64,000 bases of DNA from Leptonemataceae bacterium (GTDB lineage Bacteria > Spirochaetota > Leptospiria > Leptospirales > Leptonemataceae). The notes under the pieces were generated by a model. That model had not been told where the DNA came from, made no database searches, and saw nothing but the letters and a program-made list of their open reading frames with translations. Below are positions 1 to 64,000 of this stretch, piece after piece (positions within the stretch are counted from its first letter, which is position 1; every line of letters starts with the position of its first letter). The DNA lies in assembly GCA_965227295.1 (NCBI GenBank), contig OZ245742.1:1120001-1184000 (forward strand). The letters are read 5' to 3'. The translations under genes and the position numbers were made by a program.

Positions 1-75
1 ACCGCACTGCACGACAGCCGCCGCAAGGATCAGCACGGCAATACCGCGCAGCGGATTCTGGTAATCTTGCATCAT
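1..75 (-). CDS. 5' end of a putative lipoprotein running off the window edge
   Basis: The reverse strand reads MMQDYQNPLRGIAVLILAAAVVQCG (hydrophobic stretch then Cys) and starts 6 nt after the BCCT stop. Too short to appear in the ORF track. Confidence 0.5.
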   Translation of the reverse strand, partial: MMQDYQNPLRGIAVLILAAAVVQCG

Positions 76-81
76 GTGTAC

Positions 82-1716
82 TTAAGAAACCGTGGCACTA
101 TCGGCGGAAGCGGTCTTCGACTTCGGGTGCGGGGCACCGATCTTCAGGAACTTGTGTGGTCGCGCCGCCACGCGGATGAGTGCCATGGTAATAGCGATCA
201 CGAGAAAGAGCGCGGGCAGGCCGCCGAGTTGCGAAAGCGTCTTCACGCCTTCGATGCCCCCGGCGCTCACCATGAACAGGGCGATGGCGCCCACCGTAAG
301 GCCCCACACAAGTTTAATCAGCGGCCCCGGTTCGGGACTATCCGGTGAAACACCGGCGGTACTGATGCCGCCCATGGCACTGGTATTCGAATCGGCCGCC
401 GTTACGTACGACAAAAACGAAGTTAAGACGAAGACCACCACCACCAGCGAAGTGAACGGGAATTCGTCGAGGATCGCGTAGACTACCGACTCCGGCCCGT
501 GGGACAGCAGACGTTCATAGAGCCCGGCGCCCTCGACGGAATCGAGGTAAATCGACGTGCCGCCGAAGATGGTCATCCACACTGCGCCGAAGAGCGCGGG
601 TACGATCCAGTTGAACAGAACGAACTCACGCACAGTATAACCGTAACCGATCCGCCCGAGGAAGAGCGCCGTAATCGGCGCCCAGGCCAACCAGTTCGCC
701 CAGTAAAAGATGGTCCAGTACTGCGGCCACTTGTCCTCGATCTCGGCACCGGTGAACAGACCCGTGCTCCCCGTAAACAACGACATGCTGAAGAAGTTCG
801 TAATGTAGCTGCCGATACCCTCGGCACCGAAGCTGAGGATGAACCCCGTGGGCCCGGCGAACAACACGAAGGCGGCGATGGCAAAGAAGATTTTTGCGTT
901 AACGTCGGAAAGAATGCGAATGCCTTTCATCAAACCGCTCAACGACGAAATAATGAACGTGATTACGATGGCCCCGGCGATCGCCGGCAGCAGCCAGTCC
1001 GCGGGCCCGATATCCGCCAGATGCCGAATGCCTCCCGCTAATGTAAGAATACCTGTACCTAACGACGAAGCCATGCCGGCAACGAGAGCGTACAGACACA
1101 CGGAGTCGATCACCGCGGAACCGGCCTTTGTTTCTTTCAAGATCGGCGTAAGCGTGGCACCGAGACTGAACGAGCCGCCCATGTTGTAGTAGGCCAGCGC
1201 GAACATCAACGCCGGTACCGTATAGATGGCGTACGGTGTAAACGTCCAGTGCAGATACAACGAACTCATGGCGAACTTCGCCGCCCGCGCGGATTCCGGC
1301 TCCATGTCCATGGAAGCCGGCGGTTTGTGGATGTGATACAACGGCTCGGCCGTGGCCCAGAACATGACGCCGATGGCGATGGTGGTGCAGAGGACGATGG
1401 AAAACCACTTCCAGCGATCCAGCATGGGCTTCGCATCCGGGCCGCCGATGCGATAACCCGCCAGGGGCGAGAAGTTCACCCAGACGCAGACGCCCACCAT
1501 AACAAGAGTGGTGACATTGAACAACCAGCCGAAGCGATCCAGGGCCCACTCTTTGGCGGTGTTCGTGTATGCGAGAAAGAGCGGGCCGTCCACCGCGCTC
1601 AAGATCGCCGCCGCCGCCAGAAGAAGAAAGGGCGGCCAGAAAACGCTATGCCGTAGATTTTTCAATAATCCAGTATGTCGAATCGGCGTTTGAAATGCAA
1701 CAAGATCGGCGCACAC
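82..1716 (-). CDS. BCCT family (betaine/carnitine/choline) transporter
   Basis: About 12 TM helices; motifs AEPLYH, WTIFYWANWLAWAP, FLGRIGYGYTVREF and VTAADS typical of BCCT. The true start may be the TTG at 1665. Confidence 0.9.
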   Translation of the reverse strand: MCADLVAFQTPIRHTGLLKNLRHSVFWPPFLLLAAAAILSAVDGPLFLAYTNTAKEWALDRFGWLFNVTTLVMVGVCVWVNFSPLAGYRIGGPDAKPMLDRWKWFSIVLCTTIAIGVMFWATAEPLYHIHKPPASMDMEPESARAAKFAMSSLYLHWTFTPYAIYTVPALMFALAYYNMGGSFSLGATLTPILKETKAGSAVIDSVCLYALVAGMASSLGTGILTLAGGIRHLADIGPADWLLPAIAGAIVITFIISSLSGLMKGIRILSDVNAKIFFAIAAFVLFAGPTGFILSFGAEGIGSYITNFFSMSLFTGSTGLFTGAEIEDKWPQYWTIFYWANWLAWAPITALFLGRIGYGYTVREFVLFNWIVPALFGAVWMTIFGGTSIYLDSVEGAGLYERLLSHGPESVVYAILDEFPFTSLVVVVFVLTSFLSYVTAADSNTSAMGGISTAGVSPDSPEPGPLIKLVWGLTVGAIALFMVSAGGIEGVKTLSQLGGLPALFLVIAITMALIRVAARPHKFLKIGAPHPKSKTASADSATVS

Positions 1717-2492
1717 AAAACAATCGAATGCTCGTCTTCACGGATCTCGACGGCACCCTGCTAAATCATCATGACTATTCCTACGACGACGCCCGTCCCG
1801 CGCTGGAACGCCTGCGTCTGGCGGACATTCCCATCATCCTCACAACGTCCAAAACCGCGGCCGAAGTCGAAGCCCTGCGCTCCGAGCTGGACAACCACGA
1901 TCCGTACATCGTGGAGAATGGCAGCCTCTACTTCGCCGGCGACCACGAGCCGGAGTACCTGGCGCCGCACTACGACGAAACCCTCGCCGCCCTGCATGAA
2001 CTCCGTGAGCACTACGCCTTTCCCTTTCGCGGCTTTGCCGATATGGATGATTCGGCCGTTGCCGAAGCCACCGGGCTGAAACTCGTCGACGCGCGCCGGT
2101 CACGCCGACGGCTCAGCTCGGAACCGATCCTGTGGGACGGCGACGATGCGCGGCTCGGCGAGTTCGAGGAGCGACTGAGTAAGATTGGCTTCCGGCTGCT
2201 TCGTGGCGGCCGGTTCTATCACGTACTTGGGGCGCGGGCCGGCAAAGATCACGCCATGCGCTCCATCGCGGCGGGGTACGCCGGCGGCGAAGATGTGCTG
2301 ACCGTAGCTCTCGGGGATTCGCCGAACGACGCGGACATGCTCGAGAGCGCGAGCGTAGCCGTGGTGATTCCAGCGGCGACGGGAAAAAGACTGGAACTGA
2401 AGCGCACCGAACGAACAATATACGCAGCACAGCCGGGCCCCGCCGGATGGAACACCGCCGTGCAACGCATCCTCGATCAATACGGCTACTAA
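1695..2492 (+). CDS. HAD-IIB mannosyl/glucosyl-3-phosphoglycerate phosphatase (MpgP/GpgP-like)
   Basis: FTDLDGTLL, TTSKT, VENG, GGRFYH and LGDSPND motifs; next to a glycosyltransferase and a GH13 phosphorylase. Confidence 0.85.
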   Translation: MQQDRRTQNNRMLVFTDLDGTLLNHHDYSYDDARPALERLRLADIPIILTTSKTAAEVEALRSELDNHDPYIVENGSLYFAGDHEPEYLAPHYDETLAALHELREHYAFPFRGFADMDDSAVAEATGLKLVDARRSRRRLSSEPILWDGDDARLGEFEERLSKIGFRLLRGGRFYHVLGARAGKDHAMRSIAAGYAGGEDVLTVALGDSPNDADMLESASVAVVIPAATGKRLELKRTERTIYAAQPGPAGWNTAVQRILDQYGY

Positions 2493-2506
2493 CGGCACAG
2501 GAAACT

Positions 2507-3742
2507 ATGGGCGATTTTTTTCAGAACGGCGTAATCACAACTCTGCACAACTTAGGTGACCGGCCCCTCGAAGAACTCGAAGATGAGCTGCGCAGTTTCC
2601 GCAATCGCAATCCCATGGCGCTGGTATTGCCCTCGCTCTACTCCGAGCTGCAGGGACCGGCCCTGGGCAAGATCATCGACGAACTCGCGCACGCCGACTA
2701 CATCGACGAAATCATCATCGGCCTGGACCGCGCCAACGAGAACGAGTTCCTGCACGCCCGGGATTACTTCTCGCGATTGCCCCAGCGCCATCGCGTTATT
2801 TGGAACGACGGCCCGAAGATGCGCGCGCTGCACGAACGTCTATCGAACCTGGGTTTGGCCCCGTCCGAGCCGGGCAAAGGCCGCAACGTCTGGTACTGCT
2901 TCGGCTATTTTCTGGCCTCGGGGCGTGCGAACACGGTGGCGCTGCATGACTGCGACATCCTGGCATACTCCCGTGCCCTGCCCGCGCGATTGTTCTATCC
3001 CATCGCCCATCCCGGCTTCAGCTACAAGTTCTGCAAGGGCTACTACTACCGGGCGGCCGGGGGCAAGCTCAACGGGCGCGTGAGTCGATTGCTCGTAACA
3101 CCGTTGATTCGCGCGCTGCAAAAGGCCTTCGGTGCCGGCGAGTGGAACGCTTACCTCGAGTATCTCGACAGCTTTCGATATCCCCTGGCCGGCGAGTTCT
3201 GCATGGGTCGCGACGTCGTAAAGATCGTGCGCATTCCCAGCGACTGGGGCCTGGAGATCGGCGTACTTTCCGAAGTGCATCGGAACTACTCGTGGCAGCG
3301 CATCTGTCAGGTGGACATCGCCGACGCCTACGACCACAAGCACCAGGATGTGAGCGCGGACGATAAGTCGCGCGGACTCTCGCGGATGAGCATCGATATC
3401 TCCAAGGCCATCTTTCGTAAAATGGCGACCAACGGCGCGATCTTCACGCCGGAACTTTTTCGTACGCTCAAGGCCGTTTACTATCGCATCGCCCTGGACT
3501 TCGTGGAGCAGTACCACAGCGACGCGGTCATGAACGGCATGCAGCTCGATCGTCATTCCGAAGAGCGCACAGTGGAACTCTTCGCCGAGAACCTCGTCGC
3601 CGCCGGCAAACGTTTTCTGGAAAATCCCATGGAGACGCCGTTCATCCCCAGTTGGGAACGGGTCTCCAGTGCCATCCCCGATTTTCTGGAGCTGCTCTAC
3701 GAAGCCGTCGAGGTGGACAACCAGTCAGGAGATCCGGCGTGA
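2507..3742 (+). CDS. GT-A glycosyltransferase, glucosyl-3-phosphoglycerate synthase-like
   Basis: N-terminus MGDFFQNGVITTLH, GKGRNVW, HDCD (DxD), GRVSRL, YPLAGEF, DWGLEIG, YDHKHQ. Confidence 0.8.
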   Translation: MGDFFQNGVITTLHNLGDRPLEELEDELRSFRNRNPMALVLPSLYSELQGPALGKIIDELAHADYIDEIIIGLDRANENEFLHARDYFSRLPQRHRVIWNDGPKMRALHERLSNLGLAPSEPGKGRNVWYCFGYFLASGRANTVALHDCDILAYSRALPARLFYPIAHPGFSYKFCKGYYYRAAGGKLNGRVSRLLVTPLIRALQKAFGAGEWNAYLEYLDSFRYPLAGEFCMGRDVVKIVRIPSDWGLEIGVLSEVHRNYSWQRICQVDIADAYDHKHQDVSADDKSRGLSRMSIDISKAIFRKMATNGAIFTPELFRTLKAVYYRIALDFVEQYHSDAVMNGMQLDRHSEERTVELFAENLVAAGKRFLENPMETPFIPSWERVSSAIPDFLELLYEAVEVDNQSGDPA

Positions 3743-5469
3743 CAGCCCCGGGCATCCGGTACGAGGCGAAACCGATCCCGGCCCGCCTCCGGGCGCTGTA
3801 CTCCGACGAAGACGCCGACCTCGCCTTCCACGAAATCCGCGGGCTCATTATGAAATACCGCCGCCGCATTCAGTCGGAGCCGTACCGTCTCAGTGAGAAA
3901 GACGTCATCCTCATCACGTACGGCGATCAGGTCCACCGCCGCGGCGAGGCCACGCTGAAAACCCTGGGCACGTTCCTGGATCAACGCCTGCGCGACGTCG
4001 TAAACTCGGTGCACATCCTGCCGTTTTATCCGTACAGTTCCGACGACGGATTCTCCGTCATCGATTACGTACGCGTGGACCCGAAGCTCGGCCGCTGGCA
4101 CGACATCGAAGAACTCGGCCGCCGCGGTTACCGCCTCATGTTCGACGCGGTGATCAATCACATCTCCCGTCACAGCGATTGGTTTCGTCGTTACCTGGAC
4201 TGCGATCCCGAGTACGAAGATTTCTTCACGGACGTCGATCCGTCAACGGACCTGTCGTCGGTAGTGCGGCCGCGCACGTCACCGATTCTGTCCGACTTCA
4301 CCGACGCTCGCGGCCGGCAGCGCGCCGTGTGGTGCACGTTCAGTCACGATCAGATCGACCTCAACTACGCGAACTATCGCGTCCTGCTCGCGGTACTGGA
4401 CGTGTTGTTTCAGTACATCGAACGCGGGGCGAAGCTGCTGCGATTGGACGCCATCGCGTTCGTATGGAAGGAACTCGGCGGGCCCTGCGTACATCTGCGG
4501 CAAACCCACGAACTCATTCAGTTAATGCGCGAGGTGCTGCATCAGGTCGCGCCGGAGGTGATCATCATCACCGAAACGAACGTGCCGCATAAAGAAAACG
4601 TTTCGTATTTCGGCAACGGCGACGACGAGGCCCAGATGGTCTACAACTTCGCCCTGCCGCCGTTGCTTGCTTACAGCTTGCTCAAAGGCGACACCACGAC
4701 ACTGAAACACTGGGCACGCTCGCTCGAACTACCCAGCGACAAGGTTTGCTTCTTTAACTTTACAGCTTCCCACGACGGGGTCGGCCTGCGTCCGGTCCAG
4801 GATGTCCTGCCGCCGGAGGACATTCATTTTCTCGTACAGACCGCAACGAACCACGGCGGACGCGTTTCGTACCGCGCCATGAGCGACGGCAGCCGCTCCC
4901 CCTACGAACTCAACTGCAACTACATGGACCTGCTCACGCACCCGGACGTGGACAACGAGGTCCGCGCGGCCCGTCTCCTGCTATCTCAGGCCGTCACACT
5001 CGCGATGCCCGGTGTCCCCGGCGTATACTTTCACTCGCTGGTGGGCTCACGGAACTGGACGGACGGCGTAAACATCACGGGCGTCAATCGTTCGATCAAT
5101 CGGCAGAAACTGGAACTGGACCTACTGGAAGCAGAACTGGACGATGCCGGACACCTCCGGCATCGCGTTTTTACGGAGTATCGCCGCCTCATTGAAATTC
5201 GCACGGCCGAGGCGGCCTTCGATCCCTTCGGCCCGTTCTCGTTTCCCGACGCCGGGCCGGGCATCTTCGCCATCCACCAGCGCGCACAAACTTCCAGTGA
5301 ACAAATAGTAGCATTACACAACTTCCAGAGCGGCCCGCGCACCGCGACGCTCCCGGACGACTTCCCCCTGCCCGCCGTCGACCTCCTCACCGGCGCAACA
5401 ATCAGCGAACGCAACGTCGAACTAAACGCCTACACCATCCTCTGGTTGAAACACGGCGAATCCCCATGA
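3739..5469 (+). CDS. GH13_18 sugar phosphorylase, probably glucosylglycerate phosphorylase
   Basis: LITYGD, HILPFYPYSSDDGFSV, RLDAIAF (nucleophile), TETNVP (acid/base), ASHDG and YELN. GTG start overlaps the upstream TGA (GTGA). Confidence 0.85.
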   Translation: MTAPGIRYEAKPIPARLRALYSDEDADLAFHEIRGLIMKYRRRIQSEPYRLSEKDVILITYGDQVHRRGEATLKTLGTFLDQRLRDVVNSVHILPFYPYSSDDGFSVIDYVRVDPKLGRWHDIEELGRRGYRLMFDAVINHISRHSDWFRRYLDCDPEYEDFFTDVDPSTDLSSVVRPRTSPILSDFTDARGRQRAVWCTFSHDQIDLNYANYRVLLAVLDVLFQYIERGAKLLRLDAIAFVWKELGGPCVHLRQTHELIQLMREVLHQVAPEVIIITETNVPHKENVSYFGNGDDEAQMVYNFALPPLLAYSLLKGDTTTLKHWARSLELPSDKVCFFNFTASHDGVGLRPVQDVLPPEDIHFLVQTATNHGGRVSYRAMSDGSRSPYELNCNYMDLLTHPDVDNEVRAARLLLSQAVTLAMPGVPGVYFHSLVGSRNWTDGVNITGVNRSINRQKLELDLLEAELDDAGHLRHRVFTEYRRLIEIRTAEAAFDPFGPFSFPDAGPGIFAIHQRAQTSSEQIVALHNFQSGPRTATLPDDFPLPAVDLLTGATISERNVELNAYTILWLKHGESP

Positions 5470-6353
5470 ACCTGCGCCTCGCGAAGGGCTACGGTCCCAC
5501 CGCCCCCGAGGCCGCACTCTTTCACCGTTTCGTTGGCGAAGTCTTCGGCGGGGAAGTTTCATTCGAAGACTGGGCGAGGCGCGGCTACTGGAGCGATCGC
5601 TACGTGCCGTACTCATTCATCGACGGCAATCGTATGGTGGCCAACGCCTCAGCGGTTCGCATGCAGTTGATCGCAGGCCCGGACGGCGCGCCGCGATACA
5701 CGTCCGGCATCCAGTTCGCCACCGTCGGCACGGCACCCGAATACAGAGACCGCGGACTTGCCCGCCGATTGATCCAGGCCGCCCTGGACGATCATCGCGA
5801 CGCGGCGTACGTCTTTCTCTACGGCAACGACGACGTGCTGGATTTTTATCCGAAGCTCGGCTTCAGCCCGGTACAGGAACATCTCTTCGAAGGCGCGCCA
5901 CAAACCTGCGCTCAATTAAACTTACGCCGTCTCACCTTCACCGGGGACACCCCCATCATTGAACGCATGGCTCGCGAACGCCAGCCGATCACGCATCGCT
6001 TCGGAGCAGCGGACTACGACCACATCCTGCTGTTTCACATCATGCACTTCTTTCCCGGGGCCCTGCACCACTTTCCCGATGACGATATTCTGATCATTAC
6101 CACCGCGGAAGCAGGCACCCTGCATGTGCATGACATACTCTTCACTCGCGAAATTGCAGCGGAGGATCTGCGTGCTTGTGTCTATGTCATTGCCGCGGAA
6201 CACAAAGTCCGGCGCATCGTGTACCACTTCACGCCGGAACGTGTGGATCCGGCGGCCCGCCCGTTCGAGACTCGTTTCGATTCACCGCTGTTCGTGCGCG
6301 GAGCACTTCCGGCCTCGCCGCCTTTCAAGTTCCCGGCCCTGGCGCAAACGTAA
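5466..6353 (+). CDS. GNAT family N-acetyltransferase
   Basis: VGTAPEYRDRGLARRL acetyl-CoA motif and FYPKLGF; ATGA overlap with the upstream gene. Confidence 0.85.
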   Translation: MNLRLAKGYGPTAPEAALFHRFVGEVFGGEVSFEDWARRGYWSDRYVPYSFIDGNRMVANASAVRMQLIAGPDGAPRYTSGIQFATVGTAPEYRDRGLARRLIQAALDDHRDAAYVFLYGNDDVLDFYPKLGFSPVQEHLFEGAPQTCAQLNLRRLTFTGDTPIIERMARERQPITHRFGAADYDHILLFHIMHFFPGALHHFPDDDILIITTAEAGTLHVHDILFTREIAAEDLRACVYVIAAEHKVRRIVYHFTPERVDPAARPFETRFDSPLFVRGALPASPPFKFPALAQT

Positions 6354-6354
6354 C

Positions 6355-7353
6355 TCACAGCTCGATAACACAGATCACCGGCAAATGATCCGACCCCACG
6401 AAGGCTCCCGTTCTCCGCGAAACAATGCGCAATTCTTTCGAAGCCAGACAATGATCGATGGGAATCTTCCGCAAGATGCCGCCGCTGTGCCAGGTCGGCA
6501 GCCAGCCCATGCCGTACGGATATTCCAGCCGCGATTCGCGGATCCAGCGGCGAAAGTCCGGGGACCAGGGCGTGTTGTTGAGATCGCCGGCAAGAATCAA
6601 CGGCCGCTCGGAGTTTCGCGAACGCAGCAGTAGTTCCCGAACCGAATGGTTTCGCGCCGCCGCGGATACCGGCGCCATGGGCGGCGGCGGATGAGCCGCC
6701 ATGACTTCGAGAGGCCGACCATGGACATCCAGCTCCGCATGGATCGCCGGAATGCCCACACGATAGAGACCGTAATAGACCATCTCGGCTTTGCGCAACG
6801 GATACTTCGAGAACAACCCGATGCCGAATTTATCTCCGCGAATTTCTTCGATGGAATGCGGGTAGAGTTCGCGCAACGTCGGTTCCAGGGCATCGAACCA
6901 GGCCGAATCGATCTCCTGCAGCGTAACCACGTCCGCGTTCTCGGTACGCAACAGCTCACTTACAGCATGGTAACGATGATTCGGTTGCAGTACGTTTAGA
7001 GACAGCAATTTCAATCGCCGCGGTGACCGGGCGGCCCGGACCTCCGCCGATACGCCGCCGCCGTCGAAGCGGCCGAAGAGCAACGGTGCGGCGTCCAACA
7101 GATTCACCGCAAATATCAGCACGGCGAAAGCTAAGAACGCGGGCCGGCGCAGCACGGCGAACAGGACTCCCGCAAGCAGCGCCGCAACGACGTAGTGCAT
7201 GCGAAAGTGTGCGAAGAGTTCCAGTGCGGCATGCTGATGACCCTGAAACGAAAGCGCGGTTCCCAGAGCCATGCCGAGGCAACCGAGTAAGGCGAAGGCC
7301 GCAAGAATATCCGCGGATCGCGAAATCATCGACGCAAGCTTCTCAAAAGACAT
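6355..7353 (-). CDS. Membrane-anchored endonuclease/exonuclease/phosphatase (EEP) family protein
   Basis: Three N-terminal TM segments; SLNV, LQE, AGDLN, PIDH and GSDHLP motifs. Start uncertain. Confidence 0.85.
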   Translation of the reverse strand: MSFEKLASMISRSADILAAFALLGCLGMALGTALSFQGHQHAALELFAHFRMHYVVAALLAGVLFAVLRRPAFLAFAVLIFAVNLLDAAPLLFGRFDGGGVSAEVRAARSPRRLKLLSLNVLQPNHRYHAVSELLRTENADVVTLQEIDSAWFDALEPTLRELYPHSIEEIRGDKFGIGLFSKYPLRKAEMVYYGLYRVGIPAIHAELDVHGRPLEVMAAHPPPPMAPVSAAARNHSVRELLLRSRNSERPLILAGDLNNTPWSPDFRRWIRESRLEYPYGMGWLPTWHSGGILRKIPIDHCLASKELRIVSRRTGAFVGSDHLPVICVIEL

Positions 7354-7422
7354 GAGCTGTACATAACACAATCCCTCATCGGCGTCTCGCACCCGGGTGC
7401 GCGCGTCGCGGAACCCGGCCGC

Positions 7423-9156
7423 TCAATCAAAGAGTTTCCCGGGGTTCAGAATGCCCTGGGGGTCCGCTTCTTTCTTGAACGCACGCAGGCCGGCAACGGC
7501 GAGTTTGCCGGTGAGCTTCTCGTACCAGGGTGCGTGATCGGCGCCGACGCCGTGGTGATGCGAGATGGTCGCACCAATTTTCGCGATGGCGTCCGAAGCG
7601 GCGGTCTTGTACTTACGCCACTGACCGACCGGATCTTTCACATCCATGCGAAACATGAACGTAAAATACAAACACGCCCCGTCGTGATAGCTGTGACTCA
7701 GGTGGCAAAACGCCAGGGTCTCCGGGGACACTGTCTTGAGCGCCTCGATCACAGCGGCGTGCAGTTCTTTCGCCTTCGCGTACGTCGTCGCCGTTTCCAG
7801 GGTATCCACGCCCACGCCGAAATTCATGACGTGATTCCGCAGGAACGGCATGTTGAATCGTCCCCGCAGCCAGCGTTCGCCCACGGACCGCCCGGCAAAG
7901 AATCCGCCGTGTTTGCGAATGATCCGCCGCAACGTGATCTCTTCGCGGCCCATGCGTTCCTCTTCACCGTCCAGCCCGGCGACCACGATGCAACGACCTT
8001 CTCCCTGGCCCATCATCCGCAGCACACCTTCTTGCAGTCGATGTTTGATGCCGCTGAACGCCGCGGGTTTCTTCGTAACCTGCGCAAGAATCGAAAACAG
8101 GCGCGTCTCTTCGGCGTCGCTCAGACGCACCATCGAAAGGCCGAAGTCGTGAGTCGAACTATCGCGCTGAAAATCCAACGCCTTCTCGAACGAGGGAAAC
8201 ATGATGCCGAAGTACCGCCGTCCCTCGGGCAGCCGATGAATCTTCACCGTAACCCGCGTAATGATTCCCAGCAGCCCCTCACTCCCCGCCACAATCTGGT
8301 TGATGTCCGGACCGGCGCCGTCCGCCGGGACGTTCAGCGTCTCAATGACGCCCGCCGGCGTGAGCACCCGCACGGAAGAGATGATCTCTTCGATTTTTCC
8401 GTACCGATTCGATTGTTGGCCGCCGGAGCGCGCTGCGACCCAGCCGCCCAGCGTCGAGTATTCGAACGACTGGGGAAAGTGGCCGAGGGTAAAACCGCGC
8501 TCGCCGAGTTCCTGCTCGATCTGCGGGCCGAAGATCCCCGGCTCGAAGACGGCCTGGCGAGAGTACTCGTCCAGCTCCAGCAACTTGTTCATGCGCGTCA
8601 AATTCACCGTCAGCACGGCCTTTTGCCCGCCCCGTTTCAGCGCTTCCACGCCGCCGACAACGGACGAACCGCCGCCGTACGGAACCAGGGCGACCTTGTT
8701 CTTCGCGCACCAATCGAAGAGTTTCTTGATCTGTGCCTCGTTCGAAGGAAAGGCCACAGCGTCGGTAAAGTCTTTGAGCTGATCATTGCGCAATCGCACC
8801 ACGTCATGGTAGCTCTGGCCGGCCGAATGCAAGACTCGCATGCGCAGATCAGTGGTGGCCCCGTTTTTACCGACAATCCCCTGGAGAGCGCCGAGGTCCT
8901 TCTCGCTCAGCCGGGACTTCGGGACTTTCAGGTCCTCCAGGCGCACGGACGGAGTATCCGGCAGGGGCTCGCCCGCGCCGAACTCGGCCTCGAAAAACTC
9001 CCGAACATGGGGCACGCGGTCCGCGTAGAACCAGTCGTGGCCCTCGGAACCCCAGGCGTTCCAGCGGAGATTCTCGGGATCGTAGTTGATGTCGCTTTTG
9101 ATTTCAGGATAAAACACGCGGGCTCCTGCTCTGGTACTCAGAATCGGGATGGACAA
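7423..9156 (-). CDS. FAD-binding oxidoreductase, alkyl-dihydroxyacetone-phosphate synthase-like (VAO family)
   Basis: PYGGGSSVVGG, GHFPQSFEYSTLGGW, GSEGLLGII, HLSHSY, SHHHGVG and DPQGILNPGKL. Confidence 0.85.
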   Translation of the reverse strand: MSIPILSTRAGARVFYPEIKSDINYDPENLRWNAWGSEGHDWFYADRVPHVREFFEAEFGAGEPLPDTPSVRLEDLKVPKSRLSEKDLGALQGIVGKNGATTDLRMRVLHSAGQSYHDVVRLRNDQLKDFTDAVAFPSNEAQIKKLFDWCAKNKVALVPYGGGSSVVGGVEALKRGGQKAVLTVNLTRMNKLLELDEYSRQAVFEPGIFGPQIEQELGERGFTLGHFPQSFEYSTLGGWVAARSGGQQSNRYGKIEEIISSVRVLTPAGVIETLNVPADGAGPDINQIVAGSEGLLGIITRVTVKIHRLPEGRRYFGIMFPSFEKALDFQRDSSTHDFGLSMVRLSDAEETRLFSILAQVTKKPAAFSGIKHRLQEGVLRMMGQGEGRCIVVAGLDGEEERMGREEITLRRIIRKHGGFFAGRSVGERWLRGRFNMPFLRNHVMNFGVGVDTLETATTYAKAKELHAAVIEALKTVSPETLAFCHLSHSYHDGACLYFTFMFRMDVKDPVGQWRKYKTAASDAIAKIGATISHHHGVGADHAPWYEKLTGKLAVAGLRAFKKEADPQGILNPGKLFD

Positions 9157-9206
9157 ATCTCAGGAATGAGTATGATTTATCCGCTCTATCCTCGCTAAGC
9201 CACGCC

Positions 9207-10139
9207 ATGTTCAAAAGCAAGTTCCATTTTATCATCAACCCGAAATCTTCCGGCGGCTCCCTCGGCCGGGCCTGGCCCGACCTCCAATCCCTCATTCGCT
9301 CGGAGCTGCGAGACTTCACCTACGAGTTCACCGACGGCCGCGGGGCCGGCACGCACCTGGCCGCCCGGGCCCTGCGCGAGCAGAAACCGGACGTAATCGT
9401 CGTCGTGGGCGGGGACGGTACCGTCTCCGAGGTCGTGAACGGCTACTTCGAGCCCGGCGTGCCGAAGAAAAAGCCGCCCATCGCCATCATGAACAAAGGC
9501 ACCGGCGGGGATTTTTGCCGCACCATCGGCATGCCCAGCGATCCGCATCTCGCCATCGAAACCATCAAAAACGGCCGGGACATTCCCGTGGACGTCGGCA
9601 AGCTTTCCTTCGTGGATCACGAGGACCAGCAGATCGAGCGTTACTTCATCAACATTGCCGGCTGCGGCATGGCCGGTGAGGTCGTGCAGTCCGTGAACCA
9701 GAGCTCCAAACGCTTCGGCGGTTTCAGCTACTTCCTGGCCTCCGCGGGCAAGCTCCTGGGCTACCGCAACAAACCAGTGCGCATTTCCTGGGACGACGGC
9801 ACCACCACCGAGCACAAAATCGTCACCGTCGCCATCTGCAACGGCCAGTTCTTCGGCGGGGGCATGCAAATCAGCCCGCGCTCGGAGATCAGCGACGGCC
9901 TCTTCGACGTGGTGCTCATCAACGACTGGAACATCGCCCAATCGCTGTGGTACTCGAAGAACCTCTATGATGGTTCCATCCAGAAGTGCCGCGGCGTGGA
10001 AGTCCGCCGCGCCGAACGTCTCAGCATTGAACCGATCCATGCCGGCGACCGCGTCATCCTGGACGTGGACGGCGAATCCCCGGGCCGCATTCCGCTCACC
10101 GTGGAGATGCAACCCGCGGCCGTGCAGTTTCGAATCTAA
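9207..10139 (+). CDS. Diacylglycerol/lipid kinase family protein (YegS/DagK-like)
   Basis: IINPKSSG, GGDGTVSEVVNG, GTGGDF, NGQFFGGGM and DVDGE. Confidence 0.9.
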   Translation: MFKSKFHFIINPKSSGGSLGRAWPDLQSLIRSELRDFTYEFTDGRGAGTHLAARALREQKPDVIVVVGGDGTVSEVVNGYFEPGVPKKKPPIAIMNKGTGGDFCRTIGMPSDPHLAIETIKNGRDIPVDVGKLSFVDHEDQQIERYFINIAGCGMAGEVVQSVNQSSKRFGGFSYFLASAGKLLGYRNKPVRISWDDGTTTEHKIVTVAICNGQFFGGGMQISPRSEISDGLFDVVLINDWNIAQSLWYSKNLYDGSIQKCRGVEVRRAERLSIEPIHAGDRVILDVDGESPGRIPLTVEMQPAAVQFRI

Positions 10140-10162
10140 GCCGCGTGACTTCGTCCTCGGGC

Positions 10163-10438
10163 TCACGCCGCCGGGCGCCGGGGAATACCCCGCGGCCGAC
10201 CAGCCTGGAATGCACTCACGGCCCGGCGTGGAACCACCTGGGGGATCAGCTTCGTCACCACGAAGCGCCCCTCGGCCAGCCGGCCCACGACGGTGACCAT
10301 CTGCCCGTTGTCCGCGTCCAGTTTTCCGCTCACCCGCACAATCCGCCGGCACTGCTGCGCATCGTGAAAGATGAGATACGCCCGGCCGCGCGTGTTTTTT
10401 CTATAGATTCCTTCGATGATCATTTGTTCCTGGTGCAT
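10163..10438 (-). CDS. Small hypothetical protein (91 aa)
   Basis: ATG preceded by an AGGAGG Shine-Dalgarno (cctcct at 10445-10450 on +); fills an otherwise empty gap. Confidence 0.55.
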   Translation of the reverse strand: MHQEQMIIEGIYRKNTRGRAYLIFHDAQQCRRIVRVSGKLDADNGQMVTVVGRLAEGRFVVTKLIPQVVPRRAVSAFQAGRPRGIPRRPAA

Positions 10439-10531
10439 GGAATGCCTCCTGTGTAAAATGGGCGCCCGCGCTCTCGCGGACCCCGAACGAGGGAGAGGAA
10501 TCACGCGATCGTTCCGCGTTTTTTTCGTGCG

Positions 10532-11215
10532 ATGAGATTTTTTTACCGGACCCTGACGTTGCTCTCTGTCGCCGCGCTGCTCGCCGGCCCGCTTCGGGCC
10601 CAGGACAGCGCCGGTAACATCTGCGCGTTCGAATTCGTGCCCGCGGAGGGTGCTCGACTCATTCAGAACGATCCGGAGCTGGTTGTCTACGAACGCCTCT
10701 ACAACTTCGACACACGGGTCGCCGTGCCGATCCAGTGGATCTTTACCTGCACGGTAAATACAAAACGCACGTCACAAATCTCCGAGATTCGCGAAAATGC
10801 CCGGCTCAGAAACGAAATCCTGCACCGCTTTGAGTTAATGGAACTCACAACCGGAGTCGACGCGGCCGTGTTCTCCCGCACCCGCAACTATGAGGGCCGG
10901 CGCATCAAAACTCTCGAAGCTTACTTCGCAACGCGTGACATCGAGTACCGCTTTTACATTTTGCCGGCCGGCTCCGACGGACAAAGCCTCAATGAACTCG
11001 CCGGCATCTCTTACGAGGAACTTGCCGCCGATCTCCGACACCTGCTGCGCCAGGGCAAGTTCAACGGCGACGTGGACGCTACCATCACGGAAGCCGAGTA
11101 CCGCATTCGATTCTACGGCTTTGCCGGAGCCGCTTTAATGCTCGCGATCCTGCTGGGCTATGCCGCCGCGCGGCTGTTGATTCGCAGACCGCGGCCTGAG
11201 GTCAACCGGGAGTAA
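10532..11215 (+). CDS. Hypothetical exported protein with C-terminal membrane anchor
   Basis: Signal peptide (…PLRA|Q) and a C-terminal hydrophobic helix followed by basic residues. Confidence 0.7.
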   Translation: MRFFYRTLTLLSVAALLAGPLRAQDSAGNICAFEFVPAEGARLIQNDPELVVYERLYNFDTRVAVPIQWIFTCTVNTKRTSQISEIRENARLRNEILHRFELMELTTGVDAAVFSRTRNYEGRRIKTLEAYFATRDIEYRFYILPAGSDGQSLNELAGISYEELAADLRHLLRQGKFNGDVDATITEAEYRIRFYGFAGAALMLAILLGYAAARLLIRRPRPEVNRE

Positions 11216-11216
11216 G

Positions 11217-11573
11217 TTAGGAGTTTTTCCGAACGGCCTTCAGAGCGTCGTCCATGGAATCGAAGCAGTCGAGGTACTGTGTGGAGCGCGTAATGCGCAT
11301 GAGGTTGGCAACCTTGGGATTGAGACCGGTAATGTAGAACTTACCTTCGTAGCCTTTGATCTGCTGATGAATGCGGATGAGTCCGCCCATGCCGGAGGAA
11401 TCGATGAATCCGGTCTCTGACATGTCGAGGATGATGTGGGCGGGCTGCTTCTGGTCGATAAGCGCCTTGAACTCTTCCAGGAGCTCGGTAACGTTAAACA
11501 TGTCGATCTGGGACAGACTCAGGCGAACGACGAAGGCCCCGTCCCGCTCTTCCAGATCAAAAACCTTGCTCAT
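11217..11573 (-). CDS. STAS domain protein (anti-sigma factor antagonist)
   Basis: ILDMSETGFIDSSGMGGL motif; about 118 aa. Confidence 0.9.
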   Translation of the reverse strand: MSKVFDLEERDGAFVVRLSLSQIDMFNVTELLEEFKALIDQKQPAHIILDMSETGFIDSSGMGGLIRIHQQIKGYEGKFYITGLNPKVANLMRITRSTQYLDCFDSMDDALKAVRKNS

Positions 11574-11680
11574 ACTGAGTCCACCTGCCCGGCCACAGAA
11601 AACAAGCTCCAGTCGATTTTGGACAGTATTTTTAAGAAGTAATGGACAGAAAAATCTGCGGCTCGGGTTCATTCAAACGT

Positions 11681-12904
11681 ATGCGCAACCGATTTCTAGT
11701 GAGTTTTTCGTGGTTTCGCATTCTCCTTCATACAACACTCTTACCGGTTTTCTGCATAACCCTGACTTTCCTTTCCCGGATCGGATGCGCATCCCAACCA
11801 CCTGCTCCCGCCCCGCAAGCGACACCCGTGCACGTCGAGGCGCTGGTGCGAGAAGGACTAGCCCTGCACTCCCGCGGAGAACTGGAAGCCGCGGCAACGC
11901 GCTTCGAGACTGCGGTCCAGGCGCAGCCCAACAACTCCCTCGCCCACTACCGGCTGGGCTATGTCCTGGACGATCTCGGCCGAAGTGAAGACGCGCTCAT
12001 ACATTTGCGGCGGAGCGTGGAGCTAGATCCCGGCAACGCCGCGGCCCGGCGCGTACTGGGCTACGTCTTGTTGAACGCGGGTTACGTCGAAGAATCCATG
12101 GAACACAGTCGAGCCGCCGTGGACGCCGACGCCTTTGACGGCGCCGCGCACATCAATCTCGGCTACGGCTATTATCGTCTGGGCAGCTTTGAGAAAGCGT
12201 ACTTTCACTTACAGAAGGCCGTCGCCCTTACGCGGGACAACGCCGGCCAAACCGCCCGCGCGCAACTCTATTCGGGCATCCTCCTGTATCGCATGCGCCG
12301 CATCGAAGAAGCCGAGGAGCGCTTTCGCCTGGCCCTGGCCGCAGCACCGGAGAATCCGGAGATTCACTACCGCCTGGGACTGCTCCTGGACACGGAGGCG
12401 AAGACCGAGGCGCGCCGGCGGGAAGGCTTAGGTTATATTCGCCAGGCATTAAGGATTGACGCGGACTATCTCCCGGCCCACCGCGCGCTGGCATACATCT
12501 ACGTACGCGACCTCGAATGGAAACTCGCCCGCGCGCATGCGGAGACAACCCTCGCCCGCGATCCCAACGACACTGCCACGCGCTACAATCTCGGCCTCGT
12601 CTACTATCGTCTGGAAGATTTCAACGCGGCAGAGCAACAATTTAATCGCGTCCTGAAAGCGGAGCCCGAGAACTTCGACGCGTTGTTTTACCTGGCGAGC
12701 ATCGATCTGCGGTACGAGAAGTACGAGCGCGCCGCCCGGCGCTACGAGGCCGTCGTCGCAAAAGATGCGGGCAATCGTTACGCACACTACAATCTCGGCC
12801 TGGCGTACGCGGGTCTCGGCGATACGCAGCGCGCGCGGGCAGCGTTTGAGCGTGCGTGTAAGTTGAAAGATGATGAGGCTTGCAAAATCCTGAAGACTGA
12901 GTGA
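11681..12904 (+). CDS. Tetratricopeptide repeat (lipo)protein
   Basis: Hydrophobic N-terminus with Cys; repeated AHYxLG/YNLG TPR units. Confidence 0.85.
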   Translation: MRNRFLVSFSWFRILLHTTLLPVFCITLTFLSRIGCASQPPAPAPQATPVHVEALVREGLALHSRGELEAAATRFETAVQAQPNNSLAHYRLGYVLDDLGRSEDALIHLRRSVELDPGNAAARRVLGYVLLNAGYVEESMEHSRAAVDADAFDGAAHINLGYGYYRLGSFEKAYFHLQKAVALTRDNAGQTARAQLYSGILLYRMRRIEEAEERFRLALAAAPENPEIHYRLGLLLDTEAKTEARRREGLGYIRQALRIDADYLPAHRALAYIYVRDLEWKLARAHAETTLARDPNDTATRYNLGLVYYRLEDFNAAEQQFNRVLKAEPENFDALFYLASIDLRYEKYERAARRYEAVVAKDAGNRYAHYNLGLAYAGLGDTQRARAAFERACKLKDDEACKILKTE

Positions 12905-12958
12905 GCCGGGAGCGCCACGAGTTCACCGCGCCGGGACGATGCGCGCAAACAAGAGCGA

Positions 12959-14125
12959 CTACTCCTCGAGCCGGAACGTGAGCCCGGCATGTGCCTGCAA
13001 CGCCGCGACAAGCGGTTCACCGAGCAACGATGCCGTCGTAAAACAACCGCCCTGTTCGCGCGGTAGCGCCGCAAGGCACAGCGCTGCCTCGGCCATCATC
13101 TTGCTCGTGGAACCGTAGCCGGGATCGGCGTCGCCTTTAACGCTGGCGTTCAACGAGCGGCCGTCGGGGCCGGAGCCCAGGAACACTATGTCGTAAAAAC
13201 CGGCGTCACGCTCCTCTCTGGACGGACCTTCGCCCGATTTATGGCTCTTGCCGCCGAGCATCATTTTCGCCACTTTCTGTGCCACATCCGTCGCCGCCAG
13301 AGCCGCGTCCTGGATCGTGGTGTACATCATTTCGTCGTACACGAAGTTTTCACCGTAAGGATGCCCCAAAAGAAAGTTAGAGCGATGCACGTTTTTTGTG
13401 TTGATCGTCGCCATAACGAACGGAGCTTCCCAGAGGCCGACCTCGGGGTTATAGGACGGCGCCAGGCCGGACGGCTGTTCCGGGCCCTTGAATCCCGGCG
13501 TCAATGCAAACGGATCGTTCAGTGCTTCGCGGGAGGACGCGTCTCGCAGCGTGGCCTTGAGTGTCGCCTTCATGCTCGCCATGGTGCCGCCGGAAGCGTC
13601 GCCCTTAATTTTACGCACGCGCCCCTTAATACGCGGAAGCGGCTCGCCGAATTTTTCGCGGGCGGCTTTCTGCAGAAACCAAACGCCCAGATCCGAGGGG
13701 ATCGAATCAAAGCCGCCCGAGAAGAGAATACGCGCGCCGGACTCTTTCGCTTTCGCTTCGTGCGCTTCAATCATCTCTTTCATCCACACGGGCTCGCCGT
13801 TGAGGTCGATGTAGTCCGTGCCGGAACGTGCGCAGGCTTCCACCAGCGGACTGCCGTATTTTTGGTACGGTCCGACAGTGGTCACGACCATCCGGGATGC
13901 CTGGCACAGGGCATCCAGCGATGCCGGATCGTCGGCGTCGGCCTGTATGAGGGGGAAGTCCGCCGGCAAACCGAGTTCGTCCCGGACACCGGCGAGCTTG
14001 TCGAGATTGCGACCGGCCAGGGCCCAGTCTTTTGCGCCGCGACGGGCGAGCACTTCGGCAACGAGTTTGCCGGTAAAACCGGTGGCGCCGTAAAGAGTGA
14101 TGGCATACGTACGAGAGTTGGACAT
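12959..14125 (-). CDS. Saccharopine dehydrogenase-like oxidoreductase (trans-acting enoyl reductase family)
   Basis: LYGATGFTG, LAGRN, VGPY, GFDSIPSD, SGGT and DPGYGSTSKM. Confidence 0.9.
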   Translation of the reverse strand: MSNSRTYAITLYGATGFTGKLVAEVLARRGAKDWALAGRNLDKLAGVRDELGLPADFPLIQADADDPASLDALCQASRMVVTTVGPYQKYGSPLVEACARSGTDYIDLNGEPVWMKEMIEAHEAKAKESGARILFSGGFDSIPSDLGVWFLQKAAREKFGEPLPRIKGRVRKIKGDASGGTMASMKATLKATLRDASSREALNDPFALTPGFKGPEQPSGLAPSYNPEVGLWEAPFVMATINTKNVHRSNFLLGHPYGENFVYDEMMYTTIQDAALAATDVAQKVAKMMLGGKSHKSGEGPSREERDAGFYDIVFLGSGPDGRSLNASVKGDADPGYGSTSKMMAEAALCLAALPREQGGCFTTASLLGEPLVAALQAHAGLTFRLEE

Positions 14126-14187
14126 GGCCTGTGTTATGAGAGACCGCTCTGGAGGTCCAGTGATTGTCAGACGAACAGCGTCTGCTT

Positions 14188-15348
14188 TCAGGCTTCCAAC
14201 TCTGCCTCGGCCCGATATCTGGCGGGAGTCAAGCCGGCCAACGCCTTAAAGTTTCGATTAAACGAGGTCTTCGAATTGAAGCCGACGCTGTAAGCCACTG
14301 CCAGGACGCTACGCTCCGGATCTTCCGTCAACAGGCGCTTCGCGGCTTCCACCCGGAACCGATTGACGTAGCTTCGAAAGTCCGTACCGATCACGTTGTT
14401 GAGGATTTCCGACAACTGCGCCCGATGCACACCGGCCACGTCTGCCAGTTGTTCCAGGCTCAGGTCCTCATCCACGTAGAGCTTTTCGTCGATCATAGCC
14501 CGCTCTAAAGCCGTGACAATGGCGTTCGTGTCCACGTTCTGGAGTTTGGTCTTCGCATACCGCCGGTCGCGAATTTCCTGGTCAATGCGTTGAAAGAAAC
14601 CGGGATAACGATAGTCCAACAAGTACGACCACAAGATGCCGAGGGCCAGTAAGGCCACAACACACCGCCGGAAGAGCGAGTCTCCCAGAAACTGCGACAC
14701 GAGCGCCAGCGGAATCGTGAAGGCCGTCCAGAGCAGCAACACACGAACATGCTTGAGAGCCGGCGTTCGGCTGTCCCGCTGGATGAGATCCACGAGACGC
14801 AGTTGGAAGGACAAACGCAGAAAAGCTACCCCCACGCTCAGCAGACCCAGCACCGCCACGCCTACCAGAATCCGGTGATAGATCATCATGTAAGGAAATT
14901 TTTCATCGTGATCAATAATTGCGATCTTCATCTCCGACGGCAAAAAAAAGGAAGGCAGACAAATCAGCACGGCGAGGCCGAACGGGAGCAGTTCCGGATA
15001 CCCCGGGAATCGAAGGATCTGCTGCACATCATTGTCCGCCGGCCGGTTCAGCAGCCCCTTGAGGTAGGCGACAAAGAGCGGCCCGGCCAGATAATAGAGC
15101 GGAACATGCACACCGTAGAGCCGCGGAGCGTAATCCCGAAATACCTCCCATCCCAGCCCGACGCTGATCAGGAATACGCTGGTCCAGAAGAACAGCAGAC
15201 CCGCATACAGCCGATTGGAGTGCCACGGCCGCACCATCAGTTGTCCCAGCGCCAGCAACAGCAGGAACGAGCCGGTAAAGACCGCGAGGAACAGGGCAAT
15301 ATGATTCACAATCGACGACAACCCGACAAGACTGGGCCTCCTGCGCAC
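14188..15348 (-). CDS. AraC family transcriptional regulator with multi-TM N-terminal sensor region
   Basis: About 7 TM segments, then the AraC HTH (LSLEQLA…FRSYVNRFRVEAAK…VGFNSKTSFNRNFK…TP). Confidence 0.9.
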   Translation of the reverse strand: MRRRPSLVGLSSIVNHIALFLAVFTGSFLLLLALGQLMVRPWHSNRLYAGLLFFWTSVFLISVGLGWEVFRDYAPRLYGVHVPLYYLAGPLFVAYLKGLLNRPADNDVQQILRFPGYPELLPFGLAVLICLPSFFLPSEMKIAIIDHDEKFPYMMIYHRILVGVAVLGLLSVGVAFLRLSFQLRLVDLIQRDSRTPALKHVRVLLLWTAFTIPLALVSQFLGDSLFRRCVVALLALGILWSYLLDYRYPGFFQRIDQEIRDRRYAKTKLQNVDTNAIVTALERAMIDEKLYVDEDLSLEQLADVAGVHRAQLSEILNNVIGTDFRSYVNRFRVEAAKRLLTEDPERSVLAVAYSVGFNSKTSFNRNFKALAGLTPARYRAEAELEA

Positions 15349-15425
15349 GTCCTGAAAGGAAAAAATCAGGTGCCATCATATACGCTGAGCCGACAGGACG
15401 GCAAACCTGAGCTACAGTTTCCTTT

Positions 15426-16892
15426 ATGCGCTGGATCAACCTCATCCCGTGTCTCACCTTCACTGCCTGTAGCTACGGTCATCCCCTGATGGGCGTATTC
15501 CCCTCCGACAAAGGCGGAGCGGGAGCCGATGATTCAGCCCTGGCGCTGCTGTCGCTCTTCGGCGCCGGATCAGTGGCGGACGTCGGTTCCGCCGGTATGA
15601 ACAGCGGCAGTCTGGAGATCCAGGCCTCGGCGACGCAGGTTTTGATCTATGAAAGTGTCACATTCAGCGTCAGCGGGGGCACTCCGCCGTATTCGTTTCG
15701 AGTCTCCACCGGCGGCGGGACGATCAGCACTACCGGGTTGTACACGGCGGCCGCCGTGCTCGGGACGAATACCATCACCGTCGTCGATTCCGCCGGGCTC
15801 ACCGGCAGCACTTCGGTCGTGGTCTCGGGCGGCACGGGCAACGGAACCTTCAGCGTCAGCAACAACTACGGAACGGCCTCCGGCCCCCATGCCGTCCGCG
15901 CCGGTGACATCACGAACGACGGCGTGCTGGACCTGGTCGTAGGCACGCAAACGGGCGGCTCGAACCAGATCAGCATCTACGAGGGGATCGGCGACGGCAG
16001 TTTCCTGGCCGGCACAACCAACAATGCCGGCGGCGGGGTCCGAACGGTGGTCGTAGCAGATTTCGATGCGGACGGAAACCTCGACGTGGGTGCAGGAACC
16101 ACAGGCAATCTCTTCTCCATTTTTCTCGGAAACGCAGATATCACGTTCCAGCCGGGTGTCGACTACGCCCATGCCCCTCAGCCGCTGGGCATCAAAACGG
16201 GGGACATGGACAACGACGGCATTCTGGACATCGTATCCGGAGATCTCGGCACGAACACCATCAGCTTCTTCAAAGGCAACGGCGACGGTACGTTTCAAAG
16301 CGCATCCACATTCGGTTCGTTGAATACGCCGCGCCGGGTCGCGCTGGCCGATTTCAACAACGACGGCAATCTCGACATTGTCGCCGGCAACAGGGCCGGG
16401 ACACCGTCGCTGAACCCGGGCGCCACGGTCTACCTCGGGAACGGCGACGGCACGTTTCAAAACGGCGTCGAGTATGCCTCCACGACCGACTCACGCGCCG
16501 CCCTCACGGGCGATTTCAACGGTGACGCGAATATCGACATAGTAACCCTCCCGAACTCGGGCACGGACATCACGATCTTTCTCGGCAACGGCGATGGCAC
16601 ATTCCAGGCCGGCCAGACGTTCACCGTAAGCGGCACAAACGTATCCCGGGCCGGCGTAGCGTGCGACTTTAACGGCGACGCGCAGATGGACCTCGCTCTA
16701 ACCGACCGCGCGAACAACGATATCGTCGTATTGTTCGGCGACGGAACCGGCAGCTTTACCACGGGACCGTCGCTCAACGCGCCCGGTGATCCCCACGCTG
16801 TTGACTGCCGCGACCTGACCGGCGACGGAAAGATGGACGTTTCCATGACGAGTTTCACAGCAGATTCGCTGAGGGTATTCGTCGGCAATTGA
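15426..16892 (+). CDS. FG-GAP/VCBS repeat lipoprotein with an N-terminal Ig-like segment
   Basis: Lipobox-like FTAC; about 7 repeats of DF/I/MxxDGxLD and GNGDGTF; SGGTPPY Ig-like segment. Confidence 0.85.
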   Translation: MRWINLIPCLTFTACSYGHPLMGVFPSDKGGAGADDSALALLSLFGAGSVADVGSAGMNSGSLEIQASATQVLIYESVTFSVSGGTPPYSFRVSTGGGTISTTGLYTAAAVLGTNTITVVDSAGLTGSTSVVVSGGTGNGTFSVSNNYGTASGPHAVRAGDITNDGVLDLVVGTQTGGSNQISIYEGIGDGSFLAGTTNNAGGGVRTVVVADFDADGNLDVGAGTTGNLFSIFLGNADITFQPGVDYAHAPQPLGIKTGDMDNDGILDIVSGDLGTNTISFFKGNGDGTFQSASTFGSLNTPRRVALADFNNDGNLDIVAGNRAGTPSLNPGATVYLGNGDGTFQNGVEYASTTDSRAALTGDFNGDANIDIVTLPNSGTDITIFLGNGDGTFQAGQTFTVSGTNVSRAGVACDFNGDAQMDLALTDRANNDIVVLFGDGTGSFTTGPSLNAPGDPHAVDCRDLTGDGKMDVSMTSFTADSLRVFVGN

Positions 16893-16930
16893 TCCCCTGC
16901 ATGACAGAGCCGGGGAGCAACACGCAGACA

Positions 16931-17800
16931 TCACAAGGTTGAATCCAGAAATGCCAGCACACCGTCCGCCCAGCGATCGGCCGCCTCGATCATGGGATAG
17001 TGACCGGCGTTGTCGAGAATATTGAGGCGGCTGCCCGGCATTTCCTCATGATGGACCCTCGCGATGTTCTCGCCGGTGATCGGGTCGGATCGCCCCCAGA
17101 GGAACAGGGTCGATAGTTGGTTCATCCTCAGCGCTCCCACCCAACGATGCCAGAACAGTTCGCGTTCGCGCAAATATTGTGTAATGAACGGTAACACTTT
17201 CTTGCCGTCGTTTCTCGGCAGCAGAGTCCACATCGCATCTACTTCCTCAGTCGAAAGCTTCGATGCGTCGTGCCAGAGCTGTTTCATGTTTTTTCGGAAG
17301 ATGCGCTTGCTGCTCAGCCGCGCAACGATGGGACCGATGCGCCGGTTCCGCAGTAACTTCTGAATAAATCGTAGCCTGGCCAGCTCTATATGCACTGACC
17401 CGTTCGACAGAGTCACGGACTGCAACTGGATCGGTTCAAGGCCCAGGTTCCGCCGTGCAATGATTTCAGTGGCAACTGTGGTGCCGTAATCGTGGGCAAC
17501 CAGATGCGCTCGTTCGATGCCCAACTTCGACCAGAGAACCAGTGCGCGATCCGCCTGTTCCATTACGGAGTAAGAGTAGTCCGTGGGCTTATCCGAGAAA
17601 CCGAATCCGGTATGATCATGTACTATGACACGATACTTATCCGCGAGCAAAGGCAGGGCCGCCTTGAAATCGTAAGACGAGGTGGGGTATCCGTGGAGAA
17701 TTACTATTGTTTCGGCGCCACTGCCGACATCCATCACGAAGAGTTTATGGCCACCGATCGTTACGTACGATCCGGACTCGTGCCAGGCTGTAATATTCAT
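16931..17800 (-). CDS. Alpha/beta fold hydrolase (MEST/epoxide hydrolase-like)
   Basis: LHGYPTSS, GFGFSDKP, AHDYG (Asp nucleophile) and GHYP. Confidence 0.85.
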   Translation of the reverse strand: MNITAWHESGSYVTIGGHKLFVMDVGSGAETIVILHGYPTSSYDFKAALPLLADKYRVIVHDHTGFGFSDKPTDYSYSVMEQADRALVLWSKLGIERAHLVAHDYGTTVATEIIARRNLGLEPIQLQSVTLSNGSVHIELARLRFIQKLLRNRRIGPIVARLSSKRIFRKNMKQLWHDASKLSTEEVDAMWTLLPRNDGKKVLPFITQYLRERELFWHRWVGALRMNQLSTLFLWGRSDPITGENIARVHHEEMPGSRLNILDNAGHYPMIEAADRWADGVLAFLDSTL

Positions 17801-17917
17801 AATCCCCCCATAGCTGCCGACCAGAACAGACCGGTCTGTCTGCTGCATTCGGTCAAGCAAGAAAAACGGCAGAAATCATTGCTCGCCTCCGCACCCCGGG
17901 CTGCCTAGATTATCTCC

Positions 17918-18946
17918 GTGAATCACCGTGCCGATCCATTCATCCCACTTTCGTTTCCCTGGGAAACCCGGGATCCCTTCCTGTTCTGTGTCCATCACGA
18001 AGATCATTATCCTCGCGGGAACGGAGCCTACGGCCCGGATGCAGCGAGCCTCCAGGGGCGGCGCATCGGCATGGACTTCGAGCCCCGGGAGGGCTGGCGC
18101 ATGTACCACGGCAGTAAGGTCCCCGGCTTCCCCGCGCATCCGCACCGCGGCTTCGAGACGGTAACTGTCGTTCAGCGTGGCTTTGTGGACCACGCCGATT
18201 CCCAGGGAGCCGCCGGTCGCTACGGCGGCGGCGACGTGCAATGGATGACCGCCGGCCGCGGCCTGCAGCATTCCGAAATGTTCCCTCTGCTGTCAGCCGA
18301 ACAAGAAAACACGTTGGAGTTGTTTCAAATCTGGCTGAACCTGCCGGCGAAACGCAAGATGACCGAGCCCGCGTTTAAGATGCTGTGGAACGAAGATATT
18401 CCGGTGCTGCGTGAACAAGATGCATCGGGCAAGGAAACTCGTGTCATATTGTATGCGGGTGAACTTCAGGGCTTGCAACCGCCGGCCCCCGCACCGGACT
18501 CCTGGGCAGCCGAACCGGAAAACCATGTGGCGATCTGGAACATCATCCTGCCCGCTGGCGGCGAGTGGACGTTGCCCGCCGCGCCGGCCGGACTGAATCG
18601 CCGGTTGTACTATTATCGCGGGGCGGACCTGCTGCTCGACGGCAAGCCGATGCCCGAATACCACGCCGTTGATCTGGCCTCGGACGCTGCCCCTGCCCTC
18701 CGCGCCGACGGCCATGAAGAAGTGCGCATCCTGCTTTTACAGGGCCGGCCGATCAACGAGCCCGTCGTTCAGCACGGGCCGTTCTTCATGAACAAGCACG
18801 AGGAGATTCAACAGGCCTTCCACGATTACCAGGCGACGGGCTTCGGCGGCTGGCCCTGGAATGGTGCCGACCCCGTGCACGGCGGAGAACTCCGCCGGTT
18901 TGCGCGTTATGCGGACGGACGTGAGGAGAGCCGGCCTGTCGTTTAA
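17918..18946 (+). CDS. Pirin family protein
   Basis: HPHRGFETVT, HADS, GDVQWMTAGRGLQHSE, QIWLNLP and EPVVQHGPF. Confidence 0.9.
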   Translation: MNHRADPFIPLSFPWETRDPFLFCVHHEDHYPRGNGAYGPDAASLQGRRIGMDFEPREGWRMYHGSKVPGFPAHPHRGFETVTVVQRGFVDHADSQGAAGRYGGGDVQWMTAGRGLQHSEMFPLLSAEQENTLELFQIWLNLPAKRKMTEPAFKMLWNEDIPVLREQDASGKETRVILYAGELQGLQPPAPAPDSWAAEPENHVAIWNIILPAGGEWTLPAAPAGLNRRLYYYRGADLLLDGKPMPEYHAVDLASDAAPALRADGHEEVRILLLQGRPINEPVVQHGPFFMNKHEEIQQAFHDYQATGFGGWPWNGADPVHGGELRRFARYADGREESRPVV

Positions 18947-19210
18947 CCGAAAGGCATAGAGCGGAGCGCCCGTGCCGGTCTGGGCCTGGCCGATGTCAAT
19001 GGCGACGGGTGCGTGCTGTCGACAACAGGCTGGAAAAAACTGTATCACCGGCGACACCAGTTTGACGATCTCGATCACCGTAGCAGGCGAGAGCAGGGCG
19101 AACACGGTTTCCTGGGGCCTGAACGGCGACGAAGGAGAAGCGCCGGAATAGGATCACGAGTACCGGCTGATCTCTCCTTGACGACGCGGACGTGGAAGCC
19201 TTCCTGAGGC

Positions 19211-20050
19211 GTGCCCGAACTACCGGACCTTGAGTACATCGTGAAGCGCGTCGAACCGGCGCTGACCGGGCGCAGTATTGCGGGGATCCACGTTCGCGAG
19301 TCCATCGTCATTCGCAACAGCCTCGGTCGGAAACTGGAAGATGCGTTGCCCGGGCTGGTGTTCGAGCGAGTATTCCGCCATGGCCCGTTCCTGCACTTCT
19401 CGCTTGGTGCGGTCGACCTGGTAATCCATCCCATGCTGGCCGGTCGCTTCTGGCTCGGGAAAGACGCGGAGAAACCGCGCGGTGCCGGCCTGTGTTTTCA
19501 GTTGCAACTCGATGCCGGGGTCTTCGCATACCTCGATACCAAAAAGATGGGCAAGGCCTACGTGAACCCGGCGGGCAGCGTCGATTCGATTCCCCGGTAC
19601 ACCGACCAGGGATTACCGTTGCTGTCGCCGGAGTTCACGGAAGAGAACTTCCGAAAGATCGCACAAAAACGCAAGCGCCAGCAGACCCGCGTCTTCTTAA
19701 TGGATCAAACGAACTTCAGCGCAATCGGGAATGCTTACGCGGACGAGATCCTCTTCGCGGCGCGCATTCACCCTAAAACACTCGTATCGCAACTTAACTA
19801 CGAGGAGCTACATAGCCTGTTCACGGCCATGGGTTCCGTAATACAATGGGGTATTGAAGCGGTGGCCGCGGCCGACGAACCCATTGACGTAAAAGTGCGC
19901 GACCACGTCAAAGTTCGCAATCGCCGTGACGAACCCTGCCCGAACTGCGGCACAAAAATCCGCAGGGTCGCCGTGCTCGGGCATGACGCGTTCTTCTGCC
20001 CGCAGTGTCAGCCCACCGGACGAAAGCAGTTCATTGATTGGCAAAAGTGA
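19211..20050 (+). CDS. Fpg/Nei family DNA glycosylase/AP lyase
   Basis: N-terminal PELPD, H2TH motif IGNAYADEILFAARIHP, C-terminal zinc finger CPNC…CPQCQ. Confidence 0.9.
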   Translation: MPELPDLEYIVKRVEPALTGRSIAGIHVRESIVIRNSLGRKLEDALPGLVFERVFRHGPFLHFSLGAVDLVIHPMLAGRFWLGKDAEKPRGAGLCFQLQLDAGVFAYLDTKKMGKAYVNPAGSVDSIPRYTDQGLPLLSPEFTEENFRKIAQKRKRQQTRVFLMDQTNFSAIGNAYADEILFAARIHPKTLVSQLNYEELHSLFTAMGSVIQWGIEAVAAADEPIDVKVRDHVKVRNRRDEPCPNCGTKIRRVAVLGHDAFFCPQCQPTGRKQFIDWQK

Positions 20051-20051
20051 T

Positions 20052-20543
20052 TCACTGCTTTACGCCCTTGATTAACAACCAGAGGCAAAACGCGGTCTCG
20101 GCAAACACGGGCAACAGATACGCCATCTGAAATGCTGCCGCCGCTTCCGGCGCGAGCAACTTCAGATAACTACCAATCAAATACACGGGAGCGGCGGCCG
20201 TAATCAGCACGCCGATGATTCGCGGCAAGAAGCCGGACCGGTAGACCAGATAGCCCGTCACAAAACAATTGATGCCGAAGAAGAGCAGGCCAATGTCATA
20301 ACCGATACCGTGGGCCTGCACAAAAAAGAGTGCGAGAGAGCTGTATCCATCTTCCTGAGCGCCTGAACTCGAAAGGAGTAGAATCACGAACTGAAGATTC
20401 AGCAGGTTCGCACCGAGCACCGCGGCCTGGGTCAGTCGAAACGCCGTGGCCATCATGGCGCCGGTCTGGCTCACCGGTCGCAGCAGTACGTAGAGCAATA
20501 CCGCCAGAGCGACGTCGCACAGCATCATGATGGTATCCACCAC
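20052..20543 (-). pseudogene. DUF4386-like membrane protein, apparently 5'-truncated
   Basis: DVALAVLLYVLLRPV…GYDIGLLFFG…GYLVYRSGFLPRIIG…E…LWLLIKGV resembles the C-terminal two-thirds of DUF4386. An in-frame stop lies a few codons upstream of the first possible start. Confidence 0.55.
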
Positions 20544-20615
20544 CAGTTGGTTTCGTCACATCGGATGTAAGGCCACACGTCAGCAGGCGGTCAAGCAAGA
20601 TCGACCCGATCGCTG

Positions 20616-22898
20616 TTACGGAGCCGGAACATCCGACTCGCGCACTCCGTCATCCCCTACCCGCATCACAAACTTTGCATCAATCGTACTTAAATTCGCC
20701 GTCCCGCACAGGTTCATCGTCTTTCGCAGATCGTCCGCCATATCCGTAAACAACCACTTCACGGCTGCCACGTCTCCGCCCACCGCGGCGATGGCGGCCG
20801 GTCGGCCCACGAGTACACCCTGCGCACCGAGAGCCATCATCTTAAACGCGTCACGGCCCGTACGCACGCCGCCGTCCACAAGCACCGGAATGCGCCCGCC
20901 GATCACCCGTGCCACTTCCGGTAGGACGCGCGCGGTGCCCGGCATATCGTCGAGGACCCGTCCCCCGTGATTGCTCACAACGATCGCGTCCACCCCGGCA
21001 CGTAACGCCTCTTCGGCATCGAGCGGTGACATGATTCCTTTCAAAACGAACGGCAGCGTCGTCTCGTCGCGCAGCATTCGCAGGGCCTCATAGCTTCGGG
21101 CCACGGTACGTTGTTTACGCAATTGCATCGTCTTAAACGACAGCGCATCGATGTCTATTCCCACCGCGACCAACCCGGCTTCTTCCGAAGCACGAAAGCG
21201 TTCGATAAGCGCCTGCGAATCCTCGCGGGGTTTGAAGATCGCCACGCCGAAGCCTTCGACGGTGCGCAGGGCATCGAGGATGACTTTGTATTTCTCCGGA
21301 GAAGCACCGTCCCCGACCCACGCAATGGTTCCGGCGTCGCGACACGCTTCGAGTAAGATGCGCGCGAACTCGAACTCGCCCACGGCACCGTGCATGTTTG
21401 TTACAGCTCCGGTCATGGGTGCTGCCGCGATGGGATGATCGAAGCGCCGGCCGAACAGTTCCAGGCTCATATCCGCTGGTGCCTCCACGGGTTCTCGAAT
21501 GTAGCGCGGGACGATGCGGAGTTCCGAAAGGGCCCGTGAATTATCCTGAAAGCTCAGCATGCGACCCGTGCCGCCCATGCCCGGTACTCCCGACGCACAG
21601 TTCGTGCCGTCGCAAATTTTGCACACCCAGCATACGCGATCCGTAAACCTCAAACGGGCCCGCTCTTCTACTTTTTTCCAATCCACACTGAACGCGTCGT
21701 CAACTTCTAACTGCAACTCAGCGAATGCTTGCGCGACGATGGCCTCGGCTTCTTCGAGACTATCGGCCGCGGCCACGACGTGCCCCGCCTTGTCGATGTT
21801 CGAGGTCGCCTCGGGAATCACGTCACCGATCTTACGCGTGAATTGCACCGCCGCCACGCCGGGTACGCGTTCCATGGACTCCTTGCCGGAGAACGAGAGA
21901 ATCTTGCCGGGCCGGCCGAGAATACAGCGTTCGATGGCCACACGATTCCGGATGGGTTCGACGGCATCCGGTTCTTCGCCGAGGGCAATCTGGATTGCCG
22001 CGCGCAGCAGGTTTACGCCGGAATGCAACGGGAACGTGTGCGAGGACATGAATCCGCCGGACAGGCGCGCGGCCACCTCGCCGACCTTAACACCATCGGC
22101 GGTAATCTTAAGATCCCCCTTGCCCGCGCCGGTATGAATCCCCAGGGCCCGCATGGCGGAACGCATCACATGTTCGGCTTCACGCAGAATCTCCGGACTT
22201 TGGGCCGAAGGCATGTTGTGCCCCAACTCTACAAAGTACGGTTCTTTTTCGATGATGCGATCGGCGATGCCGCACATGCGAAACGAGTCGCCGCGGTTCC
22301 AGGCAAGGGCGTCGACGGAAAGCTCCGGGCCGGCCATATACTCTTCAAGAATCATCTCACCCGTAGGCGAGTACTTCTTCGCGTGCCGAAACGCGGCGTA
22401 CATTTCTTCGCGGCCGCTCACCTTGATGACACCGCGAGCGCCCATGTTGTCGGCAGGCTTCAGGACCAGCGGAAACGTAAGCTCGTCCATGGCTTCCCGC
22501 GCTTCTTTGATCGACCATACGGAAAAGAAGTCCGGCACGGGCACGCCGTGTTGCCGCAAACGTTTGCGCATGAGAACCTTGTTGCTCGCGGCCTCGGCGT
22601 CGGCGTAACGAATGCCCGGTAACTCCAGAGTGCCCGCGATGGCCGCCACGGCCCGGCTCGCATCGGTGCCCGCCGTAATCACACCGTGCACCGGCATCGT
22701 TTCGCGAAGCAGGCGCGCCTCACGCACACAGCCGTCAATGTCCCGCGTACTCATTACGACGGTGCGGTCCGCGAGGGCCATGCCCGGCGCGTCCGCCGAC
22801 ATATCAAACACGATTACGAACAGCCCCATCTCCCGCGCCGTTTCGATGAGCGGGACCTGCAGCATGCCGCCGCCGATGATAATCAGATTACGTCGCAT
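20616..22898 (-). CDS. Fusion protein: ATP-grasp domain + Cys-cluster FMN-dependent alpha-hydroxy-acid dehydrogenase
   Basis: N-half: [46 protein letters not shown]-half: [39 protein letters not shown]…VGR. Confidence 0.85.
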
Positions 22899-23045
22899 AG
22901 AGAGTGTCCTGTAAGATCGGGCTTCTTTCAATATCGGTGCAATCCAAAAAATAATGAGATGTCCTGTAAGTCAGCGGTTGGCTCACGGCCGGATCAGCAC
23001 GTAAATGACTTTCCCGCAGGGCTTCGCGTCACTTCCTTGCCGGTA

Positions 23046-24932
23046 ATGTCCGGCCCCTCTCAATACGATGTGATCGTCGTCGGCGGCGGCCACGCCGGAG
23101 CCGAGGCGGCCCATGCCACCGCTCGCGGCGGACTGCGCACGTTACTGGTCACCATGAACCTGGACACCATCGGGCAGATGTCGTGCAACCCGGCTATCGG
23201 CGGCATCGCCAAAGGACACATGGTCCGGGAGATCGACGCGCTCGGCGGTATCATGGGACGGGTGATCGACGAAACCGGCATCCACTTCAAAATGCTCAAT
23301 CGCTCGAAGGGACCGGCCGTCTGGGCGCCGCGGGCACAGGCCGAGAAGCGCGAGTACCAGAATCGCGTGAAGTGGATGCTTGAAGCCACGCCGAATCTTT
23401 CGTTCTACCAGGATACCTGCGAGTCTCTTCTAATAGAAGAGGATACCGTGCGCGGTGTAGTGACCGGCCGCGGCCGAGAGTTTCAGTGCACATACATTGT
23501 GCTGACCACCGGCACGTTCTTACAGGGACTGATCCACATCGGCGAATTCCAGCAGCGCTCCGGACGCATCGCCGAAAGCTCGGCCATGGGCCTGAGCGAT
23601 TGCCTCGCGCACTACGGCTTCCAGCTCGGCCGCCTCAAGACCGGCACGCCGCCCAGGATCCTCGCGCGGAGTGTCGATTTCTCCGTCTTCGAAGAACAGA
23701 CACCGGACGAGGATCCGCAGCCGTTTTCTTTTTCGACCGCGCAGTTGCCGCAAGAGCAGATCTCCTGCTGGATCACCTATACCAACGATCGCACGCACGA
23801 AATCATTCGCAACAACCTGGAACGTTCGCCCATGTACTCCGGTCAAATCGAAGGCACGGGGCCGCGCTACTGCCCGAGCATCGAAGACAAGATCGTCCGT
23901 TTCGCCGACCGCGAACGGCATCACGTCTTCATCGAACCGGAAGGTCGACTCACCGGCGAACTGTATCTCAACGGCGTATCCACCAGCCTGCCGGAAGAAG
24001 TCCAGTGGGATGTGGTCCGTTCCATTCCCGGCCTGGAAGAGGCTGAGATCATCCGCCCCGGCTACGCCGTAGAGTACGACTTCGTGGATCCGCGCGAACT
24101 TACACCGGATCTCCAGACGAAAAAGATTCGCGGCCTGTACTTCGCCGGCCAGATCAACGGGACCACCGGTTACGAAGAAGCCGGCGCCCAGGGATTGATG
24201 GCCGGCCTGAACATCCTGCGTCGCGAACGCGGTGAAACGGATCCCTTCGTCCTCGGCCGGGGTGAAGCCTATATAGGCGTGCTCATCGACGACCTGGTTT
24301 ACAAAGGCGTGGAAGACCCGTACCGCATGTTCACGTCACGAGCCGAACATCGTCTCGTACTGCGCCAGGACAACGCCGATCGGCGCCTCATGCCGTACGG
24401 TCGGGAACTCGGTCTCGTGAACGAAGAGACGTTCTACGTCATGGAAAACCGCTATGGTAAGATCGCGGGAGTGAAGAGTGCCCTGGAAAGCACGGGCATG
24501 AAACCATCCGCCGGGTTCGACGCGCTACTGGCCCGCAAAGAAATGCAGCCGCCGAAGTCGGTCTTCGGCAAGAGTGTGGCCGCCTTTCTGCGCCGCACGG
24601 ATGTGGAAATCGACGACGTGCGCGAATTGAAACTCGTCCCGGGGCTGGATGAGCTCACCCCGGAACAGCTGCAAATCCTCGAGCTGGAAGTGAAGTACGA
24701 AGGTTACGTCCGCCGTGAAGAAGAAAAGATCGCGCAGCGGCAGAAGAACCGCCTTGTGAAGATTCCAGTGGACTTCGACTACGGGAACGTGGACGGCCTT
24801 AAAAAAGAAGCCGCCGAGAAACTCGCGCGACTACGCCCCCTGGATCTTGAGAGCGCGGCCCGCATCTCCGGCGTCGACCCCACGGACGTCGACCTGCTCT
24901 ACATACACCTGAAAGAAACAGCGCCGGCCTGA
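23046..24932 (+). CDS. mnmG: tRNA uridine-5-carboxymethylaminomethyl synthesis enzyme MnmG (GidA)
   Basis: [54 protein letters not shown] and YRMFTSRAE. Confidence 0.98.
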
Positions 24933-24935
24933 TCG

Positions 24936-26045
24936 CTACCGACCCGGCACGCCTTCTTCACCGGTAAAGATCCGCACAATGTAGTACCTGCCGTCGCCGC
25001 CTTCTTCGCCGTCGTTCAGCGCCGGTGTGAGGTGGAGCTTGTTCACAGCGACGAACAGCCAGCCCGGCGGCGAACCGAACGACAACGCATCCGGCCAACT
25101 CAGGAGCTCGTCGTGCTGCGCGAGGGTCGTGAGATTGCCGTCCAGGTCCAGGCGATCAATAGATTTATTGCCTACGTTAGTGAAATAATGATTTCCCGTT
25201 TGATCCGTGGCGGCCCCGTCGGAAACGGGCTTCGGCCCCACGGTTTCGATCTGCCCGAGCACCTGGGCCTTCGGGCCACGGCCCTGCAGGGCGGCGGCCG
25301 GAAGCGAGTACCATCGTGTCCCGGACATGGCCCCGTAGAATACAGTTTCGTAATCCGCTGAGATGGTAATCGGATTGATGCCGACCTTCGCCGGTCGGCC
25401 GCCCATTGTTAAGGTTCGCTCGCCGATTGTTACCGTGCCATCGGCCTCCGCTTCGAACGAGGGATGGCCGTCATAGCGCCAGGCATCCTTTTCGTCCAGG
25501 TCTACGACCACGAGGCCGGGCCGGCCGGAGCCACCGATGTCCGCGATGTAAGCAAAGCCGGCATGGGGGTCCACGGCCAGGTCGTTGAAGAAGCTACCCG
25601 CCGGCCCCACGCTCGCCGAAAACTCAATCCGTTCCAGAAGTTCCCCGCCGGCGACATCGAACGCGAACAGCCGGGGCGCAACAGGTTCCCCGGCACCAAG
25701 GCCGTTGTCGAGGACCCACAATCGATTCAACTCATCGATCTGTACGCCGAGCACCGAGACGAAAAAGTCCGACCCTTCGTTCGTCGGCGTGTTCCACTGG
25801 TCGTTCGGCCAGGGGATCATGGTTCCACCGGGCAGGACCTCGACGAGTCGGGCGGAGCCGGGGCGGAACTGGTGCACGCTGGCAAAGACCCGGCCGTCGG
25901 TAGAGACCGTAAGATTGCCCGGATTTTCCTCCAGCACGGCCACCACTTCCAGATGACCCACGGGCGGTTTGCAGGAGCCACCGGAGACGATCATGGCGGC
26001 TGCAATCAGGAGAACATAAGAACGTTTCGCGGATAAGAACTTCAT
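24936..26045 (-). CDS. Major royal jelly/Yellow-like (SMP-30-type) beta-propeller lipoprotein
   Basis: Signal peptide with Cys; SVLGVQIDELNRLWVLDNG, FNDLAVD, AYIAD and WPDALSF. Confidence 0.75.
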   Translation of the reverse strand: MKFLSAKRSYVLLIAAAMIVSGGSCKPPVGHLEVVAVLEENPGNLTVSTDGRVFASVHQFRPGSARLVEVLPGGTMIPWPNDQWNTPTNEGSDFFVSVLGVQIDELNRLWVLDNGLGAGEPVAPRLFAFDVAGGELLERIEFSASVGPAGSFFNDLAVDPHAGFAYIADIGGSGRPGLVVVDLDEKDAWRYDGHPSFEAEADGTVTIGERTLTMGGRPAKVGINPITISADYETVFYGAMSGTRWYSLPAAALQGRGPKAQVLGQIETVGPKPVSDGAATDQTGNHYFTNVGNKSIDRLDLDGNLTTLAQHDELLSWPDALSFGSPPGWLFVAVNKLHLTPALNDGEEGGDGRYYIVRIFTGEEGVPGR

Positions 26046-26146
26046 GCGACCCAAAGAAATACAACCGCGCGCGCCTCGCCACGGTTTAAAGCTTTAAAGA
26101 AGAGGCGAACTCCTGAAACTGCGTACCCTGTTTGAAAGATCGATCT

Positions 26147-27550
26147 ATGACTGCATCCACACAAAGCCTGCCCGATCCACAGCTCCCCCGTAAACCGGTC
26201 TATGTAAAGCTGCCCGAATCCGGCCTGGATTTCTTCCGACTCTTCCGGATTCTCGAACATGAATGTGAGACCTGCTTCTTTCTGGAGTCCCTGGGCGAGG
26301 GCGAAGGCGAATCCCGCTACTCGGTCATCGGTTTTGATCCGGACGCAGTCATCCGCGGGCAACCCGGCCTCCTGGAATGGCAAGGGCGCGAAGGCGGACG
26401 GCTCTCGTTACCCGCGGAGAATCCTTACGACGCCCTGCAGGCCTGGATGCCACAGAACATCATCTCGCGCAACTACGCCGGCGGACTGGTCGGCTATTTA
26501 AACTACGAGGCCATGAACTTCTTTGAGCCCGTGCTTGGCCTTGCCTGGCATCCGGACTTCGATCCGTTCTGCTTCGGCGTATACTCGGACGGACTCATCC
26601 TCGATAAAATGACGGGCGAAGTCTACTACGTCTACTTTCACGAAGACCGCTCCGAACGAGTGCGCGCCTGGATTAATTCCGACGTCCCCGAACACGAACC
26701 GCTCAGTGTGCGCAGCCTCGGCCAGAGCCGTAGCCGCGAGCAGTACTATCCCATGGTCGAAGAGACCCTCGAAGAAATCCGCGCCGGCAACACATTCCAG
26801 TGTCAGATCGGCTTTCTCGAAGAGTACGAACTCAGCGGTCACCCCATGGCCATCTACGAAGAACTGCGCCGGGTCAATCCGTCACCGCATATGTTTTACG
26901 TGAAGTTCGGTGACCACCTGCAAATCGGTGCGTCACCGGAACTCATCTTTCGTCTGCGCCAGGGTGAGATGGAAACCTATCCCCTGGCCGGCACCACAAA
27001 ACGCGGCACCGATCTCGCCGAGGACATACACCTGGCCCGCACCCTTCTCAACGATCCCAAAGAAATCGCCGAACACAACATGCTCGTGGACCTGCACCGC
27101 AACGATCTCGGCCGCGTGGCACGCTTCGGCACCGTGAAGGTTCGTCGGCTCATGGACGCCAAAAAGTTTTCCCACGTGCAGCACATCTCCAGCGAAGTCG
27201 TCGGCATCATCCGCAAAGACTGCGATATGTTCGACGGTCTTAAGTCGGTGTACCCGGCAGGCACGCTGTCCGGCGCACCGAAGATCGAATCCATGAAGAT
27301 CATAGAACGCATTGAGCAATCCCCGCGCGGGCCGTACGGAGGCGCCGTGGGTCACTTCGGCTGGAACGGCGAATGCACCTTCGCGATTCCCATTCGCTCC
27401 ACGTTCATTGCCGGCAAGCGCGCCGTGGTCCGGGCGTCCGCCGGCATCGTCTACGACTCCACACCACCCAATGAATACCAGGAGATCCAGCGCAAGCTCG
27501 CCGGCATGAACAAGACCCTCAGTCGTTTCATGAAGAACGACGCCGCGTAA
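26147..27550 (+). CDS. trpE: Anthranilate synthase component I
   Basis: FLES, NPSPHM, GASPE, PLAGT (not the PabB-type PIKGT), KEIAEHNMLVDLHRND, PAGTLSGAPK and RGPYGG. Confidence 0.85.
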   Translation: MTASTQSLPDPQLPRKPVYVKLPESGLDFFRLFRILEHECETCFFLESLGEGEGESRYSVIGFDPDAVIRGQPGLLEWQGREGGRLSLPAENPYDALQAWMPQNIISRNYAGGLVGYLNYEAMNFFEPVLGLAWHPDFDPFCFGVYSDGLILDKMTGEVYYVYFHEDRSERVRAWINSDVPEHEPLSVRSLGQSRSREQYYPMVEETLEEIRAGNTFQCQIGFLEEYELSGHPMAIYEELRRVNPSPHMFYVKFGDHLQIGASPELIFRLRQGEMETYPLAGTTKRGTDLAEDIHLARTLLNDPKEIAEHNMLVDLHRNDLGRVARFGTVKVRRLMDAKKFSHVQHISSEVVGIIRKDCDMFDGLKSVYPAGTLSGAPKIESMKIIERIEQSPRGPYGGAVGHFGWNGECTFAIPIRSTFIAGKRAVVRASAGIVYDSTPPNEYQEIQRKLAGMNKTLSRFMKNDAA

Positions 27551-27568
27551 TCCGGAGCCCTTACGATC

Positions 27569-28201
27569 ATGAAAGTCCTCTTAGTAGATAACTACGACTC
27601 CTTCACGTTCAATCTCTATCAGTATGCAGGCGAACTCCTCGAAGATCGTCTCGGTTCGAACGGCTTCACGTTTCACGTGGAACGCAACGACGAGATCGAC
27701 ATCGCGGAGGTCGAGCGCCGGCAGTACGACCGCATCATACTCTCGCCCGGCCCAGGCGATCCGGCAGACCCGGAGTACTTCGGCGTGTGTTCGGACATTC
27801 TGCGCGGGCCCGCAAAGAAACTACCGGTCCTCGGCGTTTGCCTCGGCATGCAGGGCATGGCCCATGTCTACGGCGGGCGGGTGAGTCGCGCGCGTCTGCC
27901 GATGCACGGCAAAACTTCAAATGTGCGCAACGACGGTCGCGGGGTCTTCGCCGGTCTACCTCAGGAACTGGAAGTCATGCGCTATCACTCACTGATTGTC
28001 GAGCGAGAGGCGCTACCGGATTGCTTTGAGATCACATCCGAGACCACCGAGGCCGACGAGTCGGAACGCGAGATCATGGGCATCCGCCACAAAGAGTTCC
28101 GACGGCTCGAAGGCATTCAGTTTCATCCAGAGTCCTTCGCCACCGAGGCCGGCATGACAATGGTCGAAAACTTTCTCTTCCAGGACAACGGAGCAAACTA
28201 A
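27569..28201 (+). CDS. trpG: Anthranilate synthase component II (class I glutamine amidotransferase)
   Basis: DNYDSFTFNL, SPGPG, GVCLG, HGKTS, RYHSL and QFHPES. Confidence 0.9.
   Translation: MKVLLVDNYDSFTFNLYQYAGELLEDRLGSNGFTFHVERNDEIDIAEVERRQYDRIILSPGPGDPADPEYFGVCSDILRGPAKKLPVLGVCLGMQGMAHVYGGRVSRARLPMHGKTSNVRNDGRGVFAGLPQELEVMRYHSLIVEREALPDCFEITSETTEADESEREIMGIRHKEFRRLEGIQFHPESFATEAGMTMVENFLFQDNGAN
27669..27684. promoter_or_regulatory. parS site (inside trpG)
   Basis: CGTTTCACGTGGAACG matches the parS consensus TGTTNCACGTGAAACA core on the reverse strand. Confidence 0.75.
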
Positions 28202-28202
28202 A

Positions 28203-29174
28203 ATGCCGTGGCTGCGCCGACTTCTCATCGCCGCTGCCGTGATCGGGGTTTTTCTGTTCTCGGCGGCCTGGTACTTTTCCGGCCTGCTTTTGTATCCGGG
28301 TCCGTCCGTCTGCCACGACGCCTACATCTACTGCGACGATCCCTCCGCCACCGGGCTTGAGCTCCGCGACGTTTCCTACGAAACAAGCGACGGAATCACG
28401 ATCCGCGGTTGGTACGTGGAACGCGATCCGAAAGCCCCGGGCATCCTCATGGTCCACGGCCGCAACGCATCACGGTACGCCGGACTGCGTTACGCCCCGT
28501 CTCTGTATGCAGCCGGCTTTAATCTGTTGTTGATCGATCTGCGCAACTGCGGCGAGAGCGATCCCGCATTTGTATCCATGGGATACTTCGAACGTCTCGA
28601 CGTAATTGCAGGCATCGACTACCTGCTCGAAACAAGGAAACTACCGTCGGCAGGTATCTTCGGTTTTTCCATGGGCGCCGCGACGAGCACACTGGTCATG
28701 GCGGAAGACAATCGCATCGAGGCGGCGGTGCTCGACTCCGGGTTCACCGGCTTTTATGAAATCATTCGTGATCGCGGCGCACAGGACTACGGCGTCCCGG
28801 AGTATCCACTCATCCCCATCGTGCAGTGGCTCTTTGAGTTGCGCGGCGGCCTCGACGCGGACGAACTGCGACCCATCGATATTATCGCCGACATTGCCCC
28901 GCGCCCCATCTTCCTGATGCACGGTACTGCCGATGTCGCCGTTCCGTTTTCCCACGGCGAGGACCTGTATCGCACCGCACGCGAGCCGAAGTTTTTCTGG
29001 CCCGTCGCAGGAGCAGATCATGTGCGCGCCTGGAACACGGATCGCGAGTATGCCGAGAGCGAGATCCCCGGTTTCTTTCAAGAGTATCTTCTCGGCCGCC
29101 GTTCGATTCCTGAGATTGCGCCGGAAGAGGAACTCGAATCCGAAAACATCGAGGCGCACGACGGCGAAGAGTAG
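28203..29174 (+). CDS. Membrane-anchored alpha/beta hydrolase
   Basis: N-terminal TM, DLRNCGES, GFSMG nucleophile elbow, HGTAD and ADH. Confidence 0.85.
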   Translation: MPWLRRLLIAAAVIGVFLFSAAWYFSGLLLYPGPSVCHDAYIYCDDPSATGLELRDVSYETSDGITIRGWYVERDPKAPGILMVHGRNASRYAGLRYAPSLYAAGFNLLLIDLRNCGESDPAFVSMGYFERLDVIAGIDYLLETRKLPSAGIFGFSMGAATSTLVMAEDNRIEAAVLDSGFTGFYEIIRDRGAQDYGVPEYPLIPIVQWLFELRGGLDADELRPIDIIADIAPRPIFLMHGTADVAVPFSHGEDLYRTAREPKFFWPVAGADHVRAWNTDREYAESEIPGFFQEYLLGRRSIPEIAPEEELESENIEAHDGEE

Positions 29175-29924
29175 ATGAGCGGCGCCGTCGGCATCGATGG
29201 CTGTCCGGGTGGATGGATTGCCGTCTGCCTCCGTGCGAATGAGTTTCACGTGGAACTCGTGTCCGATCTCCGGTCCTTCCTCACAAGTCGCAAGAGGTCC
29301 GACCTCGTGCTCATCGATATGCCGATCGGCTTTCCCGACAGCCAACCCCGGCCATGTGAAACGGAAGCTCGCGCCCTGCTTGGCTGGCCGAGATCTTCGA
29401 GTGTGTTTTCCGTTCCCGTCCGCGAAGTAATCACTGATGCAAGGACCTATACAGCGGCATCGAACATTCAGCGCGCGAAGATAGACCGCGGCCTGACGAA
29501 ACAATGCTGGAACCTGGTGCCGAAAATGAAAGCGCTCGATACGATCCTGCGCGATGCCAACCATGCCTGCCGCATCCGCGAAAGTCATCCCGAGGTTGTT
29601 TTCGGCGCGCTGAACCAGGGACGCTTCGATACCACCGCGCGCGGCTTCGGCCTCGTCGCCTCGAAGAAAAAGAGCGTGGGCCGCGAACAACGCCTGGCGA
29701 TACTGGAACAGTACCAAAAGAACGCGCGCAAGATCTACGCGCACGCCGAATCATCGTATCGCCGCAAAGACCTGGCCCGGGATGACATCGTCGACGCCCT
29801 GGGTCTCGCGATCGCCGCACAACTCATACAAAGAAAAAGGGCAACGCTCCTCACGTTGCCCCCCAACCCACCGCGCGACTCCCACGGTCTCGCCATGGAA
29901 ATCGTGTATGTGAAACCTCAGTAA
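29175..29924 (+). CDS. DUF429 domain protein (predicted RNase H-fold nuclease)
   Basis: VGIDGCPGGW, IDMPIG, SSVFSVP, ESHPEV and DDIVDA. Confidence 0.8.
   Translation: MSGAVGIDGCPGGWIAVCLRANEFHVELVSDLRSFLTSRKRSDLVLIDMPIGFPDSQPRPCETEARALLGWPRSSSVFSVPVREVITDARTYTAASNIQRAKIDRGLTKQCWNLVPKMKALDTILRDANHACRIRESHPEVVFGALNQGRFDTTARGFGLVASKKKSVGREQRLAILEQYQKNARKIYAHAESSYRRKDLARDDIVDALGLAIAAQLIQRKRATLLTLPPNPPRDSHGLAMEIVYVKPQ
29242..29257. promoter_or_regulatory. parS site (inside the DUF429 gene)
   Basis: AGTTTCACGTGGAACT, with the 14-nt parS core intact. Confidence 0.7.
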
Positions 29925-30673
29925 TCGAACTGCAGTTTCTTCACGCGCAGCCACTTCCCACCGACCTGATCGTAGTAGGCGTACGCTTCGACACGTCCCT
30001 TTGCATCATACAACACATCGCAGCGACTCATGTTACCGAAAGCTTCCCGGACGCGCTGCTTGAGCCGACCCTTCTCATCGTAACGGTAGGTGATCTTTTG
30101 AAGTTCGCCGTGCTCCGCGCTTTTCACGACGAACGAGACGGGCCGGCCGGCATCATACTTCAAGACAAAGGCGTCCTCACCGTCTCCGGTCTTCTCCACG
30201 CCTTCCACAATGCGATTATCCTTGTGCACGTAACTCTGCTTCATGGCGAGGTTTCCGTCGCGGTCATATTGCTCCAGCCCGGTGAGTTGATTTCCGGAGT
30301 ACATGAAGACCGTACGTGCAACGAGCTTCCCGTCCCGATCAAAGAGTTTCTCTTCGCTCAGGTGTTCGCCCTTGTAGGCGTAGGTCGTCTTGCCGTCGGC
30401 CTTGCCCTCGGAATTCAGAAACGTCTCTTCAACCAGGCGACCCTTTGCGTCGTATTGGAACTTGCCGGTACCCAGGACGGTACCGTTCGGATCGAGCACC
30501 TTCACCGCGGCCGGCCCACCGGTGTTCCCCTTTTCGATGTAAGGGTCCATGGGACTCCAGCGCACGGGTTGGTACGCGAGCAGTGTCGACGAAGACAACG
30601 CAAGCAGAGCAAGAATCAAGAGTCGCAGCAGGCTCGTAAATCCACGCGGCGACTTTTTATACGAAGACATCAT
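29918..30673 (-). CDS. Exported protein with YD-like repeats
   Basis: Signal peptide; repeated YDAKGR/YDRDGN/YDEKGR units. Confidence 0.7.
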   Translation of the reverse strand: MMSSYKKSPRGFTSLLRLLILALLALSSSTLLAYQPVRWSPMDPYIEKGNTGGPAAVKVLDPNGTVLGTGKFQYDAKGRLVEETFLNSEGKADGKTTYAYKGEHLSEEKLFDRDGKLVARTVFMYSGNQLTGLEQYDRDGNLAMKQSYVHKDNRIVEGVEKTGDGEDAFVLKYDAGRPVSFVVKSAEHGELQKITYRYDEKGRLKQRVREAFGNMSRCDVLYDAKGRVEAYAYYDQVGGKWLRVKKLQFDY

Positions 30674-30767
30674 TCCATTCCTCCCGGGCACGGCGGCCCT
30701 CTTCTCAGAATCGGCAAATACGAATTTAAATGAATGCCTTTTTGAACGTTTTCCGGCGTACGACAGT

Positions 30768-31571
30768 ATGACCGGAGACGAACTCAAGGCCGCCGTCGTC
30801 GAACGCGGACTCACATACCCCGCCGATCTCTTTGACGAATTCGACGCGGATGCCGTCGCCGCGTTCTACGACTTTCTGGAACGCGACAATGAGGCCGGCG
30901 GTTTTTTTTCGAAGAACGATTCGCAGCGCATCTTTGAACGACACCTCTTCGAATCCCTCCTCTTCGCCCGCTACGTGGCACGGGAGTATTATGTCGCGTC
31001 GGGCAAACTCGTTTCACGTGAAACGCGGATCCTCGATGTGGGCTCCGGCCCCGGCCTCCCGGGCTACCTCTTTGCCTGCCGCCGGCCCTCACCGCGGGTG
31101 ACGTTACTCGACAGCTCGCGTCGCCGCCTCGGTCGTCTCGAAGAATGGTTGAACACCGCGGCCACGGACGGCGGAGACGGAACCGCACACGTTGCGAGTG
31201 ATGATGTTGCATTCGTATACGAACGCTCGGAGGAGCACCAAACCGGTCGGGGGCGGAACGCCTACGATCTTGTGGTCGCCCGCGCCTTGATTCCTTTTCC
31301 GGCTGCCGTGGAATTGCTGTGCCGGCTTCCCCGCATCGGTGGAGTCATGGCTCTGTGGTGCGGCGAGAACGATCCGCGAGGCCCGCGGCTCGAAGATTAC
31401 CTGGCAGAGCTCGGCTACGTTTCACGTGAAACGCTCGACATCCCTGAATTGACTTTTCTCGGCCACCGCCGAATCATGCTCCTCGTTCGCGAGCGCGAAA
31501 CTCAGAAACCGTATCCCCGGGACTGGAAGAAGATCAAGGACTCAATCTCTCAATGGACAAGAAGATCATAG
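30768..31571 (+). CDS. rsmG: 16S rRNA m7G527 methyltransferase RsmG (GidB)
   Basis: [26 protein letters not shown] and C-terminal YPR; directly upstream of parA. Confidence 0.85.
31010..31025. promoter_or_regulatory. parS site (inside rsmG)
   Basis: Perfect 16-bp palindrome CGTTTCACGTGAAACG. Confidence 0.9.
31418..31433. promoter_or_regulatory. parS site (inside rsmG)
   Basis: Second identical perfect palindrome CGTTTCACGTGAAACG. Confidence 0.9.
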
Positions 31572-32317
31572 CACTGGCAAACCAGAAAGGCGGCGTCGGT
31601 AAGACCACCACCGCCGTGAACCTCGGCGGCTATCTCGCAAAGGCGGGACAGAACATTCTCCTCATAGATATCGACCCCCAGGGCAACGCCAGCTCCGGCC
31701 TGGGCGTAGACATCCATGATCTCGAAAAGACAATCTACGAAGTATTGATCGGCGAGATTTCCGCGGCCGAGGCCATTGTGCCGACGCAGTACTCCGGACT
31801 CTCTCTGCTTCCCGCGAACGTGAATCTCTCCGGCGTGGAAGTGGACATGCTGCAAATGGACGACAAAGAGTACATTCTCCGCACGGCCATGGAGCAGGTG
31901 GTCAACAGTTACGACCTCGTACTGATCGACTGCCCCCCGAACCTGGGCATCCTCACCCTGAACGCTTTGTGCGCATCTTCCAGCGTCATGATTACGTTGC
32001 AGACCGAATACTATGCCCTCGAAGGTTTGACGCAATTAATGAAGGTCATTCAACTTGTGCAGCAATCGTTGAATCCCGAGTTAGTTCTGGAAGGCGTCGT
32101 CCTTACGATGTACGATCAGCGGACCAGCCTCGCGAATCAGGTGGTCGAGGATGTTCGCGAACACTTCGGCGAGAAGGTGTACGAGACCGTCATCCCACGG
32201 AATGTGAAGTTGTCCGAGGCGCCGTCCTTCGGAAAATACATCGGCGAGTATGCCCCGGATTCCGCCGGCGCCCGATCCTACGAGACCCTCGCGAAAGAGG
32301 TGATTGATCGTGGCTAA
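31553..32317 (+). CDS. parA: Chromosome partitioning ATPase ParA/Soj
   Basis: [10 protein letters not shown] deviant Walker [15 protein letters not shown] and [14 protein letters not shown]. Confidence 0.97.
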
Positions 32318-33203
32318 AAAACTCGGACGCGGTCTCTCGAACTTGATCCCCGGTGCAGATCGCAGCGGCGGGAAGGACGCCGGCGTGGTTCGGGACAACC
32401 CGAACTACCAGGAACTTCCCATTCAAAGTGTGCGGCCCAATCCGAAGCAACCGCGCAAGCACTTCAACGAATCGGAGATTGCCGAGCTGGCGAAGACGTT
32501 GCACAGCGTCGGCCTCATCGAACCGGTCGTGGTCCGCCGCATGCAAAACGAAGGCGGCGAGTTCTATCAACTCATCTCCGGCGAACGTCGATTGCGCGCG
32601 GCCACCATGGCCGGCTTCAAGAAGATCCCCGCCGTCATCAAACAGGTCAACGACGTGCAGGCCCTGGAAATGGGCATCATTGAAAACATCCAGCGCGAAG
32701 AGCTGTCCCCCGTAGAAGAGGCGCGCGCCTACGAGTACTGGATGCAGGAGACCGGGCGCAAGGCCAGCGATCTCTCCAGCAAGGTCGGCAAAGATCGCAC
32801 CACGATAACCAACCTCATTCGTTTACTAAAGTTGCCGCCGGAAGTCCTGGAACTGGTGGAGACAAAGATGATCACGCCGGGTCAGGCGCGACCGTTGCTC
32901 GGCATCGGTGATCGTAAGATGCTCGGCAACATCGCGAAGAAGATTGTCCGCGAAGGCTGGACCGCGCGCCGCGTCGAAGAAGAAGTCGCAAAGCTCACCG
33001 ATGGCAGCGGCAGCACCGGCGGCAAGAAAGCTTCGTCCGGTCGTCGCGATCCGAACATCAAAAACCTGGAAGATCGTTTGCGCTCGAAGTTCGGCGCAAA
33101 GGTCCAGGTGCAACACAAGAAAAGCGGCGGCGGCAAGATTACCGTGAACTACGCGAACCTGGAAGACCTCGAACGCCTCATGGAAATCTGGAAGATCCGC
33201 TGA
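32310..33203 (+). CDS. parB: Chromosome partitioning protein ParB/Spo0J
   Basis: LGRGL N-terminus, QPRKHF, GERRLRA (CTP-binding), ENIQREEL and an HTH. Confidence 0.97.
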
Positions 33204-34022
33204 TCAGTGCTTCGCGCTGATGTGCTCGTGCGTTTCGAGATGCTGCGCACAGTACTCGTGATCGTCGCAGTCCACGCAGTAACGAAAGTCCATGTGCGGG
33301 TCGTCATGTTCGGTCATGCCGCAGACGGTGCACTTGTGAATGCTCGTCGGCATCGCCGCTTCGAACTTTGCGCGCCGAACCTGCACCGCTCCCCGCCGAC
33401 CAATGCGGCTCAGCATGTCCGGCCCGTAGAAGATCAGGAAGTTTCCGAGTCCGAAGATCGGAGTCAATAGCAGGAAGAACTCCCCGCTCGCTCGCACCAG
33501 ACTGATCGTCCCGAATATCATGAGAGCCAGGAAGATCCAGGCAATCCATTTCAGCTTCACGGGGATAAAGAAAAATAACAGGATCTGTTGGTTCGGATTC
33601 AGATACGCCACCGCAATTAGAACGGCGAAGTCCAGATAGAACGCCGACACGAATGCCCGCCCCACCACCAACGTTTCGAGCACTCCGCCGATCAAGAGGA
33701 TGAGCCAGCCCAGATAAATAAACGCATTGAATCGCACGGTGCCGAGTTCCGCTTCCAGCCACGAGGCAAATTGCCAGAAGATAAACAGGAACAGGACGAG
33801 ACCGAACCAGCGGCTCTGGAAGAGCATGCCGGCGTCGACACGAAAGGGAAAGATCAGAAGATGCCACAGCTCGCCACGTACAAAGATCCGTTCGAACGTT
33901 AACAGGCCCAGGTCGCTGTTTGTGAGCAATGCGAGGGCCGAGACGAGGCCGGTCAGACCGATCACGTAGATCGTAAAGTTTTCCACCGCGATCTTGCTGA
34001 TCAGCTTCTCAAATCTCCGCAT
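33204..34022 (-). CDS. Rhomboid-like membrane protein with C-terminal Cys/His zinc-binding tail
   Basis: About 6 TM, GELWHL, LFFFIPVKLKW; tail HKCTVCG…FRYCVDCDDHEYCAQH. Confidence 0.7.
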   Translation of the reverse strand: MRRFEKLISKIAVENFTIYVIGLTGLVSALALLTNSDLGLLTFERIFVRGELWHLLIFPFRVDAGMLFQSRWFGLVLFLFIFWQFASWLEAELGTVRFNAFIYLGWLILLIGGVLETLVVGRAFVSAFYLDFAVLIAVAYLNPNQQILLFFFIPVKLKWIAWIFLALMIFGTISLVRASGEFFLLLTPIFGLGNFLIFYGPDMLSRIGRRGAVQVRRAKFEAAMPTSIHKCTVCGMTEHDDPHMDFRYCVDCDDHEYCAQHLETHEHISAKH

Positions 34023-34136
34023 TGCCCGAGTGAGCTTCGCGGAAAGCCCCTCGGTCAACCTTTATTTCGAAACAGGCTCCTGTCGATTACGGGGAAAAAG
34101 GCTGGCCGGTCCCACCGCGCAGCGCCTCCATGATGC

Positions 34137-35282
34137 ATGAGCGATAAGCGCGTGGTCGTTATTCTCGGCGGAGGTTATGCCGGCCTGTCTGCGGCCGTGA
34201 TCCTCTCACGCGCCTCTAACGAATTCGAGGTGCATCTCGTAGACCGTGACGAGACCTACACAACCCTCATTCATCTACACAAAACAGCCCATCGGCCGCT
34301 GTCAGATATCGCCGTCGACTACCATAAAATAGCTGCCGGGTTCGGCTTTCGATTCCACCGCCAGGACCTGGACTTCGATCGGAGTCTGCTGTTCAAGTGG
34401 CAAAGCGAACGCAGCATTCCTCTGGCCCGGGGACGCCTTCGCTTCGACTACCTGGTGGTCTGTACCGGAGCCACCGGCCTTCCCCTCGAACGCCAGACGG
34501 ATCCAGACCTCATCGGCACGCAATTGCTCACTCTCGCTCACGTCAAACAACACGGACTGCGGGATGCCCTGCACGGCTACCTCGATCAGGCAGCCGGCGG
34601 CTCCATCGCCGTAGTTGGCGCTGGAGCCACGGGATTACAGTTCTTGTTCGAAGTACAGCACGCCATCCGGGAACGCAAAGTGGATTGCCGCCTGCATTTG
34701 GTGGACCTGGAAGAGCGGGTACTGTCACATCTGCCGCGGCGCTTCCATGACTACATCACGGATCGCCTGGAACGGGACGGCATTGGATACCATCCTCGAG
34801 TCAAATTCAGCTGCCAGGAGTACGGCCGCCTCGTCGGTGAGCGCAGCGGGGAGATCGTTGAAATACCATCCGATCTTACGCTCCTCTTCCCCGGCGTAGC
34901 GGCGCATCCGTTCCCCTTGCGCACCGATAAGTTTGGTCGGGTCGAAGTTAAGGGCGAAACCTTGCAGGGCGTCTACGCCGCCGGGGACTGCTCCCACTTC
35001 GAGGGGTCCGGGCTCAATGCCCAAACAGCCCAGGCAGCCGTTCGCAAGGGCCGGCAAATCGCCGAGAACATTCGTCGGGAAGTGGCCGGGAAAGACCTGC
35101 GTTCCTACAAATACGTGGAGTTGGGATATTTCATCAGCCTTGGTCCCTGGGACGGCATCGGCTGGATGCTCGTGAACTTCAACGTGTTGACCGGGGCCGC
35201 AGCCTTCGCCGTGAAAGAAATGATCGAATTGCAGTTCCGCATGTTCCTGGAAGGCTTCGACACATACATTGACTTTCCCTAA
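34137..35282 (+). CDS. NAD(P)/FAD-dependent oxidoreductase (NDH-2-like)
   Basis: ILGGGYAG, VVGAGATG, YAAGDC, QTAQAA and GYFISLG. Confidence 0.85.
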   Translation: MSDKRVVVILGGGYAGLSAAVILSRASNEFEVHLVDRDETYTTLIHLHKTAHRPLSDIAVDYHKIAAGFGFRFHRQDLDFDRSLLFKWQSERSIPLARGRLRFDYLVVCTGATGLPLERQTDPDLIGTQLLTLAHVKQHGLRDALHGYLDQAAGGSIAVVGAGATGLQFLFEVQHAIRERKVDCRLHLVDLEERVLSHLPRRFHDYITDRLERDGIGYHPRVKFSCQEYGRLVGERSGEIVEIPSDLTLLFPGVAAHPFPLRTDKFGRVEVKGETLQGVYAAGDCSHFEGSGLNAQTAQAAVRKGRQIAENIRREVAGKDLRSYKYVELGYFISLGPWDGIGWMLVNFNVLTGAAAFAVKEMIELQFRMFLEGFDTYIDFP

Positions 35283-35362
35283 CCTTAGAGCTTAATTGAC
35301 GTCCAGTTGCAACTTCGGGATACTGGCAGGCTACGACAGGCTTCGGCCCCGTAGTGCTGACA

Positions 35363-36550
35363 ATGAAGACTAACCTTACTTGCTTGATCGCCAAGCTAAA
35401 CACTTCCGGCGCGATGAAGCTTACCGTGGAACTCGTCCTGCACCTGGATCCGAATGAGTTCGAGCGCCGGGTAATCTTTCAGTACTACGATTACCGTCAG
35501 TACCGCCGTACTGTCCCTCAGCTTCGCGCAGCCGGCATCCCTTTTGTTGTTCTGTATCGTATCCTCCCGGAATTTCTTATGGGTTTCGCACCGGCCCGGT
35601 TCCTTGAGAGCAACCTCATTCGATTTTTTGGCGGCCCAATTCTTCGCTGGAACCTGCGGCATTTCATGCGCGGCTACCCCCGGGATGTCCTTTACTCCAA
35701 TATCGATCGCGGGCGGAACCTTAAAGAGTTCATCCAGAGTTTTCCCCGGCGCATCATTCACATTCACGTCAACAACCGCCGGATTGATCAGAGCCAGGGT
35801 TTCAACGCGGAGCGGATCGAGACTCTGAATGCCATGACCCACGTTCTGGCGGGTTCCGCGAACACCCTGCAGAGCCTGATCTCCAAAGGCGTGTCCACGA
35901 TTCGTATGAGTGAAATGGGGTCCTCCATTGTACCGTTTGAGGTCCCCGCAGAGACCAGTCGAAAGCTCCGCGAAAGCCTCGGCTTCGCTCCGAACGACAT
36001 AGTCATCGGTGGTTGCGGCGGTGTTTCCGAACGCAAAGGTACGGATCTATTTATCCAGGTGGCCGCACGGCTGGCACCGAAGCATGCAGGGCTGCGGTTC
36101 ATCTGGATCAGCGGCCCCGGTAGTATCGCCGACATCTATCGGGATAAGGAGCGAACCCGGGAACTCGAAGAACTCGTCCGGAACCTGGGAGATCGATTCG
36201 TACTCACCGACATGGTCCCGAACCCTCATGACTACTTTTCAATTCTAGACATGTTCGTCATGTCCTCGCGCTCCGACGGTTTGCCGCTGGTTTTGCTGGA
36301 AAGCATGTCACTGGGACTTCCAGTCGTCAGCGGTACTGAAGTAGCCCATTCCTCCGCACTGCTCGCCCCGTGCATTCATAAGGTCGACGCGGTAACAGTC
36401 GAAAATATTTCGGCCGGCATTGAATACCTCCTCCAACATCCGGAGAAGCGGCAGACGTACGGCGAAAGTTCACGCCAGTGCATTCTTGATCACTTCGATA
36501 CCCGTCAGCGGGCGAAACAACTGGCCGCCTTTCTGCGACCCGAAGCATGA
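35363..36550 (+). CDS. Glycosyltransferase family 4 protein
   Basis: ERKGTDLF and SSRSDGLPLVLLESMSLGLPVV (GT-B/GT4 signature). Confidence 0.85.
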   Translation: MKTNLTCLIAKLNTSGAMKLTVELVLHLDPNEFERRVIFQYYDYRQYRRTVPQLRAAGIPFVVLYRILPEFLMGFAPARFLESNLIRFFGGPILRWNLRHFMRGYPRDVLYSNIDRGRNLKEFIQSFPRRIIHIHVNNRRIDQSQGFNAERIETLNAMTHVLAGSANTLQSLISKGVSTIRMSEMGSSIVPFEVPAETSRKLRESLGFAPNDIVIGGCGGVSERKGTDLFIQVAARLAPKHAGLRFIWISGPGSIADIYRDKERTRELEELVRNLGDRFVLTDMVPNPHDYFSILDMFVMSSRSDGLPLVLLESMSLGLPVVSGTEVAHSSALLAPCIHKVDAVTVENISAGIEYLLQHPEKRQTYGESSRQCILDHFDTRQRAKQLAAFLRPEA

Positions 36551-37500
36551 ATTCTTACGCAACAGATTCTGTCCTCATTACCGGTGCGGGAGGATTTATC
36601 GGCTCTCACCTTGCCGAACGCCTGACGGCGGTGGGGGCTTCGGTCACAGCACTGGTCCGCCCGGGCTCCGATCTGTGGCGCATCCATGATATGCCGGGGC
36701 TGCGGCTCATGCCCGTAGACCTGGCCGATGCTGAAGCGGTGCGCCGTTGTATTGTCGACGTCCGGCCGAAGAAAACCTTTCATCTCGCATCCGTTACCAA
36801 TGTTGACCGCGAACCAAAGTTGAATCTTCGAATGATCGACGTCAATCTGAAGGGTCTCATACACATCGTCAACGCGCTTGAAGACGAGGAGATCGATTTC
36901 GATTGTCTGGTAAACTGCGGCACGTGCGAAGAATACGGCGACAACCCGGCCCCGTTTCACGAACGCCAAAGGGAAAATCCCGTCTCGCCGTATTCCGCTT
37001 CTAAGGTTGCGGCTACGCACTTTTGCGGCATGCTTCATAAAACGCGCGGGCTACCTTTGCTGACCGTGCGCCCCTTTCTTACCTACGGTCCCCGGCAAAC
37101 CAATCATATGCTCATCCCTTCGCTCATTCGACGGTGCCTGGCAGCGGAAAACTTCGACATGACGCCGGGGGAACAAACCCGGGAATTCAACTACGTGGAC
37201 GACATTGTGGACGGCTTTCTCGCTGCGGGCCGAACGCCGGCGGCAATCGGCCGTGTGATTAACCTCGGCAGTGGAAAGGAGCACCGGATTCGCTACGTCG
37301 CGGAACTGGTACGTGATCTTACCAATTCAAAGTCGCAACTGAACTTTGGCCGTATTTCGTATAGGCCCGGCGAAACCATGCATTTTTATTCGGACTCGAA
37401 CCTGGCGCGAGAAATCCTGGGCTGGGAATCGAAAACCGAACTATCCGCGGGAATCGAGAAGACAATCACCTGGTACCGCCAGTACCTGACCCGCCCTTGA
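36547..37500 (+). CDS. NAD-dependent epimerase/dehydratase (extended SDR)
   Basis: ITGAGGFIGSHL, YSASK, TYGPRQ, REFNYVDD and NLGSG; ATGA overlap with the GT4 gene. Confidence 0.9.
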   Translation: MNSYATDSVLITGAGGFIGSHLAERLTAVGASVTALVRPGSDLWRIHDMPGLRLMPVDLADAEAVRRCIVDVRPKKTFHLASVTNVDREPKLNLRMIDVNLKGLIHIVNALEDEEIDFDCLVNCGTCEEYGDNPAPFHERQRENPVSPYSASKVAATHFCGMLHKTRGLPLLTVRPFLTYGPRQTNHMLIPSLIRRCLAAENFDMTPGEQTREFNYVDDIVDGFLAAGRTPAAIGRVINLGSGKEHRIRYVAELVRDLTNSKSQLNFGRISYRPGETMHFYSDSNLAREILGWESKTELSAGIEKTITWYRQYLTRP

Positions 37501-37538
37501 ACGGTCCCTGGATTTTTGCTCTCAATCAAACCAGGCGA

Positions 37539-38405
37539 TCAGTACTTCGGCAACGACGGATCCACGCGTTCGGCCCACGCCAGAATGCCCCCGCTCAGAT
37601 TCCACACGTGTTCGAAGCCGGCGTCCCGCATGATTTTCACGGCCTTCGCAGACCGTGCGCCGGCTTTGCAATAGACCACGAACTCCTGATTCACGTCCAT
37701 TTCCGCCAGGCGGCCGGCAACGTCGCTCAGCGGAATCCAGAGTGAGTCCGTAATGTATCCCAACTCCCGCTCGCCGCGCTCTCGAACGTCAATCACGGTT
37801 ACAGAGTCTTTCCCGCGGCGGCGGCGATAGAGTTCTTCTGCGCTGATCTCGCCGCTGCCGGGATTCACTTCGCATACGGCCGGGACGAAAGCGCCCGACG
37901 GTTCCGGTTTCGCAGTGGGCTCCTCCTCGCGGCCGCATGCCGGGCACTCCGGATTCTTCCCCAGGTCTTCCCACCGAAGAATCAGCTCCCGTGCATTGTA
38001 CTCCAGGTAGAGCGAATCCTGCGGTTCGATGAGCATCTGAAGCGCCGCGTTCACCGCGAGGCCGGCGATGGTCCCGGCGACGACACCAAATCCTTCCGTT
38101 GCATCGTCCATGATAGGATGGCCCGCGCTGGACGCGCAACTTTCGCATGCGCTGCCGTCTGCAAAACCGAGGAGCCAGGCACGGCCGAGAAAGCCGGACG
38201 CGCTAACGTGCAGCCGCGGGATGTTTGCATCGTGCCGCTCTTCCACCCGGCCGACTCCGGATTCGCGCAGAAACTGTGCCGCAAGACTGCCGGCGGAACC
38301 GGAAACCACGATGCGCGACGCCCGCAAGCATTGCTGGCCGACAAGGCCGACTTCGGGGAGGAGGATGTGGCGCTGGAAACGCTCGATTTCTTCGGGGGAC
38401 AACAC
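37539..38405 (-). CDS. Degenerate MoeB/ThiF-like domain fused to a rhodanese domain
   Basis: MoeB-type N-terminus (RFQRHILLPEVGLVGQ), CESC and CPAC zinc motifs, rhodanese DVRE…YCKAGARS…LSGGILAW. The central adenylation segment is absent. Confidence 0.8.
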   Translation of the reverse strand: MLSPEEIERFQRHILLPEVGLVGQQCLRASRIVVSGSAGSLAAQFLRESGVGRVEERHDANIPRLHVSASGFLGRAWLLGFADGSACESCASSAGHPIMDDATEGFGVVAGTIAGLAVNAALQMLIEPQDSLYLEYNARELILRWEDLGKNPECPACGREEEPTAKPEPSGAFVPAVCEVNPGSGEISAEELYRRRRGKDSVTVIDVRERGERELGYITDSLWIPLSDVAGRLAEMDVNQEFVVYCKAGARSAKAVKIMRDAGFEHVWNLSGGILAWAERVDPSLPKY

Positions 38406-38437
38406 GTCATTATACAGACGCGCATCCCCTTCGAGGA

Positions 38438-39871
38438 TTACGCGTTCGCTTTGATTTCGGTGATCAGCTTGCTGATCGCGTCCTTGGCGTCACCGAGGTA
38501 CATGAGGCAGTTATCGAAGCCGTAGAGTTCGTTGTCGATGCCGGCATAACCCGGCCGCAGCGAACGTTTTACGACGACGACGGTGCGAGCTTTGTCGCAA
38601 TTCAAGATGGGCATGCCGTAGATAGGGGAGTTCTTGTCGTGGCGCGCCGCCGGATTCGTGACGTCGTTCGCACCGATGACCAGGGCGACGTCCGTGTTTG
38701 CGAAGTCGTCGTTGATCTCGTCCATCTCTTTGAGCTTCTCGTAATCGACCTGTGCTTCGGCCAGCAGAACGTTCATGTGGCCCGGCATCCGTCCCGCCAC
38801 CGGGTGGATGGCGTAGCGAACTTCCGCACCGCGGGCTTCCAGTTGGTTCGCCAGTTCACGCACGACGTGCTGGGCCTGGGCCACGGCCATACCGTAGCCG
38901 GGAACCACAATGACCGACGACGCCGTTTCGAAGACCATGGCGGCCTCTTCGACGCCGATCTGTTTGTAGACGATTTCTTTGCCGTCGCCGGCCGAGGGGC
39001 CGCCACCGGTCTGGCCGAAGCCGCCGAGGAGAACGTTCAACAGTGAACGGTTCATGGAAACACACATGATCTGCGTGAGGATCAGACCCGAAGCGCCGAC
39101 CAGAGCTCCCGTGATGATGAGGACCTTGTTGCCGAGAACAAAGCCCGTCGTGGAGGCCGCGATGCCCGAGTACGAGTTCAGCAGCGAAATCACAACCGGC
39201 ATGTCCGCGCCGCCGATGGGAATCACCAGCAGGATACCGAGGATCATTGCCAGGACCACGAGAATAATGGCAATTTCGGTCTTCGCGAGCGGCGCCATGC
39301 CCACAGAGTTAAAGAACGCGCCCACCGTAAATGAATCCACGCTGATCAACACGCCGAGACCGACGGCAAACAGGATCAGCAGCAGATTGATGGGATGTTG
39401 CAGCGGATAGGTAACGGCGTTGTCCGGAACGAACGAAAGGCCCTGGAGCTTTCCAAAAGCGATCAGCGAACCGGTAAACGTTACGCCGCCGATCAGAATA
39501 GAGAGAAAGACGGTGATCGCCGTATCCACCGGCTGGTTCGGCGCGTTCACAAACTCCGCCGAGGCGACGAGCAACGACGAGATGCCGCCGAAACCGTTCA
39601 ACAGGGCAACCATCTGCGGCATGCCGGTCATCTCGACCTTCAGCGCCATGATCGCACCGATGGCCGCGCCCAGCACAATTCCGGCAATGATCAGCTCAAA
39701 GCTGAGGACCTTGTGATCGAAGAGGGTCACAAGCACGGCCAGAAACATTCCCAGGGCGGCCAGGAAGTTGCCCTGCCGCGCCGTGCGCACCTTGCCGAGA
39801 CGCTTGATGCCGATGATGAACAGTACCGCGGAAACGAGATACGCGATGTCTTTTACTACTTCGATGGTCAT
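38438..39871 (-). CDS. pntB: NAD(P)+ transhydrogenase subunit beta
   Basis: MPQMVALLNGFGG, IGGADMPVVISLLNSYSG, VPGYGMAVAQAQH and HPVAGRMPGHMNVLLAEA. Confidence 0.97.
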   Translation of the reverse strand: MTIEVVKDIAYLVSAVLFIIGIKRLGKVRTARQGNFLAALGMFLAVLVTLFDHKVLSFELIIAGIVLGAAIGAIMALKVEMTGMPQMVALLNGFGGISSLLVASAEFVNAPNQPVDTAITVFLSILIGGVTFTGSLIAFGKLQGLSFVPDNAVTYPLQHPINLLLILFAVGLGVLISVDSFTVGAFFNSVGMAPLAKTEIAIILVVLAMILGILLVIPIGGADMPVVISLLNSYSGIAASTTGFVLGNKVLIITGALVGASGLILTQIMCVSMNRSLLNVLLGGFGQTGGGPSAGDGKEIVYKQIGVEEAAMVFETASSVIVVPGYGMAVAQAQHVVRELANQLEARGAEVRYAIHPVAGRMPGHMNVLLAEAQVDYEKLKEMDEINDDFANTDVALVIGANDVTNPAARHDKNSPIYGMPILNCDKARTVVVVKRSLRPGYAGIDNELYGFDNCLMYLGDAKDAISKLITEIKANA

Positions 39872-39909
39872 ATGCTATCTTTAGGTTGAATGCTTTAAGC
39901 GAGTACGTC

Positions 39910-40215
39910 TTATTTCTTGAGGAACATGCGGTGCATGCGGTCCGTTACCAAAAAGCCGCCCACCACGTTGATGGTTGCGAAGACCAGAGCCAGGAAACCG
40001 AGAATGGCGCTGATGCCCCAATCGTAACCGAGGAACTGAATGAATCCGGAGTCCTCACCGCCGGCGCTGAGAATGGCGCCCACCATGGTGATGCCCGAAA
40101 TGGCGTTCGCACCGGACATGAGCGGCGTGTGCAGAGTCGGCGGAACTTTGGTAATCAGCTCGAAGCCGAGGAATACCGAAAGAACGAAAATCGTAATCGC
40201 GATGATGAGTTCCAT
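39910..40215 (-). CDS. pntAb: NAD(P)+ transhydrogenase subunit alpha part 2 (membrane)
   Basis: VPPTLHTPLMSGANAISG and NVVGGFLVTDRM. Confidence 0.95.
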   Translation of the reverse strand: MELIIAITIFVLSVFLGFELITKVPPTLHTPLMSGANAISGITMVGAILSAGGEDSGFIQFLGYDWGISAILGFLALVFATINVVGGFLVTDRMHRMFLKK

Positions 40216-40239
40216 GTCTTGCTCCTGTTCCGCCGCAAA

Positions 40240-41385
40240 TTAGCCGGCGACTCCTTTGGTGGCCTCGTGGACGATTTGCCCTTCGCGGACGATCAACGAT
40301 CCCTTCACAATATCGTCCTCGGGATCCAGTTCCACCTTGCCTTCTTTTGAAAGATGCTGCAGCAATGCGAGCAGGTTACGTGAGTATAACTGCGAAGCGT
40401 CGAAGGGGACCGTCGCCGGCAGGTTCGTAACACCAACGATCGTAACACCGTTTTCCACGATCGTTTCGTTGATCTTCGTTTTCGAACAATTGCCGCCGCT
40501 TTCCGCCGCCATATCGACGATGACCGCGCCCGGTTTCATGGCCGCCAGCATGTCATCGGTAACGAGGATCGGCGCCTTTTTACCGGGAACGTTTGCGGTG
40601 GTAACCACGGCATCCGCATCGGCCAGGTGTTGCTTTAGAATCTCCTGCTGTTTCGCGAGGTACTCCGACGTAACCTCTTTCGCGTAACCGCCAGAGTCTT
40701 CTGCATCTTCCTGCTCCGGCGGCTCGATGTACTTCGCCCCCAGAGATAGCACCTGCTCTTTCACGGCCGGACGAATGTCGCTCACTTCCACGATCGCGCC
40801 CAGACGCTTTGCCGTTGCGATGGCCTGAAGACCGGCAACACCGGCACCGAGGATCACGACCTTCGCCGGCGTAATCGTTCCCGCGGCTGTCATCATGAGC
40901 GGGAAGATTTTTCCCAGATTCTGCGCGGCAATGATCACGGCTTTGTAACCCGCAAGGTTCGTTTGCGAAGAGAGCACGTCCATACGTTGGGCCACGGTGA
41001 TACGCGGGATCTGATCCATGGCCAGGACATCGACACCGGCCGATGCGGCCTTCTTCACAAGATCCACGTTGCTCAGCGGCTGAAAGAAGCCGATAAACAG
41101 CGCGCCTTTCTTCATGAGTTCGAGTTCGTTTTTGCCGAGCGTGGGATGATCGACGGGGCGCTGAACGCGCAGGACCACGTCGGACTCGGCGAAGACCGTC
41201 TTCGCGTCGACGATCTCGGCGCCTTCTTTTTTGTACTCTTCATCCGAGAAGCCGGAGGCGAGGCCGGCTCCGCTTTCGACTTTAACAGTATGGCCAAGTT
41301 TACCGGTAAGCTTACCGACACTTTCGGGAACGATGGCTACGCGGGTCTCCCGTTCGACGACTTCCTTTGGAACACCGAGAATCAA
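40240..41385 (-). CDS. pntAa: NAD(P)+ transhydrogenase subunit alpha part 1 (dI)
   Basis: GVPKE…ETRVA, PRITVAQRMDVLSSQ, GAGVAGLQAIATAKRLGA and GGNC. Confidence 0.95.
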   Translation of the reverse strand: MILGVPKEVVERETRVAIVPESVGKLTGKLGHTVKVESGAGLASGFSDEEYKKEGAEIVDAKTVFAESDVVLRVQRPVDHPTLGKNELELMKKGALFIGFFQPLSNVDLVKKAASAGVDVLAMDQIPRITVAQRMDVLSSQTNLAGYKAVIIAAQNLGKIFPLMMTAAGTITPAKVVILGAGVAGLQAIATAKRLGAIVEVSDIRPAVKEQVLSLGAKYIEPPEQEDAEDSGGYAKEVTSEYLAKQQEILKQHLADADAVVTTANVPGKKAPILVTDDMLAAMKPGAVIVDMAAESGGNCSKTKINETIVENGVTIVGVTNLPATVPFDASQLYSRNLLALLQHLSKEGKVELDPEDDIVKGSLIVREGQIVHEATKGVAG

Positions 41386-41562
41386 GTTTGCAGCCCTCCT
41401 GAGATCTTACCGAACGCACCGGTGAGCGCGCATCGATAAAGGAATGACAGCGTTTTAAATCTGAGCGCGTTGGTCAAGTTTGTACCGACCATCACGTAAC
41501 AGGGCTGTCGGAAAATAACGTGAAGCCGTGCACTAAACAGAATCTAACATCAGTTTTAACAG

Positions 41563-42420
41563 CTACCAGATCACGTAGGCCGTACGAACGAGACGTAAGA
41601 ACCAGGTATACGGAACATTCGTGCGTCCGTAACGACCCCATGATCCGCCGACGGAATTCTGAATCATAAAAACGCCGCTGCGATCATCATAACCCACTAC
41701 CGCAACGGTTTGCAGCCCGGCCCGCGCACCCGACGGCCGCACCCAAACATCGCCCTTATGCGTAATAAAGTTCTCGCTGATGCGCATGTTTACGACGACG
41801 ACGCTGCCCTGTAACAAATGTGCCTTCACCTGATCGAGATCCGTGAAATCCACCCGACCGAAACCGCGAATCGTGTGACGACCGGCATCCTGTACCGCGC
41901 CGGTGCCCGGCCGGTAGACATAATCATGTTCTCGATACGGCATATACTTTTCATCCGGGCAGCCGCGGTCGTAGAGTAGTTCCGCACTTTCGAGAATAGT
42001 CACACCTACATTCCGCCGCTGGTTCAGCATATTGTACACAAACGCGGGCGAACAGATGTACGAACCTTTACCGTACTTCGTCCGTTGCAGATACGTATGC
42101 GCCGTGCCCACGGCCCAGGCAGTGCCGCTGGCCTGGGCGCCCTGGTCCCCCGCAGCCGGAAGCGACGGCAATACGAACGATGGCGGGATTTCGTCCGGCA
42201 GCCCGGCGATGGCGAGGGGCACGTGGACATCGCGTTCGCTCCAGCCCGGCCGCACCGGATACTGCTGTAGTTCCCATTCCTGCATGGCCCGGTGGGCCGG
42301 GCCGCGCGGGTCTCCGTCCGGAAACACGGAGCACGCCGAAGTGAGGACCAGGACAGCGCCGAATCCCATCAGCAAAAATAATTTCGGAAATGACGCCGTG
42401 CGCCCGAAAGTGTACATCAT
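41563..42420 (-). CDS. Papain-like (C1 family) lipoprotein lacking the catalytic residues
   Basis: Lipobox TSAC; DQGAQASGTAWA, SPAFVYN, VVGYDD and QNSVGGSWGRYG scaffold motifs; Cys to Gly and His to Gln. Confidence 0.75.
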   Translation of the reverse strand: MMYTFGRTASFPKLFLLMGFGAVLVLTSACSVFPDGDPRGPAHRAMQEWELQQYPVRPGWSERDVHVPLAIAGLPDEIPPSFVLPSLPAAGDQGAQASGTAWAVGTAHTYLQRTKYGKGSYICSPAFVYNMLNQRRNVGVTILESAELLYDRGCPDEKYMPYREHDYVYRPGTGAVQDAGRHTIRGFGRVDFTDLDQVKAHLLQGSVVVVNMRISENFITHKGDVWVRPSGARAGLQTVAVVGYDDRSGVFMIQNSVGGSWGRYGRTNVPYTWFLRLVRTAYVIW

Positions 42421-42485
42421 AGCGGTCTCTCCGAGATTATCGGATGATTCCAACCGCGAAAACACCACGTGTTTCTTCCATAAGA

Positions 42486-43574
42486 ATGATGCCACGCTCT
42501 CCGCGAAATCGCACGCTACTCCTCACGGACGAAGATCGCTGCCGCCTGCGGCCTTCCCTACGTCCGACACCCGCGGATCGGCTCAGTCCGGAAGAACTCC
42601 ACGACGCCGTATTCCGCGCGGATTTTTTCGAACTCGCACAGCGACTTCCAGCCGGGTGCGTGGACCTGCTTTTCGTCGATCCGCCGTACAATCTTACGAA
42701 ACAATTCAACGGCCGCACCTTCCGCCGCATGTCCCTCGACGATTACGAGGCGTGGCTCGAGCAGTGGCTGCCGGAAATTCTGCCTGCGCTCAAGCCCACG
42801 GCCTCCGTCTACATCTGCGGCGACTGGCGGTCGTCCGCGGCCATCCATCGCGTGTGCGAAAAACATCTGGTCGTGCGCAATCGCATAACGTTCGAACGCG
42901 AAAAAGGCCGCGGCGCCCTCTACGACTGGAAAAACGCGAGCGAGGACATCTGGTTCTGCACGGTATCCAATCAGTACCACTTCGATGCGGACGCCGTGAA
43001 ACTCAAGCGAACGGTGATTGCGCCGTACCGGAAGAACGGCAAACCCCGGGACTGGAACGAAGAGGCCGACGGCAACTTTCGCATGACGCATTCTTCGAAT
43101 CTCTGGACCGACATCACCGTGCCGTTCTGGTCCATGCCGGAGAATACGCCGCATCCGACCCAGAAGCCGGAGAAACTACTGGCGAAGATCATCCTGGCCA
43201 GTTCCCGCCCGGGCGACCTGGTCTTCGATCCCTTCGGCGGCGCGGGCACAACGGCCGTGGTCGCAAAGAAGCTCGGCCGGCGCTACGCCATGACGGAAAT
43301 AGATGAGGACTACTGCCTGTATGCTCTTCGCCGCTTAGAGCTTGCGGACAAGGAGTTAACAATCCAGGGTTATGCCGACGGGGTGTTCTGGGAGCGCAAC
43401 AGCGGGCCGAACATCCGGGCGGCACAGAAAGACGCCGGCCTCCGTATGCAAGGCCAGGCGCGTCTTACTCCAGAATCGCAAAGCGATGCACGCCCAGAAA
43501 GTTCTCGTTCTCCGGAGCAGGCTGCCACGCCGGGTCCGGACTCCCCAGCAGATAATCGGCGGGAACCCGCTTGA
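42486..43574 (+). CDS. Orphan N4/N6 DNA methyltransferase (beta class)
   Basis: DPPY precedes HPTQKP and DPFGGAGTT; no adjacent endonuclease recognised. Confidence 0.9.
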   Translation: MMPRSPRNRTLLLTDEDRCRLRPSLRPTPADRLSPEELHDAVFRADFFELAQRLPAGCVDLLFVDPPYNLTKQFNGRTFRRMSLDDYEAWLEQWLPEILPALKPTASVYICGDWRSSAAIHRVCEKHLVVRNRITFEREKGRGALYDWKNASEDIWFCTVSNQYHFDADAVKLKRTVIAPYRKNGKPRDWNEEADGNFRMTHSSNLWTDITVPFWSMPENTPHPTQKPEKLLAKIILASSRPGDLVFDPFGGAGTTAVVAKKLGRRYAMTEIDEDYCLYALRRLELADKELTIQGYADGVFWERNSGPNIRAAQKDAGLRMQGQARLTPESQSDARPESSRSPEQAATPGPDSPADNRREPA

Positions 43575-44478
43575 GCCCCGCCTCCCCGCCGGTATGATAC
43601 ACAATCATCACGTCCCCGGCTTCCCGGGCCGGCGCCGTGACGATCATGGAGTGGTACGGGAACTCCACGTTCGCAGCATCGAAGTAAAACAGCACGTCCC
43701 CGGCGAGGGCATCCGCAATGTCTTTGCTAACATACTGCGTATGAAAGCTAGCAAGATAGGCCGCCTCCGCGAACTCCGCAAAGTTTTCCGGGCCCTTGCC
43801 GACGCGAAAGATGCGCGTACCGAGAACGGGGACGTCGGGATACTGAAAGCGCTGTACATCCGGCAGATTTTTGTCGATGGGCAGGCCCAGGCGTTGTTGC
43901 CAGTCTGAATCGTGCCTCTTCAGTGCTTCACGGTAGGCAAAACGAATGAGGCCGGAGCAGTCACGCTCGTCGTCTCGCCAGGCATAGGATGATGAGACGA
44001 ACTGCGCCTCGGCAATGCGCACGAACCATGCTCGAAACGCCCGGCGGTCGGCGACAGATACCAGCTCCGCGGCATCCGGAAAACCGTCGCCGTCCAGGTC
44101 CGCCGGCTGTTCCAGGAAGCGCAGCACAACAACGTCACCGCCGGTAGAAAACCAGAGCGCCGTCCCGGGACTACCGCCGCTACGAAAGCTGATCCGCACA
44201 CGTTCGGCCTCGTCGCGACGATCGAGGATCTGTACAACGCGCTCCAGCACATGGGCATCCGCCAGCAGCGGTCCGAAGAGCCGCCCCGGTCCGCGCCAGA
44301 CCAGGTTTCCCCCGCTGGTACCGTCCGCCGGAAATCGGCGCAGCCCCGATCCGAAACCGTTCGGCTCGCTCCGGCAAGACGCACTGCCGCAAATCAGCGC
44401 AAGGAAAACGGCGCCGTGCCAAAAAGGCTTTACGAACTTCTTTCCCCGGGAGATATGCAAGTTCCTCAAAAACGCCAT
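43465..44478 (-). CDS. DUF1175 (YfaT-like) family lipoprotein
   Basis: FRAWFVRIAEAQ, RDCSGLIRFAYREAL, AGDVLFY, YHSMI, YHTG and NFLGVHRF; lipobox-like SASC. Confidence 0.75.
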   Translation of the reverse strand: MAFLRNLHISRGKKFVKPFWHGAVFLALICGSASCRSEPNGFGSGLRRFPADGTSGGNLVWRGPGRLFGPLLADAHVLERVVQILDRRDEAERVRISFRSGGSPGTALWFSTGGDVVVLRFLEQPADLDGDGFPDAAELVSVADRRAFRAWFVRIAEAQFVSSSYAWRDDERDCSGLIRFAYREALKRHDSDWQQRLGLPIDKNLPDVQRFQYPDVPVLGTRIFRVGKGPENFAEFAEAAYLASFHTQYVSKDIADALAGDVLFYFDAANVEFPYHSMIVTAPAREAGDVMIVYHTGGEAGLKRVPADYLLGSPDPAWQPAPENENFLGVHRFAILE

Positions 44479-46255
44479 GAACGCCTTCTTTCAGAAAATC
44501 AAAACAGCTTTCTTAAATCTGAGCCAGGCCGCACGCGTTGCCGTAATCGGTGGCGGTGTCGCCGGACTCGCTCTGATCATCGGCGTATCCGCCTACGCCC
44601 TGGGCAAGACCTATCTGCTGAATCCGGAGATCGACCAGATCAGCCAGATGATTCCCCGTCAGGCCATCTTCTTCGTCGAGGTCCGCAATCCGGCCAGGCT
44701 GCTGGAGATGTGGAGCGAGTCCGGGCCGGCACAGCGCCTCGCAAACAGCCCGGCCTACGCAAATCTTAAGAGCACGCCGGAAGTACAAAACCTGACGTCG
44801 CTCGTTTACTTTCTCGAACTGAAGACCGGCTCCTACTTCGGGGACTTCATTTCGGTTCTGGATCGGCCCGCGGGTTTTGCATACATGCAGGACGGCACGT
44901 TTCTGGCTGTAACCCGCACCAATGTCCAGTCGCGGCTCGGCATTGCCGTGGCGCAGGCCTTCGAGACCGGGGAGGGTCGAACCATCGAACTGCCGAACCA
45001 GGAGCAATTCGAAAAGGCTCCGCCCAAAGACACGGCGAGCGAAGAGCCCTACGTCGTGAAACAAGAGGATTCCCTGCCCGCGCTAATCGAACGACGAGAG
45101 CGCCTCGGCAATTTGCAGATCTCTGAAATCGATCTCGGTGAGCGGAGCATCTACTTTGCGCTGCTGGACGACGTCCTCTTCGCCTCGGACTCAATCGAAA
45201 CCCTGGAGTCCTCGCTCAGCCTGGCCGGTGATCCTGAGAGCTACTCCCTGGCCACCCTCGCGGGCATGCCGGCGGCCCGGAGTTCCCTTGCGGCGGACGA
45301 CGGTCACGCCCTCATCTACTTCGGCAGCAGCGGTGGTTTCTGGGCTCCGGCCGCAGCCACCCTCGGCGGTGATGCCGGACTGGCCCTTGTCCTGAAAACC
45401 AACGGCGCAGACACGGCTCAATTCGACTCCTTCGACGCCGGCGAGAGTCGCCTGGCGCGTTTTCGTAAGGACGATGGACGCCAGGAACTGCCCGCACGTA
45501 CGCACTGGGAACACCTCCTGCCACGGGAAGCCGTGCTTTCTTTTTATTCGGCGGCCGATTCTCCCGCCGAACTCCTGGAGTATCTCGAAAACATTTCCGG
45601 TCCGCCGGAAAGTATCGCGAACAATGCGCAAAAAATGCTGCGGGCCGGTGGACTGTCCACGGACGAACTCAAGGGGGATCCGGGTACCGCTCTAATCTTT
45701 CACGGCTTCACCTGGAACGCGCACAATCTCACGCCGCAACTCAGCTTCGGTTTCCGCGGCGACGCCGATCAACTGGGCCGGCTGACCACGGCAGTCTTTC
45801 GCCCGGGAGATGCAGCCCGCAGTATTACGTTTCAAAACACGGCGTACACAATCTACCCGCGCAGCGGCAAGAACTACGAACCGGCCTTCGCCGCGGTGCA
45901 GTCAGCGAAAGCATCGGGCGGGGCCGCGTTTCTATCCACGCGCGACGACGTGCTGAAAACAATCATCGGCAGCGCGGCCGGAATCAGGCCCGACCTTTCC
46001 GATCTGAAGTCCTACACGGAACTGGGTGAGTTCGCCGGGGCGCCGATGCATGTGGTCGTAGACCTGAACGAAGCACGCCTGGCACTCCGCGCTTTCTTCA
46101 AGCTCGGGGCCCTGCGCAGCGATGCATACAGTGAGAAGACCCTCGACCGCGACATACAGCCGTTCCTCGACGCCTTCGCCGGCTACGGCATCTTACACCT
46201 GGCTCACGGCCTGCCGGGCAGAATCCACGGCCGCCTGGTAATCACGCGGAACTAG
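44477..46255 (+). CDS. Hypothetical membrane-anchored exported protein (592 aa)
   Basis: Single N-terminal TM and a long open frame with typical codon pattern; no motif confidently recognised. Confidence 0.75.
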   Translation: MNAFFQKIKTAFLNLSQAARVAVIGGGVAGLALIIGVSAYALGKTYLLNPEIDQISQMIPRQAIFFVEVRNPARLLEMWSESGPAQRLANSPAYANLKSTPEVQNLTSLVYFLELKTGSYFGDFISVLDRPAGFAYMQDGTFLAVTRTNVQSRLGIAVAQAFETGEGRTIELPNQEQFEKAPPKDTASEEPYVVKQEDSLPALIERRERLGNLQISEIDLGERSIYFALLDDVLFASDSIETLESSLSLAGDPESYSLATLAGMPAARSSLAADDGHALIYFGSSGGFWAPAAATLGGDAGLALVLKTNGADTAQFDSFDAGESRLARFRKDDGRQELPARTHWEHLLPREAVLSFYSAADSPAELLEYLENISGPPESIANNAQKMLRAGGLSTDELKGDPGTALIFHGFTWNAHNLTPQLSFGFRGDADQLGRLTTAVFRPGDAARSITFQNTAYTIYPRSGKNYEPAFAAVQSAKASGGAAFLSTRDDVLKTIIGSAAGIRPDLSDLKSYTELGEFAGAPMHVVVDLNEARLALRAFFKLGALRSDAYSEKTLDRDIQPFLDAFAGYGILHLAHGLPGRIHGRLVITRN

Positions 46256-46287
46256 ACGGCCTTCACAATTCTTCATAAGCTGTCAGC

Positions 46288-46593
46288 ATGACCGCACCCG
46301 CAAAACTCGAAGACACGACTGTCCAGACCCGGCTGTCGGAAATCCCGGGCTGGGAATTCCGCGACGGCAGGCTCCACCGCGAGTTCCGCTTTAAGGATTT
46401 TGTGAACGCCTTTCAGTTCATGACGGAAAGCGCAAAGCTTGCCGAGAAGCTACAGCATCATCCGGACTGGCACAACGTCTACAACCAGGTGAATGTCGAC
46501 CTGAACACGCACGATGCGAACGGCATTACCGACCTGGATTTTCAGATGGCAAAGGGCATGAACGATTCTTTTGATAAGATTTCGGGCAAGTAA
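46288..46593 (+). CDS. Pterin-4-alpha-carbinolamine dehydratase
   Basis: HHPDW and LNTHDANGITDLD; 101 aa. Confidence 0.92.
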   Translation: MTAPAKLEDTTVQTRLSEIPGWEFRDGRLHREFRFKDFVNAFQFMTESAKLAEKLQHHPDWHNVYNQVNVDLNTHDANGITDLDFQMAKGMNDSFDKISGK

Positions 46594-46598
46594 GCACC

Positions 46599-47624
46599 TC
46601 AAGTCTCCTGCGCCACCGCCGTAAAGACGGCAGGGTCGGGACGCACACCGTTCTCGCCGGCTTTATAGCGACTGAGTTCGCAGCACTGACGCCACAGCGA
46701 TTCGATTTCCGCAGCCGTATTCTTCGTACTCTCCATGCGATGGGTCGGCCGCGCCTTACGATCAAAGAAAAACCTTCCGCTATCTTCGATATTCAGCTTC
46801 GGATTCACTCCCAGCCATAGAATCGTATCCGCCCCCTCGGCCGGCGTACGCAGTACGGCCTGGGTAATGGTGTGAAACATCGGCAATGACGAGCGCACTG
46901 CGGGCGTGTCCGCCCAGCCGGGGTGCATACAGGTTACGAGCACATCGTCCTCGCGAAACACCCGCGCCCACACTTTCGTAAGGAGGACCTCGGCGCGTTT
47001 CGTCCGCGCGTAAGCCCGCGTGCCGTCGAATTCATTTTTTGCATACTGAAGATCATCGACTTCGAGTTTCGCGAGGTACATTCCCCCGGAGGAGACGTTG
47101 ACCACGCGCGCCCCGGCGGTCTCCCGCAGCAGCGGTGCCAGCAAGTTCACGAGCAGAAAGTATGCGAGGACGTTGACTGCAAAAGTCGCCTCGATTCCGT
47201 CCTCCGTCAGGGATCGCTCGTGCGGCAGAATGCCGGCGTTGTTTACGAGAATGTCGAGGCGCGCCTCGGTCTTCAAGAACCAGTCGGCGAAATCGCGGAT
47301 TTGTTGCTGGTCAGCCAGATCGACGATATAGAGCTCTATGCCATTGTTACCGGTCTTTCCCAGGATGTCTTCCCGGGCCGCCCGTCCTCGTCCCGCGTTC
47401 CGGCAGAGCAGATAGACCCGGGCGCCGCGTTCGGCCAGGCCGAGCGCCGTTTCCCGGCCGAGGCCCGAGTTCGCACCGGTGACCACGGCAACCCGACCGC
47501 TCAAGTCGACATCGAGGTCTTCGTCGTTCCACAGATTCTTGCGAACGTGAAAGCCGATGCGATCATAGCCGAAGACCACGGTGCGATCCAGAAGCCCATC
47601 CAGGGTTTCAAAGAATGATCTCAC
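46599..47624 (-). CDS. SDR family oxidoreductase (DHRS12-like)
   Basis: TGANSGLG, NNAG, VSSGGM, YARTK and MHPGWADTP. Confidence 0.9.
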   Translation of the reverse strand: MRSFFETLDGLLDRTVVFGYDRIGFHVRKNLWNDEDLDVDLSGRVAVVTGANSGLGRETALGLAERGARVYLLCRNAGRGRAAREDILGKTGNNGIELYIVDLADQQQIRDFADWFLKTEARLDILVNNAGILPHERSLTEDGIEATFAVNVLAYFLLVNLLAPLLRETAGARVVNVSSGGMYLAKLEVDDLQYAKNEFDGTRAYARTKRAEVLLTKVWARVFREDDVLVTCMHPGWADTPAVRSSLPMFHTITQAVLRTPAEGADTILWLGVNPKLNIEDSGRFFFDRKARPTHRMESTKNTAAEIESLWRQCCELSRYKAGENGVRPDPAVFTAVAQET

Positions 47625-47656
47625 CGCATCAAAATAATGGCTGACACCGAATTCGA

Positions 47657-48700
47657 CTACTCGCGGCCGTAGCGCCGTTCGCGCTCAAAGCGGAAAAAAC
47701 CGCCGGCCTCTTCCCGGGCGATGATGTCCGCCTCTTCGCCGAAGAGCTCCCGGCGCAGGGCCTGTAGTTCTGCTTCACAGTCGCCGGTGCAGGAAGATTG
47801 AACTTCCTTCCGGCGCTCCATGTAGGTTTCACCGGCGGTCCAGCGAGCATCTCGCCGCCGGTCCAGATCGTCCCAACGTTCCAGGGCGGCTTCGTCCATA
47901 CCCAGGGCGCTACGAATCTGCCGCAACGCCAGGTTGCGATCTTCGGGCTCCAGGTCTGCCAGATCTTCCTGTACTGCCTCGGTGAATGCGTTGACCAGGT
48001 TCAGCTTACGTTTTTCCAGAACCGACGGAAGTTGATCTCCGAAGCTATCTTCGAGACTACGGGTGTAGGCCGAAAGTTTTTCCTGCACGGACAGCTCCGA
48101 CGTCTTGATCGCTTCGAGGGTTTGAGCCACGCCCCGCATGCGTTTTTCGGATTCCCAGATCTCGTCGGCTTGCTCGCCGAAGTATTCATAGCGCACGGAC
48201 CAGAGTAACTCCTGACGTTCCTCGCGACTCATGCGGCCGAGCAAGTCCCGACGCTCTTCGATCTCCCGCTCGTACCTGTAGAGATTTTCCGACAACCGAA
48301 AGAGTTCGGTCGCCCGCTCCGGGAAAGCCGCCGCCAGGATTTCGTTCAGGACTTCCACCCAACGATCGGGGTACTGCTCACGCAAATAGCGCATCAGCTC
48401 TTCCAGCATAGCCACACGCACGCGTGCGTTATGGATGCGATCGCCGTACCGTTGCCGCAAGAGCGCAACGATTTGTTCGAAACTCAGTTCGCCTTCGCGA
48501 TAGACGGCGCCTTCTTCACCCTGGGAGTAGATGATTTCCGAAAGCACTTCCTCGTCCACGCTGCGCACCGGCGGCGGATTATCACTCAGTCGGCGGAACT
48601 GCTGCTCCACCGGATCTTCCACCATAAAGAGCAGAGCCACGACAAGGGCCGCGACCAGTGCGCCAATCAACCCAACGATTACGAGAACGCGTCGATTCAT
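47657..48700 (-). CDS. Putative lipase chaperone (foldase, Lif-like)
   Basis: N-terminal TM anchor, all-helical charged body, C-terminal ALERWDDLDRRRDARW…YMERR…LQALRRELF reminiscent of Lif; directly downstream of the lipase. Confidence 0.6.
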   Translation of the reverse strand: MNRRVLVIVGLIGALVAALVVALLFMVEDPVEQQFRRLSDNPPPVRSVDEEVLSEIIYSQGEEGAVYREGELSFEQIVALLRQRYGDRIHNARVRVAMLEELMRYLREQYPDRWVEVLNEILAAAFPERATELFRLSENLYRYEREIEERRDLLGRMSREERQELLWSVRYEYFGEQADEIWESEKRMRGVAQTLEAIKTSELSVQEKLSAYTRSLEDSFGDQLPSVLEKRKLNLVNAFTEAVQEDLADLEPEDRNLALRQIRSALGMDEAALERWDDLDRRRDARWTAGETYMERRKEVQSSCTGDCEAELQALRRELFGEEADIIAREEAGGFFRFERERRYGRE

Positions 48701-48711
48701 CTTATCCGTAC

Positions 48712-48741
48712 AAAAAAGAAACCCCGCCCTGAGACGGGGTT
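48712..48741 (-). terminator. Intrinsic terminator-like hairpin between lipase and chaperone genes
   Basis: Minus strand AACCCCGTC-TCAG-GGCGGGGTT followed by TCTTTTTT. Confidence 0.7.
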
Positions 48742-48778
48742 GGAACAGCTTTACGAGAACGGAAAAACAGCGACGGCG

Positions 48779-49891
48779 TCAATCGTAATAGGCGATGTAG
48801 TGCAGCGCCGCGGCGTAGAACTCCATCTCATCGAAGGTGTCCGGCCCGACACCGATGACGTCGGCGTGATCCTGGTTCACGACGGCGGAGAGGGAAGTCA
48901 TTTGCGCGCTGGACGGATTGTTCACGTCGCTGACGTATCCGAGGGAGTGATACGTCGTGAGGGAATCAAAGCAAAGAAAGCATTCGTTGTACTTAAGGCG
49001 ATAGCCGTTCTGTTGGGAGTTTATGCCAACGAGGCCGTCATCGTCGAGGTCCGAAGCACTGCCGTCGCCTTTGCCGCCGGCCCCGTCGTTGTCGCAGTCT
49101 CCGCTGCAGTAGCCGTCCCCGTCGATATCGGTCAGGAGTTTCAGCAGGCCCAGGGCCGGATTCACGCCGGTACCGTTCTGGGCCGTTACCACGGAGACGT
49201 AACGTGCCACCGCGGAGGAACTGTTCGGATACGCCTGGTTAAACGAGCGCATGCCGGTGACGACTCCGTCCCGGGAATCGAAGTCGCCGTAGACTAACTG
49301 CTTTGCCGCGGCGTAACCGTCGTTGCCCGGGGCATAGACAATGTTGCCGAAGACCGTGGCGAGAAAGTTCACCACTTCCGTAACAGAACCGAGGCCGAGA
49401 ATCGCCTTCGCCATGGGCGAACCGCGATGCGGGGAAGAAACCGAGAAGAGAACCTTGACGACCTGGCTGCCCCGCCGGGCCCGCAGAACATGGGCGGCCT
49501 TGCGCGCATCGATGCCGCCCTGTGAATGACCGATGATGCTCACTTTCGAAGCCCCCACCGTGGCCAGGTAGGATTCAATTTCGTCCGCGAGCTGGACGCC
49601 GCGTACTTCCGAGGTCTGGAAGGGGCTCACCTGGGCCGCATAGGCTTCCTGCCCGGAGTGAATGTGATCGTTGCAGGAAGTTTCGAACCAACTGTCGCAG
49701 GGATCACCGACGAAGGTTCCGTAGTCATCGCCGAAATAATAAAAACCGAAGATGTCGTCCATTCCGCCGAGACCGTGGGCGAAAACGACCGGATGCGAAG
49801 TGCGAGATGCATCAGCCAGCACCGGGCCGCTTCCTCCGAGGAGGAAGGCGAGCCCGAGCGCCGCTGCCGCTATTTTTTGTGTGATTCGCAT
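48779..49891 (-). CDS. Secreted triacylglycerol lipase (family I-like)
   Basis: Signal peptide, AHGLGG oxyanion, GHSQGG nucleophile, SPHRGS, DDGLV and DHADVIG. Confidence 0.88.
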   Translation of the reverse strand: MRITQKIAAAALGLAFLLGGSGPVLADASRTSHPVVFAHGLGGMDDIFGFYYFGDDYGTFVGDPCDSWFETSCNDHIHSGQEAYAAQVSPFQTSEVRGVQLADEIESYLATVGASKVSIIGHSQGGIDARKAAHVLRARRGSQVVKVLFSVSSPHRGSPMAKAILGLGSVTEVVNFLATVFGNIVYAPGNDGYAAAKQLVYGDFDSRDGVVTGMRSFNQAYPNSSSAVARYVSVVTAQNGTGVNPALGLLKLLTDIDGDGYCSGDCDNDGAGGKGDGSASDLDDDGLVGINSQQNGYRLKYNECFLCFDSLTTYHSLGYVSDVNNPSSAQMTSLSAVVNQDHADVIGVGPDTFDEMEFYAAALHYIAYYD

Positions 49892-50167
49892 GAACGTGCT
49901 CTTATCCTGTTTTGACGGTAGGATAATTGCGTGTGATGTGTACCGTATTGCAGTACGCGTACCGGCTTCTGCCATTCGTTGAATTTTTTTTGAGGAACAG
50001 ACGGTTCTGCGTGTATTCGCGCCTCGACCAGGCCTATTACTGAGGGAAGCATGCCGATGAGTACTGAAGCCAAAGCGCCGCGGCCCGATTCAGGCTCATT
50101 GCGAACCGATTCTGTGCATAATGTCGAAAGTACTGCCTGGCTTAACCTTAAGCCTCGCACCAAATCA

Positions 50168-50956
50168 GTGCATGTATCCTTGCGGCAGGCGGCGAATCAC
50201 ACTTTCATCACTTTGCTTTTCAGCGTTTTTTCGATTCTGCCGGCCGGAATCGCGCTGGCCGTTGCCGGCTGTAATGACTCTCCTCCTACGATGGCCCAAT
50301 CCACGGACGCAGATTTCAGCACGGATCGTCTCCAGATGGTCGAATCGCAGATTGTGTCCCGGGGCGTACGGGATCCAGCAGTCCTCCAGGCCATGCGCAC
50401 GGTTCCGCGCCACCGCTTCGTGCCGGAGCGCGACCGTAATAGTTCCTACAGGGACGGCCCGCTCCCGATCGGTCATGGACAGACCATCTCCCAGCCCTAC
50501 ATCGTCGCCATTATGACCGAACTCCTGGGCCTCGCCGACCGTCCGAACGCCCGGGTGCTTGAGGTCGGCACGGGCTGCGGCTATCAGGCGGCCGTCCTGG
50601 GTGAAATTGCCGCGGAAGTGCATACGATCGAGATTGTGCGGCCGCTGTGCGAACGCGCGCGCAAGATACTCACGGAACTCGGCTATAAAAACGTCCACAT
50701 CCGCTGCGGCGACGGCTACGCGGGTTGGCCCGAGGCTGCGCCCTTCGACGGCATCCTCGTGGCCGCGGCGCCGGCAGAGGTTCCGGAGCCGTTGCTGCGG
50801 CAACTCAAGATCGGCGCACGGCTGGTCATTCCCGTGGGCACGGACTCACAACGACTGCTGGTGATCACCCGCACGGAGGACGGATTTGAGCGGCGCGCAG
50901 TCTTCGGCGTGCGCTTCGTCCCCATGACGGGTCAAGCCCGCGACGAGGCGAATTGA
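50168..50956 (+). CDS. pcm: Protein-L-isoaspartate O-methyltransferase
   Basis: VPRHRFV, GQTISQPYIVA, VLEVGTGCGYQAA, GDGYAGWPEAAPFD and FVPM. Start uncertain; possible lipoprotein signal (AVAGC). Confidence 0.92.
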   Translation: MHVSLRQAANHTFITLLFSVFSILPAGIALAVAGCNDSPPTMAQSTDADFSTDRLQMVESQIVSRGVRDPAVLQAMRTVPRHRFVPERDRNSSYRDGPLPIGHGQTISQPYIVAIMTELLGLADRPNARVLEVGTGCGYQAAVLGEIAAEVHTIEIVRPLCERARKILTELGYKNVHIRCGDGYAGWPEAAPFDGILVAAAPAEVPEPLLRQLKIGARLVIPVGTDSQRLLVITRTEDGFERRAVFGVRFVPMTGQARDEAN

Positions 50957-50998
50957 AAAACAATCGACCGCACGCAACAGGCACCGCCCACTCTGTCC

Positions 50999-51343
50999 AT
51001 GGCGGAAGATACAATTTTCGGTAAGATTCTTCGCAAAGAAATCCCTGCGGATATAGTCTACGAGGACGAGTTGTGCCTGGCCTTCAAAGACATCAACGCT
51101 CAGGCACCCGTGCATGTTCTGTTGATTCCCAGAAAGCCCATCCCGCAGCTTTCGAAGGCCTCCGACGAAGATCGCGAGCTTCTGGGTCACCTCATGCGGA
51201 CGGCGCCCCTCGTGGCCGAGCAGATGGGCGTGGGCGGCAAGTACCGCCTGGTCGTAAACGACGGCAGACGAGCCGGGCAATCGGTCTTTCATCTGCACCT
51301 GCATATCCTGGGTGGACGAGCGCTGGGCTGGCCCCCAGGCTGA
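50999..51343 (+). CDS. Histidine triad nucleotide-binding (HIT/Hint) protein
   Basis: TIFGKILRKEIP, AGQSVFHLHLHILGG and WPPG. Confidence 0.95.
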   Translation: MAEDTIFGKILRKEIPADIVYEDELCLAFKDINAQAPVHVLLIPRKPIPQLSKASDEDRELLGHLMRTAPLVAEQMGVGGKYRLVVNDGRRAGQSVFHLHLHILGGRALGWPPG

Positions 51344-51396
51344 GCCTTTGATTTTTTGCTTGCACTTCACAAAAGAGATGCATTCATTTGTAAAGT

Positions 51397-52485
51397 ATGC
51401 AGTCGATTGCCTCCGATCAGCCGTTGCGCGGCCGCAGTGCCACGCTGAATCCCGCGGGACGCTTCGAAGTGCTGGGCGCCGATCTCTTCGACGACGGTTG
51501 GGGCTCGGTCCCGGAATGGTTCTCGGAATCCGCGAGCCCGGCCACGGAGGTCTTTCCGGAAGAGGTCCGCAGCATCATCAGCCGGAACGACTCGCCGGAT
51601 ATCCCGTTTGAGCAAAGCATCAATCCTTACCGCGGCTGCGAACACGGCTGCATCTACTGCTACGCCAGGCCGTCGCATTCCTACGTGGGCCTTTCGCCAG
51701 GTCTGGACTTCGAAACGAAAATCTTCGCGAAACACGGCGGACCGGAAGCCCTCGAGAAAACACTGCGGCGACCCTCCTATCGGCCACACCCCATCGCCCT
51801 GGGCGCAAACACGGATCCGTACCAACCTCTGGAACGTCGACTGCGAATCACGCGCCGCATTGTGGAACTGCTCTGGAAACACCGGCACCCCTTCTCCATC
51901 GTTACAAAGTCAGCCCTCGTGCTGCGCGACCTGGATCTTTTGCGGAAATGCGCGGCGCACAGCCTGGTCGGGGTCTACGTTTCCGTAACCTCCCTTGACG
52001 CAAAGCTGGCGCAACTCATGGAACCCCGCGCGGCAGCCCCGAAACATCGCCTGCGGACCATCCGAGAGCTAAGCGCTGCCGGCGTGCCCGTGGGTGTCAT
52101 GACAGCCCCGATCATTCCCGGATTAAACGATTCCGAAATCGAAGCCGTGCTCGGTGCCGCACGCGAAGCCGGAGCAACGTCGGCGGGTTATGTTCTGTTG
52201 CGATTGCCCTACGAGGTCAAAGATCTGTTTCGGGACTGGCTCAAACAGCACTTCCCGGAAAAGCACGATCGCATTATGCATCTGGTGCAGGAAACTCGCG
52301 GCGGCCGGGAGTACGACGCGCGCTTCGGTCAGCGCCATCGAGGGACGGGCCACTACGCCGATCTCATCGGCAAGCGCTTTGCGAATGCCGTCCGCCGCAA
52401 TGGACTCAACCGGAACCGCTACGAGCCGGACGACACTCTCTTTCTGCATCGCCCGGAACAGGGGCGGCAATTAAACCTACTGTGA
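51397..52485 (+). CDS. PA0069 family (spore photoproduct lyase-like) radical SAM protein
   Basis: SINPYRGCEHGCIYCYARP, GLDFETKI, TDPYQP and APIIPGLND. Confidence 0.9.
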   Translation: MQSIASDQPLRGRSATLNPAGRFEVLGADLFDDGWGSVPEWFSESASPATEVFPEEVRSIISRNDSPDIPFEQSINPYRGCEHGCIYCYARPSHSYVGLSPGLDFETKIFAKHGGPEALEKTLRRPSYRPHPIALGANTDPYQPLERRLRITRRIVELLWKHRHPFSIVTKSALVLRDLDLLRKCAAHSLVGVYVSVTSLDAKLAQLMEPRAAAPKHRLRTIRELSAAGVPVGVMTAPIIPGLNDSEIEAVLGAAREAGATSAGYVLLRLPYEVKDLFRDWLKQHFPEKHDRIMHLVQETRGGREYDARFGQRHRGTGHYADLIGKRFANAVRRNGLNRNRYEPDDTLFLHRPEQGRQLNLL

Positions 52486-52914
52486 GCCGGTGGACTGCGG
52501 TGGAACAACCTTACACTTTCCGGTGCCCACGCGTTTGCCGTGCTGGTTCGTCCACTCTATCTTCATCTCCACGACCTTCATGCGGTCGATCTTACGAATG
52601 ACTTCCACCGTGCAGGTGATGGTATCGCCGGGGAAAGTGGGATTCTTGTAGCGCTGGGTTACTTCCAGGGCCACGGTTCCCAGGCCGGGAAGCTTCATAC
52701 CCAGCACCGGCGCCAGAAGCGAGCTGGCCAGCCCGCCGTGGGCGATGCGCGTTCCGAAGGGCGTGGTCTTCGCATACTCTTCGTCGACGTGCACCGGATT
52801 GAAGTCCCCGCTGATACCGGCGAACAAATAGATATCGGTTTCCGTGATGGTCTTCGCGAAGCTGGCCCGGTCTCCGACCTGGATTTCATCGTAGGTTTTT
52901 CCTTGCTGGTACAT
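52477..52914 (-). CDS. MaoC family dehydratase
   Basis: FAGISGDFNPVHVD, RIAHG and LPGLG. Confidence 0.9.
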   Translation of the reverse strand: MYQQGKTYDEIQVGDRASFAKTITETDIYLFAGISGDFNPVHVDEEYAKTTPFGTRIAHGGLASSLLAPVLGMKLPGLGTVALEVTQRYKNPTFPGDTITCTVEVIRKIDRMKVVEMKIEWTNQHGKRVGTGKCKVVPPQSTGSQ

Positions 52915-52970
52915 GAGGATCCTTTTTACCATAATGCTCTGCGCTGGCGAGCGTTTCAGGCCGTTGCATC

Positions 52971-53423
52971 ATGTACACCCATCTCACGTTTCTCAGACAC
53001 CTGGGCATGTTCGCCGCGTTGTTCTCGCTGCCGTTCTGGTTCATGGAACTCCGGCCGGCACTGTTCTGGTTCTACCATCACGCCTGGTTTTTCGCCGGCT
53101 GGATCATCGCGGCGCTGCTGATTGGTTGGTCGTCCGACCGTCTCGTGCGGACCGGACGCCTTGCTGTAATCTTCCATAGAAGCGACGCCGACATTGAGGC
53201 GTTGCCGTATTTTCACCGCCTCGTAGTTTTATGGGCAAGTTGCTCGCGCTGCGTAGCCTACTGGTGCGGCGGCGGCACGGCCGTAATCCTGACGCTGCTG
53301 TACTGGCCGGTTGAAATGTCCTGGTGGGCCGACCTGATGCGCGCTCTGTACTTCGGACTCAGCGGCGCCTCGCTGGCCGCGGCCGCGGCGATCCTTGTTC
53401 ATCTGGCCCGAAATAGAACTTGA
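52971..53423 (+). CDS. Hypothetical 4-TM membrane protein
   Basis: Four hydrophobic, Trp-rich segments; fills the gap between MaoC and the Prx-like gene. Confidence 0.65.
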   Translation: MYTHLTFLRHLGMFAALFSLPFWFMELRPALFWFYHHAWFFAGWIIAALLIGWSSDRLVRTGRLAVIFHRSDADIEALPYFHRLVVLWASCSRCVAYWCGGGTAVILTLLYWPVEMSWWADLMRALYFGLSGASLAAAAAILVHLARNRT

Positions 53424-53602
53424 GACCGCTCCTCCCGTGGGCCTATGTCGCATCGATACGGAAGAAGATCCCGGGCATTTTTGTAGCGGGTTGCGAAACT
53501 TTCGGTGGATGTTTGGTACAGGATCATTATCCTGCTGATAGCCCACCGGGAACTATCCCGGCCTTTTTCCGCATTTACAAAAAAACACGGCGGTAACACA
53601 TC

Positions 53603-54184
53603 ATGGATGTCGAAGACCTCCTACGTCAGAAGAAAGCTCAAAACGGCGAATGCCTCGCCGAACTCACGTACGAACTGCCTATTATTTTCGTTTTCTTACG
53701 CCATCTCGGCTGTACTTTTTGCCGTGAAACCCTGTACGATCTCGCCCGGCAGCGTCAGAATATTCAGCTGGAAGGCTCCGCCATTGTCCTGGTTCACATG
53801 AGTCCTCCCCGGGAAGCCGAAGAAATCTTTCGCAAGTACGGCCTCACCGATATTCTACACGTCAGCGACCCGGATCAGTCTTTGTATCGCGGTTTCCACC
53901 TGAACCGGGGTCCCTGGTTTCGCCTGTTCGGACTCAAAGTATGGGTGCGCGGCATCATCGCCGGCTGGTGGAACGGCCACGGCATGCCCCGCAAGATGGG
54001 CGACGTGGCGCAGATGCCGGGCGTGTTTTTGGTGCATCGCGGACAAATCGTCCTCGAGTACCGGCACAAGAGCCCCGCCGATCGACCGGACTACGTCAGC
54101 ATTGCTACGTACCCGTTTCAAATGGGGAACATTCCGGCACCCGAGGGCGTAGAACTTTATGCGAACCGCTCGCGTCCAAACTGA
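53603..54184 (+). CDS. Peroxiredoxin-like (AhpC/TSA_2, SelL-related) redox protein
   Basis: FLRHLGCTFCRE (CxxC), SDPDQSLY, QMPGVF and DRPD. Confidence 0.85.
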   Translation: MDVEDLLRQKKAQNGECLAELTYELPIIFVFLRHLGCTFCRETLYDLARQRQNIQLEGSAIVLVHMSPPREAEEIFRKYGLTDILHVSDPDQSLYRGFHLNRGPWFRLFGLKVWVRGIIAGWWNGHGMPRKMGDVAQMPGVFLVHRGQIVLEYRHKSPADRPDYVSIATYPFQMGNIPAPEGVELYANRSRPN

Positions 54185-54185
54185 C

Positions 54186-55097
54186 ATGGACGCCATACGC
54201 TACTCTCTAACATTCACTCTCTGCATCTTACTGCTTGCTTCGTGCGCACAGGAATCCTCCGCCCCGGCCCAGGAGGCGGCGGTTTTCGCCAGCGTCGAAG
54301 AAGAGGGCTATGTCCTGGACGATGCAGAAAGCGACGCCCCGGCATCAGATGCCTTGCCGGGCAAGGACCGGAGACGTGCGGACAAATCCAAAACCACTGC
54401 AACGAGCAGTGATCTCGGTGGCGTGAACCTGGCGCCCAACGAAGGCGCTGAAAAACGCCTGCTGGAGTACTCCATCTCACTGCAATACCGCACGGATGAG
54501 TTTTTCGAAGCGCGTCAGCGTCTGTTGAAACTCGCCGGCGATTACGGTTACATTGAATCCAGTTCCGCTTACGCGAGTCCCGAATCGCCGATCGGCATGA
54601 CGACTACTTTGCGGATCGAGGCCGAAGATCTCTACAAGGCCCTGGCCGATTTCGAAAAGCTCGGCGCGCTGGAACAGGAGAACATCAGTTCCACCGACCA
54701 CACCGAAAGCATGGCCCTCGCCCGATTGAAGTACGAACGAGAACTGATCCGCATTCGGCGGCGCGCCGCCGCGACCTACGGCACCGCCGCCGCGAACAAG
54801 AACCGCGCCGAACTGGAGCGCCTGCTCGCACAGAGTGAGGACCGCCAGGACGAGGCTGCTCACGAACAATGGAAAATCAACGATCGAGTGAGCTACGCCC
54901 GCGTGGAGATTCATCTACTGGGCCCGGACGTGCCGGCCCGGGTGGAGGTGCCGCCGTATTATAACGCGTTCATCGGCCTCGCGACGGGCTCGCTCTATCT
55001 GGTGTATGCATTGATCTGGATGCTGCCGCTCTTCGTTCTCGTGGGCGTCGGCTGGTGGGGTGTACGGCGCTATCAGAAGCATCGTGCGGAAACATGA
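54186..55097 (+). CDS. DUF4349 domain lipoprotein
   Basis: Lipobox LASC, GYIESS, TLRI, ENISSTDHT, a coiled coil, RVSYARV and a C-terminal TM. Confidence 0.75.
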   Translation: MDAIRYSLTFTLCILLLASCAQESSAPAQEAAVFASVEEEGYVLDDAESDAPASDALPGKDRRRADKSKTTATSSDLGGVNLAPNEGAEKRLLEYSISLQYRTDEFFEARQRLLKLAGDYGYIESSSAYASPESPIGMTTTLRIEAEDLYKALADFEKLGALEQENISSTDHTESMALARLKYERELIRIRRRAAATYGTAAANKNRAELERLLAQSEDRQDEAAHEQWKINDRVSYARVEIHLLGPDVPARVEVPPYYNAFIGLATGSLYLVYALIWMLPLFVLVGVGWWGVRRYQKHRAET

Positions 55098-55152
55098 GAT
55101 GAGTAAGGAGGGCTCGCCAACTTCACTTCAATTAAGGTTTGGCGCGCCCTCT

Positions 55153-55827
55153 TTACTCATTCCCGCCCGACGGGACCAGATCCACTTCTTTGTTGAGGAT
55201 TTGTTCGACACGATTGCGGATGTCTTCAAACTTCATGTAACCCCGGCATATCAGGATGTACTTGTCCTCTCCGTCCTCGGTTTCGCGGAGCACCAGCGTC
55301 GGGAATCCGCCGATGCCGAAGGACCGCGACATGTTGAAGTTGCTGCGTAAAATATCTTCGGTTTCGGGATCTTCATACTTCGCGCGAAACTCCGCGGGAT
55401 CGATGTCCATGGCCGCGGCGGCCTTTTCGAAGGTCTCGGGTTGCGTGGGATCTTCCGCCTGGGCATAAAAGAGCCGCTGTAGCCTGGACTGAAACTCAAG
55501 CGGTCGCGCCGGCGACATGCGACCGGCGGCCACCACGGCCCGGGACGCCGGCGTCGTATTGTAAACGAAGCCCGGATGTTTCTCGAAGAACGTATCGTCA
55601 AACGGCTGACCGGAGGCTCCCTGGACGGCCTCCCAGTGATGGGCGATTTCTTTCGCCGTGGCCTCCGGCATGGCGCGGGTTTCGTCCGGGCGCAATCCGC
55701 CCAGAACCATCTGCACCGGAATGCGATCCTCATAATTCTGCTGTAGACGAGTGATCTCCGGCGCGAAGCCGTAGCACCACGAACACATGGGATCGGTGAA
55801 ATAAAGAAATTCGTGGCTGGTACTCAT
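55153..55827 (-). CDS. DsbA family (thioredoxin-fold) protein
   Basis: YFTDPMCSWCYGFAP, GGL and GFPTL. Confidence 0.9.
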   Translation of the reverse strand: MSTSHEFLYFTDPMCSWCYGFAPEITRLQQNYEDRIPVQMVLGGLRPDETRAMPEATAKEIAHHWEAVQGASGQPFDDTFFEKHPGFVYNTTPASRAVVAAGRMSPARPLEFQSRLQRLFYAQAEDPTQPETFEKAAAAMDIDPAEFRAKYEDPETEDILRSNFNMSRSFGIGGFPTLVLRETEDGEDKYILICRGYMKFEDIRNRVEQILNKEVDLVPSGGNE

Positions 55828-55925
55828 AGTCTCTCCCTGCAAATCTACAGAAGCCTTTTTCGTAGTTGCTGTTTACTTTATGATAATCAATCCATGCGAT
55901 GATAACAAGAAGTTCCCGGGGTACC

Positions 55926-57632
55926 ATGCATAAGATCAACTACGAACACGAACAGTGCATTCAGGAAGACGACCTGCAACTTTCCTTGCTGGAGATCTCG
56001 CTAAAAAACGGCATCCCTCACATCCACGCCTGCGGCGGCAACGGCCGTTGTTCCACGTGCCGCGTGGCCGTCCTGGAAAACCTGGAGAACGTCCTCCCGC
56101 GAAACGAAACCGAGATTGAACTGGCCCAAAAAAAGAACCTACCCGATCATATACGACTCGCCTGCCAATCCCGCATCCGGGGTCCGGTGACTCTGCGGCG
56201 ACTGGTCATTGACGAGGAGGATTTGCGCGAGGCATCCACGCAGGCCACGGCGGGCCGGGAGCGGCGGCTCGCAATCCTGTTCAGTGATGTCCGTCAGTTC
56301 ACGAATTTTACCGAGAGCAATCTTCCCTACGACGTCGTGCATGCTATGAATCGCTACTTCCGTAGAATGGGAGACAGCGTGAAGAAAAACGGCGGCTACA
56401 TTGACAAGTACATCGGCGACGGACTGATGGCGCTCTTCGGTCTTGAGGAAGATGATCCACAGCTTATCGGATGCCAGGCCGTTCGTGCGGCACTCGATAT
56501 GCTCGACGGCCTGGAAGAAGTGAACGCGTATTTGCGCAAGCACCTGGAGTGTCGCTTTGATATCGGCATTGGCGTGCACTTCGGTGATGTGATTGCCGGC
56601 GAAATGGGTCATCCGGACAAGCGGCAATTCACGGCGCTTGGTGACAACGTGAACATGGCGAGTCGCATTGAATCGGTGACGAAGAAGGCGCGGGTGCCGC
56701 TTTTGATTTCTGAGGATTTGCACGCCATTGTTAAGGACAAAGTCGTCGTCGATAAAAAGTTTCGCACGGCCCTGAAGGGCAAGAGCGGAAGCTATCGTCT
56801 CTTTCATGTGAGCGGCCTCGTTGAGGCGGCGCCGGGGAGCGCCGAGAATTCCGCCGATGTTCCAAAAGCTGCGGAAGCCCCGGAAGTTTCTACGAACGCT
56901 GCCGCACCGGCGCAGCGGAAACGCTTCGAACTGCCGCTCCTCGAATCACACTCGGTCGCCGAGAACACGATGGCCTTCTTGATTGATACGTCCGGTGTGG
57001 ACTTTGCGTTTCGGGTCGGCCAGTTCGTCAACGTTCGTCTTCCCGGCCATGACGGAGTACGCTCGTTTTCCCTGGCGTCTTCGCCGCACATCAGCGATTT
57101 CGTTATGATCGCCACGCGCATGCGGGGCTCGGAGTACAAGCGCGCCCTGGCCGCACTGGAACCGGGCACAAAGCTCATTGTCGAGGAGGCCCGCGGGAAC
57201 TTTGCGCCGCAACCGCAGGATGACACAACGCCCGCGGTTTACATCGTCGGCGGCATCGGCATTACACCGGTACGTGCCATGCTGGAATTGGCCGTGCATC
57301 GGGAAAGCAGCCGGCCCATGACGATTTTTTATTCGAACCGCGAAGAGACGGAGGCTGCTTTTTTTGAAGAGATTCAGGCGTGGTGCGAACACCTGCCGGG
57401 CTGCCGCCTCGTGCCCGTGTTCACCCGCGAAAAAACCGAGGGCTCGGACGCCGAATTCGGCCGCTTCGATACTGCGATGCTACAGCGCCACGTTCCGGAC
57501 CCCGCGGCACCGCAGTACTATGTGGTAGGACCGGAGGGCATGGCCTCGCAGGTACGGGATATTCTGGGACAGGCCGGTGTGCCGGAAGATCATATTCACC
57601 TGGAAACGTTTTACGGCTACGATTCCGGCTAA
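55926..57632 (+). CDS. Three-domain fusion: [2Fe-2S] ferredoxin - class III adenylate cyclase - ferredoxin reductase (FAD/NAD(P)-binding)
   Basis: HACGGNGRCSTC…RLACQ; FSDVRQFT, DKYIGDG, GDNVNMASRIE, LKGK; GQFV, RSFSLASSP, GGIGITP, YSNR, VGP and ETF. Confidence 0.9.
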   Translation: MHKINYEHEQCIQEDDLQLSLLEISLKNGIPHIHACGGNGRCSTCRVAVLENLENVLPRNETEIELAQKKNLPDHIRLACQSRIRGPVTLRRLVIDEEDLREASTQATAGRERRLAILFSDVRQFTNFTESNLPYDVVHAMNRYFRRMGDSVKKNGGYIDKYIGDGLMALFGLEEDDPQLIGCQAVRAALDMLDGLEEVNAYLRKHLECRFDIGIGVHFGDVIAGEMGHPDKRQFTALGDNVNMASRIESVTKKARVPLLISEDLHAIVKDKVVVDKKFRTALKGKSGSYRLFHVSGLVEAAPGSAENSADVPKAAEAPEVSTNAAAPAQRKRFELPLLESHSVAENTMAFLIDTSGVDFAFRVGQFVNVRLPGHDGVRSFSLASSPHISDFVMIATRMRGSEYKRALAALEPGTKLIVEEARGNFAPQPQDDTTPAVYIVGGIGITPVRAMLELAVHRESSRPMTIFYSNREETEAAFFEEIQAWCEHLPGCRLVPVFTREKTEGSDAEFGRFDTAMLQRHVPDPAAPQYYVVGPEGMASQVRDILGQAGVPEDHIHLETFYGYDSG

Positions 57633-57645
57633 CTTTCACGCGCTA

Positions 57646-58806
57646 CTAGTTAAGGTTTTTATCGAGGCCCCAGTTTTCCAGGCGCTCCCGGGGCACGCGG
57701 AGCGGCGGGCCGCCCTCGCAGTGATATTCCAGAAGAAAAGCAATCATCTTCAGATTGATGTATCCGAGGATTCTCGCCACGGTCGTCGAGCGATCACCGG
57801 CCTCGTCCATCAACCAACCGATCCGCCGGGCCCAGGGCAGAAAATTTTCGGTCCAATGGCCTTCCTGAATTCCCAGCCGCAGCGCCAGATCGTTGCCGAG
57901 TACGTAATGCAACATGGTTTCAGCGATGCCGTCGAGTCGTTCTCCGGGGATGACGTCGTGCAGGAATTCCACCAGCGCCCGGGTAAGCTGCACGCCGTGT
58001 TGCCCCGGATGCTGGAGCCGGCCTTTGATCATGCGAAAGAGTGCCCGGGCTTCCTCGGGATCTTCCTTTAATAGTTCATCCGGAACACCCATAACGTAAC
58101 CTACCACGTTCCAGGCATGGAGATAGTCCCGCGTTTCCTGATCTTCCAGATCGTATCCGAAATGTTCGACCAGGCCGTCCAGAATGAGAATCGAGAACGT
58201 GTACAGGGTGCCGGCGATTTCTTCCTGGCTGATGGGCACGTCGGCCCCGGCCTCCCGGTGCCGCGGTCGGTTCACGGCATGGACGAGCCGGATAGCCTGG
58301 GCACTGCGCACGCCGAAGCCGCCCTGCTGGAGGTCCCCGGGATTCATCACATCGATCAAAAACTGGGCCGTACGGAGAATGCGCCGTTTGATGCCGCGGT
58401 CCATTTCGCCGGTCTTTACAAGCACCCGGGCCGGACGTTCGCAGGCATAACCCTCGGGCAACGACGAGAAAAAGAGCAAGGTCACAGCGTGTAGGCCGTT
58501 CCGGTAAAAGAATTCCTGGCCGTTGGCGATGCGCTGCGGATCGGCCCAATCCGGTAGATTGCCGGTGGCTTTCAGGTATGCGCGCACGGGTTCCGGAACC
58601 CGCGCATGCAGTTCTGCGTCGCTGAAGTCGGGGTTGAGCATGATGCCGATGATGCGCCGCAATTCCAGGTCGGTTTTCTCCGGATCGTCGCCGCAGAGCT
58701 TCCCGACGGCGACGACACAGGCGTCTCCCTCCGGATCGCCCGCGGAGCTGTATGCCTTCAGGAATTCATCGGTTTCGCTTTGCTTGCTGCTATTGCCACC
58801 GGCCAT
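57646..58806 (-). CDS. Oxygenase MpaB/DUF2236 (Lcp-like) family protein
   Basis: LPDWAD…GQEFF, SLPEGY, RRILRTAQF, IRLVHAVNR (putative heme His), PISQEE and YLHAWNVVGYVMG. Confidence 0.8.
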   Translation of the reverse strand: MAGGNSSKQSETDEFLKAYSSAGDPEGDACVVAVGKLCGDDPEKTDLELRRIIGIMLNPDFSDAELHARVPEPVRAYLKATGNLPDWADPQRIANGQEFFYRNGLHAVTLLFFSSLPEGYACERPARVLVKTGEMDRGIKRRILRTAQFLIDVMNPGDLQQGGFGVRSAQAIRLVHAVNRPRHREAGADVPISQEEIAGTLYTFSILILDGLVEHFGYDLEDQETRDYLHAWNVVGYVMGVPDELLKEDPEEARALFRMIKGRLQHPGQHGVQLTRALVEFLHDVIPGERLDGIAETMLHYVLGNDLALRLGIQEGHWTENFLPWARRIGWLMDEAGDRSTTVARILGYINLKMIAFLLEYHCEGGPPLRVPRERLENWGLDKNLN

Positions 58807-59006
58807 GATCCGCTCCGCCGTGCTATCGTACGGTCTGTTGATATTATGTCCAATTTCGAAGCTTATACTTTTTACAGTATCGGAGCCTGTGCGTGACTTG
58901 ACTCAGTTCGCAAGTCATATTTCGCACGCCGATTTTCCGTCGTCGCCACGGCTCAACCGGAGGTTTTTCGAATTGACCCGTCAGCGGGAGGCGGTCAGAA
59001 AACGTC

Positions 59007-59651
59007 ATGTCTCCGTTTTCCAGCGAAGATCTCGAACGCATCAAGGCCGCCGTGGCGGAAGCCGAAGGCAAGACCTCCGGCGAAATCGTCCCCTTCTATG
59101 TAGAAGCCAGCGACGACTACGACGAAGCCGTGTGGCGCGGCGGCGTCTTCTTCGGCGTTCTGGCGTTGTTCGCTTTTTTTCTCATTCGCACTTTTTCCGG
59201 GCTCTGGCTGCCTTTCGGCGTCACTGAAATGCTGTTGGGCATTCTGCTCGCCGCCGGCATCGGCATGGCTCTGGCCATGTGGGTACGCCCCATCCGCCGG
59301 TGGTTCGCCGGGCGCGCCCTCCTGGATCGTCGCACCGGCGCCCGCGCCCTGGAGGCCTTCCTTGAAGAAGAGGTCTTCAACACCCGCGACCGCACGGGCA
59401 TTTTGTTGTTCATGAGCGTGTTCGAACATCGCGTCCACGTGATCGGCGACTCCGGCATCAACGCGAAGGTACAGCAGTCCGACTGGGACGGCGTCGTGGA
59501 GTTGATCGTGGGCGGAATGAAGAGCGGCCGGGCCGCCGAGGGATTGGTCCGCGCCATTCAGAAATGCGGCGACCTGCTGGAACGCAAAGAAGTGGAACGC
59601 CGTACGGACGACACAAATGAGCTGAGCGACGGCCTGCGCATCGGAGATTAA
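59007..59651 (+). CDS. TPM domain membrane protein
   Basis: AEGKTSGEIV, TRDRTGILL, EHRVHVIGDSGI and NELSD. Confidence 0.88.
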   Translation: MSPFSSEDLERIKAAVAEAEGKTSGEIVPFYVEASDDYDEAVWRGGVFFGVLALFAFFLIRTFSGLWLPFGVTEMLLGILLAAGIGMALAMWVRPIRRWFAGRALLDRRTGARALEAFLEEEVFNTRDRTGILLFMSVFEHRVHVIGDSGINAKVQQSDWDGVVELIVGGMKSGRAAEGLVRAIQKCGDLLERKEVERRTDDTNELSDGLRIGD

Positions 59652-59652
59652 G

Positions 59653-60684
59653 ATGTGCCGGGCTCAATTCCCGCTAATTGTATATAAGATTTCTCTAGTG
59701 ACCGCGGCCGTTGTCATAACGGGTACGCTCTTCGCCCGGGACGTTCCCTATCTCAGCGGTCGGGTGGTGGACGAGGCCGGGCTACTGTCCGAAGACGCCG
59801 TCCGACAACTGGAGGAGCGCCTGGGCGCCCACGAAAACGAGACATCGAACCAGGTTGTCGTCCTGACGATTCCTTCTCTCGAAGGCGAGGTCATCGAACA
59901 GTACTCCCTGAAAGTAGCCGAGGCCTGGCAACTCGGTCAGTCCGACAAAGACAACGGGGCCCTGTTGCTGATCGCCCGGGATGATCGTAAACTCCGCATC
60001 GAAGTAGGTTACGGACTGGAAGGTGCATTGAACGATGCCGTTTCCGCACGCATCATTCGTAACGAAATCGTGCCGCGTTTTAAGGACGGCGAGTTCGAGG
60101 CGGGTGTAAACGCCGGCGTGGGCGCAATGCTGGCCGCCATCGCCGGCGAGTACAGCGCGGACGAGCAGGCCACGGGTAGCACGGAAGAACCGGCCGCCGA
60201 GGAAGGGCAATCGACCGTCGATACCGTGATCGGCTGGATCGGCAACGTGCTCGCGATTGTCATCGGCATCGTGGTGATCCTGATCGCCGCGGGCCTGGGC
60301 CTGGGTTTCGTCTATTATCTGTTCATGGTCGCAGTCTTCGGCGACGGATTTTCCGGCTGGGCTCTGTTCGTTATCCTCGGCCCTATCGTCGGCATGATCG
60401 GACTCCTCCCCGTGGCATTCTTTGATCTTCCAGGCTATACCGTCCTACCGACCCTCATCACGATCGTCAGCCTGATGTTTGTCTTCAAGCTTTGGCTCAG
60501 CTTAACAAAAACCGGGCGTGAGTTTAGAAAGAAGCACGAGGTCAAAGGCGACGGCGGCTCATCCTCCTCGTACAGCGGGAGTTCGTACTCATCCAGCTCG
60601 TACTCGTCTTCGTCGTACTCGTCGAGTTCCTACTCCGGCGGCGGTGGAAGTTTCGGCGGCGGCGGTGCTTCCGGTAGCTGGTAA
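59653..60684 (+). CDS. TPM domain protein with Gly/Ser-rich tail
   Basis: RVVDEAGLL, DNGALLLIA, RIEVGYGLEG and C-terminal GGGGSFGGGGASGSW. Confidence 0.9.
   Translation: MCRAQFPLIVYKISLVTAAVVITGTLFARDVPYLSGRVVDEAGLLSEDAVRQLEERLGAHENETSNQVVVLTIPSLEGEVIEQYSLKVAEAWQLGQSDKDNGALLLIARDDRKLRIEVGYGLEGALNDAVSARIIRNEIVPRFKDGEFEAGVNAGVGAMLAAIAGEYSADEQATGSTEEPAAEEGQSTVDTVIGWIGNVLAIVIGIVVILIAAGLGLGFVYYLFMVAVFGDGFSGWALFVILGPIVGMIGLLPVAFFDLPGYTVLPTLITIVSLMFVFKLWLSLTKTGREFRKKHEVKGDGGSSSSYSGSSYSSSSYSSSSYSSSSYSGGGGSFGGGGASGSW
60568..60642 (+). repeat. Imperfect 15-bp tandem repeat (5 units) encoding SYSxS
   Basis: Units tcgtacagcgggagt / tcgtactcatccagc / tcgtactcgtcttcg / tcgtactcgtcgagt / tcctactccggcggc. 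Confidence 0.7.
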
Positions 60685-60688
60685 GCGG

Positions 60689-62065
60689 CTACTTGCCCAC
60701 GCAGAACACGGAAAAGATTCGGCCGAGGATTTCTTCGTTATCGATGCGGCCGGTAACGGCGCCAGCGTGAAACAAAGCCTCGTCCAGTTCCAGGGCGACC
60801 ACCTCGTCCGGTGCGCCGTGATCCCAGAGCGCCAGGACGCGCCCTAAGGCTTCGCGAACATGAGTTAGGTGATAGCGATGCCGATCTTCGAGCAACAGCG
60901 GGTCCCGGGCCGCACCTTCGTCTGCAAATATGATTTCCCGCAAACGCCGGCGTAGCTCATCGATGCCGGCTCCGGTCTTACACGACACCGCAATGCAGAC
61001 TGCATCTTTCGGCAGGACGGCGGCATAATCAGCCTGCGCATCGCGCACGTCGCTCTTGTTGAAAACGTGAATGATCTGCGGCGTAACGTCCGCAATGTTC
61101 AGGTCCGGTAAATCATACGGTTCGCGTTCGCCGTCAATGACGTGCAGCACGATCTGTGAATTGCGCAGGGCCTGGTGCGAAAGACGCACGCCCTGGGCCT
61201 CGATGACATCGTCACTTTCCCGCAGGCCGGCCGTATCAACGAAGCGCAGCAACACTCCGTCGAGATCGATTTCCTCGCTGACGTAGTCCCGGGTCGTCCC
61301 GGGCACCGGTGAAACAATGCTGCGATCCCAGCCCAGCATGCGATTCAAAAGCGACGACTTGCCCGCGTTGGGTACGCCCGCAAGGGCCACCTGAAAACCG
61401 TGGCGCAAGCGTTCCGTCTCTCGACCGCGTTGCAGCAAGTCGTCGATCTGCGCCATGAGATCTCGCGCCCGAACACGACGTTGCTCCAGGCTTTCGAAAG
61501 TTAGATCCTCCGTGGAGAAGTCCACTTCGGCTTCGGTCTCAGCTTTAAGGTGAATGATGGCCGAACGAAACCGCGACATGTTGCGGCTCAGTTCGCCGTA
61601 GAGATTCTTACGCCCCGCCTCGAGTTCCAGCTCCGTACGCGCCGTGACGATACGATGCACGGCCTCGGCCCGGCTGAGATCCATACGGCCGGAGAGGTAG
61701 GCGCGTTGCGTGAACTCGCCGGGACGCGCCGGTCGGATATCATGGTCGGCGGCGACGATGGCGTTCACGACAGCGCGGAGGATCAACGGATTGCCGTGCA
61801 GGGAAATTTCGGCGACGTCTTCGCCGGTGTAAGAATGCGGCCCGGGAAAAAATACGACCAGGCTCTCGTCGATCAAGCGGTGTTCTTCGAAAAAGCGACA
61901 GTACACCGCGGACCGCGCCCGGTTTTCGAACGCGGGAATAAGATCGTTCTTAATATTTCGGCAATGGCGATTAAGGATCGCCGGCACGGCCGGTCCGGAG
62001 ACACGCACGATACCCACGGCACCCTGACCGGCTGCCGTGGACACCGCGACTATGGTATCTTCCAT
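60689..62065 (-). CDS. mnmE: tRNA modification GTPase MnmE (TrmE)
   Basis: DTIVAVST, SYTGED, GEFTQRA, GVPNAGKSS, GTTRD, DTAG, NKSD and C-terminal FCVGK. Confidence 0.98.
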   Translation of the reverse strand: MEDTIVAVSTAAGQGAVGIVRVSGPAVPAILNRHCRNIKNDLIPAFENRARSAVYCRFFEEHRLIDESLVVFFPGPHSYTGEDVAEISLHGNPLILRAVVNAIVAADHDIRPARPGEFTQRAYLSGRMDLSRAEAVHRIVTARTELELEAGRKNLYGELSRNMSRFRSAIIHLKAETEAEVDFSTEDLTFESLEQRRVRARDLMAQIDDLLQRGRETERLRHGFQVALAGVPNAGKSSLLNRMLGWDRSIVSPVPGTTRDYVSEEIDLDGVLLRFVDTAGLRESDDVIEAQGVRLSHQALRNSQIVLHVIDGEREPYDLPDLNIADVTPQIIHVFNKSDVRDAQADYAAVLPKDAVCIAVSCKTGAGIDELRRRLREIIFADEGAARDPLLLEDRHRYHLTHVREALGRVLALWDHGAPDEVVALELDEALFHAGAVTGRIDNEEILGRIFSVFCVGK

Positions 62066-62083
62066 TTGAAAGGGGTGACGGCG

Positions 62084-62950
62084 TTATTCGCGATCGCCGT
62101 CGAATTCCATGCGACCGGGCATGCCCTGATCGCTGTACTCGAAGTCGTCGTAGTCCTCACGACGATTGCCGTCTACGTCCGGAATCTCTTCTTCTTCGTT
62201 CATGCGAACATTCCCATTCACTTCGCTTTGATCATCGCGTTGTTCTGAACGATCTCTGCGTCCGCGACGCCCGCGACCACCACCGGAACGACCGCCGCCC
62301 CCGGACTTACCGGCGGATTGTTTCATCGGAATGACCCGCACCCGTTTATAGACGCCGTTGCCGTCGGATTCCGTGTACACACGATCGTCACTCTCCAATG
62401 CCAGGTGAATGATGCGACGCTCGTAGGGGTTCATGTAGTTGAGCAAGATGGGGCGGCCGCTTTTCGCGACGCGCTCCGCCATGCGGGAGGCGAGTCGCTT
62501 GAGACTGCGCTCCCGACGCTCGCGGTACTTTTCAACGTCCACCATGATGCGCCGGCCGCTTCGCGTCCGCGTATTCACGATGAGGTTTACGAGAAACTGG
62601 ACCGCGTCGAGGGTACGTCCGTGTTTGCCGATGAGAAAGCCGGACTCTTCGCTGGCCAGTTCAATGTAGAGATTCTCGTCGCGTTCGCCGGTGCTTTCAA
62701 TGTCCGCCTCGACGCCGAGTTTCTGCACAATGCTCAAGAGTACGCCGCGGGCCTGTGCTTCCAGCGGCGTATCGTCGAGGGGATAAGCCCGCAGTACGCT
62801 GGGCTCGCGTTTTACCAGTCGCATGATGCCGCCGCTGCTGCTGAGGTCTTCGATGCGAACCTGGTTTTTTTCGACTCCGAGGGCATTCAGCAGGCGGGTT
62901 TCGACTTCCCCCCGGCTCTTGCCCTCGTCTTCGTAGATGTAAAAGCTCAT
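62084..62950 (-). CDS. jag: RNA-binding protein Jag/KhpB (KH + R3H)
   Basis: LIGKHGRTLDAVQ (KH) and MNPYERRIIH (R3H); lies between yidC and mnmE. Confidence 0.93.
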   Translation of the reverse strand: MSFYIYEDEGKSRGEVETRLLNALGVEKNQVRIEDLSSSGGIMRLVKREPSVLRAYPLDDTPLEAQARGVLLSIVQKLGVEADIESTGERDENLYIELASEESGFLIGKHGRTLDAVQFLVNLIVNTRTRSGRRIMVDVEKYRERRERSLKRLASRMAERVAKSGRPILLNYMNPYERRIIHLALESDDRVYTESDGNGVYKRVRVIPMKQSAGKSGGGGRSGGGRGRRGRRDRSEQRDDQSEVNGNVRMNEEEEIPDVDGNRREDYDDFEYSDQGMPGRMEFDGDRE

Positions 62951-62999
62951 GGAGCTGCTCCTGCTGATATAAAAGTCCTTAAGTTACACCCACCGCGGG

Positions 63000-64000
63000 C
63001 TAAGCCTTCGCCGGTGCCGGGATGTCGTCGTCCTTGCTGAGTTTGTTCGTAGCCACCTGCCAGACGATGCCGATGATGTTCTGAACGGTCCAATACAGCG
63101 TTACCCCGCTGGGCATTTGCCAGAAAATGAAGAGCATCATGATGGGCATGAAGTACATGATCATTTTTTGCTGCGGGTCGGTCACCACCGTTGTGAAGTG
63201 CTGCTGCAAGAGCTGCGACACCACCATGCAGAGCGGCAGAATGTTGAGATCGATGCCGATGTACGGGATCACCGCAATGGTGTCCGGCGCGGACAGGTCG
63301 GTCATCCACAGGATAAACGGCGACTTCCACAGTTCAATGGCTTCCGAGAACGCACTGTAGAGGGCGATGAAAACGGGCATCTGGATCAGGATGGGCAGAC
63401 ACCCCTTCGCCGGATTGATGTTGTGCTTTTTGTACATCTCCAGCATGCGCTTCTGTTTTTCCTGCGGATCGTCGGAGTACTTTTCGTTCAGTTCCTCCAT
63501 CTCCGGACGTAGCGCAGACATCTTCTTCATGGACTTCGCCTGCATCTGGTTTAGAGGCCAGGTGATCAGTTTAAAGCCCACGGCAATGATAATGATCGCC
63601 CAACCGTAGTTCCCGGTGAACGTGTAGACCCAGCGCATGATCACGACGATGCCGTCGCGGATTGCGGAGAAGATCGCCAGAAAGGACGAGGTGTAGATCT
63701 GTCCCCGGGCGTCGCTGTTCGGAGAGTCCACGCCGAATTCCGCGGCGATCAGTTCCGGATTGTGAAACTGGTGGGCTTCGTCGGAACGCACGCCGACGTA
63801 TACCTTGTTGTCGACGATGATGGCGTCTTTGCGATTCTTCTGGAGCTTCGCCACCGGTGCGCGATTCCCCGAATCAGCGGCCGCTAACTTTCCTTCCGGT
63901 GTCGTTAGTTCATCGAGGCCGCCGAGTTCGTCGGAAGTGATCGGCGCCCCGGCCGGATCCAGACGCGGCTTGCGGAAAAACACCGTGAAAGCTTCGCGCC
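63000..64000 (-). CDS. yidC: Membrane protein insertase YidC (3' part; runs off the window)
   Basis: GNYGWAII, KSMKKM, YKKHNINPAKGCLPILIQMPVF, WMTDLSAPD and PSGVTLYW. Confidence 0.96.
   Translation of the reverse strand, partial: REAFTVFFRKPRLDPAGAPITSDELGGLDELTTPEGKLAAADSGNRAPVAKLQKNRKDAIIVDNKVYVGVRSDEAHQFHNPELIAAEFGVDSPNSDARGQIYTSSFLAIFSAIRDGIVVIMRWVYTFTGNYGWAIIIIAVGFKLITWPLNQMQAKSMKKMSALRPEMEELNEKYSDDPQEKQKRMLEMYKKHNINPAKGCLPILIQMPVFIALYSAFSEAIELWKSPFILWMTDLSAPDTIAVIPYIGIDLNILPLCMVVSQLLQQHFTTVVTDPQQKMIMYFMPIMMLFIFWQMPSGVTLYWTVQNIIGIVWQVATNKLSKDDDIPAPAKA

Follow-up and report, generated by a model that had tools for sequence, protein, structure and literature searches.

Iron-sulfur control of a class III cyclase is known in outline only and for a single membrane protein, CyaC of S. 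meliloti. PMC10463352 (citing Wissig 2019) describes this enzyme as carrying a [2Fe-2S] cluster along with two heme B groups and as being activated after oxidation by quinones, and PMC9552081 agrees that S. meliloti CyaC is redox-controlled. In PMC4821796, class IIIb cyclases are described in which a cytochrome-b-like 6TM anchor is followed by a ferredoxin, and 30 ferredoxin cyclases are listed. Here we describe a gene from a Leptonemataceae bacterium, located on a stretch of 64,000 nucleotides (the window), in which such a ferredoxin-cyclase (Fer2-cyclase) core is joined to an FNR-like FAD/NAD(P)H module. A prior sequence-only reading of the window did not know the three-domain form as characterised. 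This agrees with our findings, as the architecture is rare and literature searches found no paper on it; the supplementary list of ferredoxin cyclases in PMC4821796 could include an FNR form.

The gene occupies positions 55926-57632 of the forward strand as a single stop-free reading frame of 568 amino acids plus stop codon (Table 1). The three parts that had been recognized in it by eye were recovered by the Pfam models Fer2, Guanylate_cyc, FAD_binding_6 and NAD_binding_1. An alternative in-frame ATG upstream at 55899 would extend the product to 577 amino acids. Homologue alignments begin at residue 1-3 of the 568-aa form, which is also on public record as a protein. Three observations could suggest an artefact of assembly or annotation, or a gene in decay: contigs of run X2 leave positions 56780-56876, inside the linker, uncovered; the gene call of another assembly (P0002) begins only at residue 152; and one homologue (G008) contains one in-frame TGA. 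The X2 contigs are of low depth and their gap proves nothing, while one assembled contig of run X1, possibly the source of this DNA, covers the whole gene with 0 differences. Furthermore, the fused junction recurs in 33 other public protein clusters with 38-56% identity, intact single ORFs for the three-domain fusion are present in other genomes (G001, G002, G005, G010, G024), and all functional residues are conserved. We therefore give an artefact or a decaying gene practically no chance, and a misassembled fusion is, as far as these data reach, ruled out by the fused clusters and the intact ORFs in other genomes. The junction across the linker, which the sequence-only reading had wanted checked, is thus supported, and the proviso of that reading that homologues might always occur as two genes does not apply, since the fusion is kept as one gene in 34 sequences. 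The three-domain spirochaete gene is real and conserved.

Table 1. Features of the three-domain gene and its divergent neighbor (positions in the window).
Feature	Residues	Position	Strand	Basis
[2Fe-2S] ferredoxin domain	1-95	55926..56210	+	Pfam Fer2
Conserved ferredoxin-cyclase connector, including helix 97-105	96-110	56211..56255	+	Alignment and models
Class III (IIIb-type) adenylate cyclase catalytic domain	111-298	56256..56819	+	Pfam, PDB, Foldseek
Disordered Ala/Pro/Glu-rich tether	299-332	56820..56921	+	pLDDT
FAD-binding beta-barrel of FNR-like module	333-430	56922..57215	+	Pfam FAD_binding_6, Foldseek
NAD(P)H-binding Rossmann half	431-568	57216..57629	+	Pfam NAD_binding_1
Stop codon		57630..57632	+	Translation/ORF
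DsbA-like thioredoxin-fold gene with CxxC motif, divergent		55153..55842	-	Pfam DSBA, E 1.9e-14

The N-terminal domain matches Fer2 (PF00111) over residues 10-84 (E 1.9e-8, 34.5 bits versus a cut-off of 21). The cluster ligands are Cys36, Cys42, Cys45 and Cys80, and these four cysteines are invariant in all 34 family sequences. Plant-type ferredoxins have the cysteine spacing C-x4-C-x2-C-x29-C. The domain was previously taken for a plant-type ferredoxin with all four cysteines; the cysteines are in place but the type does not hold, because the spacing is C-x5-C-x2-C-x34-C and the closest solved ferredoxins are PnsB3, E. coli Fdx (1i7h), terpredoxin, putidaredoxin and adrenodoxin. The spacing is of the adrenodoxin/putidaredoxin type. 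Around the connector to the cyclase, R91, L93, V94, D96, D99 and G110 are invariant in the alignment of 34 sequences (A1), and the connector helix is predicted in both the full-length and the two-domain model. The latter, comprising Fer2 and cyclase, reached a pLDDT of 96.3 and a pTM of 0.87, and in it the ferredoxin is predicted to pack rigidly on the cyclase.

The cyclase domain matches Guanylate_cyc (PF00211) over residues 113-287 (E 1e-24, 87.6 bits versus a cut-off of 21.9). Its sequence matches in the PDB include Cya2 (2w01), CyaC (1wc0) and CyaB (3r5g), with Foldseek TM scores of 0.85-0.91 when normalised to those chains. The motifs FSD (119-121), DKY (160-162) and GDG (164-166) provide the metal ligands Asp121 and Asp165, which are invariant (34/34) and align with the matching aspartates of Cya2 and CyaB. 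The predicted substrate residues are Lys161 (34/34), which aligns with a glutamate in the guanylate cyclase Cya2, and Thr236 (33/34), and the transition-state pair Asn243-x3-Arg247 is again found in all 34 sequences. The metal-binding aspartates, the ATP-specifying lysine, the threonine and the N-x3-R pair that had been read from the letters are thus all placed and conserved in the family. The marker of class IIIb, which Linder and Schultz are said to have defined in 2003, is reportedly the adenine-specifying lysine together with a threonine that replaces the second specificity aspartate. Taken together, the catalytic residues point to a class IIIb cyclase that uses ATP. A dead cyclase domain was considered and rejected based on the conservation of the catalytic residues in the family.

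The proposed Ala/Pro/Glu linker was found where expected and has a pLDDT below 50 at residues 302-329 of the full-length model. In the family, this tether varies in length from 9 to 46 residues and shares 10% mean identity with the query. The FNR-like module that follows carries all the motifs that had been noted for it. The FAD barrel has R379-x-F-S382 as well as T397-R398...S402..K405, and the Rossmann half has G442-G-I-G-I-T-P448, Y469-S-N-R472, V534-G-P and the C-terminal E560-x-F562-x-G564-Y565. FAD_binding_6 matches residues 336-426 with 21.0 bits, 0.1 bit under the cut-off of 21.1, and NAD_binding_1 matches residues 440-544 (E 5.7e-17, 62.8 bits versus a cut-off of 22). Within the family, the R-x-F-S motif (the usual flavin motif is R-x-Y-S/T) begins with R in 26 and with H in 8 of 34 sequences, F is kept in 31/34 and S in 33/34; G443, G445 and T447 are invariant and P448 is present in 31/34. 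Foldseek placed the FAD half next to Fre (1qfj, target-normalised TM 0.86), flavohemoglobin and the FAD domains of NqrF, and the fold compares to the FAD/NAD modules of Fre and flavohemoglobin with TM scores of 0.84-0.86, also target-normalised. It was correctly noted before that the usual CGP motif reads VGP, at residue 534, but this is not peculiar to the protein: none of the 34 family members has the cysteine (A 21, V 10, S 2, G 1), nor does any of 41 stand-alone relatives (S 21, V 12, A 6, T 2). As judged from these alignments, VGP is a trait of the subfamily and not a lesion. The stand-alone relatives, FAD-dependent oxidoreductases of about 240 amino acids, are 34-41% identical to the FNR module. 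Neighbor genes of these relatives in metagenomes include DUF488 (15 loci), ferritin-like proteins (4 loci), an ArsR-type regulator and transaldolase, and no ferredoxin was found among the six neighbor-gene groups scanned with Pfam.

The sequence-only reading had also compared the order of ferredoxin and FNR to the layout of MmoC/XylA-type reductases. This comparison is misleading. The closest NCBIfam models do include BenC, MmoC and NqrF; these reductase models match the FNR part only, and all equivalog scores are far below cut-off (NqrF 87.8 vs 295, PaaE 84.9 vs 420.8, BenC 78.1 vs 430, MmoC 75.5 vs 500). The ferredoxin is of another type, and the FNR appears to have been appended to an older Fer2-cyclase core, because the trees indicate so. 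An MmoC-type reductase with an inserted cyclase was accordingly discarded, being at odds with the trees, the ferredoxin type and the BenC, MmoC and NqrF scores. All named clusters with the three-domain fusion are spirochaete MAGs, and the trees indicate that a widespread Fer2-cyclase core gained the FNR reductase once, within the spirochaete lineage. Mean identities to the query in the family are 36% for FNR, 57% for Fer2 and 60% for the cyclase, by which measure the FNR module is evolving faster than the core. The core alone is represented by 68 two-domain sequences in our sample. It was further found fused to peroxidase, globin, Rieske, CDGSH plus Rieske and YceI domains, with a weak PNPOx-like match and with heme-type multi-TM anchors that contain His residues; almost all partners of the core bind either a redox cofactor or a quinone-like lipid. 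One genome of the same genus (L104) encodes both the FNR and the peroxidase form, and the peroxidase form was not found in the genome of the window. When FNR-type proteins were compared with peroxidase-type ones along the core, a single position, 199, exceeded the threshold for separating the two, and therefore no partner-specific docking surface is visible.

The protein probably turns the redox state of the cell into a cAMP signal, by analogy with related proteins: this role fits because the same core recurs with domains that carry redox cofactors and because S. meliloti CyaC is activated by oxidation. The sequence-only reading had proposed a redox-to-cAMP transducer, and this general part of the proposal stands; the specific chain NAD(P)H-FAD-[2Fe-2S] is not directly supported by our models, as the full-length AF2 model (pTM 0.48) with its disordered tether leaves the FNR module unplaced and the Fer2-FNR reductases GcoB, BenC and T4moF superpose in Foldseek only at an rmsd of 18-20 Å (about 19 Å). 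A complex prediction of FNR (residues 330-568) with FAD and 2Fe-2S against Fer2 (residues 1-100) gave an ipSAE of 0.00 in both runs, which is evidence neither way. In our preferred explanation, to which we assign an even chance, the protein is a soluble class IIIb cyclase that is set by its [2Fe-2S] cluster, with the FNR feeding NAD(P)H electrons to the cluster via FAD. The cluster, held in the N-terminal ferredoxin packed on the catalytic domain, would probably set the output of the cyclase, and the C-terminal FNR-like module would hang on a flexible tether, most likely passing electrons from NAD(P)H via FAD to the cluster, either within one chain or between the two chains of the cyclase dimer; we infer both this transfer and its direction. 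The cluster would then be reduced at the expense of NAD(P)H and oxidised by oxidants of the cell, its redox state would mirror the balance of the two, and cAMP synthesis would change accordingly. With respect to the sign of the regulation, we infer from S. meliloti CyaC that the oxidised state should be the more active one, in which case NAD(P)H would weaken or reset the signal. In BenC, MmoC and NqrF, Fer2 domains receive their electrons from FNR-like modules. The intact and conserved domains and motifs, the rigid core, the invariant connector, the redox partners and the CyaC precedent all speak for this explanation. Against it count the unplaced position of the FNR relative to the ferredoxin, its fast evolution, the variable tether, the single discriminating position, the absence of a ferredoxin from the scanned neighbor-gene groups of the stand-alone FNR relatives, the narrowly missed FAD_binding_6 cut-off and the missing CGP cysteine.

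The genomic neighborhood was inspected for further indications of function. There is no co-directional neighbor, the upstream gene being divergent and the downstream gene convergent, and a promoter and terminator scan of positions 55700-57800 yielded 1 match of each kind, no more than in shuffled sequences. The upstream DsbA-like gene adjoins the three-domain gene in genomes of the same genus and again in another genus (L023/L025, 36% identity) and was not found at the other three-domain loci searched; a functional link to the cyclase fusion may exist, for which this recurrence is a weak hint. Other than the DsbA-like gene no conserved operon partner was seen in other genera, where the neighbors include RNB, cation efflux, AcrB and rhomboid genes, among others. 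The lack of a co-directional neighbor and of a conserved neighborhood outside the genus, except for the DsbA-like gene, therefore fits a self-contained sensor. Furthermore, the genome encodes about 44 cyclase paralogues and 30 cNMP-binding matches, and thus a cAMP network exists to receive the signal.

Nearby thiol- or peroxide-related genes identified with Pfam (AhpC/TSA_2 and DsbA-like), together with the peroxidase carried by sister proteins, would also suit a sensor of cluster integrity. Sensors of the IscR and NsrR type read the integrity of their cluster. Here, O2, reactive oxygen species, NO or a lack of iron would likewise lead to loss or conversion of the cluster instead of changing its redox state, and the FNR would repair or re-reduce it or provide only an allosteric NAD(P)H site. 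The ferredoxin does resemble ISC-type and adrenodoxin-type proteins, and our models predict no docking of the FNR onto Fer2. On the other hand, both the fold and the four cysteine ligands match those of stable ferredoxins that serve in electron transfer, most partners of the core are electron carriers, and the characterised relative CyaC is described as reversibly regulated by oxidation and reduction. We consider integrity sensing unlikely, if the most serious competitor of the cluster redox state as the signal.

The gene downstream, which encodes an MpaB/Lcp-type oxygenase and is kept in same-genus genomes, raises the question of whether the protein is mainly an oxidoreductase. Electrons would pass from NAD(P)H via FAD and the ferredoxin to an acceptor outside the protein, for example an oxygenase, a quinone, iron or a flavin, and the cyclase would report this flux, be modulated by it or be only loosely coupled. 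This would suit the nearest models of the FNR, which are oxygenase reductase components and NqrF. However, the oxygenase gene is convergent and hence not co-transcribed, three-domain loci in other genera lack it, and the model has the ferredoxin packed rigidly against the cyclase. The existence of the Fer2-cyclase core on its own likewise points to a regulatory role for the cluster, and we regard a primary oxidoreductase function as rather improbable. Less probable still, and in our opinion a poor candidate, is a reverse flow in which a cellular donor reduces the ferredoxin and the FNR drains the electrons to NAD(P)+, so that the low-potential ferredoxin pool would be read in place of the pyridine nucleotides. 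FNR-type enzymes are reversible and none of our results fixes the direction of flow, but no donor gene is linked to the fusion gene and the BenC-, NqrF- and Fre-like relatives run from NAD(P)H to the acceptor.

On a more general level, the Fer2-cyclase core could be an "electron-to-cAMP" cassette with interchangeable front-ends, namely NAD(P)H-FNR, heme peroxidase, globin, Rieske, CDGSH, YceI/quinone and diheme anchors. We put this forward tentatively, as a possibility that falls short of even chances. If true, the FNR form would be the first second-messenger cyclase to be driven by a complete electron-transfer chain within one soluble protein, comparing NAD(P)H supply with oxidant load and giving cAMP as output. 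In a bacterium with dozens of cyclases, it would provide a direct link to cAMP from central redox metabolism, namely from the NAD(P)H pool and from oxidants. For work on cluster control of a cyclase, a 568-residue soluble protein with a built-in reductase would be far more tractable than a membrane protein. If the proposal works, the protein could be used as a genetically encoded device that converts the level of NAD(P)H or of oxidants into cAMP. At least six further redox domains occur with the core, which points to a wider and as yet unstudied group of cyclases gated by redox state in many phyla.

Among known systems, S. meliloti CyaC (SMc01818) and the "ferredoxin" cluster of 6TM class IIIb adenylate cyclases (for example R. 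palustris Q132R4) share a [2Fe-2S] ferredoxin directly upstream of a IIIb cyclase with our protein, according to PMC10463352, PMC9552081 and PMC4821796. The input differs: by its description in these papers, CyaC reads the quinone pool through a diheme-B 6TM anchor, whereas our protein (P0001) has a soluble C-terminal FNR module and no predicted membrane or TM-like segment. N-anchored relatives such as P0256 match the core at about 40% identity. The nearest relatives in the trees are the Fer2-cyclase-heme peroxidase proteins found in Leptospira and its relatives, whose core is 52-60% identical over residues 1-300 but which end in a PF00141 peroxidase where our protein has the FNR. Spirulina CyaC (1wc0), Cya2 (2w01) and CyaB (3r5g) resemble our protein in catalytic fold and residues, with the same Lys/Thr pair in CyaC, and differ by having neither a ferredoxin nor an FNR domain. 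These three cyclases are regulated by bicarbonate, GAF or other inputs.

The reductases BenC (1krh), MmoC, T4moF, GcoB and NqrF have the cofactor set of [2Fe-2S], FAD and NAD(P)H and the FNR fold in common with our protein. In contrast to it, their domains are contiguous and docked with no cyclase intervening, their ferredoxin is of another type, and they feed oxygenases or quinones rather than a signalling domain. The stand-alone oxidoreductases of about 240 amino acids, which end in E-E-F-x-G-Y, share R-x-F-S, T-R-M-R...K, GGIGITP, Y-S-N-R, (S/V/A)-G-P and the C-terminal motif with the FNR module; they are single-module proteins of other phyla, often followed by a DUF488 gene. In its working principle only, our protein would resemble SoxR, a [2Fe-2S] sensor that is kept reduced by the NAD(P)H-dependent Rsx/RseC system and switched on by oxidation, in that an NAD(P)H-dependent reductase would keep the cluster reduced and oxidation would switch the sensor on. 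SoxR itself acts on transcription and its reductase is a separate system, whereas here reductase, sensor and second-messenger output would share one polypeptide.

Translation of the window bore out a single uninterrupted frame of 568 codons followed by a stop, and every sequence motif that the sequence-only reading had named was found in its place. An alternative in-frame ATG lies 27 nt upstream of 55926 and would add nine residues; in protein-cluster alignments the N-termini of homologues coincide with the ATG at 55926. No membrane-like segment was revealed in the protein by a simple hydropathy scan. It is securely identified as a soluble fusion of a Fer2 ferredoxin, a class IIIb adenylate cyclase and an FNR module.

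Domains of the Fer2-cyclase-FNR protein and genes near it in the window
Feature	Position	Strand	Remarks
Fer2-cyclase-FNR gene	55926-57632	+	568 aa
Fer2	residues 10-84	+	Pfam E 1.9e-8
Guanylate_cyc	residues 113-287	+	Pfam E 1e-24
Linker	residues 299-332 (nt 56820-56921)	+	predicted disordered
FAD_binding_6	residues 336-426	+	Pfam 21.0 bits, cut-off 21.1
NAD_binding_1	residues 440-544	+	Pfam E 5.7e-17
DsbA-like thioredoxin-fold gene	55153-55842	-	CxxC motif; upstream, divergent, 83 nt off
MpaB/Lcp-type oxygenase gene			downstream, convergent, 13 nt off
TPM-domain protein gene	59653-60684	+	long Ser/Tyr/Gly low-complexity C-terminal tail, hydrophobic stretches upstream of it

Among the best 120 clusters of a 90%-identity protein collection, 33 carried Fer2, cyclase and NAD_binding_1 together (38-56% identity, 94-99% query coverage), and the same architecture occurred in nine of 150 listed representatives of a 50%-identity library, the query's own cluster counted. 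Seven of 40 related genomes, every one from family f1, gave matches to all three domains. These were two genomes from the window's own genus (G001 and G002, 58-59% identity), G010, G005 and G024, whose two matched pieces lie in each case inside one ORF (554 and 556 aa), G012 with a match cut at residue 515 by the contig end, and G008. The G008 homologue (C25:1047-2690, L012) has one in-frame TGA in a genome that is 91% complete and 7% contaminated; a sequencing error or a pseudogene could explain it. The three-domain form was absent from all 16 family f2 genomes, where matches end near residue 300. In a species-level genome collection six of the 80 best loci were full-length, all titled as spirochaete MAGs (Leptospirales, Leptonemataceae, Leptospiraceae, Spirochaetales or Spirochaetaceae). 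As far as seen, the three-domain form is limited to Leptospirales-like spirochaetes. The architecture, for which the sequence-only reading had proposed a domain search, recurs in 33 fused clusters and in single ORFs of other genomes, and with these an artefactual fusion can be rejected as extremely improbable.

The 568-aa protein is already on public record, and in sequencing run X1 a 102,692-base contig, possibly the source of this DNA, covers the entire gene with no differences. In run X2 of the same study, contigs end either side of the linker-coding stretch and leave 56780-56876 uncovered, which proves nothing; the gap may stem from linkers of different length among strains or simply from low depth, and a loose end lies at 57111. 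P0002, which represents the query's cluster in either protein library, is the identical gene on a 389,904-base contig of another assembly, where the gene call starts at a GTG (residue 152) within the cyclase domain; the 417-aa product has neither the ferredoxin nor the first metal Asp. This gene call is simply too short.

In an alignment of the query with the 33 fused clusters (34 sequences), the cluster cysteines (Cys36, 42, 45 and 80), the metal ligands Asp121 and Asp165, Lys161, Asn243 and Arg247 are invariant, and Thr236 is kept in 33. Where the guanylate cyclase Cya2 has its substrate-specifying Glu, the aligned residue here is Lys161. The Lys/Thr pair is the signature of class IIIb adenylate cyclases, a label from Linder & Schultz 2003. 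The sequence-only description of the ferredoxin as plant-type holds at Pfam-family level and no further, since the Cys spacing (C-x5-C-x2-C-x34-C) and the nearest solved sequences, namely PnsB3, E. coli Fdx (1i7h), terpredoxin, putidaredoxin and adrenodoxin, with NqrF lower in the list, speak against it.

A predicted structure of the core alone (residues 1-302, 59-row alignment) reached pLDDT 96.3 and pTM 0.87 and suggests a fixed placement of the ferredoxin on the cyclase, with which the invariant connector residues R91, L93, V94, D96, D99 and G110 agree. The cyclase matched solved CyaC (the soluble Spirulina enzyme), Cya2 and CyaB in Foldseek with TM scores of 0.85-0.91 normalised to the target.

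The Fer2-cyclase core (residues 1-300) has a wide distribution. Besides a form on its own (about 310 aa), it is found with a heme peroxidase (PF00141) at the C-terminus, as in many named Leptospira species, with a globin at either end, with Rieske or CDGSH plus Rieske, with a YceI domain, with a PNPOx-like domain (one weak match), and with N-terminal extensions of 150-300 aa that carry several TM-like segments with His residues. The 257 top hits, a best-hit sample rather than a census, comprised 79 peroxidase, 68 core-only, 35 FNR (the query and its truncated copy counted), 25 globin and about 30 anchored forms. P0150, P0184, P0166 and P0158 are Fer2-cyclase-Rieske, CDGSH(x4)-Fer2-cyclase-Rieske, Fer2-cyclase-globin and Fer2-globin-cyclase proteins, respectively, and the CDGSH, Rieske and globin forms fall in Atlas clusters of 63-139 members. 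P0137, P0151 and P0160 form a small clade (100% support) with a further C-terminal domain, which is YceI-like in the two members scanned, P0137 and P0151. The ligands of YceI proteins are polyisoprenoid or quinone-like lipids, and YceI would be another redox-related partner of the core.

A first core tree of 139 rows dropped P0002, P0226 and rows without a near-complete core, and drew random subsamples of the peroxidase (28 of 78), core-only (28 of 55), globin (14 of 23) and anchored (20 of 24) forms. It placed the 33 FNR forms among peroxidase and core-only forms with a single change (support 62). A second tree (87 rows, IQ-TREE) needed two changes; a tree holding the FNR forms together was 29.6 log-likelihood units better (AU test p = 0.80), so the simplest reading, though not proven, is that an older core acquired the FNR module once. 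G001 encodes both the FNR form and a 575-aa Fer2-cyclase-peroxidase (L104:944-2671); in the window's genome only the FNR form and no peroxidase form was found.

From the rigid conserved core, its consistently redox-active partners and the Sinorhizobium meliloti membrane-anchored Fer2-cyclase CyaC we strongly infer that the [2Fe-2S] cluster would govern the cyclase. That the protein senses integrity of the cluster instead of its redox state is unlikely. The domain set makes it the most economical reading that the FNR module would reduce the cluster with NAD(P)H. Against this step, the full-length AF2 model (pLDDT 88.3, pTM 0.48; residues 302-329 below pLDDT 50) predicts no docking of the FNR module to the ferredoxin, and the FNR module is the least conserved domain, mean identity to the query across the family being 57% in Fer2, 60% in the cyclase and 36% in FNR; the linker averages 10% and ranges from 9 to 46 residues. 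Electron flow in the reverse direction is very improbable, and it is quite doubtful that the protein is primarily an enzymatic reductase. Of the sequence-only proposal of a self-contained redox-to-cAMP transducer, the observation is confirmed and the interpretation partly supported. The sign of regulation, under which the oxidised form would be the active one, is borrowed from S. meliloti CyaC.

The FNR module matched Fre, flavohemoglobin and NqrF in Foldseek. Both domains of the Fer2-FNR reductases GcoB, T4moF, BenC and carbazole reductase align only at rmsd 18-20 A, so the model is without their docked geometry. The FNR motifs are retained across the 34 sequences (R/H379-x-F381-S382, G443-x-G445-x-T447-P448, R472 and the C-terminal E560-x-F562-x-G564-Y565). 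Scores against NqrF, PaaE, Hmp, BenC and MmoC were similar and all far under curated cut-offs. Nearest to the module (34-41% identity) are stand-alone proteins of other phyla, about 240 aa long and named "FAD-dependent oxidoreductases"; 41 aligned ones share R-x-F-S, T-R-M-R...K, GGIGITP, Y-S-N-R, (S/V/A)-G-P and the E-E-F-x-G-Y end with the module. The VGP noted in place of the usual CGP is therefore a subfamily trait, and this position is never Cys in the fused family (A 21, V 10, S 2, G 1). Neighbourhoods of stand-alone genes on metagenome contigs (L105-L184) were examined at 51 of 80 loci, 29 short ones being excluded. A DUF488 gene lay directly downstream on the same strand in 15 of the 51 and a ferritin-like gene nearby in four, and none of six Pfam-scanned neighbour groups contained a ferredoxin.

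With a divergent neighbour upstream and a convergent one downstream, the cyclase gene looks monocistronic. Within the genus its neighbours are conserved (AhpC/TSA_2, DUF4349, DsbA-like, MpaB/Lcp and two TPM genes), and outside the genus the sole recurrent neighbour is the DsbA-like gene, once (L023/L025, 36% identity). This gene adjoins the three-domain gene in two genera, divergent in the window and convergent in G010 (L023:7483-8292 (-)). The cAMP toolkit of the genome (5.94 Mb, one contig) is very large; cyclase domains matched at about 44 further places, many in ORFs of 400-2000 aa, and PF00027 (cNMP_binding) gave 30 matches, 29 of them above the cut-off.

PMC4821796 reports a set of 30 class IIIb cyclases in which a cytochrome-b-like 6TM anchor is combined with a cytosolic ferredoxin. 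According to PMC10463352 (citing Wissig 2019), S. meliloti CyaC has two bound heme B groups in addition to a [2Fe-2S] cluster; the enzyme responds to respiratory quinones, and its activation follows oxidation. The redox regulation of CyaC is stated in PMC9552081 too. No description of a Fer2-cyclase-FNR architecture was found in the literature searched, and we regard the protein as a previously undescribed variant of the redox-linked Fer2-cyclases. Whereas the input of CyaC is a membrane diheme, that of the present protein would be a built-in NAD(P)H-flavin reductase.
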